DNA of 64,000 nucleotides, from positions 32,001 through 96,000 of the IMG/VR virus record IMGVR_UViG_3300012964_000010. One strand, written 5' to 3'. Made by a program: the position numbers and the translations under genes. Shown here one piece after another: positions 1 to 64,000 of this stretch. The first letter of the stretch is position 1. Every line of letters begins with the position of its first letter. This DNA comes from a virus. The notes below the pieces were generated by a model that saw only the letters and a program-made list of their open reading frames with translations, was not told the DNA's origin and ran no database searches.

Positions 1-72
1 TTATCAAGAAATCCAGATCATGAGACCAAAGGAAAAGGGTCTTAAGACCCTTTTCGCTGAATAGTTATTTCT

Positions 73-846
73 TTAGACTAATTTAAACGGTACTTCAGTT
101 ATTGTCACGGTTTCAAGGTGTGCTGTAGCAGTGACTGGTGTCTTTGTTGAATTAGTCACGGCACCGATTGAAGCATATACAGTCTGAGCACCGAGGACAT
201 TTACCGCCACTTGCATTGCAGGTGCGGCAGCAGTCAAATCTTCGCCTGTGTTTGCAGGTGGTGTGCTGTAATCAGGTGTATTAGAACCCCATCCAAATGC
301 AGTTGCTGAACAGGCGAAATAGATAGTAGTTGTAGATCCATAGGACGCATCCGTACCAATCATGACGATATCAGCTTGTTTAGAAATTTCCTTCAATGCA
401 ATATCCGCCGCACTATTTGGAACTGGTCGATTATTTCCGACTACAAAGAAATTTACGGTAACACCAGTGAGATACCCGACTGCACCTAATGTTGCTGGAA
501 CATTTTCGTTTACTGTCACAGTCGTGTTCGGTGCTACATAAACAGAAGAACTAATTGTATAAACACCGTCGTTGACACCAGTGCCCGAAATTATAACACC
601 GGTACCTGCTATAAGAGTTGTTGTATGATCGCCGGAAATAACAAATTGATTTGTCGGATGTATAGTTGACGAAATTAAGGCCGACTTAAGGCTTGCACCA
701 CCGACAACACTAACTGGTAAATTGACTGTACCATCAGAGACGGTCCACGCAAATGTTGTTCCTACACCTACCATTTTAAAAAAACGCAGGCTACCGGTTA
801 TCGTCTGTCCATTGATAATACCGCCATCTACTCTGAATTGTGTCAT
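73..846 (-). CDS. Virion structural protein, paralog of 859..1407 with an inserted ~75-aa beta-rich domain
   Basis: G/T/V/A-rich; N- and C-terminal parts nearly identical to the next ORF. Confidence 0.6.
   Translation of the reverse strand: MTQFRVDGGIINGQTITGSLRFFKMVGVGTTFAWTVSDGTVNLPVSVVGGASLKSALISSTIHPTNQFVISGDHTTTLIAGTGVIISGTGVNDGVYTISSSVYVAPNTTVTVNENVPATLGAVGYLTGVTVNFFVVGNNRPVPNSAADIALKEISKQADIVMIGTDASYGSTTTIYFACSATAFGWGSNTPDYSTPPANTGEDLTAAAPAMQVAVNVLGAQTVYASIGAVTNSTKTPVTATAHLETVTITEVPFKLV
206..324. repeat. 119-bp direct repeat, copy 1 (copy 2 at 995..1113)
   Basis: Aligned by eye at offset 789 with 2 mismatches. Confidence 0.9.
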
Positions 847-858
847 CTTATTCTCTCT

Positions 859-1407
859 TTAGACCAACTTGAATGGAACTTCGGTGATTGTTATACCCGC
901 AAAGCTGACTACGGCAGTCACCGGGGCTTGTTGATTAAGTGGTGCTGTTGAACCTGCTGTGATATACACTGTTGCATTCGGAAGTGCTCTTACTGCCACT
1001 TGCATTGCAGGTGCGGCAGCAGTCAAATCTTCGCCTGTGTTTGCAGGTGGTGTGCTGTAATCAGGTGTGTTAGATCCCCATCCAAATGCAGTTGCTGAAC
1101 AGGCGAAATAGATGATAGCGGTAGATCCATACGATGCATCCATGCCAATCATAACAATATCTGCTTGCTTGGCAATTTCTTTTAAAGCAAGATCTGCTGC
1201 ACTATTTGGAACTGGTCGATTATTACCGACTTCAAAATAAGTTGTGATACCTACGCCCGGACCACCAAGCACACTAACTGGTAAATTGACTGTACCATCG
1301 GAAACAGTCCAGTGAAACTCTGTAGTGGCTGCTGCCATCTTGAAGAAACGAAGACTTCCGGTGAGTGTCTGACTATTGATAATACCGCCGTTGACTTTAA
1401 CTGTCAT
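859..1407 (-). CDS. Virion structural protein (MTxKVNGG family)
   Basis: Paralog of the flanking ORFs; late-promoter motif GATAAATA upstream at ~1432. Confidence 0.6.
   Translation of the reverse strand: MTVKVNGGIINSQTLTGSLRFFKMAAATTEFHWTVSDGTVNLPVSVLGGPGVGITTYFEVGNNRPVPNSAADLALKEIAKQADIVMIGMDASYGSTAIIYFACSATAFGWGSNTPDYSTPPANTGEDLTAAAPAMQVAVRALPNATVYITAGSTAPLNQQAPVTAVVSFAGITITEVPFKLV
995..1113. repeat. 119-bp direct repeat, copy 2
   Basis: Matches 206..324. Confidence 0.9.
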
Positions 1408-1462
1408 TTTGTAATCTCCTACAATTTTATGTATTTATCAGATTGTAGATAATTTCGGAAAT

Positions 1463-1490
1463 AAAAAAAGGGCTCCAAAGAGCCCTTTTT
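1463..1490 (-). terminator. Intrinsic terminator
   Basis: aaaaaagggctc-caaa-gagcccttttt hairpin with A/T tracts. Confidence 0.8.
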
Positions 1491-1503
1491 GTCAATACAC
1501 CAA

Positions 1504-2136
1504 TTAAGCTGTATATGGATTGACTGGATACCAACCAGAAGCACCCATTGGGTTTGCTGCGGAACCAGGTGTTGTACCATCAGTAATTGCTTCAAGTGCA
1601 CCATTGGCAACTGTAGCTGCTGGCATCGAACCGTCCATTGTAACAAATTCGAAACCATATGTAATTGCTGCTGTTGTGGTGACGTTGACAAGTTGACCAA
1701 GAACAACGTTTGTAGAATCACCGACTGCCTTAATAGTAGCATTAACAGTGTTGATTGCTCCGGCAACTGGAACAGAGTAACCTGTTGATGCAGTTGCAGT
1801 AATGAGACCGGCATTTGTAGTAGCAAAGAAACCATCTGAAAAACCAACCATAACGTCAACAGAGTGTGTTGAGGTGTTATATGTACTTACTGCAAGAACA
1901 GTAGCTTGTGTTTCAAGTGTCTTAAGAGCCTGCACAAGTACGCTTTCAACAATGCCGAAAGTCGAATCAGCTGTTGCTGTTGTGCCATTAACCGCTGTTG
2001 TTGTGCCATTAAGAACAACACTGCCACCAGTAGCAGCAATAGTCGAAATGTCAGAACTGAATGTAATTTTGATAAAGGTGACTTGTTTTTCAACCCAGAC
2101 TCCTGGATATGCTGCACCATTAATTTTTGTTGTCAT
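1504..2136 (-). CDS. Virion structural protein (MTTKINGA)
   Basis: T/A/G/V-rich, strong SD (AGGAG), late promoter at ~2182. Confidence 0.55.
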   Translation of the reverse strand: MTTKINGAAYPGVWVEKQVTFIKITFSSDISTIAATGGSVVLNGTTTAVNGTTATADSTFGIVESVLVQALKTLETQATVLAVSTYNTSTHSVDVMVGFSDGFFATTNAGLITATASTGYSVPVAGAINTVNATIKAVGDSTNVVLGQLVNVTTTAAITYGFEFVTMDGSMPAATVANGALEAITDGTTPGSAANPMGASGWYPVNPYTA

Positions 2137-2210
2137 AAAATAACTCCTTAATTTGTGATAGGATTGTCCTATTCATACTTTTATTTATCATTTAGATGAA
2201 ATTTTGAGTC

Positions 2211-2429
2211 TTAATCTATTAAATCCTTAAGGCTAAGATGAATAGGTTGAAGAAGAGAATCATAATGTTTACGGGATTTCATACCCTTTTTCCAGGATTG
2301 AATAACCTTGTTCTTGATACGTGTTAAATTAATATCATCCTTAACATTAGATTTTAACTGGCGTAGGAGTGTTACATACTGGTCAGCATCCAATACATCG
2401 TGGATTTTCATAACTTCATCAATTCTCAT
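2211..2429 (-). CDS. Small hypothetical protein (MRIDEV start)
   Basis: ORF in operon. Confidence 0.6.
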   Translation of the reverse strand: MRIDEVMKIHDVLDADQYVTLLRQLKSNVKDDINLTRIKNKVIQSWKKGMKSRKHYDSLLQPIHLSLKDLID

Positions 2430-2431
2430 TA

Positions 2432-2962
2432 TTATTTCCTATTTCGTCCTAATTGTTTTTGTTCAGCAGCACGAATTAATTCAGGCAATGCAGTTCTTTC
2501 TTCTCGAACAATTTCTGTAAAGATTTTTCTAACATCTTCGATCATTGCCTTGCCTTGATACGCATGTGATTCCTTGAACCCATATTCCTTCTGCATAAAG
2601 GCAATAATATCTTTGTCAATGCCAGCTTTCTTCGCGTATTGTGCTATCTTTAGAATTGCAGGGCTGGCAGTGGGTTCAATGTATTCATCCTCATCAGACT
2701 TTCCGAAGGCACCAGCAAATACCTTATTAATTTCTTTCTTGTCAAATCCAAAATCTTTTAGTATATTTTCGATGTCTCTAATATCATCGGGATAACCAGA
2801 CTCTTGCCATGCTTTTTGTAAATCGCCAACATCTACCTTATCTTTACGAAGAGATTTAAACACAGAACCGAGACCGGTGGGTTTGCCCCTTAAATCAGAG
2901 GCAACGTTAAAAACTGCCCTGATATCACCTGGATTAACTTGTGACTCAACTATCTTACGCAT
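2432..2962 (-). CDS. Hypothetical protein
   Basis: ORF coupled to neighbours. Confidence 0.7.
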   Translation of the reverse strand: MRKIVESQVNPGDIRAVFNVASDLRGKPTGLGSVFKSLRKDKVDVGDLQKAWQESGYPDDIRDIENILKDFGFDKKEINKVFAGAFGKSDEDEYIEPTASPAILKIAQYAKKAGIDKDIIAFMQKEYGFKESHAYQGKAMIEDVRKIFTEIVREERTALPELIRAAEQKQLGRNRK

Positions 2963-3689
2963 TTGTCAAAGCCCTCCATAATGCCATTCTTTGTTGTTCA
3001 TTCATAGAATCCCGAATAAGACGTTTAATCTTATTCACCTCTTCGCGCCTTACCTCTTGTGGATCACGCTGTGGCATCTGAGCTTCAGCACCTTTTTTAG
3101 CTTTAGCCTTTGGTTGCGAAAGCATTGAAAAAATCTGTTCAATATCTTTTTCACTCATTTCTGCCGCAGGTTCATCCTGCATAGCTTCCTTGACTGTTTT
3201 GTAACGGTATTTGAATCTTGGTTTTCTCTTTGGCTCTTCTGGTGCCGCCGGTGTTGGCGGAACACTTGTTCCAATTCTTGCCTGAGGTCTAATGTCTCTA
3301 TATTCAACATCAGTTGCATCATCAGTTGAAAACTTTTTAGGTTTTGCGGATGGTGCTTTTGGTGGTTCACCACTGGGTGGTACTTGTTGTGTAGGAGCAC
3401 CGGGTGGTACTTGTTGTTGTGTAGCAGGTAAATCGGGTGTGGGTGCGGCTGGGCGAGGTTTGCTTGCCACAGACTGAATTGCATTTTCGATAGACTTGTC
3501 GTCAAAGTCAGTCTTAGACTGTAAAAAAGTTCTAACATCATCTGTTGTGACTTTTCTATTGTATTTAAGCTGGCCAGTCTCTGGATCGGATTGCATACCT
3601 ACAATCCGATTATTCTTAAGAAATTGAATCCACTCTCTTGTAAGTTCTGGATTAGATGCCATTTCCGTCATCATCCTCATCACATTCAC
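2955..3689 (-). CDS. Hypothetical protein with Pro/Gln-rich linker (true start probably MASNPEL at ~3662)
   Basis: 244-aa ORF; TQQVPP repeated. Confidence 0.7.
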   Translation of the reverse strand: MNVMRMMTEMASNPELTREWIQFLKNNRIVGMQSDPETGQLKYNRKVTTDDVRTFLQSKTDFDDKSIENAIQSVASKPRPAAPTPDLPATQQQVPPGAPTQQVPPSGEPPKAPSAKPKKFSTDDATDVEYRDIRPQARIGTSVPPTPAAPEEPKRKPRFKYRYKTVKEAMQDEPAAEMSEKDIEQIFSMLSQPKAKAKKGAEAQMPQRDPQEVRREEVNKIKRLIRDSMNEQQRMALWRALTNA

Positions 3690-3936
3690 CGGATTTAATT
3701 CTCTTCACCATACGAGTAAATCTGTTGGGATCTGATCCTTTTATACTGGAGATAAATCGTTTCTTCAGCATATCAGCATCAGAAGATGTGAAACTTTCAT
3801 CTATAGATTCGAGCAGGTTAATGGCCGAAACTATAATATGTTGTGCCCGGGCTTCAATGAGATCTTCTTTGCTTTTTTGGGGAACATAGGTACTAATTTC
3901 CTCAAGAATGGATCTGCTTTTACGATTAATGGACAA
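3652..3936 (-). CDS. Conserved hypothetical phage protein
   Basis: SD GGAG; late promoter at ~3961. Confidence 0.7.
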   Translation of the reverse strand: MSINRKSRSILEEISTYVPQKSKEDLIEARAQHIIVSAINLLESIDESFTSSDADMLKKRFISSIKGSDPNRFTRMVKRIKSGECDEDDDGNGI

Positions 3937-3973
3937 TTCATTATCTCCAGTGTATTCAACTATTTATCAACTT

Positions 3974-5440
3974 TTATCGTTTCTTAAGAAAAGCCCGGAG
4001 GCCGGCGGCGCCTTCTAATGGATTTACTTTTGTAGAAGCAACGTTGGATCCCGGAGTACCTGTGACCTTTGTTACTTCACCAGTAGTTGGATCAATTTTT
4101 TCACCAGATCTAATTACACTTTTCTTCTGCAACTGTTCATAAATGCTCTTCGAAGATGCCTTAATCGCATCATCGTCGCCTTCTTCGAGGTCACTAATTC
4201 TTAGACTCTTATTGTTGAATGCTAAATCGACTTTGGAACCGACACCAGAACTCGAGCGAGTTTTCATAAATTGAATTTGGTATCGGCCACCTTCCTTCAT
4301 AGCTGCACTTGTAAAAATACCAATCACGTTATCTGCTGTGTTGACTTTAGAAATACCGCCGGCAATGTGACTTGGATCAAATTCAATTTCCTCATAAGAG
4401 CCACGATTTAACTGCGAAGCCGAGACAGTAACAATTTGCAATTCGACTGCCAAGTTACGCAATTCTTCAGTTACATATTTGTCCTTGACAAATAGATTTT
4501 CTGCAGAAATCTTCTTGCTCATTGGCATCATTAAATCTAAATAATCAACAAGAATTGCATCAACTTTAATGCCGGCTTGTATTTCATATTCTTTAATATA
4601 TGCTCGAACATCATTAGAGGTACAGCCATTTGGCAATTGCTTGATTCTTAAAGAGCCCCTATGCTTCATTTGAGAAGCTCGAAGTTTCATATGAACATCA
4701 TCAATATTGCGCATCACTTCGCGTGTTTCGTAACCTGTGTGCATTGCATCAATACGCATTGCACATAAATTTTCACTAAGTTCAAGCGAAAGATAAACCA
4801 CATTTAAACCAGATAAGGCCCAATTTACTGCAAGGTTCTGCAAGAACAAGGATTTACCTGCACCGGACTGTCCAGCAAAGATAGTAATTTCACCTTTGTT
4901 TAGACCACCATATAGCTTTTCATCTACTGTTTTCCATCCTGTCGATACCTGACCTTTTCCTTCGCGGATAGATTCAAGTCGTTCTTTTGGATTGGCGTAG
5001 TAATCTGTTCCAAGATCCTTGACCAGTGCAATCTGAACTGCTGCCTTAATAGTCGCTTCAACTTCACCGTAACGTCCCTCGTCAAGATATTCTGGTGAAG
5101 CTAAAATTGCATCACGCAGCGCTTTGTGACGACAAAATCTTTCAAATTCCCGAAGAAACCAATTATCGTGCTTTGCAGCCTCGACTTCCATTAAAAAAAT
5201 GTCTTTATCGGTTACTGCCTTAATCTGTTGCAATGACGGAATATTTGAATAATCTGTGCTGTAAGATTCGATGAAAGCAATTGTGTCTTTATTTTGCTTA
5301 TTATCAAAATATTGCGGCTTGATAATACCTTTACAACGAATAAACAGGTCGGGTTTACTCACCATAAAGCTAATAAACAAATCCTCTATTTCCTTGCTAT
5401 AATTTGTAATTTCGCTTGTGTTTTCTTCTTCTTTCATCAT
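3974..5440 (-). CDS. 41: Replicative DnaB-like helicase (T4 gp41-like)
   Basis: Walker A GQSGAGKS, ILVDYLDLM, SASQLNR. Confidence 0.95.
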   Translation of the reverse strand: MMKEEENTSEITNYSKEIEDLFISFMVSKPDLFIRCKGIIKPQYFDNKQNKDTIAFIESYSTDYSNIPSLQQIKAVTDKDIFLMEVEAAKHDNWFLREFERFCRHKALRDAILASPEYLDEGRYGEVEATIKAAVQIALVKDLGTDYYANPKERLESIREGKGQVSTGWKTVDEKLYGGLNKGEITIFAGQSGAGKSLFLQNLAVNWALSGLNVVYLSLELSENLCAMRIDAMHTGYETREVMRNIDDVHMKLRASQMKHRGSLRIKQLPNGCTSNDVRAYIKEYEIQAGIKVDAILVDYLDLMMPMSKKISAENLFVKDKYVTEELRNLAVELQIVTVSASQLNRGSYEEIEFDPSHIAGGISKVNTADNVIGIFTSAAMKEGGRYQIQFMKTRSSSGVGSKVDLAFNNKSLRISDLEEGDDDAIKASSKSIYEQLQKKSVIRSGEKIDPTTGEVTKVTGTPGSNVASTKVNPLEGAAGLRAFLKKR

Positions 5441-6504
5441 CGCATCTTACGCTCCCGTTCTGCCTGTTCTATCTTCCATTTTAATTCTATACGTTCTTTT
5501 CCCGAAACAGCTGATGCAATTATCGAATGAATTGTGAGTAATCTTCCATACTTTTCAACTGCTTTCGAAGCATCCTTGATACCGGGTTCCCATTTAGGAA
5601 AGGATACTGGCCAATTATTATCAATTGCTGCCTTAACCAGATCCCATCCTTTCCTGTCCTTGTCTGGACAAACAATGGGTTGTTTCTGTAATCGATTAAT
5701 AATATCGATTTTTGTTTGGTTGATTTCGCCTAATATGCCTACACCATCTGTAATGTATGCATCAAGAACACCTTCATTAACAATGACATATTTACGTGCC
5801 CAATCTTGTTGGTGATCGAGATTATAGACAAAATCCGTGGGTGATTGCTGATAGTATTTGGGTATTTCTTTACCATCGGTATCATAGCATAGTCTTGATG
5901 TAAATCCTACTATTTTCTGCTTATAATAGTATGGAATAATCAGTCTCTGATTTAGATTATGTGTCTTAGTTGGCGACCAATAAAAATGATCTAAATCATA
6001 TATATTTCTGCTTAATGCATAATCTATAACACGCAAGAAATCTGGATCCTCTAATCCTGCTTCCAACCACTCTGCGATTGATAAAGAATCCTGTGGAAGG
6101 TCTGTTGATTTCCATCGGTTAAACAAGTTTCTAAACTTACTCTCAACATCAACCAACTTTTCTCCTGTCTCACCTTCCCTGATATTTTGAATGCTATTCC
6201 TCTGTTTAAATATCTCAAACTCAATCTGTTTGATAAGCTCTGGATCAATATTAATCTGTCCCATGAAGAATTTAAATGATTTTGATAATTCCTTACCGTC
6301 TGTGTAACCAGCAGAAAACCCGCAATTAAAACAATTTAATGCAATTGATGTAGGATTAAATTGTATGCCAAATCTGTGGCGAGTATCGCGATTATGCCCC
6401 TGGGTGTGGCATAGCATACAATTTCGTTTTTGCCAATTCTTTGGTGCCTGTTTTAATGGCCCAATATTTGATAATATGGCATCTTTTAATATATCGATAA
6501 TCAT
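5437..6504 (-). CDS. 61: DNA primase (T4 gp61-like)
   Basis: N-terminal Zn finger (CMLC...CFNC), TOPRIM EGVLDA and PDKD; adjacent to the helicase. Confidence 0.9.
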   Translation of the reverse strand: MIIDILKDAILSNIGPLKQAPKNWQKRNCMLCHTQGHNRDTRHRFGIQFNPTSIALNCFNCGFSAGYTDGKELSKSFKFFMGQINIDPELIKQIEFEIFKQRNSIQNIREGETGEKLVDVESKFRNLFNRWKSTDLPQDSLSIAEWLEAGLEDPDFLRVIDYALSRNIYDLDHFYWSPTKTHNLNQRLIIPYYYKQKIVGFTSRLCYDTDGKEIPKYYQQSPTDFVYNLDHQQDWARKYVIVNEGVLDAYITDGVGILGEINQTKIDIINRLQKQPIVCPDKDRKGWDLVKAAIDNNWPVSFPKWEPGIKDASKAVEKYGRLLTIHSIIASAVSGKERIELKWKIEQAERERKMR

Positions 6505-6510
6505 TTAGTA

Positions 6511-6539
6511 AGTATAGCATGACCTGTCACGAAAATCAA
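6511..6539 (-). promoter_or_regulatory. Sigma70-type promoter for primase-helicase
   Basis: TTGATT-N17-TATACT. Confidence 0.6.
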
Positions 6540-6558
6540 CTACATTATACCACGGTAC

Positions 6559-7182
6559 TCAGATATATAAATCTTTTTCGTTCTTGAATTTTGTAACGTA
6601 CTTGGGATTAAGGTCGCCGCGGCGGAATGCTCTTAAGCCAACATTATATGCATGAACAGTATCTTCGATATTCTTTAGTCGACTGCTGTATTTTGAGAGT
6701 ATATCTGATGCTGCTGCAATTTGCTGTTCAATATCGCCTTTAAGTTCGTTTGCATCGAGTCCCCATACTCCTGGACGAATTTGTGTAAGTCCCACTGCTG
6801 GATCAGACTTCAAACCAGAAACTGCCTGTGGATTAAAACTACTTTCGATTCCAATAATTGCTAACAAATCCTCTGCTTTCGGAAATATTGGTTTTTCATA
6901 TTTTTTAGCAAGTGTTACAATCTTCTTTGCTAATTCGGAATCAACATTATATTTACTGGTGACAATATCAACAAGTTTTGATATTTCAGGATCTTCTTGT
7001 TTTGCCGAAACCTCGCCCTTCTGGTATGTTTGTGATACTGCAGGCGTAGGCTCTTGTGGCTTTTGTGTGGTAGGTGCGGGACTGCCCGCTGTGGCCAATG
7101 CTAAAGAACCGGCTGCAATTGCACGTTTAAGATTAATTTCATCCAGTTGCTGTTCGGACAACACCATTTCATATAATCGCAT
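6559..7182 (-). CDS. Lytic transglycosylase (SLT domain)
   Basis: IESSFNPQA, AVGLTQI, AYNVG motifs. Confidence 0.9.
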   Translation of the reverse strand: MRLYEMVLSEQQLDEINLKRAIAAGSLALATAGSPAPTTQKPQEPTPAVSQTYQKGEVSAKQEDPEISKLVDIVTSKYNVDSELAKKIVTLAKKYEKPIFPKAEDLLAIIGIESSFNPQAVSGLKSDPAVGLTQIRPGVWGLDANELKGDIEQQIAAASDILSKYSSRLKNIEDTVHAYNVGLRAFRRGDLNPKYVTKFKNEKDLYI

Positions 7183-7183
7183 A

Positions 7184-8053
7184 TTAAATCCTAACTATAA
7201 GTTTTTCAAATGTGCCTGGATCAAGAACCTGTGTGCTTGGAATATATCTGAACTTTACCCACATAAAGTTTGCAGAGAATGCCCAGGCTTGTGTACCAGT
7301 ATATCCAACGTATTGAATATCCTGGGACATCGCGGATGGATAGATCTTGAACCAACGCGATGGCGATAGATACGGGTTTGGTGTTTCTTCTAAACTTCCC
7401 CAAATTTCGAGTGTACCCGTGAAATTCTTTGTATAGGTCGAGAATGTGTGAACAGAGTTAACATGGTTCAACACTCTTGCACCCGGAATACGTGGTGTAT
7501 AAAAAGACGGAAGAAGAGGTCCAGTTGCCGGAAGATTTATATCTGGTGTCCAATCCGCTGGTAAGAAAGTAAAACTGTCAAGTGGTGCCTTAAATGCTTG
7601 TTCTGTGATTTCTATTTCCATTTCGACGTTGTTATTCATATCACTATATAGCGGCTTTTCAACATAGTAATCTGTAACGTTAGCAACAAAATTCTCAGTT
7701 CTAACTAAGACCATTGTATACAAACCTGGTGCAATTAGCGCAATATCGCCACCATCTATTTCGAGAGTGATAACACCCTTGGCTGGGCCAACACGACATA
7801 ATTTTTCTAAGACAACAGTGTTATTATCTGAATTAATGATGCGTGCATATACCTGCTGGTTATCGGGAATATTGTAAGGTATTCTATCAGGCCCGAGTGC
7901 TCTGAAAATTATTTTATTGTCGAGCCCTTTATGAGCCAGAATTGGATTCTTATTCATTGGACCATTATCCTTAAATGGACAGAAGGTGTCGCCAACTGCA
8001 AGAAGTTGCCTAACGTGGTCATATAAATATACCTTGTGAAATGTGACGTCCAT
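7184..8053 (-). CDS. Probable virion structural protein
   Basis: Beta-rich composition, late promoter at ~8072. Confidence 0.5.
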   Translation of the reverse strand: MDVTFHKVYLYDHVRQLLAVGDTFCPFKDNGPMNKNPILAHKGLDNKIIFRALGPDRIPYNIPDNQQVYARIINSDNNTVVLEKLCRVGPAKGVITLEIDGGDIALIAPGLYTMVLVRTENFVANVTDYYVEKPLYSDMNNNVEMEIEITEQAFKAPLDSFTFLPADWTPDINLPATGPLLPSFYTPRIPGARVLNHVNSVHTFSTYTKNFTGTLEIWGSLEETPNPYLSPSRWFKIYPSAMSQDIQYVGYTGTQAWAFSANFMWVKFRYIPSTQVLDPGTFEKLIVRI

Positions 8054-8135
8054 CTGTGATTGCCTTTTCTTATATTTATCACAAACATCACCAAAAAAAG
8101 TTTCATTCGATTAGAAACTATATAAATAAAGCAAT

Positions 8136-8507
8136 ATGATAAATCTTGACGAAATTAAAGAAAAGTTCCCGTTTTTAAGCGGACTGAGGTGCCAAACAAC
8201 CGAATACATTGGCATTATTCAGAATTCTGATGACAAAATCATAAGTTTCTACGACTACGAATCTATTCGCTCTCCAGAAGAAAAGGCGCTCTTTCTTGAA
8301 CTCGGGGATACTTGGTGGTGGGAGAGCAATCGTTTGCTTCCTATTAACATATTCTTGCAAGGACAGATGCAAGATTTCCGCTATTGTCTTAAAACTGTTG
8401 TGAATAAAGATGTAGAGATAATGTTCGGATCTGTAACAAGCTTGAACAATATTATGCGTAAGAGAATTAAGAAACGTCAGATTCAACTTATTCGACGAGC
8501 GGATTAA
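8136..8507 (+). CDS. Conserved hypothetical phage protein
   Basis: WWWESNR motif; TATAAATA promoter at ~8120. Confidence 0.8.
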   Translation: MINLDEIKEKFPFLSGLRCQTTEYIGIIQNSDDKIISFYDYESIRSPEEKALFLELGDTWWWESNRLLPINIFLQGQMQDFRYCLKTVVNKDVEIMFGSVTSLNNIMRKRIKKRQIQLIRRAD

Positions 8508-9004
8508 AATATCTCTGCTGTTATCCACGTGTCGCCGACATCAGCAACCAGTTGTCGGCGTCTAAGCCACTGGCGAAGATTTCCTAACGACTTGAGTTGT
8601 TGACCATAAACATAATCAAATCCTAAATTTCGTGGAATAGATTTCAGTTTATCGCCGAATCCTCGTCGGCGATACTCCGGTAAAACTACCAAGGCTATAC
8701 CTTCAACGCCGCGTTTGTTGGCAAAGTTTTCAAGATCGACAAAAACCTTTGCATTTGGTTCTTCTTGTATTGTATCAATAATATTGCCAGGCCGTAATAG
8801 ATAGATACCTGCCAACTTGCCATTAACTACTAATTTCTTGGATATATTCCAATCAGTGTTTTTATTTATGTGTGAAGCTACCTGGTCGGAACCACCCTCC
8901 TCGTATCCACCAAACTCATTAACAGCTAAATTAAGGGAATCCTCAATGTCATTGCTGCCGATTGGTAAAATTCCATCTGTGTTCTCAATTTCAAATAATT
9001 TCAT
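8504..9004 (-). CDS. GNAT-family acetyltransferase
   Basis: VLPEYRRRGFG acetyl-CoA-binding motif A. Confidence 0.75.
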   Translation of the reverse strand: MKLFEIENTDGILPIGSNDIEDSLNLAVNEFGGYEEGGSDQVASHINKNTDWNISKKLVVNGKLAGIYLLRPGNIIDTIQEEPNAKVFVDLENFANKRGVEGIALVVLPEYRRRGFGDKLKSIPRNLGFDYVYGQQLKSLGNLRQWLRRRQLVADVGDTWITAEIF

Positions 9005-9028
9005 ACCTATATTTATCTTATTTTTATC

Positions 9029-9235
9029 CTATTCACCCAATCTATAGACATAATTATAGATATTAATACCTTTTAATTTAAGGTATACTATATCCTCATT
9101 GGTAAAATCTTCTTCATCCATCCTGCGTATAGTATTCATAAGGATTCAGTAATCTTCATCGAGATTACCCCTTAATTTAATCTTGCTATCCGTATCTATC
9201 ACAAGACCGCAAATTCTTCTGGTCGGTTTAATCAT
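9029..9235 (-). pseudogene. 68-codon ORF interrupted by one in-frame TGA (9146..9148)
   Basis: Manual translation MIKPTRR...DEDY*ILMNT...EDIVYLKLKG... Confidence 0.45.
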
Positions 9236-9821
9236 GTTCTGCAGACATCTGCTCAATCAACAAATGAAGATTTACGATAATTGCAATTGCATAAGAAATT
9301 CCGTGCGCTCTTTTAAATTGATAACCTTCATCATCGTTCTTTACCCATACTTCTCTTCTAATCCTGTCCCATCCCTCTTTTTGTAGATAGGCTTTTGATG
9401 GACGAATAATTGCAAGAATCATAGCTAAGTCTTCAACCGATATTGGTTTAAACTTCTTTAATAGATGACTATGCCCTTTTAAATGAAATAGTTTGTCAGT
9501 AATCTCTTCATACTGAAAAAAGTCCCACGGTGGTTCTCTATTAATTAACTCTAAAAGGTGTTCCTCGTTTCTGACATTTTCGTACATATTGACGTTTAAA
9601 AAGTCAATCTTAAAGTAACCATAATCGTTGGCAATTCTATGATCTAATGTGGAAATATTAGTTGTAGGATCTCGCGGAATATTTTGAAAATAAACACCAG
9701 TTGGATGTTTTTCAAACTTATCATCGATGCGATCAATGCGACCATAAACACATTCGATGCCCTCTAAGATTTTATCTCTTCCAACTACATCGATATCAAC
9801 ATCTGTTGTAACTACTCGCAT
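9228..9821 (-). CDS. Miniature DnaE (Pol III alpha)-like protein
   Basis: DVDID, KHPTGV, GYFKIDFL, FKRAHGISYA correspond to DnaE motifs. Confidence 0.8.
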   Translation of the reverse strand: MRVVTTDVDIDVVGRDKILEGIECVYGRIDRIDDKFEKHPTGVYFQNIPRDPTTNISTLDHRIANDYGYFKIDFLNVNMYENVRNEEHLLELINREPPWDFFQYEEITDKLFHLKGHSHLLKKFKPISVEDLAMILAIIRPSKAYLQKEGWDRIRREVWVKNDDEGYQFKRAHGISYAIAIIVNLHLLIEQMSAEHD

Positions 9822-9822
9822 A

Positions 9823-10095
9823 TTATTTCCAAATCTTACCCTGCCAATACATTTTAAAGAATAATCGATGTTCCGGATCTGCTATTCTCCAGGCACTTAT
9901 GTCATGAAAACCTTCGTTACTATCCGACCATTTTGTTATCAAATCAACATCAATTCCATTATCGTTACACCATTCAAACACTTTATTGCCGAAAAGAGTG
10001 AATACTCCGGTTAGGCCAGATTCACTCTTTATAGTAACATCATCTGGTTCAACAAGAAACGTTGATTGAATATTAGAGGTAATTCTTACTGTCAT
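9823..10095 (-). CDS. Small hypothetical protein (ED..F.L.W family)
   Basis: C-terminal family motif. Confidence 0.6.
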   Translation of the reverse strand: MTVRITSNIQSTFLVEPDDVTIKSESGLTGVFTLFGNKVFEWCNDNGIDVDLITKWSDSNEGFHDISAWRIADPEHRLFFKMYWQGKIWK

Positions 10096-10358
10096 TTCAA
10101 ATACCCATTCTTAAATTTATCAATTGGTATAATCACAGAATCAATGCCTATTAACGGAATATATGAACTGTAGGAGTATGATCTTAATTCAGGAATTTCT
10201 TTGTCAGGGAACATTAATACAAATACGGTTGCATCTTCGCTATTCTCAAACGAGATATATGGATAGGCAAGTTCATATTTTCCGATGGGCCCAGTCTTTA
10301 ACCACTCCACAACACTTCCTGCGCAATATATTTTATTTCTAAGTGATATTACATTCAT
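10092..10358 (-). CDS. Small hypothetical protein (FENSEDATVFVLMF)
   Basis: Family motif. Confidence 0.6.
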   Translation of the reverse strand: MNVISLRNKIYCAGSVVEWLKTGPIGKYELAYPYISFENSEDATVFVLMFPDKEIPELRSYSYSSYIPLIGIDSVIIPIDKFKNGYLK

Positions 10359-10513
10359 AGTGAAAATTTTAATCTAAATGTTATTGCATCTTCGTCGTTT
10401 AGAAACTCTAATGTTTCTATATCGGAATCATACTTGATATTCTCTATACCCACATTCTCGATAATCCACTGGGCAACACCGGGCATACTAAATAACTCCG
10501 TTGTGATTTTCAT
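10355..10513 (-). CDS. 52-aa hypothetical protein missing from the ORF track (FLNDEDAITFRLKF)
   Basis: Manual translation; ATGA overlaps on both sides. Confidence 0.65.
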   Translation of the reverse strand: MKITTELFSMPGVAQWIIENVGIENIKYDSDIETLEFLNDEDAITFRLKFSL

Positions 10514-10722
10514 TCAGCATCCTTAATTAATAGTTCAACTTTAGTATATTTTCGTTGACCATTAAATTTAAACATGAATGCTATTGCATCTTCGTCGTAG
10601 AAAAACGTAACTTCATGGCTTGGCCAAATGTATACATATTCTCCTGGATTAATATTTTTCAACCAATCGAGTAATTCTGTATATAATACGTCTTTACCAA
10701 TAGTTACGGTTATTGGCATCAT
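10510..10722 (-). CDS. Small hypothetical protein (FFYDEDAIAFMFKF)
   Basis: Family motif. Confidence 0.6.
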   Translation of the reverse strand: MMPITVTIGKDVLYTELLDWLKNINPGEYVYIWPSHEVTFFYDEDAIAFMFKFNGQRKYTKVELLIKDAE

Positions 10723-11462
10723 AGTCTAGCTTGCTCTAATATCGATCTGATATAATCAACATCATCGCTCTTCTTAAGCTTTCTCATCCAAAATCCCGGA
10801 TCAATAATGTTTCCGATAATCTTTGCATGATCTTCGTTGAATCTTTCAATTAAATCGCCGCCAGAATTACACAAATATAAAACCCACGGGCTGACCTTGC
10901 CAGTGCGGATCATATGAGATGCTTCATTAGCGGATACATCGCGGAAAAAGGTATTAAAAGCAGTGCCATTGGCTGTTGTCCATTCTATGATCTCTGTAAT
11001 AGTTCTGTCTACAGCAGCAGTTGCTGGCTCCTTCTTAACCAAATCCTCGATATAGGTGTCGTAGACAAAGTCCTTTGTCCAATCTTTTAACTTTATACTA
11101 TTCTTGATTACGAAATCAATAAAAGCTTCTGGATATACTGGCTTAAGATTTGCAAGATGATTTCCGAATTTTACGAAATCAATATAATACGGACTATCGA
11201 TAAATTCTTGTGTAGTCTTTGGTTTCTTTGATGTAGCCGTGAGATCATAGAATCGCTGAAAAGTTCTAAAGCCAAATCGTGAGGCAACACTATCAATCTC
11301 CATATGTCGTCTCTTCTTAACACATAGATGAGTTGACAATGTGATTTCTTTGTGGAATTTTTTTCCGCAATACTTACATTCAAAGTTCTGAAGCATTATT
11401 TTGCTACTTTCCTTTAGTTTCGCCTTTGAAGATTTCTTTAATGGTTTTATCATCGAATGCAT
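10719..11462 (-). CDS. Conserved phage protein with C2HC zinc finger
   Basis: FECKYCGKKF...HLC; true start probably near 11397. Confidence 0.7.
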   Translation of the reverse strand: MHSMIKPLKKSSKAKLKESSKIMLQNFECKYCGKKFHKEITLSTHLCVKKRRHMEIDSVASRFGFRTFQRFYDLTATSKKPKTTQEFIDSPYYIDFVKFGNHLANLKPVYPEAFIDFVIKNSIKLKDWTKDFVYDTYIEDLVKKEPATAAVDRTITEIIEWTTANGTAFNTFFRDVSANEASHMIRTGKVSPWVLYLCNSGGDLIERFNEDHAKIIGNIIDPGFWMRKLKKSDDVDYIRSILEQARL

Positions 11463-12006
11463 TGTCTTTAAAATATCTTTCGAGTTCTTCTCTTGAATTT
11501 ATCTGTTGCAGTAATTCAAGTTCATCATCTTTTAACATAGGGTTGATCTTCAACAACGCTTCTTCTACTGGGTTCTTTTTTATACCCTTTGGTGCGGCAG
11601 GCCATACATGCTTTTCTCGCTTGCCAGTACCGGTAATAGCAAGTAACATCCATTCTAACTCCTTGTGGCTGTTAGACCCAAAAGAGTTTTCAGATTTTTG
11701 GGATCCGAGTGCGAGAGAATTTTCATTTACTATTGTATTTACAGTGATTATTTGATCTTCTGCACCTCGTTCAATAGAACTCATCCATCTTGTCAGTGTC
11801 CAGATAGAGATATCCTTTTTCTGTTCATCTGTGAGCATACTGTAATATTTTATGTCGCGTCGGTCAAGCGCTGGTAGAATATCTCCAAAAAGATCATTTT
11901 TAAATGCTTTCTTTCCAGTATCTTCCACTTGCTGTATTGTACTCGGATTCAATGCATGAAATTCATCGAGCCAATTTTCTAATTCATTACTCAAAGAGTG
12001 CTCCAA
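11404..12006 (-). CDS. Possible clamp-loader small subunit (gp62-like)
   Basis: RWMSS and HVW motifs; replication context. Confidence 0.45.
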   Translation of the reverse strand: MEHSLSNELENWLDEFHALNPSTIQQVEDTGKKAFKNDLFGDILPALDRRDIKYYSMLTDEQKKDISIWTLTRWMSSIERGAEDQIITVNTIVNENSLALGSQKSENSFGSNSHKELEWMLLAITGTGKREKHVWPAAPKGIKKNPVEEALLKINPMLKDDELELLQQINSREELERYFKDNAFDDKTIKEIFKGETKGK

Positions 12007-12490
12007 TATCGATAACTTCGGGTAACTTATTTACATCTTTAACAAATAGTGCGCAATTTGGATATGGTTTATCTTCTAATGGCACAACTAAGATATTACC
12101 GTGTTTCAGTTTAGGAAAAAACCATTTAACTTCAGAATACACGTTTGTAATCGTAACTTCTTTCGGCCTTGGTACCATATGCCTCAATGGGTTGAACACC
12201 ATTGTACAAAATCCTCTATCATTAAGACTCGTTAATGGCATGATTTCTAAATCGCTATATTCATTATCACACACCAGAATAGACCAGTCTAATGGCATCT
12301 GAATCTTATAATTGTCGATTTCAAGCACAACAGCTGGTGCATGAAAACTTTCAAGAAAAATTAATGGTATAAAAAAATAATCTGGATTCTTTGGATCAGA
12401 ATAATCGAGGACGCAGTAGCGAATGTCTTCTATCTCATTTGGTACCTTGTCGAGATTGTATGCCCTGTTTTCGTTTGTTAAAATATTCAT
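11987..12490 (-). CDS. Conserved hypothetical phage protein
   Basis: 167-aa ORF. Confidence 0.7.
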   Translation of the reverse strand: MNILTNENRAYNLDKVPNEIEDIRYCVLDYSDPKNPDYFFIPLIFLESFHAPAVVLEIDNYKIQMPLDWSILVCDNEYSDLEIMPLTSLNDRGFCTMVFNPLRHMVPRPKEVTITNVYSEVKWFFPKLKHGNILVVPLEDKPYPNCALFVKDVNKLPEVIDIGALFE

Positions 12491-12833
12491 CGAATTCCTT
12501 GTCTTTCTGTTTGTCTTTTTCTATACGTTTCTGTGTATCTTCTGCCAGTTGTTGTTCTCTTATAGTAGCTGGTTGTAATTCCCATGGACTGACGCCGCAT
12601 TTTAGGAGATAATCATCGAGCATATTCTTAAATCCCGAATGTCTCATCGACATATAGATAATAGCAGAAGAGGTGTCATCATCATTGTATTCTATTTCGA
12701 TTACCTTATGATAGAATAGTCCCATCTGTTTGTCACTTTCTCTTACAATTACATTCGGTAATTCGTTTGCTTGAAAGAATATTTTTATTAATTCTATATG
12801 AACTATTGATAAATCTGTCTGTATTACTGTCAT
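12435..12833 (-). CDS. Hypothetical protein
   Basis: ORF in operon. Confidence 0.55.
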   Translation of the reverse strand: MTVIQTDLSIVHIELIKIFFQANELPNVIVRESDKQMGLFYHKVIEIEYNDDDTSSAIIYMSMRHSGFKNMLDDYLLKCGVSPWELQPATIREQQLAEDTQKRIEKDKQKDKEFDEYFNKRKQGIQSRQGTK

Positions 12834-13120
12834 ATTATATTTCCATATACTGTACCTGCTGAGATTTCTCGTAAAGTATTTCTGTAATGCCTGAATGCGT
12901 TTTCTAGACTGCCATGCTTTAGTGTTATATATGTTAAATTGGATACAATATCTTCATTTGTATCAGTATAGGCATAACATATAAAATGCTCCAATTGAAA
13001 ATTATTTCGACGTATATCATAAGAACCGACATTTACATCTTTCATATCGTTTGCCTCAAGGAAGAATTTAAATTCTCTTGTCTCAATTACAGATATGTTA
13101 GTTCTGATACTATGCATCAT
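12830..13120 (-). CDS. Hypothetical protein
   Basis: ORF in operon. Confidence 0.55.
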   Translation of the reverse strand: MMHSIRTNISVIETREFKFFLEANDMKDVNVGSYDIRRNNFQLEHFICYAYTDTNEDIVSNLTYITLKHGSLENAFRHYRNTLREISAGTVYGNII

Positions 13121-13122
13121 GA

Positions 13123-14583
13123 TTAGTAATTTATTTTGTCGATCGTAAACGGATATTCGGCTTCTTTGTAAAACTTTTTTCGTTTGGTTAGGTGACTCTT
13201 ACTATATTTGCAATTTGAACAAACATCATAGACATTTACAAAATCTTTGTCTGGTGCAACACGAATTCCACGACCAATACTCTGAATTACCCTTACGAAA
13301 CTCTTGCCTGCTTCGAACAAAATTAAATTAAAGATACGAACAATGTTGATACCCGTTGATGCTACACCGTATGTAGCAATAATAACCTTACCATCAACTT
13401 CCTGAACTTCCTTATATTCTTCTTTTCTGTCTTTTGATTTCATTTTGCCAGATACAAATATCGAATCTGGTATAAGTGATTGTAGCATTTCTCCAGTCTC
13501 AACACGATCAACCAAAATAAGAGTATTGCCAGATTCGGAAATCGTTATAGCCTCCTTTGCGAGATACTCTAATCGTTTCTTATTTGTAGTTAACCATTTT
13601 AATTCAGTCTGATAATTACCGGATGCTGCCGAACCCACATCCTGCAATTGCCAGACATTAATATGCAATTTAGCCAGAATACCCTTCTCTTGCAATTCTT
13701 TTGTATTAATCTTTCCAAGCATTGGACCAATACAAGCTCTTACACCGACCTTATCAGCTTCCTCTTCGGGCATTGTTCCGGTTAGTCCCCACCTAATAGG
13801 TGCATTCGATAAGTAAGTCGACAAGAGTTTTCGTAAAACGTCGGCTTTGGCCTTGTGCACTTCGTCCACGATAACGCAAACTACGCCCTCGAAGAAATCG
13901 GTTATACTTACTTCCAATTCTTCCTCTTTTGAACGTTTTGATAGACTTTCTAAACTTTGCCATGTGCATATGGTATGGGTTTTGCCATACTCCTTTCTGT
14001 CTCCGAAAAATACACCCACATCTAAGCCCATGTTGATGTAATCTTCTTCGGTTTGTGTAACCAAATCCTTAGTAGGCACAATTACGATACTGCGGCCATA
14101 TGGTTCTATCTTATGACTTAAAATCGCTGTAATTATGGTCTTTCCTGCACCTGTAGGGGCAATATTAATACCGGTAATGTTCTCTAAGTAAGAATTAATA
14201 ACATCGATTTGATGATCTTTAATTTTAATAGATTGCCCGGCAAGTGGATGACCCTCGGGCCATTTAATATGGCTATAGCTATCTTCATCGACTAAATCAA
14301 ACTCAAAATTCTGCGCAGATTGACGACGATCATCAATTTCGACTTCGTATCCGTGTTGCTGAACAATGGGTAGAAGAATATCAAGGAGGTTTAAATAAGA
14401 ACGAGCGCCAACATCACAGAAGCTCATGGTGCCATCCCATCGTCCCAACCGAAATGCCGGCGTGTGACGGGCATATGGTAACACAAACTTCAAGGAATCA
14501 ACCATCTTACGCCTGCACGCCGGGTCGAGCCCATCTATCTTGATATTTACTTCATCTTGAATAATTAATTTTGCTATTGCCAT
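13123..14583 (-). CDS. uvsW: SF2 DNA helicase (UvsW-like)
   Basis: APTGAGKT, DEVH, QSIGRGIR. Confidence 0.92.
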   Translation of the reverse strand: MAIAKLIIQDEVNIKIDGLDPACRRKMVDSLKFVLPYARHTPAFRLGRWDGTMSFCDVGARSYLNLLDILLPIVQQHGYEVEIDDRRQSAQNFEFDLVDEDSYSHIKWPEGHPLAGQSIKIKDHQIDVINSYLENITGINIAPTGAGKTIITAILSHKIEPYGRSIVIVPTKDLVTQTEEDYINMGLDVGVFFGDRKEYGKTHTICTWQSLESLSKRSKEEELEVSITDFFEGVVCVIVDEVHKAKADVLRKLLSTYLSNAPIRWGLTGTMPEEEADKVGVRACIGPMLGKINTKELQEKGILAKLHINVWQLQDVGSAASGNYQTELKWLTTNKKRLEYLAKEAITISESGNTLILVDRVETGEMLQSLIPDSIFVSGKMKSKDRKEEYKEVQEVDGKVIIATYGVASTGINIVRIFNLILFEAGKSFVRVIQSIGRGIRVAPDKDFVNVYDVCSNCKYSKSHLTKRKKFYKEAEYPFTIDKINY

Positions 14584-14600
14584 TTTACATCTATCTTATT

Positions 14601-14906
14601 TTATTTTCGAACCTTAGTCTCTTTATGCATACGAATATCAATCTTTGTTTTGCCCTTATAGATATGAATTCTATCATGCAATATCTCAACAGAACGATCC
14701 TTGTCAGCAAAGACTGAATCGGTGTAGATATAACTTGTTTCATATTCTCCATCGGCACAGCCATCGATTACCGGATCTGTCTCAAACCCGTGTTTATCCA
14801 AACCTGCGGTTCTTATATGATCTGGTATCCCAACAAAGGTGCGATTACCATAAACAATTTCATATAAACTATTGTTAATCTTTTTAACTTTTATTTTCAT
14901 AAACAC
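14601..14906 (-). CDS. Hypothetical protein
   Basis: ORF. Confidence 0.5.
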   Translation of the reverse strand: MFMKIKVKKINNSLYEIVYGNRTFVGIPDHIRTAGLDKHGFETDPVIDGCADGEYETSYIYTDSVFADKDRSVEILHDRIHIYKGKTKIDIRMHKETKVRK

Positions 14907-14948
14907 GCTATCCAGAATATAATACAGATTCCAATGAATCTTTAAAAT

Positions 14949-15410
14949 TTACAAACTCGCATCATCCAAACCTGCTGCACGCAGTTTAATAATATGCCCA
15001 GTCATGAAATTTTTTGTTTCAAGGGCCTTACTAATTGCAAGGTACTTGTTTCTTAACAAAGCTACCTCATTTACGAGTATCGTGAAATCAACAATGCTCT
15101 TAACACCGTCGACGTACTTTTCAGCATCTCGTGAACTAAGTGTCTTATTGTATGCTTCTAAGAATTTCTTAAATTCAATAGACCTGTCCTTGCGTAGTCG
15201 AATATTAAGATATTCAAGAATTGCCTCAATCTCTTGCAATTGAGAAAACCGTTGTTCAACAATACCGGGTAATTCTGCGGCATGTTTCTCTAAGCTTTTT
15301 CCCTTCAAAGATAACTCCCGGCGAGCTGTTATAAGCTCGCCTTCGAAGTAATCTATAAAGTCGGGTATTAAGCTAATGTCACCTGTTACTTTGTAGTACC
15401 AAGAACTCAC
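14949..15410 (-). CDS. uvsY: Recombination mediator (UvsY-like)
   Basis: Helical; AEKYVDG and IKLRAAG motifs; between uvsX and uvsW. Confidence 0.75.
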   Translation of the reverse strand: MSSWYYKVTGDISLIPDFIDYFEGELITARRELSLKGKSLEKHAAELPGIVEQRFSQLQEIEAILEYLNIRLRKDRSIEFKKFLEAYNKTLSSRDAEKYVDGVKSIVDFTILVNEVALLRNKYLAISKALETKNFMTGHIIKLRAAGLDDASL

Positions 15411-15573
15411 TTATTCACCTTACATCATTCAGCAGTTTTCTGCTCTTTTAGAGCATCTGCTACAATCTGTTCAATGATATCTACTAATCTATGTGTGGTA
15501 CCATCTTCAAGTTTTACGAATACTTCGTAACCCCGTTCTTTGTCAAATATACTTAGACCGATATCAGTAAATT

Positions 15574-15939
15574 TCATAAATTATGTACTCTTTTAATTGC
15601 CATCTCAATTGCATGAATTAATAAAACTGCCTTCTGAGTTCTATTCATCGTTGCTACTCTTCTAATTGTGAGTAAACGAGGAGGGACACTTAGGTCTTCT
15701 GCCAGGGCCTTATGTACCTTGGTCAGATTTACTGGCTCAGTAATCCACAGAACGTAGTCGACACCCACAGTCACATCTTTCATACTTTCTCTGAACTGTT
15801 GGACTTGCGCAAGTGATTGTTGAGCATCCTTACTCTTAATAGTGTTAAGTAACAATGATCCGATATCAGAAAGACTCGTCATCGAAATCCTCTTCTTCAT
15901 AATCAAGTGGATCACCAATGTGGCTTCTGACAGCAGCAC
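15574..15939 (-). CDS. Hypothetical protein
   Basis: ORF (start probably MTSLSD). Confidence 0.55.
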   Translation of the reverse strand: MLLSEATLVIHLIMKKRISMTSLSDIGSLLLNTIKSKDAQQSLAQVQQFRESMKDVTVGVDYVLWITEPVNLTKVHKALAEDLSVPPRLLTIRRVATMNRTQKAVLLIHAIEMAIKRVHNL

Positions 15940-16105
15940 GAAGTTCTTTGTCTAAGTCTTCGTCCATGAGGTCGTCATCAACCTTGCCGAATTCGTCAAA
16001 GACAACAACAAGGATGTCTGCCACTTCTAATCTTTCTTTTGGTGGAATATGAGATTTAATTCTTGCCCATAATTCAATGATTAATTCATTATTTTCATTT
16101 ACCAT
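15866..16105 (-). CDS. Small acidic hypothetical protein
   Basis: ORF coupled to uvsX. Confidence 0.65.
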   Translation of the reverse strand: MVNENNELIIELWARIKSHIPPKERLEVADILVVVFDEFGKVDDDLMDEDLDKELRAAVRSHIGDPLDYEEEDFDDESF

Positions 16106-17192
16106 CGTATGTCTCCTCTACTACCACAGGCTTCTCTACATCATCAACAAGCACAACCTTGAAATCATCATGTGTGAATTCATCCATAACAACTTTCATT
16201 TTTTCAATATCATTCCATTCTTTGCGGAAATACTTCATTTCTTCCCCTGTGCGCTTAGAGATGTATTTATAACGATTGCCTTCTTTTGTTAAGACTCCTG
16301 ATTTTTCAAACAAGTCAAACAAACCCGAGATTGGGTTCATTCCAGTTTCCCATGGAATGTCAATCTTAATGGATTCGAAAGGTTTTGCATAACGCGTTTT
16401 TACAACCTTACAGGTTGCTCGAATGCCATTAACTTCACTGGTCTTGTTACCATCCTCGTCCTCTTTTAGCTTATATTTGCGCATTGCAACAACAATACTC
16501 GAAGCAAAAATGAAACCAGATCCGCCAGAGATCTTATCATCGGGATCAAACATATCCTGACTGGCATATGTGTGATTTGTAACTACCATACCGATATTTA
16601 GATCACCGAACATATTTACACAGTTCGAGACAAAAGCCTTTAATTGCTTTGCTTTTCGACCCATGTCGCCCTTCATGTCACCGGCCTGAAACTGATTGAC
16701 CTCAGTTGGTGTTAATAACATACCAATCGAATCAATAATGAATAAGATTTTGGGACGCTGCTCTCTCGGTATGTCCAAGTAATTGGCTTTGTATTCAGTA
16801 ACAAAATCGCTAACAATCTTAGCCACATCATCTATCATGGAGGCAGTAATGCGAAGCATTTTATCTTCCTCAGTAGATACATCTAAGTTTGCAAGCCATG
16901 CTTCATCGAGCGCATTTTCTGTATCAATCATGACAACAAAAATGCCTTGTTCCTGCGCTGCTTTTGCAATATTTCCGGACACAATATAAGATTTGCCGGC
17001 GCCGGATTCGCCTGCAAATACCGTTACCTTACCCATCGGGATTCCTCTATTAAAATCACCGCTAATAAGATAATTTAATCCATAAGATCCTGTACTAACC
17101 CATGTGTCTGGGTCATTGAATCCTGTGGAGATACCTGTAATGTTTTTTGTTAAGTTCTTACGGAACTTACTTATGTCAAATGCTTTGGCCAT
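16095..17192 (-). CDS. uvsX: RecA-like recombinase (UvsX)
   Basis: GESGAGKS, IDTENA, IIDSIG, SGGSG. Confidence 0.93.
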   Translation of the reverse strand: MAKAFDISKFRKNLTKNITGISTGFNDPDTWVSTGSYGLNYLISGDFNRGIPMGKVTVFAGESGAGKSYIVSGNIAKAAQEQGIFVVMIDTENALDEAWLANLDVSTEEDKMLRITASMIDDVAKIVSDFVTEYKANYLDIPREQRPKILFIIDSIGMLLTPTEVNQFQAGDMKGDMGRKAKQLKAFVSNCVNMFGDLNIGMVVTNHTYASQDMFDPDDKISGGSGFIFASSIVVAMRKYKLKEDEDGNKTSEVNGIRATCKVVKTRYAKPFESIKIDIPWETGMNPISGLFDLFEKSGVLTKEGNRYKYISKRTGEEMKYFRKEWNDIEKMKVVMDEFTHDDFKVVLVDDVEKPVVVEETYDGK

Positions 17193-17209
17193 AGGTTTTC
17201 CTTAGAGTA

Positions 17210-17238
17210 GATAGGGCAGGTGTTTGACCTGCCCTATA
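17210..17238 (-). terminator. Hairpin between gp32 and uvsX
   Basis: atagggcagg-tgtttga-cctgccctat. Confidence 0.55.
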
Positions 17239-17246
17239 GTTGCTTA

Positions 17247-18296
17247 TTACTTGTTTCGATTGCGAAGCATTGCAAGAATTTCTTGCGGAGACTTACCAGC
17301 TGGTGCTGTTGTCTGACCTACAAGTTCCTTGGTAACAGTTTCTTTAATCGGATGAAATGTTTCTTCAGCTTCCTCGACGTCAGCTTCCTGTACAGGGGCT
17401 GGTCTTGCAACTGGTGCAGCTACCGGACGTGGAACAGGTACCGAACGTGTAACACGACGGCCTTCCCCACCTTCTCCATCATCACTGCTGGATGACGAAT
17501 CAAATCCAAATGGCTTGTAATATTGACTCCATTGTTTCGGGTCATATAACTCGCCCTCAAGAGACGCCTGGAACATCTCAAACATTGCTGTCATCTGCTC
17601 ATCTGTGGGTCTCTTTGGCAGGTATGTAGAAAGATCTACTAAACCGTGCTGGTCAATTGCTGCAAGCTGGTCTTCCGTAAGACTGGATTCCTTACGTGCC
17701 CACTTTGATGTACCATAATCAGCAAAACCGCCTTTGCTTGTCTTTGCAACAATAAAGTCAGTGCCATTGATGTAATCAACTGGGTTGTAGACCATATCTG
17801 GATCCATCAAGGCAGCTTGAATAATCTTAAAGATTTGTGGGCCAATGATAAATTTACGGATTGGATTTTCAGGCGGATCTTGTTCGCCCATTGCATCTTG
17901 TTTCACAAAACCTTGTGCATAGTAGGTTTTCTTGACCCAATATTTACGTGCAATATCTTCCAGTGCTTTGTCCTTCCACATTGGACGGACTTCGTTTAAG
18001 ATAGGGCAGGTATTCTTACCGTCCCACATTTCGATACAAGGAACTTGTACAACCACTGGCTTATTTTCGTCGTGTCCTTTAATACCGGGAAATGGTAATT
18101 TAATAAGTTGACGTTCTGCCCAGAAAAAAGTATTATCTTTATTTCCGTCAGGTAAGAGTCTAAGGATTGATTGTGTGCCTTCCGGGATGTTCCAGTGTGC
18201 ATAAGTTGTCTTATCGTTACTGAATCCACCTGAACCACCTCTGCGTGATTCCATAGCTTGAAGTTTCTTTCTGATTTCGTCTAGGGTTTTCGACAT
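17247..18296 (-). CDS. 32: Single-stranded DNA-binding protein (gp32-like)
   Basis: LRLLPD, CPIL, DYINGTDF, ADYGTSKW; upstream of uvsX. Confidence 0.88.
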   Translation of the reverse strand: MSKTLDEIRKKLQAMESRRGGSGGFSNDKTTYAHWNIPEGTQSILRLLPDGNKDNTFFWAERQLIKLPFPGIKGHDENKPVVVQVPCIEMWDGKNTCPILNEVRPMWKDKALEDIARKYWVKKTYYAQGFVKQDAMGEQDPPENPIRKFIIGPQIFKIIQAALMDPDMVYNPVDYINGTDFIVAKTSKGGFADYGTSKWARKESSLTEDQLAAIDQHGLVDLSTYLPKRPTDEQMTAMFEMFQASLEGELYDPKQWSQYYKPFGFDSSSSSDDGEGGEGRRVTRSVPVPRPVAAPVARPAPVQEADVEEAEETFHPIKETVTKELVGQTTAPAGKSPQEILAMLRNRNK

Positions 18297-18409
18297 GATA
18301 TATTTTCCTTTAATTTGATATAATTCAAACGCTATTATTTGAGCTGCGATCTACTCGGGTCACGTTAGTCCCTTTCGCATCTTACCTGCTAAGGTCTTCG
18401 TATGCAGCT

Positions 18410-18438
18410 ATTGTACGAAAACCATCTGTGTATGTCAA
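18410..18438 (-). promoter_or_regulatory. Sigma70-type promoter of gp32
   Basis: TTGACA-N17-TACAAT. Confidence 0.75.
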
Positions 18439-18445
18439 GAACTTC

Positions 18446-19945
18446 TTAGAAGAAGTTCATTGTATATTTATCAAAAAACGATTCAAGATCGGATGATTCC
18501 TTGATATCTTTTCGATTGCCTTCGGCAGAATCTTCTATCTTAACATTCTCAAATACCTGTGAAAGAACAGCACGTTCAAATTGGTTGACTGCCCCTTCTT
18601 TGCACAATTTTGTGCCAATTTTGTTAATGAATCCAGCAAGCTCATCATTTTCGACAATACGCAATGCAAGTTCGCTGATCTTAAATCCTAAACGAGCATT
18701 ATCGCTCGCGAATTCAAACATCGGTGTTGTATTTATTGATTCACGACGTAGAGTAATTACATTTCCGGCAGCTTCTTCAATGCGCTTGAAGTATGTATCT
18801 TTCTCTAAAACCAATTGTTTAACAATAGGTAGAACTTCTTCAAACTTCTCATCAAAACGGCGAATAGTAAAAAGATCTTTTAATTGGCTTGTATCATCCT
18901 CAGATAGTGGTTCACGCTCAAATGTTTCCAATCGTGCTTTTACTGTTTCGTATGTTCTTGAACCAGAAATCTTCTTTAATTCAGTCTTAAGTGTTTGAAT
19001 ATTCTCTTTAACTGTTTCAACGATACCAGAACTATCTTCATTAATGAGCTTATTGGTTGTTACATAACGGTTGAACGATTGGAGCTTTAATAGTTGATCA
19101 GTGCTTTCGGCAATGTAGGCACCGACCTTGTCGCCCATTGTTCCACCGTGAGCTAAGTGTTGAGCCATTGCTCTCGCGCCTGGCAGATAGTTGTGTGGGA
19201 AACGGAATCGTTCGCCGTTGCATTCAAGGAAAATCGCACTAATATGTCGTGTGCGTGAACCACGCACACTCTCGTCTACTGGTGTTTTGTGACGAACTAA
19301 AATTCTTACATTTTCCAATGTTTGTTGCGATGTCTTTAAAGAGCCAAACATCTTGCTGAAGCTTTCCATAATTGCCTCATCGATAGAAACAATATACATA
19401 GGACTTCCGGAAGGATCGGTACCCTGAACTGTAAGTTTGCCATCCTGAACTAATTTATTTAATGACTTTTGCAAATCAACTCTATTGCTGCCCGGCACTT
19501 CTTGCAATAATTCTTCGATTGTGCTTGTATCTCCATGCTTGGTCATTACATACATGATTTGGCCCATTAAGTGGCTGTTTACATTTACATTCTCGTTCAT
19601 TGCGGGTTCCTTTTGCATTTTTGCCTGATATGCATAATCTCGTGGTTGAATAGATTTTCCAAACACCTTAATGTTTGAGTTCATCAGGAATTCATCGGCA
19701 AGCTTGCGCACATTTTTCTGCAATCCTGCAACATCTGTTTCATCAACGGTTGCACCCTTACTGAACTCGATACAATTATCATCTTCGTTAACTGTAACCA
19801 TAATATTTGGACTGGTAACAAAAAATCTGCGACCAATAGACGGATCAGTGACCTCATTGCCGTCAACATCAAAGATCTTAATTTTTAAACCATTACCCTT
19901 TAATAGTGAAAATATTTTCTCAGCAAGGGTGTCCATTTCTACCAT
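18446..19945 (-). CDS. Conserved jumbo-phage protein with an inserted winged-helix-like segment
   Basis: 499-aa ORF; late promoter at ~19967. Confidence 0.7.
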   Translation of the reverse strand: MVEMDTLAEKIFSLLKGNGLKIKIFDVDGNEVTDPSIGRRFFVTSPNIMVTVNEDDNCIEFSKGATVDETDVAGLQKNVRKLADEFLMNSNIKVFGKSIQPRDYAYQAKMQKEPAMNENVNVNSHLMGQIMYVMTKHGDTSTIEELLQEVPGSNRVDLQKSLNKLVQDGKLTVQGTDPSGSPMYIVSIDEAIMESFSKMFGSLKTSQQTLENVRILVRHKTPVDESVRGSRTRHISAIFLECNGERFRFPHNYLPGARAMAQHLAHGGTMGDKVGAYIAESTDQLLKLQSFNRYVTTNKLINEDSSGIVETVKENIQTLKTELKKISGSRTYETVKARLETFEREPLSEDDTSQLKDLFTIRRFDEKFEEVLPIVKQLVLEKDTYFKRIEEAAGNVITLRRESINTTPMFEFASDNARLGFKISELALRIVENDELAGFINKIGTKLCKEGAVNQFERAVLSQVFENVKIEDSAEGNRKDIKESSDLESFFDKYTMNFF

Positions 19946-19989
19946 GATTAAATTCCTTATTATGCTTATTTATCTAATTTTGATGAAAA

Positions 19990-21564
19990 TTAGATACAGA
20001 TTGGCATCGGTGAATCAAAAGAATTGTCATCGGAATCGGACACATTACTGTTGATTGCTGCCTGCGATCTGTCATCCCATGTAGAAATATAATCTAACAT
20101 ACGAACTGCTAAGATTAATGCCATAATAAGATCGTCGGTTTGCCCAATTCGAGCTTCAAATGTATTACCCCTGGAAACAAATACCTTCAATTCTGACAAA
20201 AGCCCCCTTGAATTAATCTTCATTCTTCCAGATTCGATTAAGAATTTCAATTTAGCGCAAGATTCGAGTTTGGATTTATTTGTTGTGACAAATCCTGCAC
20301 GTCTGCCGGTACGACCTTGTAGCCGATTTTTCGGATCATGCAGCATAGTGCCTGCAAAATTTTCTTCGCCGGTATCACGAATAACAACCAATGCAGCTTC
20401 ACCAAGTGTATTACTTTCTACCGACCAATAGATTTCGGGGTTGCATTCATCGCGCAGATCTTGCAATATTTTCTTAAGAGTTTTAACTTGTTCCTCAATC
20501 GGTGCCTTATTACTGCTCCATTCTGCAACCTGTATAAGTGATGGTAATTCAATTACCTGAATAGCTGCATTATCACCGCCTGTTCCCATAGACGGATCTA
20601 AACCAACCACATAAGTGCAATCATGACGAACAGGTGAATACCAACGTACTTGACCAGTTTTCTTAATTGGCTGGATTGATTCGAGCATAGAAAGTTTAAT
20701 CGGATTAATAAGCGTTTCTTCAAAGGTAATGAATTGACACTTATGTTCTCGCAAGAATCTGTCTTCTCCGAGTGCAGCAAGTTCTTTATCGGCCCAGGCC
20801 TGGTCTCGTTCTGGGTGTGCTTCCCAAGTAGCCATGTAAGGTTTGAAACCATTGCGACCAACTGTTGTTTCATTACCATTATCGTCGACTAATTTATTTG
20901 CACCCCACCAGATTTCAGCAAACTGATCTTCGTCGGTGTTTGGTGTAGATGTTATAATACATTTACCACCAGTTGATAATGTAGGAGATAGAGAAGTCCA
21001 AAATTCTTTAGCAATACCGGGTTCAACGAATGCAAATTCGTCAAGATAAACAAGCGACAAAGACATACCACGACCAGTGTTTTCAGTTGTAGTAGTTGCA
21101 ACAATACGCGAACCATTATCAAAGTCGATAGAACGTTTATTATAGGTTTTCACACCGGCTCTGATATGATCGGGCACGGATTCATATGCATAGCGAACAC
21201 GATGCATAATTTCTTGTGCACCATCATATTTGTTTGATGCAATCAGAATAGTTGAATCATCGTTGAACATGGCATACCAAAGGAGATATCCAGCTGCAAC
21301 AGTGGTTTTTCCCATCTGTCGTGACACCATATTAACAGAACGACGAGAGGTATGATAATTATTAATCAAGTCATACTGAAAATCAAAAAGCTGCAATTTT
21401 TCGCGGCCTCGCATAGTATGCTGAATATACATGAAGTTCTTAATGAAATATAAAGGGCCTGTATCTGGGTCGAGACAGGCCCTTAATTCATCTATCTGCT
21501 CTTTAGAGTAAGAGACCTTTGTATAAGCACGTTTTACAAGTTTATCATCTTGATAAATTGCCAT
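19990..21564 (-). CDS. 17: Terminase large subunit (gp17)
   Basis: SRQMGKTT, LDEFAF, GLDPSMG, DDLIMA. Confidence 0.96.
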   Translation of the reverse strand: MAIYQDDKLVKRAYTKVSYSKEQIDELRACLDPDTGPLYFIKNFMYIQHTMRGREKLQLFDFQYDLINNYHTSRRSVNMVSRQMGKTTVAAGYLLWYAMFNDDSTILIASNKYDGAQEIMHRVRYAYESVPDHIRAGVKTYNKRSIDFDNGSRIVATTTTENTGRGMSLSLVYLDEFAFVEPGIAKEFWTSLSPTLSTGGKCIITSTPNTDEDQFAEIWWGANKLVDDNGNETTVGRNGFKPYMATWEAHPERDQAWADKELAALGEDRFLREHKCQFITFEETLINPIKLSMLESIQPIKKTGQVRWYSPVRHDCTYVVGLDPSMGTGGDNAAIQVIELPSLIQVAEWSSNKAPIEEQVKTLKKILQDLRDECNPEIYWSVESNTLGEAALVVIRDTGEENFAGTMLHDPKNRLQGRTGRRAGFVTTNKSKLESCAKLKFLIESGRMKINSRGLLSELKVFVSRGNTFEARIGQTDDLIMALILAVRMLDYISTWDDRSQAAINSNVSDSDDNSFDSPMPICI

Positions 21565-21567
21565 TTC

Positions 21568-22734
21568 TTATTTACTTTCTGATTCTTTTAGATATTTTCT
21601 GTAGTTATAAACAAGCTCTCTATGAGTTTCTGCCACTGCTATCTTTTTCTGTTCTGGATTATCGCCTTGGCGAGCACCTGATGCTCCTGTTCTCGAAACC
21701 ACTGGGCTATCGGCACCATCTGGGAAATAATCATTTTTATCTGCATAATGAACTTCATCATATCCATTATTTAGGTCAAAGTCTTCTTCGACTTTTTTAT
21801 CAGATTTTTCGTCTTTTTTGCTACCTTCTTTTTCTTTTTCTTTTTCGTAATCTTTACGGTGCATTTCCCATTTACGATCACTAACTTCTTTGTTTAATCT
21901 ATCGATTGTTCTCTTATCGAGTCCGGGTGTAGCTTCAAATACATCGTCGACACCGTAATCTTCATCGGAACCGTGACCGGCACTTGCAAGTGCATCAGCA
22001 TCGTCACTCATGTCATTGATACCACCTGTCGGTTCATCGTTCCATAATTCTGCATCCACTGCTGACATAATAGATTGAATTTGGTCTGGTGTATAACCAA
22101 AATCAGTAAATTCTTTCTCGATTTGTTCTAAGGCTTGATCCAATGGTACAAATGCATCACTTAATTGTTGCAGTCTGTTAATAGCATTTTTTACATCTTC
22201 GTTCTGATCTTCATTCATTGCGCATGCTTCATCGGCAGTTGCCGGATTTGATTGTTGACAAGAATCTACGGCAGGAACAGACTCATCTGTCTTGCCATGT
22301 TTCTTATTGTAAATAGACCATGCTGTCGCAAAGGCCTTTTCGGGTTCACCTGGATATTGTTTCTTAAGTTTCATAACCATGTCTTCCATACCGGGCGGAG
22401 CCTTTTCATCGAGGCCAGGAAAACCTTGCCCATATCCCGATGCATCAAATTCGTCGTCTTGATCGCGACCACCCGACATTTGATCTCTGATATCTGGGAA
22501 ATCATCTGTATTTTCCTCAACACTTTCCTCCTTGTGACTCTTATACCCCTTACCTTTCATGTAATGTGCAAGTGCCCATGGATTCTCAATTTCGGGATGT
22601 TTCTTCATACTCTTGACAGTACCTTCCCAACCTTTAGGTGCTTTTTCATCGATCTTTTCACCCACACCCGGTATTGCCATAACACTCTCAGTGAGTATAC
22701 CAGCAAGTTTCTTCATTCTGTTTAAATCGTTCAT
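21568..22734 (-). CDS. Acidic head/core-type protein with internal DEKAP repeat
   Basis: Acidic, many (L/I/V)xE sites, packaging cluster. Confidence 0.5.
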   Translation of the reverse strand: MNDLNRMKKLAGILTESVMAIPGVGEKIDEKAPKGWEGTVKSMKKHPEIENPWALAHYMKGKGYKSHKEESVEENTDDFPDIRDQMSGGRDQDDEFDASGYGQGFPGLDEKAPPGMEDMVMKLKKQYPGEPEKAFATAWSIYNKKHGKTDESVPAVDSCQQSNPATADEACAMNEDQNEDVKNAINRLQQLSDAFVPLDQALEQIEKEFTDFGYTPDQIQSIMSAVDAELWNDEPTGGINDMSDDADALASAGHGSDEDYGVDDVFEATPGLDKRTIDRLNKEVSDRKWEMHRKDYEKEKEKEGSKKDEKSDKKVEEDFDLNNGYDEVHYADKNDYFPDGADSPVVSRTGASGARQGDNPEQKKIAVAETHRELVYNYRKYLKESESK

Positions 22735-23399
22735 CTTATAGCTCCCGTCTTTATGAGATTAGGCTTTTTGACCCTACCAAACAGGCCTACATCGTCTTTC
22801 TTTAAATTCTTTGGATCATTGAAAGTATCATATCCCTTAGTTAGAGTCGAATGGTCGATTGTCTCTTTCGGACTCAGTGGATTGTCAACAACACAGACCT
22901 CACGTTCTTTACGAACTTTCTCAAGTTCCTTCAAGAAACTGATGTTATATTTCTCACCGTAGGGTATAGTTTCAGTTGCTTCGTGATCAGTACCAAGACG
23001 AGCCTTGTACTTCTCTTTATATTCCGGCGAAGATCTATCAACAAATAAATCAGTCTCGATCTGACGAGGATCATTGTCCGAATATACTGCAAGCAAAGCA
23101 GGTGAAATATCTAAACTATTAGAAATATATATTCTAAGAAAGTCTAATGATGCTGGATATCCCATGGTAATATTGCAAATAAATACCGGTGTATTTCTTA
23201 CATTGGGAAAATCTAACGGACTTTCTTGAATTGGGGTTTTTCTAAATGCCGATGCTGCTTTAAGATCATATTTCTTAAGACTCGACTCAAGAAGATCAAT
23301 CATATCATCGGTCATGTCGTGTACGGCAAACTTCAAGACATAATTGTATTCTGTCTTGGTTTCTGCTACATACCGAACAAATGTTTTCTTTTCTGCCAT
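22731..23399 (-). CDS. Conserved hypothetical (probable head) protein
   Basis: TPIQESPLDFP; late promoter at ~23422. Confidence 0.65.
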   Translation of the reverse strand: MAEKKTFVRYVAETKTEYNYVLKFAVHDMTDDMIDLLESSLKKYDLKAASAFRKTPIQESPLDFPNVRNTPVFICNITMGYPASLDFLRIYISNSLDISPALLAVYSDNDPRQIETDLFVDRSSPEYKEKYKARLGTDHEATETIPYGEKYNISFLKELEKVRKEREVCVVDNPLSPKETIDHSTLTKGYDTFNDPKNLKKDDVGLFGRVKKPNLIKTGAIR

Positions 23400-23420
23400 A
23401 CTATGACTCCGTTAATACGA

Positions 23421-23933
23421 CTATTTATCAGAATTTTCTGATTTCTTTGAACTAACAAAATACTTGAGTAATTCATTTCTATCAAATTCGCCACCAGATG
23501 AATTCTTTGATTGACCTGTACCGAGATCGAAATCAATCTGTTCAGCTCTAACCTTCTTAAGTTGCAATTCAATCATCTTGAGTTTCTTTTCGGCCTTAGC
23601 ATTTTTAGCTTCAAGTGCTGTCTTGAGCATTTGTCCAGCAACTTCGTAAATCTTGCCTGCATGCATGTCGGGAACATTACCGCCCAATGCAACAAGATCT
23701 TCAAATGTTTGAACAGCTTTTCTTGCGATTGAATCCATTTCTTCATCGTGGGAATCCAACCCGACAACCGTCGGTAATGCATAATCAACTTTCTCAGCTG
23801 TTGTCAGAGAAGAATAAATGGCATTCGCTTCTACCATTAATTCTTCTTTTGTTTTGGTAGGTGCAATTTCTTCTTCTGTTTCTGCTTTTTCAGCTGGCGG
23901 AAGGTTGAAGAAATCTTCCATTTTCTTAGTCAC
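23421..23933 (-). CDS. Possible terminase small subunit (gp16-like)
   Basis: IYEVAGQMLK helix and DRNELLK tail; near gp17. Confidence 0.5.
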   Translation of the reverse strand: MTKKMEDFFNLPPAEKAETEEEIAPTKTKEELMVEANAIYSSLTTAEKVDYALPTVVGLDSHDEEMDSIARKAVQTFEDLVALGGNVPDMHAGKIYEVAGQMLKTALEAKNAKAEKKLKMIELQLKKVRAEQIDFDLGTGQSKNSSGGEFDRNELLKYFVSSKKSENSDK

Positions 23934-24373
23934 TATGCTTTCCTTTTTGGATTATTAAAAATGTTCTCTTCATTCATTACACGAAACTGCATTCCGTGAT
24001 TTTTTGCAAATTCGTGTGCTGCGGCCCATTTATATGTATTCAACGCAACAGCAGCCTTGGCTCTCTGCGATTTAGCTTGTTCTAAGAATGTTTCTTTAGC
24101 TGGCTTAACTTCAATAATCTCAGTCTTTGTCTTACCATCAGCATCTGTATATGTAACAACAAAATCGGGTATATATACGGTATATTTACCGGTAAACGGA
24201 TTTATATAGGGTATTTTAAGGGACTCGCTTGCCCAGCTCGTAATATTCGGATGTGTGTCAAACTTCTCCATAACCTTAAATTCCCAAGATGAACGAAAAT
24301 ATATAGGATAGGTACCTACATATTTGTTAGGATTTGTCGGATTATATTGTCCTTGTACGTATTTATTAGCCAT
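23933..24373 (-). CDS. 4: Head completion nuclease (gp4/TnsA-like)
   Basis: RSSWE, WASE, YIPDF, EVKP, KWAAA. Confidence 0.9.
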   Translation of the reverse strand: MANKYVQGQYNPTNPNKYVGTYPIYFRSSWEFKVMEKFDTHPNITSWASESLKIPYINPFTGKYTVYIPDFVVTYTDADGKTKTEIIEVKPAKETFLEQAKSQRAKAAVALNTYKWAAAHEFAKNHGMQFRVMNEENIFNNPKRKA

Positions 24374-24377
24374 GATA

Positions 24378-25064
24378 TTATACTATTGGATCTAAGATAA
24401 CCAATTGTGGCATTGTTCCAGTTATACGCCACATGACATTATTACTATGCAAATCAAGTCTAAAATCTGAATTCGTCTTTATAACTGAATTAACTAATTT
24501 TATCGAGTCAAGAAGATCAGGGTCCTTGACAGTAGACGGAACACTAAAGGCATGATTCAGTACTACAAGAATAACATTTGCAACGGCTTCGCCAGTACGA
24601 TAGTCCTCACGCTCTAATTCACCAAACATATGTTCATATAAAGAAGCCATTAAGTCGAGATTGCCGACCAACTTCGCAGAATAAAATGGTACCAGTTTTT
24701 CAAGCTTAATATTATAATGCAATTTCTTGTCAGGCCCTCTCATTATATCAAGATCATGGATTACTGGAAAATATGGGTTTCCATGTCCCTTCTGTTCTCT
24801 GTCATATACTGCTGATAGATAGGATAGGTACCCATCTTCACTAACATTCTCCACAGGAACAGCTTTTACCAAATCTGATTTCGCAGCTTTTCCTAATTTT
24901 GTAATCTGACCCAATCGTTTACCAGATTCTATATCAAACGCTGCCCCGAGGGAACCTGAACCAGCATATTTTGCCTTAGATCCAGCACGAAGTCTTTTAG
25001 CATACTCGCCGGCGGTGGTTTTAGTTTGTCTCGGTGTAAAACTTATTAACTCAAATAGTTTCAT
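24378..25064 (-). CDS. Protein kinase-like protein
   Basis: Gly loop AGSGSLGAAF, catalytic-loop-like DLHSNNVM, terminal ILDP. Confidence 0.6.
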   Translation of the reverse strand: MKLFELISFTPRQTKTTAGEYAKRLRAGSKAKYAGSGSLGAAFDIESGKRLGQITKLGKAAKSDLVKAVPVENVSEDGYLSYLSAVYDREQKGHGNPYFPVIHDLDIMRGPDKKLHYNIKLEKLVPFYSAKLVGNLDLMASLYEHMFGELEREDYRTGEAVANVILVVLNHAFSVPSTVKDPDLLDSIKLVNSVIKTNSDFRLDLHSNNVMWRITGTMPQLVILDPIV

Positions 25065-25531
25065 GACCTTATTTCCCTTGCCTGTAAACTATTTTTGTTT
25101 GAGGTTGATGTAACAATCCCGACCTGATGACTAGGATCTCTCAATTCATTGAAAACTCTGTAAGCATCTGGTGATAATAGTAATTGCGAAGCTGAAGATT
25201 GTTCCAACAGGGCCTGTGGTGAAATTCCTAATGTGTTTGCAATATCAATCGCCAGCGAGGTCATTGCATCTGCATACATTGCACTTGCACCACGAGACAA
25301 AAAGTATGATCTTGTTGAATCATAAGAAGATGCCGAAAAATTGCCAACAACACCAACACCTAGAGCAGATTGTTGCAATGAGCTGGGGTCAGGGAACACC
25401 GTGGTGCCGGATGCATATTTAAAGGTATTTGCATATGTACCACCGACATTTTTAACAGTTTTTTGTGTTCCCAGATATGTAAGCATCTGCGAACTAAAAC
25501 GACCAATGGAAGCAATATTTGAATTAGCCAT
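25061..25531 (-). CDS. Probable virion protein
   Basis: Coupled to tail genes. Confidence 0.55.
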   Translation of the reverse strand: MANSNIASIGRFSSQMLTYLGTQKTVKNVGGTYANTFKYASGTTVFPDPSSLQQSALGVGVVGNFSASSYDSTRSYFLSRGASAMYADAMTSLAIDIANTLGISPQALLEQSSASQLLLSPDAYRVFNELRDPSHQVGIVTSTSNKNSLQAREIRS

Positions 25532-26786
25532 TTCCTGAGACCCTATTCATGTCGAGATATCCACCGGCTGCCGGTGGAGGTGCAGTTGATGTAAAGGAAC
25601 GGGCCTGCACCGGTGGCGAACCACCACCAACATACGGCTTTGGTGAAATCTGTGCAAGACCATTTAGGGCACTTGCACTCACTCGTCTTACAACCTGATC
25701 CGATATAAAGGCACCGGTAACGCTTCCGAGAGCTGATTGTGTATTCTTACCAATTCTCTGAAGTATTGGATTGTCAGAATGTAACAATGGGTTATTAGAT
25801 TCAACAAAATCAAGCAATGTGGCATTAAATGCAAGTGAGGGTAATTCTAAGAATTCACCATGTTCAAATGGTTCCGTAGATGAATTGTTATTTGTTTCCC
25901 CACCACCCAATTTCATATTTTGAATTGTATAATAGGCATATTCGTAATCAAAGGTAAAGGTGAGCTCTAAAGTTTTATCACCTGCTGCATAATTTAGAAC
26001 ATCATGTGTAAATGCTGCTATTCTTGGATTAACAAGCGTGACTTGGTTAAATCTTCCAGCATGTACCTGATAAATGTCAATTGATTGTATTAAATTCCTA
26101 ATATTTTGTACTGTGGCTAAATTGAATCCGAAATTGTGATTATCTAATTTATCACTGACAATATTCTGTAATGCACTCTTGTCACCATTTGTGCTGATAG
26201 GTGAATTAAATCCTGTCGGTGAATTACTTTGAAATAAATTAGTAACACTCGATGGAAGATTTGCAATATTGGGATTTACTGCTGGTGTTATATTATGCAA
26301 TAAGGTCTCAACACTCATGGGTTGATTATTCTGTTGTGATTGTTTCGGTGTATTCTTGCCTGGCTCATTTCCATCTGCAAAATAATACCTATAATACATA
26401 TCCCAGAATTTTAGTGTCTTACCATCCGCTACATCATGAAAAACCATCTTAACGGGCTCAAACTTAATACCGGTTTGACTTAACCTTTTTCTGTTATATT
26501 GGTTTAACGGTGTAGTTTCAATCTTCATAGATGGCATATCAACCGTCTTTACAAGTGGCATAACCTGTACAAGATCGGCACCATTAAAGAATTGCGAAAC
26601 ATAGTCTTTAGCAGTACCTACCTGATTAAGATTGATATTAATATAATATTCAAACGGGAATCGTGGCTGATTCCTGTAAAGAGCTCGCGAATCTTGATTA
26701 AAATTATATGTAGCGTGGCGCGAATTCTTTTCGTAAAAGAAACCAGCACCAGTTAATGAGGTAAGAAGGCTTGAGAATGATGGCAT
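25524..26786 (-). CDS. Tail tube-like protein (tube initiator/gp54-like)
   Basis: VKTVDMP, NQYNRKR, FHD, LTFTFDYE gp19-like motifs. Confidence 0.65.
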   Translation of the reverse strand: MPSFSSLLTSLTGAGFFYEKNSRHATYNFNQDSRALYRNQPRFPFEYYININLNQVGTAKDYVSQFFNGADLVQVMPLVKTVDMPSMKIETTPLNQYNRKRLSQTGIKFEPVKMVFHDVADGKTLKFWDMYYRYYFADGNEPGKNTPKQSQQNNQPMSVETLLHNITPAVNPNIANLPSSVTNLFQSNSPTGFNSPISTNGDKSALQNIVSDKLDNHNFGFNLATVQNIRNLIQSIDIYQVHAGRFNQVTLVNPRIAAFTHDVLNYAAGDKTLELTFTFDYEYAYYTIQNMKLGGGETNNNSSTEPFEHGEFLELPSLAFNATLLDFVESNNPLLHSDNPILQRIGKNTQSALGSVTGAFISDQVVRRVSASALNGLAQISPKPYVGGGSPPVQARSFTSTAPPPAAGGYLDMNRVSGNG

Positions 26787-26828
26787 ATTATTATTTATCT
26801 TTTCTTCTAGACTGATATTTTTCTAAAA

Positions 26829-26853
26829 ATATAGGGGCAAAAAGCCCCTATAT
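26829..26853 (-). terminator. Intrinsic terminator after tail tube
   Basis: ataggggc-aaaaa-gcccctat. Confidence 0.65.
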
Positions 26854-26874
26854 TGATTAGTATTAAATAATTCA

Positions 26875-27489
26875 TTAACCGAATGTTGTACCACCGGCAG
26901 GACTTGCGATGTTCGGATATGGATTTCCGCCAACAGTTGTACCATTGTTTGTGTTTGGACCAGAAACGTTTGTAGCGTTATCGTAGCGAATTGTTAATGT
27001 CACTGTCTGTGGATCGCCGCTGGCATAATCACCCTCGCCATATTGTGCACCTGTAATCCAGCAACCTTCAAGTACCCACGATTCAAGTTGTTCATTATCA
27101 GTACCATCAAGTGAATGAATTTCCATTGCAAATTTATAGTTGATACCTGCGACTGCGCTAGTCTGCTCAAAATGGTTCATTTGTTTCTGAACCTGCGCTC
27201 CAACAGTTGATATTACTGCATTGGTAATATCATCTCGTAATACAACTTCCACTGTTTCAAAGGAATGCTTACCTTGAATCCATGCAACAGAATTGTAGGA
27301 ATCAAGTTTTACCTCTTCATAATTGACTTTCGGTCTTGTGCATGTGACCACATTTTGCGTCATTTCGCGCAAGCCGTTATTCTCACCGAAATTCTGCCAG
27401 ACAATTCTGAAACGATATTTCTGCTTCGGGTGTAATATACCAAGCTTGTTCCCATCAAGCGGAACACCGAATTTGGATAAAGTTGCCAT
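26875..27489 (-). CDS. 19: Tail tube protein (gp19-like)
   Basis: KYRFR, LRDD, WVLEGCW, LTIRYD; follows sheath. Confidence 0.85.
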   Translation of the reverse strand: MATLSKFGVPLDGNKLGILHPKQKYRFRIVWQNFGENNGLREMTQNVVTCTRPKVNYEEVKLDSYNSVAWIQGKHSFETVEVVLRDDITNAVISTVGAQVQKQMNHFEQTSAVAGINYKFAMEIHSLDGTDNEQLESWVLEGCWITGAQYGEGDYASGDPQTVTLTIRYDNATNVSGPNTNNGTTVGGNPYPNIASPAGGTTFG

Positions 27490-27514
27490 TTATTTCTCCT
27501 GCTTTTAGCTAATA

Positions 27515-28228
27515 CTATTTATCAATTTCGTGAAAATTTTTTATCGCCGATATTCCGTTGAAATTATTAATTGTATATGCCTCTCCAGCATCGACAATAC
27601 ATTCATATGGAAAAATTCCATAGCCATTAGATCCCCATGTTGGCCCGAGAGAATTGGCTATAATAAATGATCCATTATTTAGATTATCATCGTACCCGAT
27701 TATTGTTGAGGCATGACCTCGTAAATAAGTATTATCAAATCTGTTGAGTGGTTTATATATTTGTTCCGTGATCGGACCTTTTATTTTCCAAAATAATTGT
27801 CCAGCTAGAAATCCGATTATAACTGGTTTCCCATTTGCTAATTGTTCCTTAATGTTTTGTATGTTGATTGGCACAGTTTCGTAATCGATAAGTTTTCTGT
27901 GAATGGCAGCATCTATGGCAGCCGTTGATGGCATAATATTTTCAGATCTGTATCTGTATGGCCAAAGATTTTCTGGAGGTACGCCATATTGTTGTAGTGC
28001 GGAAAGAGTATCTTTAAGACTCGCACCATGACAATCGAGCCTACCAGCAAGCTTTCTGGTCATGTAATATACAAATAACCGAGACAGAAATTCATGCTTT
28101 CCTGCTCTCGCCAATATAATTTCAATTGCGAGTATAGAAGCACATGCAGTACAAGAACTTATATTTCCTTGTGTATGTATTAATTGTACGTGCTCGTGTA
28201 AATCAACCGATGCAGGTAATGAGTGCAT
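27515..28228 (-). CDS. Papain-like C1 cysteine peptidase
   Basis: QGNISSCTA (Cys), GHA (His), ANSLGPTWGSNGYG (Asn). Confidence 0.85.
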   Translation of the reverse strand: MHSLPASVDLHEHVQLIHTQGNISSCTACASILAIEIILARAGKHEFLSRLFVYYMTRKLAGRLDCHGASLKDTLSALQQYGVPPENLWPYRYRSENIMPSTAAIDAAIHRKLIDYETVPINIQNIKEQLANGKPVIIGFLAGQLFWKIKGPITEQIYKPLNRFDNTYLRGHASTIIGYDDNLNNGSFIIANSLGPTWGSNGYGIFPYECIVDAGEAYTINNFNGISAIKNFHEIDK

Positions 28229-28246
28229 ATCTTATTTATACAGACA

Positions 28247-28276
28247 AAAAAATACCCCCCTAGTGGGAGGTATTTT
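28247..28276 (-). terminator. Intrinsic terminator after tail sheath
   Basis: aaaaaatacccccc-tagt-gggaggtatttt. Confidence 0.7.
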
Positions 28277-28289
28277 GAACAGATTTAAA

Positions 28290-30848
28290 TTAAGCTGTTA
28301 AGCTAGAACCAGTATTCTTGATACGAATTGGAATATAAATAAATTCAATTGCCTTAACTGGCTGAATTGCAATATCAATCCAAAGTTCGTTTCTGTCGAT
28401 TCGAGCCGGTGTATTATTGCTCAAATCACAAACAACCAAGAAATCATATAAACCGCGTAGTGTGATAAGTTCGGATAAGAAACGATCAAACGCATCTTTA
28501 ACTGCCTTACGTGTTGTTGTATCATTTGGCTCAAACAAGAATGGTTGAGAAAGATTGTTCAACTGATAACGCAAATAATTTTCTAAACGAACTACATTAA
28601 TACGGTCTGTGGCACTTGCATAAGACTGGCGTGTTTTTTGACCAAATACAACAATACCACCTGTGGGCATAGTACGGATCGGATTAATACCATTCTGATA
28701 CAATATGTCACGTTGACCTTCATTTAACTTGGTAGGAATATATTGTCCGCTGGCATTAACATAACCAACCGATGCTGCATTGTTGACAACGCCGCGTTGT
28801 AGACCAGCAGGTGCAAACCATGGATATGAAACCTGGTCATTATATGCAATTGTACGAAGTGCCATATGCGATGGAGGAACAACAACATCAGTTCCATCAA
28901 CATTGGTACTTAAACCACTTGGATACCATGCAGCAAAATATTTGCTTGCAGATACAAGTCCGTCGGTCCCGTTATCGTATGCTAGATTTGCATTGGTTGA
29001 CCAACTCTGTAGTGCTGTACCTGTCGGGCTTAATGTAAACGGCGTATCACCGACAACGAATGCAGTTTGTTTGCGATCTTCATTTAAGATAAGCATTTCA
29101 TCGATTGCTTCAACAAATCCTGGTGCTGCAATTAAATTAAAATACATATCTTCTGCACGAATTTCGTCATTAGATGTGATCAATGATTGGATTGCACGAA
29201 CAATGGTAATCTGTTGAGCTGCTGCACCCATATAAGGTACTCCACCCGGATTATTACCAGATGTTGTAACCCAACGACCTGTTGATCCATTGTTTGTATT
29301 ATCTCCAGATGCAGTTACGTTATTATAAACATATGGAGATTCCCATACCTTGACATTATTTGTTGAGAAACGACTATTCCATAATAGGAATCCCTTTGGA
29401 TACAATGCTGCTGACGGTGCGTCTGGATCTAAGTCCGGATGATCTCCACCACCATTGTTTGCACCAGTACCAATTGTGCCGCCGAGTTTAAATCCCGGAT
29501 TTGGACGAGCATCTTCAAAGATAATACCATTTGGTGTAGTTTGATCAGTATTATTTACTAATACCCATGCTGTGCCATTCCACCGCTTAATAACTGGATA
29601 TGGTGTAAGATCTGTATCAACCCATATATCGCCCGCTATTAGTGTCGGTGCTGGCACATTATCTCTTGGGTCGGCAGTCTGTGCATATAATGTTGGATTA
29701 CCTGTTGTGCCAGGTAATGTGAAACCAGGTAATGTACAATTCATCCAGTGATTAGCACCATCGTTGACAAGAATGTCAACGGTGGATTTACCTGTACTAT
29801 CAAGTCCAAGTAATGCATTAAACCAAAGTTGACCATTTGTTGGACCTTGAGTCGGCACTGTAGGGGAACCAACAATTGTGGTCATCGCTGCCCATGGGCC
29901 AGTTGCACCCGATGATAATTTAAATTCTAAGCTGTTTGCAGAGCCGAATGGAACAGGTTGAGCATAAATCTGACCTGCAGAAAGTGTAGCACCTGTGCTA
30001 TAATAGGTATTGGCTGCTGTATCATCTGTTAAAATTGGAGTCTCAACTTGAACAAATTGTGCAAGTGTAGCATCCATTCTACGTAATACAAGGTTTGCAC
30101 CCTGTGCTGGAGATGTTGTCTTAACCCAATACTGGGCTGTAGTTGCAACATTTGTTAGATCAGGCCATACAGATTGTACTATAATACTGGATGCACCTAA
30201 AGCACCAGTTAATTGAGCCCAGACACCAGCTGCTTTAACCCAGTACGAAAGAATGCCTGATGCAGTCTGGAAAACAACAGCGTGATTACCATTTATACCA
30301 TCGCCGGGAACTGGTACATTTGATGTACCAGTTGCAAAATTATATTTGAAATCAATTGTTACAGGTGTCCATACTTCATTGGGAAACGTTCCTGCCCGTA
30401 CAAATAATCCGTATGCGGTGCCGGTTGAAGACTCGTCAAGCCAATATGTTCCGACTGCTGCTGGACTTGTTGGTTGAACTGGTGTTGCTTCAAGTTGTGC
30501 TGTATCAATATCGGCACGGATAACGCGAGCTAAATTAGAAATACCGAGATAAGAATATGCTGCCAAAAGACCATATTCGTTTAACGGATATCCATTTATT
30601 GAAGTTCCACTAACACTATAGAAAACTGGGTCACCAAAAGTTTGAACAAGATCACGTTGAGAAGTAATCGAATATACTGTGCCTGCGGTTGCTTTGGTTG
30701 TACCAACAGCAACTGTCGTGCCAGTCGGATCCATCTTGTCTTGTTGTGTAGCGATAAAAATTAGAGGTACTGTTCCTGGACCGGCGCCGACATTGATCGA
30801 TTGATCAATAACCGAGATACTTACGCCTGGTGATACTAATGTTGCCAT
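28290..30848 (-). CDS. 18: Contractile tail sheath protein (gp18)
   Basis: LVSPGVS start, PWFAPAG, RINVVRL, FLFEPND, IEFIYI. Confidence 0.95.
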   Translation of the reverse strand: MATLVSPGVSISVIDQSINVGAGPGTVPLIFIATQQDKMDPTGTTVAVGTTKATAGTVYSITSQRDLVQTFGDPVFYSVSGTSINGYPLNEYGLLAAYSYLGISNLARVIRADIDTAQLEATPVQPTSPAAVGTYWLDESSTGTAYGLFVRAGTFPNEVWTPVTIDFKYNFATGTSNVPVPGDGINGNHAVVFQTASGILSYWVKAAGVWAQLTGALGASSIIVQSVWPDLTNVATTAQYWVKTTSPAQGANLVLRRMDATLAQFVQVETPILTDDTAANTYYSTGATLSAGQIYAQPVPFGSANSLEFKLSSGATGPWAAMTTIVGSPTVPTQGPTNGQLWFNALLGLDSTGKSTVDILVNDGANHWMNCTLPGFTLPGTTGNPTLYAQTADPRDNVPAPTLIAGDIWVDTDLTPYPVIKRWNGTAWVLVNNTDQTTPNGIIFEDARPNPGFKLGGTIGTGANNGGGDHPDLDPDAPSAALYPKGFLLWNSRFSTNNVKVWESPYVYNNVTASGDNTNNGSTGRWVTTSGNNPGGVPYMGAAAQQITIVRAIQSLITSNDEIRAEDMYFNLIAAPGFVEAIDEMLILNEDRKQTAFVVGDTPFTLSPTGTALQSWSTNANLAYDNGTDGLVSASKYFAAWYPSGLSTNVDGTDVVVPPSHMALRTIAYNDQVSYPWFAPAGLQRGVVNNAASVGYVNASGQYIPTKLNEGQRDILYQNGINPIRTMPTGGIVVFGQKTRQSYASATDRINVVRLENYLRYQLNNLSQPFLFEPNDTTTRKAVKDAFDRFLSELITLRGLYDFLVVCDLSNNTPARIDRNELWIDIAIQPVKAIEFIYIPIRIKNTGSSLTA

Positions 30849-30937
30849 TGTTGATAAACTCCTATGAAGGTTTTGCTTCTGTTATGAGTATTTATCAACT
30901 TTAGTATTAAAGACGCTGCAAACGAAACTTCAATAAA

Positions 30938-31570
30938 TTATAGTAGTCTGGATACTATTTCACTAACCTGCGCCTGGAGAATATCAACAGTATCATCGTT
31001 ATTTAGTTCATAATTAAATTTTGAACCAATCCACGCCCATTCACTAAAATGTGCATCAGAATAAGTCTTAGTCATGATTTCTTTAGCAATGGAGTTACCC
31101 TTATTTGCCATTAAAGCAGTTTCATACCACACCGGGCTCGGACCACGATTTACCCTAATCATAATTCCGCCCTGATCTTGAATAAATTTAATCTCGTTAG
31201 GAAATCTTACATCACTGATAACAACATGCTGATCGGGATTTTTACGAATTCGATTCTCTAATGTTAGAAACCAAATTCCTTCGTTGAAATGATTACGTAA
31301 AGAATCAGTGCCCACCAATTGCAAAGCAAGCCGTGGACTAAAGCCCGGAATATTCAGTTTTGCTTCCCACCACGGATCAACTATTTCTCTCCATTCGCGT
31401 GATTCTGTTGTGTCTCCCTCGAGCATATCTCGTGGCCAATCAAATATCATTGCACAAGCATCTTTAAGGCTTGCTGCGAAACTATCTTGTCTAAATTTGT
31501 ATTGTTCTGTTAGATATGTGGCTACCGTACCTTTGCCACTATTAATAAAACCGCTCACTCCAACTATCAT
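30938..31570 (-). CDS. Deoxynucleoside monophosphate kinase (gp1-like)
   Basis: GFINSGKGT, ISDVRFPNE, HFSE. Confidence 0.88.
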   Translation of the reverse strand: MIVGVSGFINSGKGTVATYLTEQYKFRQDSFAASLKDACAMIFDWPRDMLEGDTTESREWREIVDPWWEAKLNIPGFSPRLALQLVGTDSLRNHFNEGIWFLTLENRIRKNPDQHVVISDVRFPNEIKFIQDQGGIMIRVNRGPSPVWYETALMANKGNSIAKEIMTKTYSDAHFSEWAWIGSKFNYELNNDDTVDILQAQVSEIVSRLL

Positions 31571-31682
31571 AAAAAGCCCTTAAACTAAGTTTTATGTAGT
31601 TATACAAAAACTTATTTGATGGCTAATGATTTTGTTAGAAACTAATTGCATGACCCGATGGCGGCTTTAATCCCCGATAATA

Positions 31683-32435
31683 TTATCCGATTATAAATCC
31701 ATATCCATCTGAAGAAGCAACCATATTGAGTAACTCTTTCTCGAGTTTATCAATTTCGGCCTGAGCTTCTTGTTTTATGGTAGCACCATTGAGCATAACA
31801 TTTCCATTGGGGCCGGGAAATCCAGAAGGAAATTTATCACGTGCTTCACCGAGGGCATATTTTGCTTTGGCCGTAGAATAAGAACGCAACCAGGGACCTG
31901 TATAAGGATCTCTAATAATGTCATCATCTGATTTTCTGATATAGACTCTAACTGAAACTGATTCATCGGCTGTAGGACGACGAATAATTGTTAGCTTATG
32001 CGAATTGACATCCCACGTGAAGTTAAGTTGACTTGCGAAAACTCTTTCAGCGGTTTCTAGATATTCATTGTACATGTCCCAGGTTGCCAGGCCACCTGAT
32101 CTATTTGGTTGTAACAAATAGATGTTATAGAATGCAGCATCAACCGGGTCAAAGTTGATACCACCATTGGTATATGCACCGATACCACGGCGGTATAGAC
32201 GTCGAACTTCTTGCACTTCCTCTGGCAGAGTATACTCAGTTACATCTCGTGTGATGTGTAAGAAAATATCCTTCTCAAGTAAGGCACCGTCCGATTGCTG
32301 ACGCAATTTTTCAATCCCTATCTCTATTGCAAGATCAATATGTTCGACATCGAGTTCAACATCAACCATTTGCGAACCGAGCATAAGCTCGATTTGCTTT
32401 TTCAACATAACCTTAGGTGTAATCTGTGCGGACAT
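31683..32435 (-). CDS. Neck protein (gp13-like)
   Basis: LGSQMVDVEL, KFPSGFPGPNG.V.LNG. Confidence 0.8.
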   Translation of the reverse strand: MSAQITPKVMLKKQIELMLGSQMVDVELDVEHIDLAIEIGIEKLRQQSDGALLEKDIFLHITRDVTEYTLPEEVQEVRRLYRRGIGAYTNGGINFDPVDAAFYNIYLLQPNRSGGLATWDMYNEYLETAERVFASQLNFTWDVNSHKLTIIRRPTADESVSVRVYIRKSDDDIIRDPYTGPWLRSYSTAKAKYALGEARDKFPSGFPGPNGNVMLNGATIKQEAQAEIDKLEKELLNMVASSDGYGFIIG

Positions 32436-32467
32436 AACGTATCATCTCTCCAGTGATACATTATTTA

Positions 32468-32962
32468 TCAATATCCGAGTGTTGCCTTCTTCATCACAAA
32501 TGCGTCATCGAGTGCATTATGAATATCATAATCAAACTTAAGAACAAGCGCCTTTTCGATATCAGCTGGTACCCGAATCGGGAAAGTTATACCTTTTTCT
32601 AAATTAGCAGGCCATAGCGGTTGTAATAATTTATTTAAATGAGGAATATCCCAGCCAGGTGCATCGGATGCAATCATACATGGCACATTACGGGATTCTA
32701 TCCAATTACCTAATTTAAGAGCACAATCATAAGAAGTCATTCTATGCTCGCCACCTTTAAGGAAAGGTAGAACAAACGATTTAACAAACTCCGAACAATC
32801 CTTTAATTCATAAGTGTCAATTAATTCTGCATAGAAATAATTCTCATCTTCATCAACCAGTGCAATGCTGATAAGTTTGTTGCCTGGTATAAGATCGGTA
32901 AATTCAGTATCTAAAAATAATCTCATTCTTTCCAATTCCAATATCCGCCTGGCTCGGGCCAA
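32468..32962 (-). CDS. DEDDh 3'-5' exonuclease (start probably MRLFLDTEF at 32926)
   Basis: FLDTEF, HNALDDA. Confidence 0.85.
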   Translation of the reverse strand: MARARRILELERMRLFLDTEFTDLIPGNKLISIALVDEDENYFYAELIDTYELKDCSEFVKSFVLPFLKGGEHRMTSYDCALKLGNWIESRNVPCMIASDAPGWDIPHLNKLLQPLWPANLEKGITFPIRVPADIEKALVLKFDYDIHNALDDAFVMKKATLGY

Positions 32963-33252
32963 GTTACTGTGATATGTTTTGCATAATTATCACACATAAC
33001 TATATATGTATGCATCATCTTTTCTTGTCTCCAGTTAGCACTTAACCAATCTGTAAGTAATTGGCCTTTAACAGTCTTATTCTTTATAATTTCATATATC
33101 TTACCGGAACACAGAATATGCCCCCAGGTATCATTGGATAGAGAATTAACGGCTTTTACCCTATAATCCGGAACAAAATAATAATATCCACCGTGGTCAC
33201 TTTGAATAATTTGAGATGCACATAGATGATTATATGTATCTTCTTCAGTCAT
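32923..33252 (-). CDS. Hypothetical protein
   Basis: ORF in operon. Confidence 0.5.
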   Translation of the reverse strand: MTEEDTYNHLCASQIIQSDHGGYYYFVPDYRVKAVNSLSNDTWGHILCSGKIYEIIKNKTVKGQLLTDWLSANWRQEKMMHTYIVMCDNYAKHITVTWPEPGGYWNWKE

Positions 33253-34400
33253 TTATCTATCCTTAAGATAATGTGGTGTTCGTTAAGTTTGCCAGTGCAA
33301 GGAATATCCACTGTGCTTAAATCCTTTAAAAAGGTGCGAAGTTTAACCTTACTCGCCTTCTTAAACTCAACTAATGTCTCAGCGGGCTTACGTAGTGTTT
33401 TTTCTGCAGAATCAGCAGAAAAATCAAGTAAACTTGCACCTTTAACTGACAGGCCACGCTCGTCCATGGCCTTATATTGTGCAAGTTTGCGTGTTCTGGT
33501 ATTATATACCCATACTTCTTTAGCACCGATTATATGTGTCGGGTTTAAACTTACAATACCGAGTGAGGTGTCTTCTTTCTTATATTTTAATTTAGATATC
33601 AGTTTTTCTGTGGATACGGGTTTTTTCTTGCGAGGTGCACGCTGTACCTTAGCAGCCTCTTGCATCATCTCACATGCCTTTGATAAATTTCTGTGAAATA
33701 AATCAAACTTCTTTAATTCAGCCTTTGTGAAATTGGAATATCCTTCGGCAAGCTCTTTGTTCTTGCCATCTAATACCTCGGCAATCTCGTCCATCCTCTT
33801 CGCGAAGATATTTTGCACATATTTCATATGTGGAGCTTTCAAATCATATGACTTGAATAAACCCACAAAATCCTCAACTGTCTTAACATTCTGTGTCTTG
33901 TCGGCAGTAAATTCGTCTATCCACCCTTCCACTTCCCCCGCAACCTCATACGCCCTTTCACGGAGGCGGTCCTGTATTGATATGATTGTAGAAGACCCGG
34001 AAGCATCAGTTTGAACTTTTTCATTATACGCCGCCTCTTTCGCTGCTGTAGCAAGTTTTGCTTCTTCTTCATTGATTTCTCTTTCTAATGCCGGTATCAG
34101 TCCCTTCATAATATCATCGGGAACATCGCCGCCGTGATTTAAGATGTACATATATTTACCGACCGTAGTAAATCTATTTTCATCCAAATCCTTGGCACGA
34201 TCAAATAGCTCATGATTAGAATTTAAGGTTTTTAGATATTTTAATACTTCGCGTTTTAATTCAGATGAGGTGAGTTCATAATGAGCATAGAGCATTGCTA
34301 CCTGAAAATTGCTCTTGAAGTTTTTGTTAGTTTTAACTGTATATGCAAAATTAGGTTTAGGCCAACTTACATGCACACCAGACGATTTCTTTCCAGCCAT
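33249..34400 (-). CDS. Conserved T4-like hypothetical protein
   Basis: C-terminal YNTRTRKL...KTLRKP...GKLN motif. Confidence 0.75.
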   Translation of the reverse strand: MAGKKSSGVHVSWPKPNFAYTVKTNKNFKSNFQVAMLYAHYELTSSELKREVLKYLKTLNSNHELFDRAKDLDENRFTTVGKYMYILNHGGDVPDDIMKGLIPALEREINEEEAKLATAAKEAAYNEKVQTDASGSSTIISIQDRLRERAYEVAGEVEGWIDEFTADKTQNVKTVEDFVGLFKSYDLKAPHMKYVQNIFAKRMDEIAEVLDGKNKELAEGYSNFTKAELKKFDLFHRNLSKACEMMQEAAKVQRAPRKKKPVSTEKLISKLKYKKEDTSLGIVSLNPTHIIGAKEVWVYNTRTRKLAQYKAMDERGLSVKGASLLDFSADSAEKTLRKPAETLVEFKKASKVKLRTFLKDLSTVDIPCTGKLNEHHIILRIDK

Positions 34401-34510
34401 ATATTATCCTTGTGACTAAAGCTATTTTAGCCGAAACTATGATAGAATTGCAACTAATCTTGATTAACCGTTCAATGAATACCCACTGGGTATTTTGAAA
34501 AGTAAGTTTC

Positions 34511-34681
34511 TTACTCGTCAGACTTGGATTTTTTATGTTTCTCTTTGCGAGAATACTTCTTGCTGGTATGTGCACCAGCCCCGGATGTTTTAGAATGCTT
34601 GGCCACATAATTGCGCGGAGGTGGCGATACGACAACCTTTTTCTTGTCAGTTTTTGTTTCAAATATTTCAAAAAGTCTCAT
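34511..34681 (-). CDS. 56-aa basic peptide, ArfA-like C-terminus (not in ORF track)
   Basis: SD GGAG; MRLFEIFE...RNYVAKH...GAGAHTSKKYSRKEKHKK. Confidence 0.7.
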   Translation of the reverse strand: MRLFEIFETKTDKKKVVVSPPPRNYVAKHSKTSGAGAHTSKKYSRKEKHKKSKSDE

Positions 34682-34795
34682 GCCTGCTCCAATAAAAATG
34701 AAGGAACTGGTAGCGAATCAGTTCCTTCATCGACGCCTGTTGGCGTAACACACTAATGGTCCTAAGGGTGTCAATTATTATTTATCAAAAATAGA

Positions 34796-35200
34796 TTAAG
34801 ATTGGAGAATTCCTTTAAACTTTAAATATCCATCCAATAATCCCTGAATGTTCTTTGCACCCTCAGGATTCATACTGTGAACGGTATATCTAAAATGTGT
34901 AGGCATACTTCCCGAATTCATGTCAAAGTTGATTAAGAATTTAGCAAAGTCATATCCAGACTTTTCTTCTTTTGCATTCTTTACAACAATAATGCCAGTT
35001 TCAGTGGTATCGTATTCTTCATACCCCAAATCATGATCAAAACTAACTACATCCGGAAAACCATGATCCCAGACCCAGTTCAAGGCTTCTTTATAGGAGC
35101 GAACAATCTCCCATGTAGCTCCCCAACTACCAACACCGCCGATGAGGGTCCAGGTTACATCTGCGGGCATCCGTTCATCATCAAGAAATAGGTATTTCAT
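34796..35200 (-). CDS. Cyclic-phosphate-processing receiver-domain protein
   Basis: LFLDDER, SFDHDLG, SGYD, HSMNP.G. Confidence 0.8.
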   Translation of the reverse strand: MKYLFLDDERMPADVTWTLIGGVGSWGATWEIVRSYKEALNWVWDHGFPDVVSFDHDLGYEEYDTTETGIIVVKNAKEEKSGYDFAKFLINFDMNSGSMPTHFRYTVHSMNPEGAKNIQGLLDGYLKFKGILQS

Positions 35201-35519
35201 AATATTTGTGATCTCTGGTAACTACTCGATTAAACTTCTTTTTCACGAATTCATCTTCGGATAGTCTTCTGCTCTCTTCTAAATCCCACGCGCCATAAGC
35301 AACTGTTGGAAAATAGAGTCCAGCAAAATCGCTGGTCTGGTGTTGATCTGTATTACCACAACTGCTAAACCCTAACTTATCAGTGATATACCATATTGCA
35401 GGCCAACCGTTGTGTCTCTTATCCTCACAACCGCAGATCTCGCCTTTTCCCAGAAAGATGTATCTTACTGTACAATGTTTTGCAAGAGAAAATAGAGATT
35501 TAAGGTTTTCTTCTCTCAT
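35181..35519 (-). CDS. Hypothetical protein
   Basis: ORF. Confidence 0.5.
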   Translation of the reverse strand: MREENLKSLFSLAKHCTVRYIFLGKGEICGCEDKRHNGWPAIWYITDKLGFSSCGNTDQHQTSDFAGLYFPTVAYGAWDLEESRRLSEDEFVKKKFNRVVTRDHKYYEIPIS

Positions 35520-35678
35520 CCTCTCTAATTCATCGGCGTAAGGTTCGGCTACAAATTTCTTAAGAGGGTCTGTCTTACATCTCTCAAGTAAACCAATGAG
35601 GTAATTAAATCTATCAAGAACTAACTACATATAAACATATTAGCAATAATATATTAGTTAATCAACCTACGACTCCGT

Positions 35679-35711
35679 AAAAAAGCGGTAATGGATTTCT
35701 CCATTACCGCT
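35679..35711 (-). terminator. Intrinsic terminator
   Basis: agcggtaatgga/tccattaccgct followed by a T-tract on the minus strand. Confidence 0.8.
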
Positions 35712-35904
35712 CAATGTGTACTCAGGTTCCCCTCCTAAGTTCCCCATCCTGTATCAAGGATCCTCCGCAGTTACATTCCCTTTAGTAGAAGAAAGTGCTG
35801 CCCCGCCCATCATAGACGCATGTATGCCGTTAACAGCATTTTGCACAAAAGGCGCTACTTACTGGCTACAGGTGCTCATCCGGTGCTACTACACCACACA
35901 TTAA
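35711..35904 (-). ncRNA. Candidate ~195-nt structured ncRNA
   Basis: 10-bp terminal helix, several internal hairpins, GC-enriched, followed by a terminator. Confidence 0.55.
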
Positions 35905-35905
35905 A

Positions 35906-36301
35906 TCACTTCAAAATTCCCATTGTATAATATGCTTCACACTGAATCTGGGCCAATGTTTCAACTTTCTCTTCGTACGATATATCGCTCGGTTTTTCTT
36001 TCTTGCCATATATCTTAGATAGAGTATTATTGAAATTATGAATCAGATCGTATAAATTACCTTGTGCTATTTTAGTGTAAGACTTTGATTGTTTTTTGAT
36101 ATAATCTTGCACACAAGTGGAAATCTTCTCTTCTTTATCTAAAATTCCCGATAATATCAATATCTCTAACGTATATTCTTTTTCATAAGACTGATTTATC
36201 TGAAGCGGTGTTACCACTTTTGCTTCAGATAAAACATCACTTCCCTTTGCGAACAAAGTTGATGAAGAAAATAGTAAGAGAGAAAGTATTATTTTTCTCA
36301 T
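35906..36301 (-). CDS. Secreted hypothetical protein
   Basis: Signal-peptide-like N-terminus. Confidence 0.55.
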   Translation of the reverse strand: MRKIILSLLLFSSSTLFAKGSDVLSEAKVVTPLQINQSYEKEYTLEILILSGILDKEEKISTCVQDYIKKQSKSYTKIAQGNLYDLIHNFNNTLSKIYGKKEKPSDISYEEKVETLAQIQCEAYYTMGILK

Positions 36302-36337
36302 TATTATAAAGGAGGGGTAGATGACCCTTCCTTTAAC

Positions 36338-37285
36338 TTACTTGACTTCGACGTCTGTGCCGGGGAGCACAATCTTCAGTTTTGCCTTCTTCTGTCGAGC
36401 ATGTTTCTCAACCAGCTCTTGCGCTGCATCGAATGTTACGTCAGCAAGCACAATCTCACCACCATTGACACGAACTACATCATATAATTCGTCCTCAATT
36501 TCAGTCTTTGCTGGAGCCACAGGAGTGGCCGGTTTGGTATAGCTGCGATCAACGATTGACGAAAATGCGTTCTTTGGATCACCGACTACCTCAGCAACAA
36601 CCTCATACTTGCAGCAACGGCCTTTTGCACCATTGTAGTCATTAGGGATGCTCACAACATCAGCAGGATTGATCTTCAGAATCATTACCGGTTGATCATT
36701 GCTACCGAAACTACCGAGGTAGCTTTCACTGCAAAAATGCAGACCAGTAGAACAATGAGAGTCGGGATTATCATCAACCGCATTACGAGACATTTCGACT
36801 ACTTTACCAACAGCATTGCTGATAGTGCCGGAGTGAATATCAAGATAATCTTCGCGCACACGCTTGTATGCAAGGAAAAAACCATCTTCAGTAATCGGCA
36901 GGTTGTTCTTTTCCAAGAAACCATACACCTGATCCACAGAACGCTTTGACGGATTCTGCATCAGATTTTCCATAAAATGCACCATCGGTTCAATTGGCAA
37001 ACCTTCCTGATACATCTCAATCATACGTGTCGACAATGCATTATGGAAAGGTTGTCCCTTCCAGGAGACTTTTCCGTTGTTGATTGCTACGTATCCTTTG
37101 CCAAAATTAACGATAGCCTTAACTGGCTCGACTAGATTGCGTAATGCATCCCAGTCTTGCGCCTTTAAAGCATCAACAATCTTGCCATAACTAATGTGTG
37201 TATTCTTGCTAATCGTATGACTCTTTCCATCGATTACCAAAATAATATTTTTGCCTTGCAGCAAATAAGGAATTGCTTTTGACAT
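36338..37285 (-). CDS. rIIB: RIIB-like protein
   Basis: LMQNPS, FLAYKRV, CSTGLH, KINPADVVSIP.DY. Confidence 0.92.
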   Translation of the reverse strand: MSKAIPYLLQGKNIILVIDGKSHTISKNTHISYGKIVDALKAQDWDALRNLVEPVKAIVNFGKGYVAINNGKVSWKGQPFHNALSTRMIEMYQEGLPIEPMVHFMENLMQNPSKRSVDQVYGFLEKNNLPITEDGFFLAYKRVREDYLDIHSGTISNAVGKVVEMSRNAVDDNPDSHCSTGLHFCSESYLGSFGSNDQPVMILKINPADVVSIPNDYNGAKGRCCKYEVVAEVVGDPKNAFSSIVDRSYTKPATPVAPAKTEIEDELYDVVRVNGGEIVLADVTFDAAQELVEKHARQKKAKLKIVLPGTDVEVK

Positions 37286-37354
37286 TTTAGTCCTTTATGT
37301 GTTTATATGTTAAGTTTATACTATCTCTATTACGGTGTCAACCGTAATAATCCG

Positions 37355-39505
37355 TTAGATTTTCTCCTGATTATCAACCATTTTGATATAATCTACTACT
37401 TCTAATTCAGGTGCCGAATTTAAATATTTTAGAAGTGGGTACTTCTGATAAAGATCGTTCTTTGCATTCTCGATTTTCTTCTTAACCTTGTCGACATGCA
37501 GAGAATTACCATATTTAGTACACAAATCAACAAGTTGAGATGCATCACCGGATAAACGCTTAATATTCCCGTATTCTTTCATAAATTTAGCATAGGCCGA
37601 ATCAGGACCAACTAAACGTGCAACTGTCTGGTTGGAATATATCTTAGTGTAATAACCATCAAGCATTTCCTTGGCAACCATAGATGCAATGTGAAAATCG
37701 GTAATCTTTGTAGTCTCTTCTTTAAGTTTAGTTTCAATCCAAAACCAATTCGGCAAATCTTTGATATCATCAATACGATTCTTTCGAACACCCATAATTC
37801 GGATATCCGAGATATCAGAAACACCACACTTATCCATCAATGCCTTGAGTGGGTAAATGTCAAAATGTGCACCTTCGTGGGTAATTGGTTGAAAATTATT
37901 TAAACAAACGTAATAATAAGTATCATTATCATCAAGATCATGTTCATATGGTACCCAGGTATAAGAATCTTCAAATCCCGGCTTGCAATCAGACCTCAAT
38001 GCAATCTGCATGATACCTTGACTAGACAGTTTCTCGCGCCTTACAATTGGCTTCTTTTGCAATTCACTGGCCTTTAATACCCTTGGTGGGTTGTGCAATT
38101 CCTTAAGGAAGGCTTCGTACTCTACCTGGCGTTTCGCGACATCGGGATCAGTATGTGATATACAAAAGACAGATACAGAATCGTTGCCGTAATTTGTGTA
38201 ATGGTATCGAGTTCGCGAAACGCAACCCGTTTTAAGATCATTCAATATGATAACAACATTCTTTTCCACTGGAATAGATGTTCCTTCGACATAGGTCTTG
38301 AGGGTATGAATATAAGTGCTATATCTACCAGCCTTGCCACGATAGCAACCATGGCTAAAAGTCATACCATCGATGCTCAATCCGCGAGATTTCATTTCTG
38401 CGTCAGTAAAATTAAAAATCTTCTTCCCATAATGAACAGTAGGATCGTATAATTCAAACTTAGAATCGGCAACATATTTCGGCACCGCTGATGCATACAA
38501 CCGAGTGCGTGCCTCAGTATATAGATATTCCGCACGTTCCCATTTGTCCACAATAGCATCCGCTCTTTTTGCAAGATGGCTTGCAAGATTAGCATTAATT
38601 GCTTCAAGTTTTTTCTTAATATTATTAACGGTCAACGGAACAATGCTGAGTTCTTCACGAGAAGCTGCAAAATCAAGCTCGCCGATGTTGAATTCAATAA
38701 TTAATCCACATTCCAGCAATGATGCCAACTTACCAAAATGCTTTTCTGGTTCAGAGATCTTATCGAGCGAATAAGCAATATTTCCCATTACTGCGGTAGA
38801 TTTTGAAGGATACTCGTATCTATCAGTACTGCCTGTTACGTGTACCCCAGGAACAATATCTTTTTCTTTATAGGTCGGAGTTTTGTGCTGAAAGTTAACA
38901 CCAGTAATTGTTGGTTTATTTTTGAACCACATGAAAACATTTTCAGCTTCATGATGGAAACTGTTGTAATCAAAACGATCAGTAACACTGAATTTAACTT
39001 CAACACCATTACCTTCGTCAGTAAGTTCGGTGCTCATCTCAGCAATGCTGGGTACACCCATCTCGCTAATAAATGCACTATAAATCCGTTTGGTACCGTC
39101 TTTAATAGCAATGACAGTGAAATTCTCAGTATAGCTAAATGGAGATTTAGAACCAAGGCCAAGAGCACCAATAAAATCATTGGAATCAGTCTTGGTAGAT
39201 TCGAAATACGTTGTGTAGATATTGGTAACTTGATCACCAGTCAAACCGGTACCGAAATCTTTTACTGCAAACCAAGGTTCGAGCATGCAGGGGAGATGCA
39301 CCTCAAACGGAATATCTGCCTTGCCAGCTGCAACATGACTATCTACTGCATTACATGATAATTCGCGAATGATGGCACGAATCTTGTTGGAATAGAGGCC
39401 ATCAGACAAGATCTTAAAAGCCTTGGCTGAATTACGAATACGGAATTCACCAGTAGTGATAACGTTGGATAAAGTAATCTCATTAACTTCTACATCTAAC
39501 TTCAT
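37355..39505 (-). CDS. rIIA: RIIA-like protein (GHKL ATPase)
   Basis: RELSCNAVDSH, DFGTG, GLGSKS; adjacent to rIIB. Confidence 0.92.
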   Translation of the reverse strand: MKLDVEVNEITLSNVITTGEFRIRNSAKAFKILSDGLYSNKIRAIIRELSCNAVDSHVAAGKADIPFEVHLPCMLEPWFAVKDFGTGLTGDQVTNIYTTYFESTKTDSNDFIGALGLGSKSPFSYTENFTVIAIKDGTKRIYSAFISEMGVPSIAEMSTELTDEGNGVEVKFSVTDRFDYNSFHHEAENVFMWFKNKPTITGVNFQHKTPTYKEKDIVPGVHVTGSTDRYEYPSKSTAVMGNIAYSLDKISEPEKHFGKLASLLECGLIIEFNIGELDFAASREELSIVPLTVNNIKKKLEAINANLASHLAKRADAIVDKWERAEYLYTEARTRLYASAVPKYVADSKFELYDPTVHYGKKIFNFTDAEMKSRGLSIDGMTFSHGCYRGKAGRYSTYIHTLKTYVEGTSIPVEKNVVIILNDLKTGCVSRTRYHYTNYGNDSVSVFCISHTDPDVAKRQVEYEAFLKELHNPPRVLKASELQKKPIVRREKLSSQGIMQIALRSDCKPGFEDSYTWVPYEHDLDDNDTYYYVCLNNFQPITHEGAHFDIYPLKALMDKCGVSDISDIRIMGVRKNRIDDIKDLPNWFWIETKLKEETTKITDFHIASMVAKEMLDGYYTKIYSNQTVARLVGPDSAYAKFMKEYGNIKRLSGDASQLVDLCTKYGNSLHVDKVKKKIENAKNDLYQKYPLLKYLNSAPELEVVDYIKMVDNQEKI

Positions 39506-39540
39506 GTGTCTATGTTCTTTCTATGAGTAAACAAATGTCT

Positions 39541-39569
39541 ATTATGCTATAGCATTCTTAATCTGTCAA
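39541..39569 (-). promoter_or_regulatory. Sigma70-type promoter of rIIA
   Basis: TTGACA-N17-CATAAT. Confidence 0.65.
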
Positions 39570-39639
39570 CTGCTCAGATTTTTGATAAATAGTCCATATG
39601 CGGAAATCACTCTGCATTGTTATAATGGAGATGCCCAAA

Positions 39640-40311
39640 ATGGGAAGACCTATACAAAAGAAGTGGTTCGGATTACCGATCACAGCTGGTAGCCGCCATA
39701 TTGTAGTAAACGGTATTAAGTTTGCTGACGGTACTACCGCATCCAATGGTTATATTGTTAGACAAGTCGGTCATACCGCATATATTGTGCAAGATGCTGC
39801 TAAGGCTCATGCTGCCGAAATTTGCTTTATGGTAAATGCAACATCAACTGGTGCCTTATTACCGGGACAATGTTATATTCTTGCAACACCGTTTGGTGGT
39901 TCAGCACTACCTTGCGAAAAGATTCAACAATTCCGCCTTAGTGTTTACAATAATGGTACTACTACAAATATTTCAAACTATGCGTGGTCAACTTTACCAG
40001 CGGTAATGGTTGGACAAGCCGACCTATTGGTACTTTCACCACCTGTCAACACAGTATTGCCGCTTATTTCTGGTACTGCGCAGGTCGGTCAGACATTGTC
40101 GACCACCACAGGTACATGGACCGGTACCACACCAATCACTTACACTTATCAGTGGAAGCGTGCTGGTGTACCAATCACCGGTGCATATGCAAGTACATAT
40201 ATTGCCGTTACTGCCGACATTGGCAGTGCTCTTACCGTTACTGTTACTGCAACCAGTGCAGATGGAAGCGCCTCTGCAACATCATTGCCGACCGCGGCTG
40301 TTATTGCCTAA
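39640..40311 (+). CDS. Virion structural protein (MGRP start) with C-terminal Ig-like domain
   Basis: Late promoter GATAAATA 39584..39591, SD GGAG; P.ISGTAQVGQTL...YTYQW Ig-like motif. Confidence 0.75.
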   Translation: MGRPIQKKWFGLPITAGSRHIVVNGIKFADGTTASNGYIVRQVGHTAYIVQDAAKAHAAEICFMVNATSTGALLPGQCYILATPFGGSALPCEKIQQFRLSVYNNGTTTNISNYAWSTLPAVMVGQADLLVLSPPVNTVLPLISGTAQVGQTLSTTTGTWTGTTPITYTYQWKRAGVPITGAYASTYIAVTADIGSALTVTVTATSADGSASATSLPTAAVIA

Positions 40312-40328
40312 TCAATACCTGGCAAAAC

Positions 40329-40356
40329 AAAAAGGGCTCCTTGGAGCCCTTTTTTA
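40329..40356. terminator. Bidirectional intrinsic terminator
   Basis: aaaaagggctcc-tt-ggagccctttttt between convergent genes. Confidence 0.8.
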
Positions 40357-40375
40357 ATGAATATTTTTTTAAAAA

Positions 40376-40555
40376 TTATCTATTAAGAATAAGAAAGACG
40401 ATATATGCTGGCCAACTAAACAATAATGTTAAAAATAACCAGCCTGTCTTTTTCCAGCCAGACACTTTAGATGATCGAATAACTGAGACAATTGGAAAAA
40501 GCAAAATCAATAAAAGAAAAGTTGTTAAGAAAAAGAAATAAAGAATAATACCCAT
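40376..40555 (-). CDS. 59-aa two-TM membrane protein (not in ORF track)
   Basis: Manual translation; two hydrophobic helices around KKTGW. Confidence 0.5.
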   Translation of the reverse strand: MGIILYFFFLTTFLLLILLFPIVSVIRSSKVSGWKKTGWLFLTLLFSWPAYIVFLILNR

Positions 40556-40574
40556 TTTGCCACCTTTTAATATT

Positions 40575-40650
40575 TGGTATCCCCGGCAGGAATCGAACCT
40601 GCGACCTATCCCTTAGGAGGGGATAGCTCTATCCACTGAGCTACAGGGAC
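40575..40650 (-). tRNA. tRNA-Arg(CCU)
   Basis: Cloverleaf; ATCCC-CTCCTAA-GGGAT; encoded CCA. Confidence 0.92.
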
Positions 40651-40655
40651 ACAAT

Positions 40656-40883
40656 TTATTTCTCTTCTGCCCTTTCAAGGCGATCATAATAATCAGGAAA
40701 TTCACTTAAATGATCAAGTGCAATTTCCCGAGCTACTGCAATATCTGCTGTATGTTCTTGTTCAACCTTGATGCCTTTTGAAAGTTGTGTAATCAAATCC
40801 TTGTAAGAGATTTTGTGCTTGCGCATAATTTCATCAAACTTTGGTGTAGGTTTACCAATTAAATCAATTTCATCGAGTTTCAT
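40656..40883 (-). CDS. Small protein, GIKVEQEH...IALDHL.E.PDYY family
   Basis: Motif typical of DUF5661-like phage proteins. Confidence 0.65.
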   Translation of the reverse strand: MKLDEIDLIGKPTPKFDEIMRKHKISYKDLITQLSKGIKVEQEHTADIAVAREIALDHLSEFPDYYDRLERAEEK

Positions 40884-40966
40884 ATATATTATCCTATGGA
40901 AGATTAATGTTGACTACGTTTAATCTTCCAAATACTTATTTATAGTAACATACCTTGGGTATGTTG

Positions 40967-41200
40967 TCAAACTTTAGCTAATTCTTGCCTTAGTCCGTTA
41001 TACCCTGTTGGAATATGTGCACCATCAAGAAATATCTGCGGAACTGAGCGTACTTTATTACCGAGCCGACCCTCTAATGCTCGCAGATTTGCAGTGTCGT
41101 CGATATCAATATACTCATACTGAATAGAATTCGATTCACACAACTGAACAGCCTGTTTACAATAGGTGCACCATTCGGCACCATAAATTTCAATCTTCAT
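40967..41200 (-). CDS. Glutaredoxin
   Basis: CTYC, SVPQIF. Confidence 0.92.
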   Translation of the reverse strand: MKIEIYGAEWCTYCKQAVQLCESNSIQYEYIDIDDTANLRALEGRLGNKVRSVPQIFLDGAHIPTGYNGLRQELAKV

Positions 41201-41232
41201 AGAATTTATCTCCTTGACTAATACTTATCACA

Positions 41233-41442
41233 CTAATCAATGAATGACATAAATTCTAGCCTTCCGTCTGGATATTCAAAGAGACCAAGCATCGACGAAT
41301 TCTGATTATTCTTTTTATGTTTTGGATATTCTGAAATCTTAACTACTAATACATTCTTTCTATACGTTTCTGTTATTTTAACAACTGAACCTTTATATCC
41401 TTCAAATTGTATTTTACTACCTTCTTTGTAATATGATGCCAT
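41233..41442 (-). CDS. Hypothetical protein
   Basis: ORF. Confidence 0.5.
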   Translation of the reverse strand: MASYYKEGSKIQFEGYKGSVVKITETYRKNVLVVKISEYPKHKKNNQNSSMLGLFEYPDGRLEFMSFID

Positions 41443-41458
41443 AATTCTTATTTTTATC

Positions 41459-41533
41459 TGGTACCCCTACTAAGAATCGAACTTAGAACGCCTGCTTCGG
41501 AAACATGCATGATATCCATTTCACTATAGGGGC
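41459..41533 (-). tRNA. tRNA-Arg(CCG)
   Basis: Loop TTCCGAA; CCA. Confidence 0.85.
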
Positions 41534-41539
41534 TTGTTG

Positions 41540-41613
41540 TGGTGCTGATACACGGAATCAAACCGCGGTCCAAACGTTACGAGGGTTTTGTTCTATCACT
41601 AAACTATATCAGC
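41540..41613 (-). tRNA. tRNA-Thr(CGU), somewhat degenerate
   Basis: Loop CTCGTAA; T-loop TTTGATT; D-loop lacks GG. Confidence 0.7.
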
Positions 41614-41618
41614 ATCTA

Positions 41619-41864
41619 TTATTTATTCTTTTGACTTGCTGCAATCATTTTTGCAGCAATCTCATTCGCAATATCGTCAACAGTGCGACCATTGCGTTTT
41701 TTTAATTCAATTATTTGATCTTTAATCCATTGTGGGAAATGTGGACCGTTCAGGTTCTCAATCTGTTCGTTGGTATAAGACTGAATATTATCCAATACTT
41801 CTTGCACAGCAGGTTTTTTCTTCATTTTTTGGAAGAATTTATCGGGATTAAGGTAACTTCTCAT
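41619..41864 (-). CDS. Hypothetical protein
   Basis: ORF. Confidence 0.55.
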   Translation of the reverse strand: MRSYLNPDKFFQKMKKKPAVQEVLDNIQSYTNEQIENLNGPHFPQWIKDQIIELKKRNGRTVDDIANEIAAKMIAASQKNK

Positions 41865-42352
41865 TAATATCTTATCCTGCTCTTATCATATTCGAAGCAG
41901 TATACATTTCCAGTACTATATTGATTATTGTATACGGTTGTACAGAAGAGGTCAGAATCTTCATATACATAGAAACGATCTTTGTAGATGAAGATTATCA
42001 TCAAAAAATCAAGTTTCATTACTTGAACGCATCTGCGATAATCTTCATATTTGTGGTCTACAGTAAAACATAATTTACCATTGATTGGGTATATGCTCTT
42101 CTTTACCTTTACATCCACAAGAAAATTACCTTTTTCCGGGTTCTTATTCCACACAGCAAAGTCAGGTAATACAACTTTACCCTCAGTGCCCTCAAGACGG
42201 GGACCGCTGCTTTTTTCGTGCTTTTGATATCTCATATCCTGCACAAGGCTATTGTTAGACATTAGCCAGGGGTATACAGCATCTTCACCAGCTGTACCTA
42301 TTGCAAGATTTTCGTCAAATACTTTGTCTTGCTCGTTCTGCATAAAGTTCAT
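41864..42352 (-). CDS. PD-(D/E)XK nuclease-like protein
   Basis: GTAGE, LPDF, VDVKVK. Confidence 0.65.
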   Translation of the reverse strand: MNFMQNEQDKVFDENLAIGTAGEDAVYPWLMSNNSLVQDMRYQKHEKSSGPRLEGTEGKVVLPDFAVWNKNPEKGNFLVDVKVKKSIYPINGKLCFTVDHKYEDYRRCVQVMKLDFLMIIFIYKDRFYVYEDSDLFCTTVYNNQYSTGNVYCFEYDKSRIRY

Positions 42353-42375
42353 TCAACCGAGTGTGATGAGAAATA

Positions 42376-42855
42376 TTAGATGGATCGGATCTCATCTCTG
42401 GCCCTCATTAGCACAATACCGAGCAAGTTCTGGCCGCGCCATTTGGATTGGTCGAGCGCATCAGGATTATCTTCCGATAAGCCAATTCCCCATATGGTGT
42501 CATACGGGCTGGCTTCAACAATAATCTTATCATCGGTATTTAGTAAAGTCCCTAATATGGCTGGATTCTGTGTGAACTTAGAAATTAATCCGTCAACCAT
42601 GATATCTTGACACTTTTCGAGCCACACATTTTGATCAAAGTTTCTCACTTGCCTTCCTAAGAACTTTTGTTTTCTAGGATCTTTCTGTTCCATTATAAGT
42701 TCGGCAACTTCTGTATCATTAAACATAAGAGCCTTCATATGCATCATGTATTGTTCGCTACAGTTGTATTGAACACCATTGTGAGTAAATTTACTTTTAT
42801 ACCAATTAGAAAAAGGGCTTGCATTAGCCCAGAAGAATATAAAATTGTGTGTCAT
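42376..42855 (-). CDS. NADAR-family hydrolase
   Basis: FSNWY, SEQYMM.KA, EASPYD.IWGIG, GQNLLG. Confidence 0.92.
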   Translation of the reverse strand: MTHNFIFFWANASPFSNWYKSKFTHNGVQYNCSEQYMMHMKALMFNDTEVAELIMEQKDPRKQKFLGRQVRNFDQNVWLEKCQDIMVDGLISKFTQNPAILGTLLNTDDKIIVEASPYDTIWGIGLSEDNPDALDQSKWRGQNLLGIVLMRARDEIRSI

Positions 42856-42862
42856 ATTTAGT

Positions 42863-42937
42863 TGGTCCGGCGTAGAGGAATCGAACCCCTATCAACTCTT
42901 TAGAAGAGAGTTGTATTCTCCATTATACGAACGCCAG
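42863..42937 (-). tRNA. tRNA-Arg(UCU)
   Basis: ACTCT-CTTCTAA-AGAGT; CCA. Confidence 0.9.
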
Positions 42938-42944
42938 TTTGTTT

Positions 42945-43020
42945 TGGTGCATCTGGAAAGGATCGAACTTTCTACTTCTTCCATGTCAAGGAAGCTATCT
43001 AACCAATGATATACAGATGC
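42945..43020 (-). tRNA. tRNA-Val(GAC)
   Basis: CTTCC-TTGACAT-GGAAG; CCA. Confidence 0.88.
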
Positions 43021-43250
43021 TATTTTATTCTATTTACCCGATATTTATCTTTGATAAACTGATGAAAGAAACTGCCCTTAGATGGTGATCTGGTCCACCG
43101 TTCGAACATTGTACGAGTAATTCCCGGTATTGAGAATGATTTACCGTTCGATAATCTCATTGTTAATACCTTGTTGGGTCTATTATGTGTAAGGTCAGAA
43201 ATCCATGCGGATTCGACTTGTTTTTCAATCAAGAATTCTGATAATCTCAT
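43020..43250 (-). CDS. KTSC-domain protein
   Basis: VESAWI...SPSKGSFFHQFIKD. Confidence 0.8.
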   Translation of the reverse strand: MRLSEFLIEKQVESAWISDLTHNRPNKVLTMRLSNGKSFSIPGITRTMFERWTRSPSKGSFFHQFIKDKYRVNRIK

Positions 43251-43262
43251 CCATTATTTATC

Positions 43263-43559
43263 TCAAAGATTCTTGGCTTGATTGGTTAATTCGTCAACCT
43301 TGCCCTTTAGCACAATTAACTCATCTCTTAATTCGGTTGCATGTTCCAGCATGATCTTCGTAATTGCAACAGTTGCAGCGACTGGAGAAAGCGTCTGATG
43401 ATACACGTCGCATTCTAATTGCAACATTCTTAGACTATTTCTACGTTCAATCGGTGCTTTAAGGATTTCTCTTTCAATAACTTCTTTGCGCTTTCTCTCA
43501 AATTCTTCTGGATGAATATTAAATAGGTTAGCCCATTCGTCAAAATCAAATTGTTCCAT
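43263..43559 (-). CDS. DUF3135-like protein
   Basis: FDEWA.L...PEEFE..R...I. Confidence 0.6.
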   Translation of the reverse strand: MEQFDFDEWANLFNIHPEEFERKRKEVIEREILKAPIERRNSLRMLQLECDVYHQTLSPVAATVAITKIMLEHATELRDELIVLKGKVDELTNQAKNL

Positions 43560-43817
43560 TTACTTAAATTTTCCTGCATTCCGTGGTAATTTTTCAAGAT
43601 TTATACCATCGGGTCTGGGCCAGCGAATATTAACAAGATCATCAGACTTTAGCTCGCTTAGTATCTTTCTTTTTTCCGGAGGTAAACCCAAGATATATGC
43701 GCCTGGAGGAGGAACAAAATCCGTTGTGTATCTTGATATAAAAGCTTGATCGGTCATATCACCGATAAGGTCTTTGGGTCTATTTTTCTGTCGTATTGTC
43801 ATAAAAACATTATACAA
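43560..43817 (-). CDS. Hypothetical protein
   Basis: ORF; TTGACC-N17-TATAAT at 43809..43837. Confidence 0.45.
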   Translation of the reverse strand: MYNVFMTIRQKNRPKDLIGDMTDQAFISRYTTDFVPPPGAYILGLPPEKRKILSELKSDDLVNIRWPRPDGINLEKLPRNAGKFK

Positions 43818-43891
43818 TTCTTTTATGATTAGGTCAACTGCAGCAGAGGAGGATATTGAGTTTTTATTACTTGATCAGTTCCTCTGCCATC

Positions 43892-44251
43892 TTACCAATA
43901 CCAAAGGTGTGGTTTTCGACTTACATTAGGCAAATTAACATCAATCAACTTGTCTTTACTTACCCCTACCACATTTCGTTCCCACATTCTACCTTGAGAA
44001 CGTTGTGGTCGATTCATAAACATCCTGGTCCACCACGACGGTTCATTCTGAACCCAGTGAAATTTACTATCTGTATGACGCTTAATCTTAGGGTAAAATC
44101 CTGCTTTTTTAAGGTAATAAGACCGTGTCCCGGTCATTATTTCTCCAGTGTAATAATCTGCATATTCTGCATCATATTCCACACGGTAACGATCTTCATC
44201 CCATTTACCCCAAACAAGTCTGCTGGGGCGATCTTTGTATGTCCTAGACAT
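43892..44251 (-). CDS. Basic Trp-rich phage protein (MSRT start)
   Basis: Strong SD AAAGGAG; PSWW.R and terminal WYW. Confidence 0.75.
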   Translation of the reverse strand: MSRTYKDRPSRLVWGKWDEDRYRVEYDAEYADYYTGEIMTGTRSYYLKKAGFYPKIKRHTDSKFHWVQNEPSWWTRMFMNRPQRSQGRMWERNVVGVSKDKLIDVNLPNVSRKPHLWYW

Positions 44252-44307
44252 ATTATGCTCCTTTAGTTAAATCTAAAATTGCATAATTTTCTCCTTGTTG
44301 TAAATTT

Positions 44308-44399
44308 TGGTGGAAGCGGTGAGATTCGAACTCACGGGCCCCTTACGGGACCGACAGTTTTCAAGACTGTTGCAATAAACCATGCTCTGCCACGCTTCC
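44308..44399 (-). tRNA. tRNA-Ser(UGA)
   Basis: ACAGT-CTTGAAA-ACTGT, long variable arm, CCA. Confidence 0.92.
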
Positions 44400-44405
44400 G
44401 GTATT

Positions 44406-44507
44406 TGGTAGGAGGGGTGGGAATCGAACCCACGTTGCCCGCCTTATCTAGACGGTGCTTTACGAGTTTATAAGGCTCGCCCTTCGGCCAACATTAGCAA
44501 CCCTCCC
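44406..44507 (-). tRNA. Atypical 102-nt tRNA, anticodon UAU, very long variable arm
   Basis: GGGAGGG/CCCTCCT acceptor, canonical T arm, loop CTTATAA, CCA. Confidence 0.7.
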
Positions 44508-44587
44508 AATTATTCAGGAAGGTATTCGTATACTACGAATTGTTGCGTTTTGTTGCTTCATTACTTTATTTATCATTTCAATATTGC

Positions 44588-44731
44588 TTAGTGTGTAAGA
44601 TTTTCACTTACCGTTTCCGTTCCCTTTATGCTATGGTGCTCTATTATATCAACATACGTTAAATAGAGAATCGGATATCGCACCAAGTGCATGGCCTAAG
44701 GGCTTCAATGCGCGGGCATGATCGACACTAA
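44588..44731 (-). ncRNA. Candidate ~145-nt structured RNA directly downstream of tRNA-Gly
   Basis: Terminal helix TTAGTGT/ACACTAA and internal helices. Confidence 0.55.
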
Positions 44732-44734
44732 ATT

Positions 44735-44808
44735 TGGAGCGGGATAGGAGAATCGAACTCCTGACTTGAGCTTGGAAGGATCTCGTTTTACCATTAAACT
44801 AATCCCGC
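44735..44808 (-). tRNA. tRNA-Gly(UCC)
   Basis: GCGGGAT acceptor, U73, loop CTTCCAA. Confidence 0.88.
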
Positions 44809-44814
44809 ATATCC

Positions 44815-45150
44815 TTATACTTCTTCATTCTTTCGAATTTTCTGTGCAGTACTTAACTCTTCAGCTTGACGAATTAGGAATCTACCGAGTAGATCAAGCT
44901 GCGCTGGTGTCATAAACATTTCTATAGTACCACTAACGTCTGCAAGTTCATGTAACCGTGCAATCTTTACATAAGCTGCTTCGGTGTATTTATCACTTTC
45001 GCGAACCGAAACTTCAATTGAAAAATCTTTACCGGTACTAATGCGAAACATTTCCATATGATTACTTTCTTCTATTTTATCTACCACAATAACAGCGCAA
45101 GGAGTCCACGTATTAGCAGCGTCGTCTATCGTGCTTACACTCCTACCCAC
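44815..45150 (-). CDS. Hypothetical protein (start probably near 45059)
   Basis: ORF. Confidence 0.5.
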   Translation of the reverse strand: MGRSVSTIDDAANTWTPCAVIVVDKIEESNHMEMFRISTGKDFSIEVSVRESDKYTEAAYVKIARLHELADVSGTIEMFMTPAQLDLLGRFLIRQAEELSTAQKIRKNEEV

Positions 45151-45181
45151 GATAACACTTCGGCCCTGCTTTTTCCTCTGT

Positions 45182-45257
45182 TGGTGCCGGAGAAAGGAAT
45201 CGAACCCTCGACCTTCTCATTACAAGTGAGCTGCTCTACCGACTGAGCTACTCCGGC
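45182..45257 (-). tRNA. tRNA-Thr(UGU)
   Basis: Canonical cloverleaf, loop CTTGTAA. Confidence 0.93.
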
Positions 45258-45327
45258 TTATATTTATTGTTTACTATTTATATATCTATTATATGTGTTG
45301 TTGCTGTTTTGGTCAACTAAACCAGTA

Positions 45328-46137
45328 TTACCTTATTTGGCAAACACCTTTTTTAGATGTGCGGACACTCTTAGTCATAGAGGGCCACAAATTTGGTGAA
45401 AAAACTGCATCTTTTGGCATAGGAAATACAAGTCCTGTGTCTTTTTGTACCTGAGCCAAACTGGTCATGAATGTGTCTAATTCTTTAGATGAACTCTCGT
45501 GTTTGAACTCAAATGCCATAACTTCGTTTGTCTTGATATCAACAATAATCTTGAAAAAGGCATGTGGTACAATAACTCTGTCTTTACCGATTGCGTTATC
45601 TTGTGTCAAGCTATAGATTGGTCCAACATAGACTAATAGGGTGTCATTTCTTGAAACAGCCCATGCACGAGTTTGATCCTCGAGCTTCTTCCATATACCG
45701 CGGTTAAATCCAGGTAATTGAGGAGCCATATTACTCAATATAAAACTCTCACGTTCAACGTCAACATCCCATGACATATCACCATCATTGGCTTGATGAC
45801 CAATATCATATCCAGATTTCGCATAATCCTTTAACTCAGACCTACTGCCTTCTGGTAAACTACGGTCTGGGGCAAATGCATTAGATCGAGGAACGCACCC
45901 GACTGCATGTGCCGGAATAAGGACATACGAAACCCAATCTGGAACTTTAGCCTTATTATTGTGTTCCAATATGTAGGCTTTGCGGCAAATAATTGTTGTA
46001 TCCTGTTTGGCACCAGTCGGCTGACCATACGGGGCCTGTTCGGCACACTGACTTACATCAAGCGGTGCGTCTTGTGTTTGAGAGAAGCAGCTGAAGCTAA
46101 TTGCCAACAGGAATAAAATAGAGAATTTCTTAATCAT
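45328..46137 (-). CDS. Secreted DNA/RNA non-specific endonuclease
   Basis: Signal peptide; SGYDIGH, LSNMAPQ...FNRGIW..LE. Confidence 0.9.
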   Translation of the reverse strand: MIKKFSILFLLAISFSCFSQTQDAPLDVSQCAEQAPYGQPTGAKQDTTIICRKAYILEHNNKAKVPDWVSYVLIPAHAVGCVPRSNAFAPDRSLPEGSRSELKDYAKSGYDIGHQANDGDMSWDVDVERESFILSNMAPQLPGFNRGIWKKLEDQTRAWAVSRNDTLLVYVGPIYSLTQDNAIGKDRVIVPHAFFKIIVDIKTNEVMAFEFKHESSSKELDTFMTSLAQVQKDTGLVFPMPKDAVFSPNLWPSMTKSVRTSKKGVCQIR

Positions 46138-46189
46138 AGAACATCCTTACGATAATAGGTATTTATGACAAAGTCTTGCTACTCAAAAG

Positions 46190-46214
46190 AAAAGCCTGCA
46201 CCAGTGCAGGCTTT
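46190..46214 (-). terminator. Intrinsic terminator after the DUF2828 gene
   Basis: aaagcctgca-ccag-tgcaggcttt. Confidence 0.75.
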
Positions 46215-46234
46215 AAGTATGAGATTATAATCTA

Positions 46235-47659
46235 TTAAAAATCATATCTCTGTACCATTACGGTCTTTAGAAGAATCGACAGAGGTGTCATTTCCTCACC
46301 ACCGAGCACTGACTTAACAATGCTTGGGCTGAATCCAGACACAAGTGCAGTACCAGCCTCGTTGTATGTGACAGGGCTGTTACCAGCTCGTCCATTCAAG
46401 TTCCAATATACAACTTGTGGTAGTTCGTACCCTGCGGCCTCGTACTCACTTCTCATCATATTCATTGCACTCACTGATACAGCAGCACCTCCGTTCCAAC
46501 GACCGTAACTGTTACCCACTGTTACACAGGTGTTAAATTCCATGTCCGATAGGATCAGAAGCTTTGTAGGCATATCTGCCTTAGCAACACTGTGCTTCTT
46601 AGCAGCACCAAGAATTAACTTGAATGCAGCCTGAAGATCGGTGCTACCCGACCAGTTGGATCGCTCCATCTGGTTGTAACGCTGCTGAAGATTGCCAGCG
46701 ACCTTCAGCATTGCTGGCTGGCTAGAGAAGGTAATGAACTGATCCTTAAATACACCACCTGCGCGTTCGGAAACATACAGACCCAACGAGATAGCAACAT
46801 CCAGTGCAGTTACGCTACCAGACACATTTACACCATCCATCGAACCAGAGACATCAACCAACGGCATGATGTTTTCATTGGAGCCTTCCAAATAGTTAGG
46901 CAATGCCTTCCACTGTTCATTAGCTACTGTAGCGTCACCGTTACGCATAGAACGAATCACATCGTAAGGAAAAGCAACCGACGCATTGATCTTAGCTTCA
47001 CCGGATACCAGCTTTTCCTTGTATGCGGAGTAACCTACCGGGTCGTGCTTCAAGAATGCCTTCTGGTAACGACCAGCAGCAACCGACGGAACGTGAGGAT
47101 ACACAATCTTAGACCAATCCTGTGCACACATCTTCTGTTCAACAGTGTTGGACAGACCTACCAGTAACTTACGATACTGCTTAGGTGTTAGACGCATATA
47201 AGAACGGATCTTATTTGCTTCTGCACCCTGACGTGGCATCCACTTAGCACATAATCCATCCTTTGCATCGTTCAATGCAAAAGAAATCATACGCAAAGCT
47301 TCTCGTTCAATTGGTGTACCGAGTGCAATAATCACATCGTCCCAACGACCAAGTTCGGGCATCTTCACCAATACTCGTGCAGCCAAAGCAGGTTCGGTAC
47401 GAACAAGATAGCCAAACAACTTACGGAAGGTTTCGCGCTCGCCGGCGCCACCACGTGCATCACGTGCCCATTCAAGGACACGAACTGCAACTTCAGAATC
47501 TTCGGCCAACGCACCTGCAAAAGTAGAGGTAATATCCTTGCCACGACTTGCGCCGGCCAAGAAAAATAGATCCACGTTCTTGTTCAGAGACGAGGCATTG
47601 GTAACTGCGCCGTTGGCAGTTGTTGCGGATGCGTTTACAGCTTCAAATAGTGTGCTCAT
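46235..47659 (-). CDS. DUF2828-family TROVE/Ro60-like protein with C-terminal vWA domain
   Basis: RDARGGAGER, GRWDD, AKWMPR, MIDAS DVSGSM, LSDMEF, YWNL; start at MSTLF with SD AAGGAG. Confidence 0.88.
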   Translation of the reverse strand: MSTLFEAVNASATTANGAVTNASSLNKNVDLFFLAGASRGKDITSTFAGALAEDSEVAVRVLEWARDARGGAGERETFRKLFGYLVRTEPALAARVLVKMPELGRWDDVIIALGTPIEREALRMISFALNDAKDGLCAKWMPRQGAEANKIRSYMRLTPKQYRKLLVGLSNTVEQKMCAQDWSKIVYPHVPSVAAGRYQKAFLKHDPVGYSAYKEKLVSGEAKINASVAFPYDVIRSMRNGDATVANEQWKALPNYLEGSNENIMPLVDVSGSMDGVNVSGSVTALDVAISLGLYVSERAGGVFKDQFITFSSQPAMLKVAGNLQQRYNQMERSNWSGSTDLQAAFKLILGAAKKHSVAKADMPTKLLILSDMEFNTCVTVGNSYGRWNGGAAVSVSAMNMMRSEYEAAGYELPQVVYWNLNGRAGNSPVTYNEAGTALVSGFSPSIVKSVLGGEEMTPLSILLKTVMVQRYDF

Positions 47660-47672
47660 TTTAATTTCTCCT

Positions 47673-47708
47673 TCAGAATTTATTTTAAGTTTGCTGTTAA
47701 AATTCTTT
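47673..47708 (-). promoter_or_regulatory. Motif copy 1 (minimal stem) in the DUF2828 5' UTR
   Basis: AAAGAATTT-TAACAGCA...AAATTCTGA abutting the SD. Confidence 0.6.
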
Positions 47709-47722
47709 ATTAGCAAGTATGT

Positions 47723-47751
47723 AGTTTATACAACTACGGTTTAGTTGTCAA
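47723..47751 (-). promoter_or_regulatory. Sigma70-type promoter of the DUF2828 gene
   Basis: TTGACA-N17-TAAACT. Confidence 0.65.
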
Positions 47752-48596
47752 CTTATTACTACCGAATTTTCCATTCGTTTAAGCAACATGTCGATAACAT
47801 CTTTTTCGTGTATGCGATCATATAAATCGGCAGGATATGTTTCGTAAAACAATCCATATAATACACCAGCGGTGGCTGCCACCGAATCACTATCTCCAGA
47901 ATGGAGAATAGACAATTCGAGCATCTTATTAAAATCACCTTGGCAATTTTCAAATGCCCAAATTGCAATATTTAGGCAAGGTTCTGCTTGCCAACCACCA
48001 TCACCGAATACTTCAGCAATGGGTTTACCTTCGTACATATTCAACTTCTCTTTCCTGAGAAGTTTATTTGCTACTTCCCATTGCTTAATAGCAGTGGGTA
48101 TAATTTGAGGACCTTTGTGTGTGGCAAAGGAAATATTCTTGAGCAAATCACTGTTTTCTTCGAATAAGAACGGTAATGCTTTCATTACTGTTCCACAACC
48201 ATTGCTATTATTAGCAACATGGTTTCCTGTCAAAAGTTTGTATAGCGAATGTAAACAAGTGTTTCCAGGTGCACGCACCTGCCACATCTTTATCTGATCC
48301 ACCAATAACTGACTAGATCCCATAGGTGGCAATGAAGTTCCGTAATGCTGTGTTTTATCCCACATTAAGTAATGTTTGATAACAGTATCTGGACCACCCA
48401 TGATCATTGCCTCAAGACCAAACATGGTCATCTGAGTATCATCAGTAATATGGATTACCTTATCAGATTTGATAAGATCTACTAATTCTTCTCTATCAGG
48501 ATACGGTTCGAATTCAAAATCTTCTCCCATTGCATCACCGATAGCCTGTGCACGAAGTGCAATGCTAATCAATCTTGCTTGCTTTTCAGTATACAC
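47748..48596 (-). CDS. ADP-ribosylglycohydrolase (DraG/ARH family)
   Basis: AIGDAMG, TDDTQMT, GDSDSVAA. Confidence 0.9.
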   Translation of the reverse strand: MYTEKQARLISIALRAQAIGDAMGEDFEFEPYPDREELVDLIKSDKVIHITDDTQMTMFGLEAMIMGGPDTVIKHYLMWDKTQHYGTSLPPMGSSQLLVDQIKMWQVRAPGNTCLHSLYKLLTGNHVANNSNGCGTVMKALPFLFEENSDLLKNISFATHKGPQIIPTAIKQWEVANKLLRKEKLNMYEGKPIAEVFGDGGWQAEPCLNIAIWAFENCQGDFNKMLELSILHSGDSDSVAATAGVLYGLFYETYPADLYDRIHEKDVIDMLLKRMENSVVIS

Positions 48597-48602
48597 GTTA
48601 AA

Positions 48603-48851
48603 TTACCATTTCTTTATTGCGTCTATATCGGTAACAATAGTACCGACCGTAGCCTTTAATACAAAGGCTACCTTATCTTCATCTGTCATTAATACTTTAT
48701 ACAGGTCACCCAAAGGATGATCATTTCTTACAAATTCTACGTTATCTATTCCCCATATAATTTGCATCGCATCACCACCGTATCTGGCTCCCTCAGGCCA
48801 AGGTACACTATAAAGATAGTCGCACCTAACAGCTATGTAGACTGCTTTCAT
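48603..48851 (-). CDS. Small hypothetical protein (EDKVAFVLK)
   Basis: Family motif. Confidence 0.5.
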   Translation of the reverse strand: MKAVYIAVRCDYLYSVPWPEGARYGGDAMQIIWGIDNVEFVRNDHPLGDLYKVLMTDEDKVAFVLKATVGTIVTDIDAIKKW

Positions 48852-48854
48852 AAA

Positions 48855-48957
48855 TCAGAATCATTTTTATTGCCGGCTGCTCTACCATTGAACTACAAGG
48901 TGGGAATCGAACCCACGTCCGCCGGTTGGATTATTAATAATGCGGTAGCGATTCTTT
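48855..48957 (-). ncRNA. Y RNA (YrlA)-like RNA with permuted tRNA module (motif copy 2)
   Basis: T arm precedes D arm inside a CCGGC/GCCGG stem, enclosed by an AGAATC/GATTCT stem. Confidence 0.75.
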
Positions 48958-49022
48958 AAAAAAAGGTACACCTTAGTGGATTCGGTCTTCACGACCCATA
49001 TACTCATAAAGTGTAAAAATAA

Positions 49023-49133
49023 TCAGATTAGGTTTTGATAAGTTTTTACTTTCCATATCAGAAAGGTTTTTAGCCAACCCCTTTCGGGACGGACTAAGGG
49101 TCATTATAATTTTAGATGCTGTACCTAATCTTT
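49023..49133 (-). ncRNA. Second Y-like RNA (motif copy 3) with non-tRNA payload
   Basis: AAAGATTAGG-TACAGCA...CCTAATCTGA; internal GAAA-tetraloop hairpin. Confidence 0.6.
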
Positions 49134-49146
49134 AGTGTCAAAATGT

Positions 49147-49175
49147 ATTTTGCAATATTACTAATTATCTGTCAA
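49147..49175 (-). promoter_or_regulatory. Sigma70-type promoter upstream of the Y-like RNA array
   Basis: TTGACA-N17-CAAAAT. Confidence 0.55.
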
Positions 49176-49199
49176 CCATTAAGTATGTGGTTTAATTAG

Positions 49200-49991
49200 T
49201 TAAAAATTACCAGTTGCAATCTTTGGATTGCCAGATTTGGCCAATTCGGCTTCGATATATTTCATTTCTTTCTGAATAAAATCTATTGCCCGTTTTACCA
49301 ACCTCTTATAATCGGGTGATTGTGTTCTTTCGGGAAATATATCAGCGATACCATATTGGTCTAGTAGATGTTCGAAATATCGCATAATCTTTGGCCTGAT
49401 TTGGTCTGGTGCAAATCTCTTGTATGCAATTCTTATGCTTCCAGAAAGTGTATGTAATAATTCTGCAAATCTTGCATTTATCTCTGCTGGTTGCGCTCGG
49501 TATTTCAGTGTACTGTATGGATCATCTTTTCTGTGTTCTTTTTTCTTAGGTGTAGCATATCTTTTACTTAGGCCAGCTGCAAAGTCGGATTTATAATCAT
49601 CTAAGGCATGTCTAAGTTCATGTGTGATGGCTGTTTTAATTTTAGGATGATCAAGATAATCTGTGTTGAACACCATTGTGCTGGTATTACCGTCCCATAT
49701 TGCCAACATGGTACCTGTTTCCGGATCCTTCATTACATCATCGGCTGATGATTGTCTGGCTCTCCTAAGAAATGGGCCACTGCCTTGTAATTCAATTCTT
49801 ATATCTTCTAACACAGGTATAGATGTTTCGAAAATATCACCTATTTTACCTAAGAAAAATATCTCTTGTTCTTCATCATCGAAATCTAAATCCACATTTA
49901 TGTAATCTTCTAGTTTAGCATAAATGGAAGAAGATAGAGAAATTAATGCTCTATCTTCTTCTGTGGTTTCAAATAATTCTTGTAATCGCAT
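49200..49991 (-). CDS. Zincin-like metallopeptidase-domain protein
   Basis: HELRH (HExxH) and EINAR; late promoter at ~50011. Confidence 0.6.
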   Translation of the reverse strand: MRLQELFETTEEDRALISLSSSIYAKLEDYINVDLDFDDEEQEIFFLGKIGDIFETSIPVLEDIRIELQGSGPFLRRARQSSADDVMKDPETGTMLAIWDGNTSTMVFNTDYLDHPKIKTAITHELRHALDDYKSDFAAGLSKRYATPKKKEHRKDDPYSTLKYRAQPAEINARFAELLHTLSGSIRIAYKRFAPDQIRPKIMRYFEHLLDQYGIADIFPERTQSPDYKRLVKRAIDFIQKEMKYIEAELAKSGNPKIATGNF

Positions 49992-50016
49992 AGCATATCC
50001 TAAGATATGCTATTTA

Positions 50017-50220
50017 TCAAGAAATAACTTCTGAGACTTCGGTAACAGAAGTATGATAGTAAACTGTATATTCTTCAGTCTTATCATCGAAGTGAGCCAC
50101 AAATTTATTTGCAGCCATCTCACTAGAATCAGCCTCAACTATTCTTATAACATCTTTCTCTACGCCCTGAGAACTCATGTAGCGAGATCTTGTTACTACA
50201 CCTGTTACTAAATATAGCAT
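50017..50220 (-). CDS. Small hypothetical protein (MLYLVTG)
   Basis: Start trimmed to avoid overlap with the ligase. Confidence 0.5.
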   Translation of the reverse strand: MLYLVTGVVTRSRYMSSQGVEKDVIRIVEADSSEMAANKFVAHFDDKTEEYTVYYHTSVTEVSEVIS

Positions 50221-50221
50221 G

Positions 50222-51304
50222 TCAATCTCCGGATTTAAGTAAGAAATGGTTCGATATTGCTTTAAAGCTAAATTTTCCATCCATTCTCTTATATACCTTG
50301 CCCTCACGGATAGGATGAACAATACTCGGTCCTTCGGCATCACTCAATAAATTAGTAACATCTGTGATACCAAGTTCCTCAAGAGTGACATTATGAGCGA
50401 AGATGGGGACATGACCTACCATGGATGTATTTAATCCAAAATTGATTAATTCTTTCATAATTTCCACCCTTTTCTCGGGATCGAAATGGCATCCATTGTC
50501 AATGTCATAGATATCGAAAATAAATAGTTTTGCTTTTTCGAATCCTTCTTGGTTTCCCTGAATTCCCGGGCCCATGAGCTCACCCTGAATTGCAATATTC
50601 TTACCATACGCATGAAGAGCAGTTTGTAAACCACTATCAATATACATACGGATCAACATATTGTTACGATTCTCTTCAGTAAGATCGAGTTCCCAATTAC
50701 GACTACAAACACCATCCTTACTATTATTGAAGAATCCAGTAAACGAGGTGCCGTTAAGTTTCATTGTAACTTCATATTTAGAACCTTTGTTCTTAATGAA
50801 GATATCTTTTCCTAAGTTTTGACAACGTTCCTGATCAGTCTTTTTGATACAGCTCGGGTAGTTACCACGAACATTACCTGCCAACTGAGATGGGATTGGT
50901 GGTTCATATTTTAGAACACCAAGAAAGTCTGTCACATCATTCCCGACAAAGAAAAATTCAGACAATTCTTGACCTTCGTCGTATGCTGAACCAATAAACT
51001 TCTCAATGAAGCTACTAACTGGCAATGCCAATCCTTGACTAATCTGCCCTCTTAATTTAATTGTTTTAATTCGAATACCTTCTTTGTCACCCATCTTCTT
51101 GTATGCACGAGAACGCAGGTGTTCTACCTGGGGCATAAGAGGAATAAGACTATCGATTTCGAAATAAACACAACGATCGCCGATTTTAAATTCGTCTTTC
51201 TTAACAACTAATTTCCAGTCATCGACTGTTGCCACCATAATGGCATCTGCATCCTCTATGGGCTCAATGTTTTTAATTATTCTAATTGATGCTAATTTTC
51301 TCAT
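50222..51304 (-). CDS. ATP-dependent RNA ligase (Rnl2/DRB0094-like)
   Basis: MRKLASI, YFEIDS, KTDQER, motif I K(L)NGTS, QGELMGPGIQGN, EGKV, SFKAISN. Confidence 0.9.
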   Translation of the reverse strand: MRKLASIRIIKNIEPIEDADAIMVATVDDWKLVVKKDEFKIGDRCVYFEIDSLIPLMPQVEHLRSRAYKKMGDKEGIRIKTIKLRGQISQGLALPVSSFIEKFIGSAYDEGQELSEFFFVGNDVTDFLGVLKYEPPIPSQLAGNVRGNYPSCIKKTDQERCQNLGKDIFIKNKGSKYEVTMKLNGTSFTGFFNNSKDGVCSRNWELDLTEENRNNMLIRMYIDSGLQTALHAYGKNIAIQGELMGPGIQGNQEGFEKAKLFIFDIYDIDNGCHFDPEKRVEIMKELINFGLNTSMVGHVPIFAHNVTLEELGITDVTNLLSDAEGPSIVHPIREGKVYKRMDGKFSFKAISNHFLLKSGD

Positions 51305-51592
51305 TTATTCTTTCCTTATAGGCTGACACTGAATCTTTACCACCGATGCACCAAACTCGCTCACTGTTAGACTTTCAGCTGCTAATCCAGCACTTTCGCA
51401 TTTATGCGTTTCATTGATAATTTCATCATTGGTTAATACTCTGGTAAAAACTTCTTGTTCTTTTACTGGTGCCGACGCACATTGGTTTGCAGATGTATTC
51501 TCATCGGGCGTAACCTCCGACTTCTTTCCGCATGCAACTAACATAATTGCGGAAAAGATAATAATAACAACTTTTTTCATTTTAATCCCCAC
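51305..51592 (-). CDS. Putative lipoprotein
   Basis: Lipobox LVAC. Confidence 0.7.
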   Translation of the reverse strand: MGIKMKKVVIIIFSAIMLVACGKKSEVTPDENTSANQCASAPVKEQEVFTRVLTNDEIINETHKCESAGLAAESLTVSEFGASVVKIQCQPIRKE

Positions 51593-51837
51593 TTTAGTCT
51601 AAAAAATGTTTCATCTTCCAGATTATTAAATTCAATAATAATCCCACAGTCTGGATCTATCGAAGTGCTCAATTTACTTAGACGATTATGAGTGAACCGA
51701 TGTTTACAATTAAGATATTCATCAATAGCGTCTTTCCCAACGAACTTCGTTTCTTTCCATATTACTGGTTGTATTATAGTATTCCACACCCGATATTGAA
51801 TAAATATCATTTTGGTGCTAATACTTTTGGCGACCAT
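51577..51837 (-). CDS. Small hypothetical protein (FNNLEDETFFRLKW)
   Basis: Family motif. Confidence 0.55.
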   Translation of the reverse strand: MVAKSISTKMIFIQYRVWNTIIQPVIWKETKFVGKDAIDEYLNCKHRFTHNRLSKLSTSIDPDCGIIIEFNNLEDETFFRLKWGLK

Positions 51838-52250
51838 AAATGTGTATTCTTGTTCATAAATTCTACATCTTCTACAGACATTGAATTTTTACGACGATTA
51901 TTGCATGGTTCGCATCCAGGCCTTAAATTTGCAACATCATTAAATCCGCCGAGACTCACAGGCACAATATGGTCACGCGTCATCATTACTAAAGACTTGC
52001 CAGTATGTGCATACAGTTCTAAAACAGGTGGTTTATTTGTATCTTTCGGGTGATGTTTAAGAATAAATCTGTCAGCCTCTACCCCGCAGTGCCAGCACCT
52101 AATTATTACATTATTTTCCCGACATGTCTTCCAGAGTGCAACACCACTTGGTGCAGAAATTTTTATCCCGTCGACGTTACGTTCGTTTCTCGATTCTGCC
52201 AGAACAGCAAAACCTTCATCGAGGTTTAACTCTTTATAGAATATTAACAT
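51807..52250 (-). CDS. HNH endonuclease-like protein
   Basis: CWHC, TRDHIVP..LGG...NL...CEPCN. Confidence 0.85.
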   Translation of the reverse strand: MLIFYKELNLDEGFAVLAESRNERNVDGIKISAPSGVALWKTCRENNVIIRCWHCGVEADRFILKHHPKDTNKPPVLELYAHTGKSLVMMTRDHIVPVSLGGFNDVANLRPGCEPCNNRRKNSMSVEDVEFMNKNTHLWSPKVLAPK

Positions 52251-52694
52251 TTAAATTTCCTTAGGCTCTTGTTTCTTATGATAGGGGTGATCGGGGTGAT
52301 AGTCGGTCATATCTTTCACTAAATCGGAAAATCTAAGTTTAAATGCTAATGCACTATGTTCGTCTTCGAAACTGAATGTATACCACCAATTTGACATGGT
52401 ATAATATTGTTCACTGTAACGCCAATGGTCCTTGTCGGTGCCATAATAAAATCGGTAAGATTTGTCAACTTGCTTCATAATCACAGTATCTGTAATATGT
52501 CGCTCAATCCATCTACGTATATCAATTCTTAATCCAGACGTGTCGTTGATACGGTCTGAGGGGATTGTAACCATATAGGGAAAAGACGGATTTGGCCATT
52601 TATAAAGATATCTATTAGCACTACTCGAATAGTATGCATCCTTAAATAGCCATGTTATTTCTGTTTCTGCGATATCTGTAATTAAACGGCCCAT
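52251..52694 (-). CDS. Hypothetical protein (FEDEHSALAFKLRF)
   Basis: Family motif. Confidence 0.6.
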   Translation of the reverse strand: MGRLITDIAETEITWLFKDAYYSSSANRYLYKWPNPSFPYMVTIPSDRINDTSGLRIDIRRWIERHITDTVIMKQVDKSYRFYYGTDKDHWRYSEQYYTMSNWWYTFSFEDEHSALAFKLRFSDLVKDMTDYHPDHPYHKKQEPKEI

Positions 52695-52760
52695 AAGTGT
52701 AGTATAAAAAAAGAAACCGCTTATTGCAAGCGGTTTTGCTGAATTAATGAAACTGCTGTA

Positions 52761-53150
52761 TTAAAACAGTGATAGGTGACCAGTAATCTTGTCAATTACC
52801 GATGCATCATCTGGCCCGATACCAACCGCAGTCAAAGTCGGAACACCGTCAAATTCAGTTAATCCAGAATCTTTAATAAGAGCTACTGGCAGACCAGCTT
52901 TCTGTGCAGAGGTATAGATTGCCACCAAGTCCTCATCGCTGCTAACCTGAAGAGTTACCTTCTTAAAATTACCCATCACCCATTCTTTTACAAATGGGTT
53001 ACTAAGTGGAATAATAAGATTATCGCCAGTAGAATCCATTTTAGCAAGACTGAATAATGCGCCCATACTTGCGTGCGCTGCCTGAGCGCAGTACTTTCCG
53101 TGACGCATTGATTGAAACTTTCTCATTACAATAACTTGTTTTGATGCCAT
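52761..53150 (-). CDS. pth2: Peptidyl-tRNA hydrolase Pth2
   Basis: KQVIVMR, GK.CAQAAHA, KKVTL, DSGLTE, GIGP. Confidence 0.92.
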   Translation of the reverse strand: MASKQVIVMRKFQSMRHGKYCAQAAHASMGALFSLAKMDSTGDNLIIPLSNPFVKEWVMGNFKKVTLQVSSDEDLVAIYTSAQKAGLPVALIKDSGLTEFDGVPTLTAVGIGPDDASVIDKITGHLSLF

Positions 53151-53152
53151 AA

Positions 53153-53362
53153 TTATTGATCTTCTCTCCAAAATTTACCACAATCCGGGCAACTAAAATT
53201 AATCCAGTAACAATTATCATTCGGATCCCAGTTACCGGTATTGCCTTTATATTCCTTTTTAACACCAGTATGGGCACATTCTACCTGCAAATCGTTTATC
53301 TGTTGGCGGATTACTTCTGCCTTTTTAACAAGGCGCCGATATCTGGTGTTAATGCTAATCAT
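53153..53362 (-). CDS. Small Zn-ribbon protein
   Basis: CAH...CPDCGK. Confidence 0.55.
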   Translation of the reverse strand: MISINTRYRRLVKKAEVIRQQINDLQVECAHTGVKKEYKGNTGNWDPNDNCYWINFSCPDCGKFWREDQ

Positions 53363-53363
53363 A

Positions 53364-53873
53364 TTATACTTTCGAATCTTCGATACCTAATTGAGATGCT
53401 GCGTTATTGAAAATGCGATTATAGATACCTTTAAAGAATTTGGTGATAGTAGTTTGAATTATCTTGATAATATCACCGGTAATATTTTCAACTATGCTAA
53501 ATGGCCATACAATCACCCAGGTGGTAATCTCGTTCAACATCCTGCGAGGACGAAGATATTCAAGTGCATACTTTTTCTGATCGACACTCTTATCTTTATA
53601 CTGCTCAACAATCTTATCTGCATGACGCTTATAACGCCAGAAGCTCCAGATAAAACCAATAACAAGATAAATTGCGGCCGAAGTCAATAAAGTTGCAAGA
53701 GTAACACTAAAGAAGAAATATGCTACCGTAGCAGAAATCAACCCGATAAATACTGCCCATCCGTGTGCTTCGTTAGCCTCAGAGATGATGCCGAGCGCCA
53801 ATAATCCAATAAGGCAGGGCCAATTAAGCATCCAACCTGCAAAAAATGCAAAAAATGCAAAAATAACAGTCAT
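53364..53873 (-). CDS. Membrane protein
   Basis: Several hydrophobic helices. Confidence 0.7.
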   Translation of the reverse strand: MTVIFAFFAFFAGWMLNWPCLIGLLALGIISEANEAHGWAVFIGLISATVAYFFFSVTLATLLTSAAIYLVIGFIWSFWRYKRHADKIVEQYKDKSVDQKKYALEYLRPRRMLNEITTWVIVWPFSIVENITGDIIKIIQTTITKFFKGIYNRIFNNAASQLGIEDSKV

Positions 53874-53895
53874 ATTTTTCTTTCTTCAATTAAAT

Positions 53896-54318
53896 TTATA
53901 GAATAGACTTATACAGTGCCCCGGTCGCAACAAATCCGCGTTTCCAGGTCCATTCATCGAGGACAAGCTGATTGAATATATCTTCTTCAACTTCAATGAC
54001 TTCCTCAACTGATAATTCCAACATACGAATAGCACGCTTATAACTATCCTCATATGAGGTTGGCTTAATAGGCATGCCCTTAGATGGAATCAACTTATCC
54101 ATATCTCCTTCTTCAGCTAACTTAAGATTCTGTTTTGCTATCTTGACATTAGCCTCGGCGATCTTAACGGAAAGAGTCTTATAGTCTTCAACAGACTCAT
54201 TAAATTCTGCAACATGCTTTGCCATGTTTTCACAAACAATGCCCAGCAATTGCAAACGATTAATTTTTACTGCGTTCATAACATTCCTTTTAATATCTCG
54301 CATACGTGTATCTTTCAA
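53896..54318 (-). CDS. Conserved hypothetical phage protein
   Basis: YKRAIRMLELSV...F.QLVLDEW. Confidence 0.65.
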   Translation of the reverse strand: MKDTRMRDIKRNVMNAVKINRLQLLGIVCENMAKHVAEFNESVEDYKTLSVKIAEANVKIAKQNLKLAEEGDMDKLIPSKGMPIKPTSYEDSYKRAIRMLELSVEEVIEVEEDIFNQLVLDEWTWKRGFVATGALYKSIL

Positions 54319-54359
54319 TATGAAAAATAAAATATTATTATCTTATTCCCTACAATAAA

Positions 54360-54388
54360 AGTATATACGAATATTAAAAATTTGTCAA
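54360..54388 (-). promoter_or_regulatory. Sigma70-type promoter
   Basis: TTGACA-N17-TATACT. Confidence 0.7.
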
Positions 54389-54682
54389 TTATTGAATAAG
54401 AGCAGCGATTATTATGAATTCTTCGATAGAATCGATATCTTCTTCTATCTGTGCAAGAAGTTTTAAAACATTATTGCTATGACCGCGTCTTTCTAAAACT
54501 TCTTCCTTTGACAATTCGGTTATTACCTTACCGAGATTATCAATCATGCGATTTATTTGTACACGATTACTGCTGATCCTAATTTTTGTACGGACCTGCT
54601 TTCTTAATGTAGTTTCAATATTAGCCCAATCAAGGCTTGTTTTTATCTTCATGTGCCGAAGCATCAAGTTCAGCTTTTGCAT
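54389..54682 (-). CDS. Hypothetical protein
   Basis: ORF. Confidence 0.55.
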   Translation of the reverse strand: MQKLNLMLRHMKIKTSLDWANIETTLRKQVRTKIRISSNRVQINRMIDNLGKVITELSKEEVLERRGHSNNVLKLLAQIEEDIDSIEEFIIIAALIQ

Positions 54683-55040
54683 GTGCTGCTGCTTGAGTTT
54701 TTAGCTTATCATATTCGGATGTATAAACCCACGCAAGAAATGCAGTAGCTGCGGAGGCCAAGATGGTAGCAGCAGCGGTAGCAAGAATCTTATTAATTAA
54801 CGCTTTCTTCGCTTTGCTATCTTCGGCCATTTGAACAAAGTTATTATGGTGTCTAATGTGAACTTCCGGGGTGATACCAATAAAGTGGGTCTGAATATCA
54901 GCAACTAATTCCTTAGTTTCATGAATGCAACGGTGTAGATGTTTCATATCCTCCCGATTTTCTTCCAGCAAAGATAGAATTGTGTAATTCAGATTTCTTC
55001 TGTCTTGCGGTTGTTGCGAATCTTGCATGTTTTCTCCCAA
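54630..55040 (-). CDS. Single-TM protein, possibly lysis-related
   Basis: One hydrophobic helix, late promoter at ~55056. Confidence 0.45.
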   Translation of the reverse strand: MGENMQDSQQPQDRRNLNYTILSLLEENREDMKHLHRCIHETKELVADIQTHFIGITPEVHIRHHNNFVQMAEDSKAKKALINKILATAAATILASAATAFLAWVYTSEYDKLKTQAAAHAKAELDASAHEDKNKP

Positions 55041-55117
55041 ATACTTTATTATGAATATTTATCGAAAATAACAGAAAGATGTTAATTGGGTTTTATTTTA
55101 ATGCGTTGCAGTATAAT

Positions 55118-55201
55118 TGGTGCCCTGGGCGAGATTCGAACTCGCAACCCTTTCGGGGACGGCTTCTTAGACCGCTATGTAAACCGTTCCATCACCAGGG
55201 C
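55118..55201 (-). tRNA. tRNA-Leu(AAG)
   Basis: GCGGT-CTAAGAA-GCCGT, type II variable arm, A73, CCA. Confidence 0.85.
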
Positions 55202-55209
55202 ATTATCTA

Positions 55210-55282
55210 TGGTTGCGTACCCCTGATTCGAACAGGTCCTACGGGTTATGAGCCCGGCGTGCTACCTTCACACTCGGCCGCG
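55210..55282 (-). tRNA. Initiator-like tRNA-Met(CAU), atypical stems
   Basis: CGGG-CTCATAA-CCCG, C1:A72 mismatch. Confidence 0.75.
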
Positions 55283-55350
55283 ATATCTTTGGTAGTTATG
55301 TAACGCATATACCTTGCGGATCAAGCAAATTCCAGATCACGATTAAAACA

Positions 55351-55424
55351 TGGTGCTCCTACCGAGAATTGAACTCAGAATTCAGTCTTACCAAGACTGT
55401 GTTATACCACTTAACTATAGGAGC
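55351..55424 (-). tRNA. tRNA-Thr(GGU)
   Basis: CAGTC-TTGGTAA-GACTG. Confidence 0.9.
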
Positions 55425-55542
55425 AATTACTTATTTATCAAAATATAAGATGATAACGATAATGATAATAAAACAGTAGTAATAATTACTAATATTATTG
55501 TTTGGCCAGCGTTACGATTCAACGCGTGACATACTGCATTTA

Positions 55543-55725
55543 TTATTCTGCGTCTTTAGACTTGCTGCCCTTGGAACGCATTGCTTGGCGACGCGCATCC
55601 TCGGCAGAAAGTTCAGCTTGAATCATTGCAGATTTAAAATTGTATCGGCGATCGGCGTTTTTCGTCAGCGCAACCATGCGCTTCGTTTGCTTAGTCATCC
55701 TAAAATTCTTATCCGGTTTATTCAT
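55543..55725 (-). CDS. Small basic hypothetical protein
   Basis: KP.KNFRM.KQTKR...FK.AMIQAEL. Confidence 0.6.
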   Translation of the reverse strand: MNKPDKNFRMTKQTKRMVALTKNADRRYNFKSAMIQAELSAEDARRQAMRSKGSKSKDAE

Positions 55726-56075
55726 GTATCTTTTCTTTCTTTACGAATTTGTTGATTTATGTGTTTTCTAACTGTACCGACTTGCTCTCTAAGATTGCGA
55801 TTACTCTTTTCCTGCGCATCTTGTCTCTTGTTAATCTGTATTATAGCATTGTTCATCTCATTAAGTCTACCATTACCGCTATCTTCGGACTGTCTGGGTT
55901 TAAGCATGTTTTGAGTGATGGTGATTATTACCTTATCTTCCTGTGGGAAGAACATTCTCGATTTTACACGATATTCCTCGTCCTCTACAACCACTGTATC
56001 ACCGACTGAGGCCGTATACGTGGAAGTACCCCAGTAAACACCGTTTCCGTATTCGTCTTCGTATATTATTATCAT
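55722..56075 (-). CDS. Hypothetical protein
   Basis: ORF. Confidence 0.55.
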   Translation of the reverse strand: MIIIYEDEYGNGVYWGTSTYTASVGDTVVVEDEEYRVKSRMFFPQEDKVIITITQNMLKPRQSEDSGNGRLNEMNNAIIQINKRQDAQEKSNRNLREQVGTVRKHINQQIRKERKDT

Positions 56076-56078
56076 ATA

Positions 56079-56522
56079 TTATCCATACTGAGGTAATCCC
56101 CTAGATTTACGACCATTACCATAATTTTTAGCGCCAAATGTAGGAGACTGACTATCACAGTTAGGGCAAATTAACCTAAAGTTGGTAGGATTATTGTTAG
56201 ATGCATTACCATCTATATGGTCTGTCCATAGTGTTATGTCTTTACCATTCCAAGAATCAATTCCGCAGCAGCTACACCTATAACCGTCTCGCCTAATTAA
56301 GAATTTTCTAATAAGCACTCTGGGATTCTTAAGTCCCAAATCCTTACCTGCTAGCCAATCTTCATATAAACGATCTTCTCTTTCAGTCTTCTTCTTTGAT
56401 ACAGTATCGTACATGCATCTCAATGTGCAATAGGTGTGTGTATCACTATAACCTTTAAAGCTAAAAGATTGTCGACAACCTTTGCAGATATAAGTCTTAT
56501 CTTTTATTCCTCGATTATTCAT
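56079..56522 (-). CDS. HNH homing endonuclease
   Basis: DHIDGN..NN...N.RLICPNC. Confidence 0.88.
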   Translation of the reverse strand: MNNRGIKDKTYICKGCRQSFSFKGYSDTHTYCTLRCMYDTVSKKKTEREDRLYEDWLAGKDLGLKNPRVLIRKFLIRRDGYRCSCCGIDSWNGKDITLWTDHIDGNASNNNPTNFRLICPNCDSQSPTFGAKNYGNGRKSRGLPQYG

Positions 56523-56530
56523 TCTTGCCT

Positions 56531-56609
56531 TGGCTCCGCATCTGGGATTCGAACCCAGCTAATCATTGATTAACAGTCAAGTCCGTGCGCCTAGCTCGGA
56601 TTCTGCGGA
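56531..56609 (-). tRNA. tRNA-Asn(GUU)
   Basis: TTGA-CTGTTAA-TCAA, G73. Confidence 0.85.
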
Positions 56610-56615
56610 ATATCT

Positions 56616-56689
56616 TGGTGGAGGATGAGAGAATCGAACTCTCAACCATAGCTTGCAAAGCTATTGTTATCCCATTTAACTAATCCCCC
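56616..56689 (-). tRNA. tRNA-Ala(UGC)
   Basis: ATAGC-TTTGCAA-GCTAT, G3:U70. Confidence 0.92.
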
Positions 56690-56695
56690 AAAATT

Positions 56696-57040
56696 CTACT
56701 CTATAAAATAACACTTACCTTGTTTAAATAAAACTTCTTTGGCTTCTGTTATCTTCTTTCCATTGCAGGTAAAATGATCTGCAATATAAGGATTATATGT
56801 TATTACTTCTAATCCGTCAATGTCTTTGTTGCCTGCGAATGTATATTTATCCGATACCGCGTAAGCGTGAACATTTTTTCTCTTTTCGTCGATCACACGT
56901 TGGCGCCCGATATTGCTAACCTTAAACACAACATCTTCTGCTATAAAATGATCATCTCTACCGATTACCCGACCTCTTTGCTTAATCGAGAAACCACCGG
57001 TATGAAGATTACGATAAATGTAGAACTTTGCAGTGCTCAT
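56696..57040 (-). CDS. Conserved phage protein (YRNLH...KNVHA...YNPY)
   Basis: Motif. Confidence 0.7.
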   Translation of the reverse strand: MSTAKFYIYRNLHTGGFSIKQRGRVIGRDDHFIAEDVVFKVSNIGRQRVIDEKRKNVHAYAVSDKYTFAGNKDIDGLEVITYNPYIADHFTCNGKKITEAKEVLFKQGKCYFIE

Positions 57041-57720
57041 TTATCTAACCTAAAGTATTCAGCCTTTGTTAATCTGATAAGTTGATCATCGGGCTCCCAA
57101 CACGACATATCAATACACTCCTTCAGTGATAAATTTCCCGGCATTTCCCAATAACCAAATCTATCAGTAATGCTCAACTCTTTCTCAGGCACCTTGGAGA
57201 GATCAATATACCGAATCTTCCAGCTACTGTCATCGCCCCACACACATCCACAAAGAAATCCAAAGTTACAGAATTTTATATCATCTGTTGCACCGTTATC
57301 AACTGATTCTTTAATAAATTCATCATCGTCTTTGTAATCGCAATCTACATAGACGAAGGTGTAATCGTGAACTTTATCGTGGCCCGATTTATACTTTGGC
57401 ACATAAATCTCAACCGGACAGAATCCACTGCCGGAGGGTACTTCGCCACACCAATCTTCGATTCTATCTTCGTGAAGTTTCATAATACGAGTGGCAGTAT
57501 AGTTGGCACTATATAGTGCATACCATTCTTGATTAATACAAAATGGGTAAAAAGTCAACGCAGCAAAATCATGGTAATTGCGTAGATATTCGCCGATTAA
57601 CTTATTGTCGCGAAAGATTGAAACTTTAGTTGAATTCCATGTGCCCGGTGTATTTTGTATAGACTCTGTTTCTATACGAAACGGTGTCCCGAAATAAGAC
57701 TTATTATGTAATTTTTCCAT
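57037..57720 (-). CDS. Hypothetical protein
   Basis: GC.WGDDSSWK motif. Confidence 0.65.
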   Translation of the reverse strand: MEKLHNKSYFGTPFRIETESIQNTPGTWNSTKVSIFRDNKLIGEYLRNYHDFAALTFYPFCINQEWYALYSANYTATRIMKLHEDRIEDWCGEVPSGSGFCPVEIYVPKYKSGHDKVHDYTFVYVDCDYKDDDEFIKESVDNGATDDIKFCNFGFLCGCVWGDDSSWKIRYIDLSKVPEKELSITDRFGYWEMPGNLSLKECIDMSCWEPDDQLIRLTKAEYFRLDK

Positions 57721-58097
57721 TATTTTGTAGTTAGATAAGATTTCATCGCCACCGCACTGAAAAATCTGTCATCCTTCTTAAATCTCTTATTGTTTAAGTA
57801 AAACGGCTTCAATACGATATCACCGTTACACCAATCTCTTTCTGTTTTTATGTAACCTTCTTTTTCTAATCTATTTCTAAATACAGTAAATTCTGGATGA
57901 TCTTCATAATGTATCATTGTCATCGAAGGAGTAGTATCTGCTAACTTTCTCACAAGAAAATCCTCTGATGATTCATTGTTGCGCTGGAGTAGTCGGTATG
58001 ACATTTTTACCATAACATCTGTTATGTATCTCTCATTGATAAGAAATCTTGGAAGTTTCATAATAAAATTTAGGTGAGTGTTTTGCTCTTCGGTCAT
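57720..58097 (-). CDS. Hypothetical protein
   Basis: ORF. Confidence 0.6.
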   Translation of the reverse strand: MTEEQNTHLNFIMKLPRFLINERYITDVMVKMSYRLLQRNNESSEDFLVRKLADTTPSMTMIHYEDHPEFTVFRNRLEKEGYIKTERDWCNGDIVLKPFYLNNKRFKKDDRFFSAVAMKSYLTTK

Positions 58098-58297
58098 TTA
58101 GCTACACGGCGGCTCAAACGGTTTTCGTTAGGTTGTATACCCTACTCTACTTTGCCACACCTTGCCTGATTCATTGCCCATTTTCCCAACACCCGGGAGG
58201 AGATATATTAAGACAGGAATAGAGACAGGTAATTCTTTATGTCCACCTACATATTCCACCGGCATATCTCTTTCTTGGCTGCCTTCTACCTAATAAA

Positions 58298-58678
58298 TCA
58301 ATAAGATTCTAATAGCTGTTTCTTTCTTAGTTCAGCCTGTTGCTTTTTTTCTTCTTTTTCTAAAGCGTGGATGGCTTCGTGCTCTTTCTTTTCAAAGAGC
58401 CTTTGTGTTGCCAGGAGTTGAAAATCTTCCTGCCATTTTCCCTCGTGTAACCAACCATACGTCTCAGTCCAACCAGGTTGCCCACCTATGATACCATATA
58501 CTTCAACGGCATCTTTATTAAGTGGCGGATTAAATCGACTATTCGGTATTGCTTTTTCGTCCTCTGGTAAAACATAGATACGAAATGTTTTGCCGCGAGC
58601 GTGATAACCAGAAACAATGTACAATCTGTCAATTTGCCCTGTAGAAAACAGTTCAGAGTATTCTCTTGCGCCTTGCAT
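58298..58678 (-). CDS. Hypothetical protein
   Basis: ORF. Confidence 0.6.
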   Translation of the reverse strand: MQGAREYSELFSTGQIDRLYIVSGYHARGKTFRIYVLPEDEKAIPNSRFNPPLNKDAVEVYGIIGGQPGWTETYGWLHEGKWQEDFQLLATQRLFEKKEHEAIHALEKEEKKQQAELRKKQLLESY

Positions 58679-58704
58679 GTATGTCTTTCTGTAAACTTAA
58701 AAAA

Positions 58705-58974
58705 TCAATAAAATCTCTTGATTAAATGAAAGCCAAACTGTGTTTCGATTGGTCCGCTTGTATTACCGACATCTAATGCAAAAACTGCATCTTCAAACGG
58801 TTTAACCATTTGACCTCGGTCAAAGAAACCAAGGTGACCGCCCCGTTGTCCACTCGGACATTTGCTAATTTCCCGGGCAAGAGAGTGAAAATCTTCGCCG
58901 GCAATTAATCTTCTCTGTGCTTCAAGTGCTTCTGCCAGGGTGGGTACAAGAATATGGGCTGCATTAACTTTCAT
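58705..58974 (-). CDS. Parvulin-type peptidyl-prolyl isomerase (PpiC-like)
   Basis: AAHILV, S.CPSG..GG.LG.F..GQMV..FE, TQFGFHLI; start trimmed to exclude the tRNA. Confidence 0.92.
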   Translation of the reverse strand: MKVNAAHILVPTLAEALEAQRRLIAGEDFHSLAREISKCPSGQRGGHLGFFDRGQMVKPFEDAVFALDVGNTSGPIETQFGFHLIKRFY

Positions 58975-58992
58975 TGGTGATCCTAAAATAAA

Positions 58993-59071
58993 TGGTCGGA
59001 GATGAGGGATTTGAACTCTCATTATTCCTCGTCCCAAACGAGGTGCCATAACCAGGTTAGGCGAATCTCCG
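58993..59071 (-). tRNA. tRNA-Pro(UGG)
   Basis: CCTCG-TTTGGGA-CGAGG. Confidence 0.92.
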
Positions 59072-59638
59072 AATAAATTCTTCTACATACTTATCGATTA
59101 TATCCATTACTTCATCTTTATATCGACTATGCACATATTGATGATGTGTTGGACATAACGGAACTAAATTTTCTATCCTATCATCGTCGTGGTCCTCATT
59201 GTAATGATGGACTGCAACGATTTTATCTTCTTTACAGACTACACATTCTTTCTTGTGCTGTGTAAAGCACAGAGACTGATATCGTTCTCCAGACCAGTTT
59301 CCGTTATTTATACCAGACCTAAAATGTTTATTAGCGCAACTTCGGGAACAAGTTCCTTTGCTATTCTTATAATCCTTAATGGGCTTTTCACAAACTGCAC
59401 ACTTTATTAAATTTACCGGATTTAAAAAACACGATTTTTCATGCTTCTTAATATTATTACAAATTACATCTGTCTTACAGTATTTACATTCAACATTATA
59501 CAGTCTTTTGGCAAAATCTGCAGGTTTCACATGCCCTTTATAGGACAAATGTGCCTTAAGAGCCTTCTCACTCTTATATACCTTACCATTCTTAGGACTT
59601 GTGTATGTCCCATCAGTATTCTTATATTCTTGCATCAA
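59057..59638 (-). CDS. HNH endonuclease with Zn fingers; stop codon inside tRNA-Pro
   Basis: VHHY.E.H......NLVPLCPTHH; CSRSCAN. Confidence 0.85.
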   Translation of the reverse strand: MMQEYKNTDGTYTSPKNGKVYKSEKALKAHLSYKGHVKPADFAKRLYNVECKYCKTDVICNNIKKHEKSCFLNPVNLIKCAVCEKPIKDYKNSKGTCSRSCANKHFRSGINNGNWSGERYQSLCFTQHKKECVVCKEDKIVAVHHYNEDHDDDRIENLVPLCPTHHQYVHSRYKDEVMDIIDKYVEEFIRRFA

Positions 59639-59689
59639 CTATTTATGCTCTGTGCATAAGTTTTGCTCAAATACTGAACACTGACCAAA

Positions 59690-60082
59690 AATTTCTGCTC
59701 GTCTAAAGTATCCAACCACTTCAGGCTAACGGTTCGGCCCCCGATATGTTTTTTGCTTCCATGGAAAGAACGGTGTTACTATTCACCCGGGTTATCCCTT
59801 AGTGGATCCCACGAAACTGCTGGACGAGTATAGTATAGCCCAGTCATATACTACTTCGATTAACGTCTCGAAACCCGACGGGTATACATCACGCAATATA
59901 CCGGTGCGTGGATTCTATGTTCGAAACAATATTCGAGGCTGTTTCTAACGCTTCAACTCGCGAATCATTTTTAGTGCCATGACTAAGGCAGTTGCATGAG
60001 TTGCCACTATGTCCCTTGTTTAAAGAACCGGTGACTTAGTTCTACCGAAACATTTTTACACCAGTTCGGCATCGGTGCGAAT
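59690..60082 (-). ncRNA. Candidate ~390-nt multi-pseudoknot ncRNA downstream of tRNA-Val
   Basis: No ORF >=60 aa; three H-type pseudoknots and several hairpins. Confidence 0.6.
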
Positions 60083-60085
60083 AGT

Positions 60086-60159
60086 TGGTACCTCGTTGGA
60101 GAATTGAACTCCCGTATCCACCGTGTAAGGATGGCGTTCTACCATTAAACTACCGAGGC
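60086..60159 (-). tRNA. tRNA-Val(UAC)
   Basis: CCATC-CTTACAC-GGTGG. Confidence 0.9.
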
Positions 60160-60603
60160 TTTATATTCTTGCAAATACTTATTTCGTTTTGTTACTTTCT
60201 TGTATCTATTACCCTGCCCTTTGCTGCCAAAGAATTCTGTCTGTGTATGGCAATTTGGACAAAGTAATTTTAAATTTTGTGGTATGTTATTGTCACTGTT
60301 ACCGTCAGTGTGTTCTAATTGTAATGTAAGTGGTTTGTCTTGCCAAGTGGCACCAAGCCCACATTCAAAACATTTCTCACCAAACTTTTCTGCCAGATAC
60401 TTTTTTAAGGCGTCGGGACCGTCGCACTCACCGCGTTCAATCCTTGGTACAGTCTCTGTATACCATCTATATGCCCCATGGCATACATTACCACAAAACT
60501 TATTTGCTTTGCTCCGGCCCCAGTCATTCACACTGTTACAATGTAAACAATTGTATTTCTTGTTACTTCCTTTTATTCCACTCGGCATATCATAGACCTC
60601 CAC
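60145..60603 (-). CDS. HNH homing endonuclease; stop codon inside tRNA-Val
   Basis: EHTDGNSDNN...NLKLLCPNCH; paralog of 56079..56522. Confidence 0.88.
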   Translation of the reverse strand: MEVYDMPSGIKGSNKKYNCLHCNSVNDWGRSKANKFCGNVCHGAYRWYTETVPRIERGECDGPDALKKYLAEKFGEKCFECGLGATWQDKPLTLQLEHTDGNSDNNIPQNLKLLCPNCHTQTEFFGSKGQGNRYKKVTKRNKYLQEYKASVV

Positions 60604-60899
60604 CAGTATTTATCGGTGGCCTATGATTTATGTCTCTATTTTACCCTTTATTATCGCTGCTGTCAACTCTACCTCGTCCAACACACCACCTAATAAAGTA
60701 ATGCTCGATATAGATTCGTATATCTCAGTCATTTCCCAACTTCCATTAGCAAAAACAAAATCCATATGTCTCACTGGGCCCGAGAGGCTACACCATCCCC
60801 ATGTGATATAGTTATTATCTATTGCAGCCTTAAGTGACGGAAGATATTTTCTCGGAAAACCATTACACGAGATGCTATCCAGGTTGGCTGGCCAAGCTA

Positions 60900-61190
60900 T
60901 TAAACCTTACCTTCCAATCTCAGCACTAAAAAATCATCCTCGTCGAATTCTCCTTCTCCTTCGCAGAATTCACAGGATTCCCAGCATTCTGTATATCCAG
61001 AAGGATAAAGCCTTGCAATCATTACTTCTCCCGTACCATAACATTCAGGACAATCGTGCTTTTTCATATTCATAAGGTGTTGTAGTTTATCGAAATCTCC
61101 GGACCGTGTGGGTGCATCGATAACACTTGCAGGCCTTTCACCTACCCAGATATATTGTTTCCAATAGTGACCATTGCTTCCGCCAGACAA
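60900..61190 (-). CDS. Small protein with DnaJ-type CxxCxGxG motifs
   Basis: CPECYGTG, CEFCEGEG. Confidence 0.55.
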   Translation of the reverse strand: MSGGSNGHYWKQYIWVGERPASVIDAPTRSGDFDKLQHLMNMKKHDCPECYGTGEVMIARLYPSGYTECWESCEFCEGEGEFDEDDFLVLRLEGKV

Positions 61191-61262
61191 AAACTACAAC
61201 AATGTATTTAAATCAATGTGCATGCCATTCAATTAAAAATTGAATTTCTCTATTCCATAAAT

Positions 61263-61363
61263 TGGTTGGCGCAAGTGAAATCGCATCACCAAGCCCGATT
61301 ATGTCTTCTGCGCATTATGCACAAAACCGGCTGAGGCTTCCTCAGTACCTAGGATATACGCCA
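61263..61363 (-). ncRNA. tRNA-like RNA with acceptor stem, T arm and ACCA end but non-canonical interior
   Basis: TGGCGTA/TGCGCCA-ACCA; GGTGA-TGCGATT-TCACT. Confidence 0.65.
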
Positions 61364-61368
61364 TTATG

Positions 61369-61453
61369 TGGTGCCCCAGAGGAGACTCGAACTCCTACGC
61401 CTTTCGGTGCTGGAACCTAAATCCAGTGCGTCTACCAATTCCGCCACCGGGGC
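61369..61453 (-). tRNA. tRNA-Leu(UAG)
   Basis: CTGGA-TTTAGGT-TCCAG, type II arm. Confidence 0.93.
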
Positions 61454-61487
61454 AAATACAACACTAATTATAGTGCGCTATCACTAT

Positions 61488-61682
61488 TTATGCAACCTTA
61501 TCTTTATTTCTTTCTTCCCATGAGATATTGGTAATAGTGCAGGTTTCATCGCCATTGACATGAAAATCGAGGGTGTCTCCTTCACGCCAATCCATTTGTT
61601 TCATCATTTCTTCCGAAAATGGTAAAACGGCATTACCTTCCTCATCTTCCTCAACTGTTACTACCCATTTATTTGAGTCCAT
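61488..61682 (-). CDS. AbrB/MazE-like small protein
   Basis: LPFSEEMMKQMDWREGDTLDF. Confidence 0.6.
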   Translation of the reverse strand: MDSNKWVVTVEEDEEGNAVLPFSEEMMKQMDWREGDTLDFHVNGDETCTITNISWEERNKDKVA

Positions 61683-61723
61683 AAAACCTCTTTATATCAT
61701 CCTTCTATAGTTTGCTAATTCCA

Positions 61724-61924
61724 TTATTGTCCCATTCTATCTGGATTAATTGTCCAACTATATTCAATATCAATCTTACGTAAACGCTCAACCTCATTTG
61801 CGGCTTCTTCGAGCAAATCTGCCAACCGATCTTCTTTCCCTTCTTGCACACTTTTTCGTGAAGGTATCTGGCGACGTATCTCGGCACGTTTGCGAAGACG
61901 GTAGACTAAATCTTGTTCATTCAT
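61724..61924 (-). CDS. Conserved small phage protein
   Basis: LVYRLRKRAEIRRQI...DRLADLLEEAA. Confidence 0.7.
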   Translation of the reverse strand: MNEQDLVYRLRKRAEIRRQIPSRKSVQEGKEDRLADLLEEAANEVERLRKIDIEYSWTINPDRMGQ

Positions 61925-62229
61925 TTTTTAATTCCGATGTCAACGCCAAATACTTCTTCCAAATCCCAGATAGCATCGCTGGTCTGTTCATTGCCTTCGC
62001 CTGTTACTAAAACTTTCACACATTCAGCAACAATCAATTCAGCAAACTTTTCCAATGCACCAGATATTTCTGTGTACGGATAAACTTCAGCGGATTTATT
62101 CACCACGGGTTTGACAACACGCCCGATTCTTGCCTCGATTATAAGTTCTTTAATTCGTTCATTCATATATGGACTCTTGCCAATTTTCCATTTGTGCATC
62201 AGTGAGCTCATGGTATACAATGTAGTCAA
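61921..62229 (-). CDS. Hypothetical protein (start probably MNERIKEL)
   Basis: EKFAELIV.EC motif. Confidence 0.6.
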   Translation of the reverse strand: MTTLYTMSSLMHKWKIGKSPYMNERIKELIIEARIGRVVKPVVNKSAEVYPYTEISGALEKFAELIVAECVKVLVTGEGNEQTSDAIWDLEEVFGVDIGIKK

Positions 62230-62374
62230 ACCCGTTACACGCTTCTAAAATTTTATGCAGGTCTCGTGGGCTAATACTATGCCCTTCCCACACCGATTCA
62301 CCATCCCATGCCACAACTGTCCAATCGCACGAGCCTAGGCTATTGGTTATAACTCTTACACCTGTTGTCATCAT
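62159..62374 (-). CDS. Hypothetical protein
   Basis: ORF in operon. Confidence 0.5.
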   Translation of the reverse strand: MMTTGVRVITNSLGSCDWTVVAWDGESVWEGHSISPRDLHKILEACNGFDYIVYHELTDAQMENWQESIYE

Positions 62375-62562
62375 TCTTCTCCAAAGATTGCACGGCCTGC
62401 TTTAGGTGGAAAAGTATTACCCCAATCGGCTATATGCTGTTCATCGTCGGTTTGATTTTCACCTTTTGCTGATCCGATGTAATACTTGATACCATCATAC
62501 TCGGTCTGTACCTTAACAATGCCGATATATCCAAACCAGGTCGAATTTAATATCTTATTCAT
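62371..62562 (-). CDS. Hypothetical protein
   Basis: ORF in operon. Confidence 0.55.
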   Translation of the reverse strand: MNKILNSTWFGYIGIVKVQTEYDGIKYYIGSAKGENQTDDEQHIADWGNTFPPKAGRAIFGEE

Positions 62563-62840
62563 CCTGCAGTATCTGCAGCGATTTCTGTTTCGCCGCTCAT
62601 GTTTCTGACCTTATTCTTTAGCCTATCTGCGATCAGATCAGCTTCATCATATTCCATAACTACCTGGCCGACCTGATACTTTGAACGTCTCTCAACTGCT
62701 CTTTTCACAAAGTTCTCAGCTTCATATTGAGCTCTAAATTTTGCAACCGTTCTCCAAAATGAAAAGAACGAAGATTCATTCTTCCTCTTGACAACAAAAG
62801 GCGTTTCGTCGCTTCTTCCAATAACAATCTTGTATTTCAT
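62559..62840 (-). CDS. Hypothetical protein
   Basis: ORF in operon. Confidence 0.5.
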   Translation of the reverse strand: MKYKIVIGRSDETPFVVKRKNESSFFSFWRTVAKFRAQYEAENFVKRAVERRSKYQVGQVVMEYDEADLIADRLKNKVRNMSGETEIAADTAG

Positions 62841-63229
62841 CTATTAATTATCCTATGCGGTTTATTTTGTTTCTTTGAATAACGAATTGTATACCATGTG
62901 CCACTCTTTGCTTCTTCAAGGTCCCGCAATGGCGCACCGATAAGATATTCTGTTTCATCTACGATATTTCTATCTCTAACCAGATATTCAAATGGTTGGC
63001 GGAATTCGTTGCCTTGCTTATAAGCACGCATATATGTCCGGTTTGGTGGATGTATAATAATCTTTACCTGCGGAAAGAATTCTCGCACAATGTCGTGTGC
63101 TTCAGCATCTGCACCCAAGCAATCACCATGATGAAACTCAGTTGGGTTAAGTTCAGATAACAGAAGAACAAGCTGTTCTTTCTGATGCTGATTCATTCCT
63201 TCACGAGTACCGGTAAATCCTACTTTCAT
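62837..63229 (-). CDS. SLOG-superfamily (Smf/YspA-like) protein
   Basis: FTGTREG, HGDCLGAD, RDRNIVD, SGTWYT. Confidence 0.7.
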   Translation of the reverse strand: MKVGFTGTREGMNQHQKEQLVLLLSELNPTEFHHGDCLGADAEAHDIVREFFPQVKIIIHPPNRTYMRAYKQGNEFRQPFEYLVRDRNIVDETEYLIGAPLRDLEEAKSGTWYTIRYSKKQNKPHRIINR

Positions 63230-63269
63230 GATATCGATTATCTATTTGCGTATTCTGTGCACTTACATT

Positions 63270-63752
63270 TTAAGGTAAAGGTGCAATGATGTCAATTAGA
63301 AGTTGTGCATTGTACCGATCAATAAAAAAGGACGGAGATTTAATTTCTCCGTAATATCTGTACCAATTGGGTTTTTCATTAAGTTTAGAAGATATTCGAT
63401 TGATACTTAATTCAATTTCTTTTCGAGAAGGTGTCCAAGGATAGCGAACAAGAGGATATGGCACATTATCAAATATAGACGAATCACGAATGGTAATATT
63501 AAAATTTCGTTTTAATAATTCTTCAGTAAGCCTATCGTAACGTTCTTTAATAAACGCTATCTTGTTATAGAAGAATCGTACATGCCCAGTTCCAAACACA
63601 TATTCAAATGAACTGTTTTCAGAGAAATTTATACCACAGTATGCATTATATGCTTTTGTTGCTGCGGTAGGAATTCTGGCAATCTCTCTCCATTCAGCAA
63701 AAAGATGCTGATCGGCCAGGTCTTCGACCTCTACTAAATTAATACGTGTCAT
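63270..63752 (-). CDS. denV: Pyrimidine-dimer DNA glycosylase (endonuclease V)
   Basis: MTRINLV, LADQHL.AE.REI, GTGHVRFFYNK. Confidence 0.92.
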   Translation of the reverse strand: MTRINLVEVEDLADQHLFAEWREIARIPTAATKAYNAYCGINFSENSSFEYVFGTGHVRFFYNKIAFIKERYDRLTEELLKRNFNITIRDSSIFDNVPYPLVRYPWTPSRKEIELSINRISSKLNEKPNWYRYYGEIKSPSFFIDRYNAQLLIDIIAPLP

Positions 63753-63799
63753 GTTTTTCCTTACCGCCCCATTGCAATTTAAATAGGACAGCATCTGTT

Positions 63800-63876
63800 T
63801 GGTGCGATATCGGAGAATCGAACTCCGGATTCATGGGTTTAGAGTGCCCAGCCGTTTACCACTAACTTAATATCGC
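63800..63876 (-). tRNA. Atypical tRNA with 9-nt anticodon loop containing CUCUAAA (possible amber suppressor)
   Basis: GCGATAT/ATATCGC-ACCA; canonical T arm; TGGG-CACTCTAAA-CCCA. Confidence 0.7.
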
Positions 63877-64000
63877 ATATGCATTCCAGCTCGCAACTTC
63901 TGGCCCAGGCTGTTATTGAATTTACAATAGACAGATGTCTTATATGGCAGGATCTATGCGCATTCACACTCAATGCATATATGTATTGTATTAAATATAC

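What the first reader, a model, noticed from the sequence alone, without database searches (positions are those of the whole stretch)
59690..60082. ~390-nt ORF-free RNA with at least three H-type pseudoknots downstream of tRNA-Val
Minus-strand pairings seen by eye. PK-A (59963-59990): TGCC/GGCA plus AGTCAT/ATGATT, enclosed by CAACTC/GAGTTG. PK-B (59881-59910): CACGCA/TGCGTG plus GGTATAT/GTATACC. PK-C (59820-59853): TAGTATA/TATACTA plus CTGGGC/GTCCAG. Further hairpins are present. It starts just after the tRNA CCA. Large tRNA-adjacent phage ncRNAs (GOLLD, ROOL) are known, but I cannot match this to either, and no tmRNA tRNA-like domain is visible. It is flanked by two HNH genes.
Basis: partly seen in the sequence, partly recalled or inferred. 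Interest (0 to 1): 0.75.

Follow-up and report, generated by a model that had tools for sequence, protein, structure and literature searches.

The report
Pseudoknot-rich RNA in phage tRNA array
An uncultured giant phage carries, between two of its tRNA genes, a gene-free stretch of about 400 bases that encodes an intricately folded RNA of a family not yet catalogued; evolution has preserved its shape, but its job is unknown.

Summary
Window 60085-59689 (minus strand), between tRNA-Val(UAC) and an HNH gene, stays ORF-free under every single stop reassignment. It has homologues on 20 other phage records: 11 further distinct sequences plus one partial locus. All lie in the tRNA-Val(UAC)-to-tRNA-Pro(UGG) interval. 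In the 3' module, 26 of 37 tested pairs change on both sides, and 0 of 500 shuffles reach that. I see up to three more pseudoknots. No Rfam 15 family matches (GOLLD, ROOL, tmRNA and ribozymes included). No phage record matches, and two motif scans of cellular genomes gave no real hit.

New points:
- The RNA is two separable modules, M1 (170 nt) and M2 (224 nt), that share an end motif. In relatives they occur alone or multiplied and can be parted by inserted ORFs.
- One hairpin loop stays self-complementary through three Watson-Crick sequences. That is the signature used to infer intermolecular kissing loops in GOLLD and OLE.

Best reading: stable RNA(s) cut from the tRNA transcript, a new family of the 'ornate phage RNA beside tRNAs' kind. 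Function, expression and self-association are inferred. The scan had not met this RNA on other DNA, but it did note analogous unclassified RNAs in other giant-phage tRNA arrays.

The parts
60086..60159 (-). tRNA-Val(UAC) with encoded CCA. The RNA begins immediately 3' of it.
   Evidence: ARAGORN; Rfam tRNA 50.1 bits.
59913..60082 (-). Module M1 (170 nt). It is closed by helix P1 and contains P2, PK-0, PK-A, a conserved block and a terminal hairpin.
   Evidence: Alignment A5 of 10 M1 units. M1 stands alone between tRNA-Val and tRNA-Pro in L004.
59920..60081 (-). P1, the helix closing M1: UUCG 60081-60078 pairs with CGAA 59923-59920. In relatives it is UUUCGC/GCGAAA.
   Evidence: It is nearly invariant, so there is no covariation evidence.
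60058..60077 (-). P2 hairpin (CACC/GGUG), followed by the conserved GUAAAA.
   Evidence: found in 9 of 10 units. Stems covary: GCAUC/GAUGU, GCACC/GGUGU, GCGUC/GACGU.
60024..60047 (-). PK-0, an additional H-type pseudoknot: CGGU/ACCG crossing AGAAC/GUUCU. It is enclosed by UGUUU/AAACA at 60052-60017.
   Evidence: Read by eye. The second stem differs yet still pairs in relatives (AGAGU/ACUCU, GGUC/GACC, GGAG/CUCC). No formal count was made.
59963..59990 (-). PK-A: UGCC/GGCA crossing AGUCAU/AUGAUU.
   Evidence: a crossing pair was returned for 9 of the 12 M1-type units examined, 8 of them with the expected stems. L003 returned other stems at 123/300 shuffles. L009, L017 and the second unit of L013 returned none. 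Window 0/300 shuffles. Summed score 0/200 shuffles.
59945..59962 (-). Conserved block CGCGAGUUGAAGCGUUAG, the M1 copy of the shared end motif GAA-N-CGUUAG.
59923..59945 (-). Terminal hairpin of M1, with loop CCUCGAAUA (relatives: A/G-UUCGAAAA). The loop may pair with the upstream UUGAA.
   Evidence: stems differ yet pair (GAAACAG/UUGUUUC, UAGGGA/UCCCUA, GGUG/CACU and others). The loop-to-upstream pairing is my inference.
59689..59912 (-). Module M2 (224 nt), the best conserved part. It is present once in this 127-kb record.
   Evidence: Alignment A2; nhmmer finds a single hit in the genome; covariance model R1 gives 113 bits.
59881..59910 (-). PK-B: CACGCA/UGCGUG crossing GGUAUAU/GUAUACC.
   Evidence: same topology in 11 of 12 sequences. 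helices 1 and 2: 10 of 13 pairs change on both sides; 0/200 shuffles.
59853..59875 (-). H2 hairpin, with a loop containing CGUUA.
   Evidence: helix 3: 4 of 7 pairs change on both sides; 81.5% of cells paired.
59820..59853 (-). PK-C: UAGUAUA/UAUACUA crossing CUGGGC/GUCCAG.
   Evidence: at most 5/300 shuffles in 6 of 12 sequences, weaker in 5, none found in L019; 0/200 shuffles for the sum.
59789..59810 (-). H4 hairpin: GGG-AUCC / GGAU-AA-CCC, with an AA bulge.
   Evidence: all 7 of 7 pairs change on both sides.
59772..59787 (-). H4b hairpin, with the conserved 8-nt loop A(A/G)UAGUAA.
   Evidence: The outer pair G-C versus A-U was seen by eye.
59756..59768 (-). H5 hairpin, whose 4-nt loop CAUG is self-complementary.
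   Evidence: the loop is CAUG in 7, CUAG in 3 and CGCG in 1 of 12 distinct sequences; L027 departs. The stem has 4 of 5 pairs changed on both sides.
59726..59751 (-). Near-invariant block AAACAUAUCGGGGGCCGAACCGUUAG. Within it, CCGA (59737-59734) can pair with UUGG (59715-59712) in the H6 loop.
   Evidence: for invariance. (relatives): CCGAA/UUUGG, changing to CCGAU/AUUGG in L021 and CCGAAU/AUUUGG in L017. The window pairing CCGA/UUGG is my reading; one search's best for the window was GCCG/UGGU.
59703..59724 (-). H6 hairpin, with a loop containing UUGGA.
   Evidence: helices 4 and 5: 5 of 6 pairs change on both sides.
59689..59701 (-). 3' tail CGAGCAGAAAUUU. Conservation among all homologues stops after AAUU(U/C).
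   Evidence: In L013 this tail ends 1 nt before tRNA-Pro.
59057..59688 (-). HNH endonuclease gene (59638-59057) with its 50-nt 5' flank. The cassette is inserted between the RNA and tRNA-Pro and is not part of the RNA.
   Evidence: The same cassette follows the RNA in L017 and L023 only. Pfam HNH_3 E=0.007.
58993..59071 (-). tRNA-Pro(UGG), the conserved downstream neighbour of the RNA.

Best explanation
Window 60082-59689 (minus strand) encodes stable, highly structured non-coding RNA of an uncatalogued family found in a clade of uncultured giant myophages.

Anatomy (shown). There are two tandem modules. M1 is about 170 nt and M2 about 224 nt. Each is built mostly from H-type pseudoknots and covarying hairpins, and each ends in the same motif: GAA-N-CGUUAG, a hairpin, then ...AAUU.

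Biogenesis (inferred). The modules are transcribed as part of the phage tRNA polycistron. They are released by the nucleases that mature the flanking tRNAs: 3' trimming of tRNA-Val and, in the ancestral arrangement, RNase P cleavage at tRNA-Pro. The single-stranded A/U tails between modules may be further cleavage sites.

Action (inferred, least certain). The RNA acts as an RNA particle rather than as a cis regulator. M2 probably self-associates through the self-complementary H5 loop, as the tRNA-island RNAs GOLLD and ROOL do. It serves an accessory role tied to the phage's own translation and tRNA apparatus.
For: Conservation and synteny. Homologues lie only between tRNA-Val(UAC) and tRNA-Pro(UGG), on 20 other records. 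DNA identity is 61-72%, equal to that of a neighbouring protein gene (64-66%), although nothing is encoded.

Structure. On A2, 26 of 37 pairs change on both sides, with 0/500 shuffles and slid controls far lower. On the model-fitted alignment A6, the figure is 17 of 21 pairs. The three crossing helices each beat 200/200 shuffles (per-sequence results). G-U pairs occur in several helices, which fixes the tRNA strand as the sense strand.

Not coding..

Boundaries. The RNA starts 0-4 nt after the CCA of tRNA-Val. In L013 the RNA fills the whole 776-nt tRNA-to-tRNA interval and ends 1 nt before tRNA-Pro.

Modules are separable.
- L004 has M1 alone.
- L027 has M0+M2.
- L013 has several M1-like units.
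- ORFs sit exactly at module junctions in L023, L022 and L032.

Self-association. The H5 loop is Watson-Crick self-complementary in 11 of 12 distinct sequences, through three different sequences. This kind of covariation was the argument for intermolecular kissing loops in OLE and GOLLD (passages of PMC12286853).

Context. The 127-kb record carries about 49 tRNAs and a permuted tmRNA on the same strand.
Against: - Transcription, ends, processing and any multimer are not shown by any search.
- The MFE z-score of the window sequence is unremarkable, at -1.39.
- The element is dispensable. Of the 5 relatives found through a neighbouring protein, 2 have the full RNA, 1 has M1 only and 2 have none.
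- It is absent from the complete genomes of Pseudomonas phage PA5oct and Sinorhizobium phage Phosso.
- There are only 12 distinct sequences.
- PK-C is weak or differently built in 6 of 12 sequences.
- Of the 12 M1-type units, PK-A returned nothing in 3 and, in L003, only stems no better than chance.
- PK-0 and the terminal loop pairings rest on my reading, not on a formal count.
- H5 may be just a hairpin. L027's loop is not Watson-Crick self-complementary.
- A 4-nt loop cannot kiss unless the stem opens.
Confidence: 0.5

Rival explanations
1. Cis-acting structured spacer. The folds exist only to organise processing, or to insulate folding, of the neighbouring pre-tRNAs. The excised pieces are then degraded without a function of their own.
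For: The element is embedded between two tRNAs with no promoter-like or terminator-like site of its own; hits do not exceed the shuffle expectation. Its ends coincide with tRNA ends.
Against: Relatives keep the same tRNA-Val and tRNA-Pro without it: L002 lacks it, and L004 has M1 only. 26-nt and 18-nt near-invariant single-stranded blocks and six pseudoknot-type folds are far more than a spacer needs. In the window, L017 and L023 an HNH gene separates the RNA from tRNA-Pro, yet the RNA is kept intact.
Confidence: 0.15
2. Anti-defence decoy. The pseudoknot modules mimic a host or phage RNA (a tRNA, or a type III antitoxin-like RNA) and titrate a host nuclease or sensor.
For: The element is accessory and patchily distributed. 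It is modular with variable copy number and is surrounded by mobile HNH genes. That pseudoknotted RNA antitoxins and phage mimics of them exist is recalled knowledge, not from a call.
Against: There are no short identical tandem repeats. Units are 170-225 nt rather than a few tens. No cloverleaf or tRNA-like domain is detected. No partner gene co-occurs; the small ORF beside the RNA in L017, L022, L025, L031 and L032 is absent from this genome.
Confidence: 0.15
3. tmRNA-derived or tmRNA-helper RNA. It is a detached string of pseudoknots related to the pseudoknot ring of tmRNA, and it works with the phage's two-piece tmRNA on the ribosome.
For: It has a serial H-type pseudoknot architecture. 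The phage encodes a permuted tmRNA 6.6 kb away on the same strand. The E. coli ssrA region shares a 12-nt identity (GUUGAAGCGUUA) with the window and L003, plus a colinear 8-mer (CAAGCGAA) with L003.
Against: No tmRNA family of Rfam matches at E<=10. ARAGORN finds no tRNA-like domain or tag here. nhmmer with --max finds nothing between the family profiles and ssrA at E<=100. There is no similarity to the phage's own tmRNA beyond 9-mers. The best blast E-value of the 12-mer is 0.17.
Confidence: 0.07
4. Not RNA at all. It is a DNA-level element (homing-endonuclease target, protein-binding palindromes) or a decayed or recoded protein gene.
For: HNH genes flank it, and one cassette sits exactly at its 3' end in three phages. 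H5 is a DNA palindrome as well. Relatives carry suppressor-type tRNAs.
Against: Compensatory changes occur in crossing helices and include G-U pairs, which are mismatches on the other strand and in DNA. No frame opens under any single stop reassignment. Homologous stretches in L003 and L006 are ORF-free too, with unrelated short ORFs.
Confidence: 0.03

Closest known systems
ROOL (RF03087) and GOLLD (RF01998), large 'ornate' phage/prophage RNAs
   Same: All are large, pseudoknot-containing non-coding RNAs of unknown function, encoded by phages and often beside tRNA islands (passages of PMC12286853). This RNA also has a self-complementary loop with palindrome-preserving covariation, the signature that supported intermolecular bridges in GOLLD and OLE.
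   Different: Neither covariance model matches the window (E<=10) or 8 homologous loci (E<=1). This RNA is shorter (about 400 nt, against about 580 and over 800). It is built of separable tandem modules and is known only from one clade of uncultured giant phages. No multimer has been shown.
tmRNA (SsrA), including the phage's own two-piece tmRNA
   Same: A chain of H-type pseudoknots in a roughly 400-nt RNA, encoded among phage translation genes.
   Different: It has no tRNA-like domain, no CCA end, no tag reading frame and no Rfam or ARAGORN match. The phage has a separate tmRNA.
Phage T4 stable RNAs C and D (species 1 and 2) of the T4 tRNA cluster (recalled, not from a call)
   Same: Non-tRNA stable RNAs of unknown function, co-transcribed and co-processed with phage tRNAs.
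   Different: The T4 RNAs are about 120-140 nt. blastn (distant mode) of this RNA against 50,697 phage records found no match. I did not compare structures.
Other unclassified structured RNAs in giant-phage tRNA arrays noted by this scan (e1-6050152, e1-5525174, e1-5692836, e1-5791431)
   Same: The same setting and the same kind of evidence, as reported in those notes.
   Different: There are no look-alike stretches. Sequence look-ups with M2 and M1 found only this window. I did not test those notes.

Membership tests
GOLLD (RF01998) | Match to the family covariance model | tested here: not met
   No match at gathering score or at E<=10 on window 59400-60400. None at E<=1 on 8 homologous loci.
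GOLLD (RF01998) | Assembles into an RNA-only multimer | not testable with these tools
   The only hint is the self-complementary H5 loop.
ROOL (RF03087) | Match to the family covariance model | tested here: not met
ROOL / GOLLD (context) | Encoded by phages next to tRNA genes | tested here: met
tmRNA | tRNA-like domain (acceptor stem, T arm, CCA end) | tested here: not met
   ARAGORN lists no tmRNA in the window but finds one elsewhere in the genome. No Rfam tmRNA family matches at E<=10.
tmRNA | Tag-peptide reading frame with a resume codon | tested here: not met
   None reported by ARAGORN.
tmRNA | Series of H-type pseudoknots | tested here: met
tRNA / tRNA-like structures | Cloverleaf recognised by ARAGORN or RF00005 | tested here: not met
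Known ribozymes (group I/II introns, RNase P RNA, twister, HDV-like, hammerhead, pistol, hatchet) | Match to any Rfam model of these classes | tested here: not met
   No such family appears among matches at E<=10 or E<=1.
Type III antitoxin RNA arrays (ToxI-like) | Short, near-identical tandem repeats next to an endoribonuclease toxin gene | tested here: not met
   No tandem repeat at score >=30. Only 12-18-nt imperfect direct repeats. The neighbours are HNH genes and tRNAs.
   No Rfam match. The flanking HNH ORFs are 152 and 193 aa.

The most novel reading that the evidence does not exclude
A third, structurally unrelated class of self-assembling 'ornate' phage RNA. Tandem pseudoknot modules are cut out of a tRNA transcript. 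The M2 module joins with copies of itself through a symmetric H5 loop-loop contact, and possibly through the self-complementary AAUU tails, to form an RNA-only particle. That particle acts on tRNAs or ribosomes during takeover by giant phages. The variable number and order of modules (M0, M1 x0-3, M2) would then be a natural construction kit for RNA assemblies.
Probability: 0.15. Interest if true: 0.85.

Novelty: new variant of a known kind. Interest (0 to 1): 0.65.

Why it matters
Large structured RNAs of unknown function are rare. The few known from phages (GOLLD, ROOL) were recently shown to form RNA-only cages, and their role is still open. This element is a further, unrelated family from the same niche, the tRNA islands of phages.

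It has unusually clear comparative support for four to six pseudoknot-type folds. It has a modular build that shows which parts can stand alone, and a loop whose covariation points to RNA-RNA self-contact.

At about 170-400 nt it is small enough for direct structural work. Together with the analogous finds of this scan, it suggests that the tRNA arrays of giant phages are a reservoir of undescribed functional RNAs.

Tried and rejected
- Rfam. Gathering thresholds on the whole window, E<=10 on 59400-60400 and E<=1 on 8 homologous loci gave only tRNAs and chance hits.
- blastn (distant mode) of the RNA against 50,697 phage records: no match. Megablast of 12 kb matched only tRNA-Leu.
- Expression. 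The look-up of sequencing runs listed 5 runs, all DNA. No RNA holder is listed.
- Cellular genomes. Two exact-pattern scans of genome contigs gave 0 and 1 stretches, the one being a chance hit in a GC-rich coding region. These scans see only near-consensus motifs, not diverged relatives.
- Chance pattern hits set aside after nhmmer, ARAGORN or reading: L010, L011, L012, L014, L020, L024, L028, L034, L035. The covariance model R1 also missed all of them.
- An unconstrained pseudoknot search gave many alternative chance knots and was abandoned for position-constrained searches.
- MAFFT misaligns PK-C, H6, PK-0 and the M1 terminal hairpin. These were therefore not counted with the count of structure pairs on A2 or A5. 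The outer pair of H4b was lost to gap placement.
- tmRNA relation. E. coli ssrA shares only a 12-mer and an 8-mer, and the profile search finds nothing. The phage tmRNA shares nothing beyond 9-mers.
- Partner protein. The 57-60-aa ORF next to the RNA in L017, L022, L025, L031 and L032 is absent from this genome.
- Sigma-70-type promoter and terminator scan: no more sites than in shuffles, and none inside the RNA.
- Literature. Searches found no description of this RNA. I read passages only of PMC12286853 and PMC10690425. The latter lists 8,495 candidate structured RNAs of 29-151 nt from IMG/VR, in supplementary tables that I could not open. Pieces of this RNA may be among them.
- Module M0 of relatives has no copy in this genome record.

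Full report
**Setting.** The window is bases 32001-96000 of a 127-kb virus record, estimated at 32% complete.
- It encodes a tail sheath and a T4-type large terminase.
- The terminase is 59% identical to that of Pseudomonas jumbo phage PA5oct.
- The record carries about 49 tRNA genes and a permuted tmRNA, all on the minus strand.

The finding lies on that strand between tRNA-Val(UAC) (60159-60086) and an ORF at 59638-59057 with a weak HNH match. That ORF runs into tRNA-Pro(UGG) at 59071-58993.

**The observation.**
- The stretch has no ORF above 48 aa.
- No frame opens when TAG, TGA or TAA is read through. This matters because relatives carry suppressor-type tRNAs.

Taken alone, the sequence would not be convincing: the MFE z-score is -1.39 on the sense strand and -1.71 on the other.

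**Homologues.**
- A neighbouring 227-aa protein found 5 related loci in viral contigs. Four of these keep the order tRNA-Leu(UAG), tRNA-Val(UAC), gap, tRNA-Pro(UGG).
- The window RNA aligned to the ORF-free gaps of L003 and L006, and partly to that of L004. L002 and L005 have nothing comparable.
- Conserved blocks from that alignment were used as search patterns.
  - Viral contigs gave 4, 10, 6 and 6 stretches.
  - Metagenome contigs gave 16 stretches.
  - Genome contigs gave 0 and 1.
- I sorted these with nhmmer, ARAGORN, reading and a covariance model. The true homologues lie on 20 records in two overlapping collections.
  - They give 11 further distinct M2 sequences plus one M1-only locus, L004.
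  - Every one lies between tRNA-Val(UAC) and tRNA-Pro(UGG). L009 and L023 are cut before tRNA-Pro.
  - Nine stretches were chance hits.
- The covariance model R1 of the 3' half found 13 matches (12 distinct) in 25 sources and none in the chance loci.
- R1 found one copy in the complete 369-kb relative. It found none in PA5oct, in Phosso, or in the records of L004 and L005.

**Structure of M2.** On the MAFFT alignment of 12 distinct M2 sequences I tested seven helices, including both crossing stems of PK-B.
- 81.4% of cells pair, against 28-46% when partners are slid.
- 26 of 37 pairs change on both sides.
- All five measures beat 500/500 shuffles.

On the model-fitted alignment of the 3' half, 17 of 21 pairs change on both sides. 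That alignment leans towards the structure.

PK-A and PK-C are misaligned by MAFFT, so I used a position-constrained search for two crossing stems.
- PK-B has the same topology in 11 of 12 sequences.
- PK-C scores at or below 5/300 shuffles in 6 of 12. It is weaker in 5 and not found in L019.
- PK-A returned a crossing pair in 9 of 12 M1-type units, 8 with the expected stems and L003 at chance level.
- Summed scores exceed 200/200 dinucleotide shuffles for each of the three.

The stems differ widely between sequences. PK-B stem 2, for example, reads GGUAUAU/GUAUACC, GGCAUAU/AUAUGCC, ACCAU/AUGGU, GACAAUC/GAUUGUC and CCUAC/GUAGG. G-U pairs in several helices fix the sense strand as that of the tRNAs.

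**Further folds read from the alignments.** These did not get a formal count on an unfitted alignment.
- A fourth pseudoknot, PK-0, lies in M1 at 60047-60024.
- The P2 hairpin and the M1 terminal hairpin have differing but pairing stems.
- In both modules, the loop of the last hairpin can pair with the GAA of the end motif.
  - In M2 this is CCGAA/UUUGG in relatives and, by my reading, CCGA/UUGG in the window.
  - It changes to CCGAU/AUUGG in L021 and CCGAAU/AUUUGG in L017.
  - In M1 the equivalent is UUGAA/UUCGA.

That would make six pseudoknot-type folds in 394 nt.

**Modularity.**
- M1 (60082-59913) and M2 (59912-59689) end in the same motif: GAA-N-CGUUAG, a hairpin, then a short tail ending AAU(U).
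- L004 has M1 alone between the two tRNAs.
- L027, L022 and L032 join a third module, M0, directly to M2. M0 is absent from this genome record.
- L013 carries several M1-like units plus M2, filling the whole 776-nt interval between the tRNAs.
- ORFs sit exactly at module junctions in L023, L022 and L032.

So the modules are probably independent folding units and perhaps separate RNAs.

**Boundaries.**
- The RNA starts 0-4 nt after the CCA of tRNA-Val.
- It ends at AAUU(U/C). In L013 that is 1 nt before tRNA-Pro.
- In the window, L017 and L023, one and the same HNH cassette, with a 50-nt flank, has been inserted at that point.

**A hint of self-contact.** The 4-nt loop of hairpin H5 is CAUG in 7, CUAG in 3 and CGCG in 1 of 12 distinct sequences.
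- The central dinucleotide therefore changed at least twice while staying self-complementary.
- L027 reads GCUGCGGC there, which is self-complementary only with G-U pairs (my reading).
- Neighbouring loop nucleotides cannot pair within one chain. This kind of covariation was the argument for intermolecular kissing loops in OLE and GOLLD (passages of PMC12286853).
- Because the H5 stem is itself part of the palindrome, an extended intermolecular duplex is equally possible.
- This is inference from 12 sequences and needs a bench test.

**What it is not.**
- No Rfam 15 family matches.
- It is not a tmRNA. There is no tRNA-like domain or tag, and the phage has its own tmRNA. The 12-mer and 8-mer shared with E. 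coli ssrA are not supported by profile search.
- It is not an array of short repeats.
- It is not a protein gene.
- No record among 50,697 phage genomes resembles it at the blastn level.

**Most likely working.**
- Shown: a conserved, non-coding, pseudoknot-rich fold under purifying selection. Its DNA identity is 61-72%, like that of a neighbouring protein gene. Its GC content is 45% against 39% for the window.
- Inferred from position and from established tRNA maturation: co-transcription with the tRNAs and release by the tRNA-processing nucleases. The single-stranded A/U tails resemble RNase E sites; that motif is recalled, not from a call.
- Inferred from one covarying loop: self-association.
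- Guessed from context only: an accessory role linked to the phage's translation apparatus.

The element is dispensable, since close relatives lack it.

**Comparison and novelty.** The closest known kind is the set of large phage RNAs beside tRNA islands, GOLLD and ROOL. The setting, the complexity and possibly the self-contact are shared. It fails the membership test of both families.
- I file it as a new family, a new variant of a known kind.
- The literature searches found no description of it.
- A catalogue of short candidate RNAs from IMG/VR (PMC10690425, passages) may contain fragments of it, in supplements I could not open.
- The scan's own index holds no look-alike of M1 or M2 outside this window.
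- It does hold several analogous, unrelated RNAs in the tRNA arrays of other giant phages. I did not test those.

Noticed in passing
window 59057-59688 (minus); L017 about 4075-4697; L023 from 1477: The same HNH gene, with a conserved 50-nt 5' flank ending in GAGCAUAAAUAG, is inserted exactly after the RNA's AAUU(U/C) tail in three different phages. This suggests a homing site at the junction of the RNA and tRNA-Pro.
   Followed up: partly
L003 8540-8620, L006 7927-8007, L027 2282-2360, L017, L023, L032: A third module, M0 (70-81 nt), is closed by UGGC/GCCA and has covarying inner hairpins. It precedes M1 or M2 in relatives. It has no copy in this genome record.
   Followed up: partly
L017 5191-5361; L022 3621-3785; L025 3756-3920; L031 6900-7064; L032 4635-4805: A conserved 57-60-aa ORF (starts MRSKEQDLIDIMFQVAL...) sits between tRNA-Val and the RNA, or between RNA modules, in these relatives. 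It is absent from this genome.
   Followed up: partly
L023, between M1 and M2 (about 846-1118): A 90-aa ORF and a 40-aa ORF are inserted precisely at the M1/M2 junction. No family search was run on them.
   Followed up: no
It has no similarity to the RNA studied here.
   Followed up: yes
whole 127-kb record, 72.5-120.2 kb: About 49 tRNA genes, all on one strand, interspersed with small ORFs and HNH genes.
   Followed up: no
window 59945-59956 versus E. coli K-12 ssrA (L036): A 12-nt identity (GUUGAAGCGUUA) with the window and L003, plus a colinear 8-mer (CAAGCGAA) with L003, to the pseudoknot region of E. coli tmRNA. The blast E-value is 0.17 and there is no profile support.
   Followed up: yes
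L004 3834-3909, L006 4527-4601, L009 4519-4665: Relatives carry tRNAs with CUA and UUA anticodons (amber and ochre suppressor type) a few kb from the RNA.
   Followed up: no
window 44409-44507 and 55214-55281 (minus): Rfam's tRNA model scores 36.7 and 30.7 bits at two places that ARAGORN does not list. These may be odd or degenerate tRNAs.
   Followed up: no
window 46235-47716 (minus): A 493-aa protein with DUF2828 and DUF7788 domains and a weak VWA match. Other first-stage notes link it to Y-RNA-like elements.
   Followed up: no
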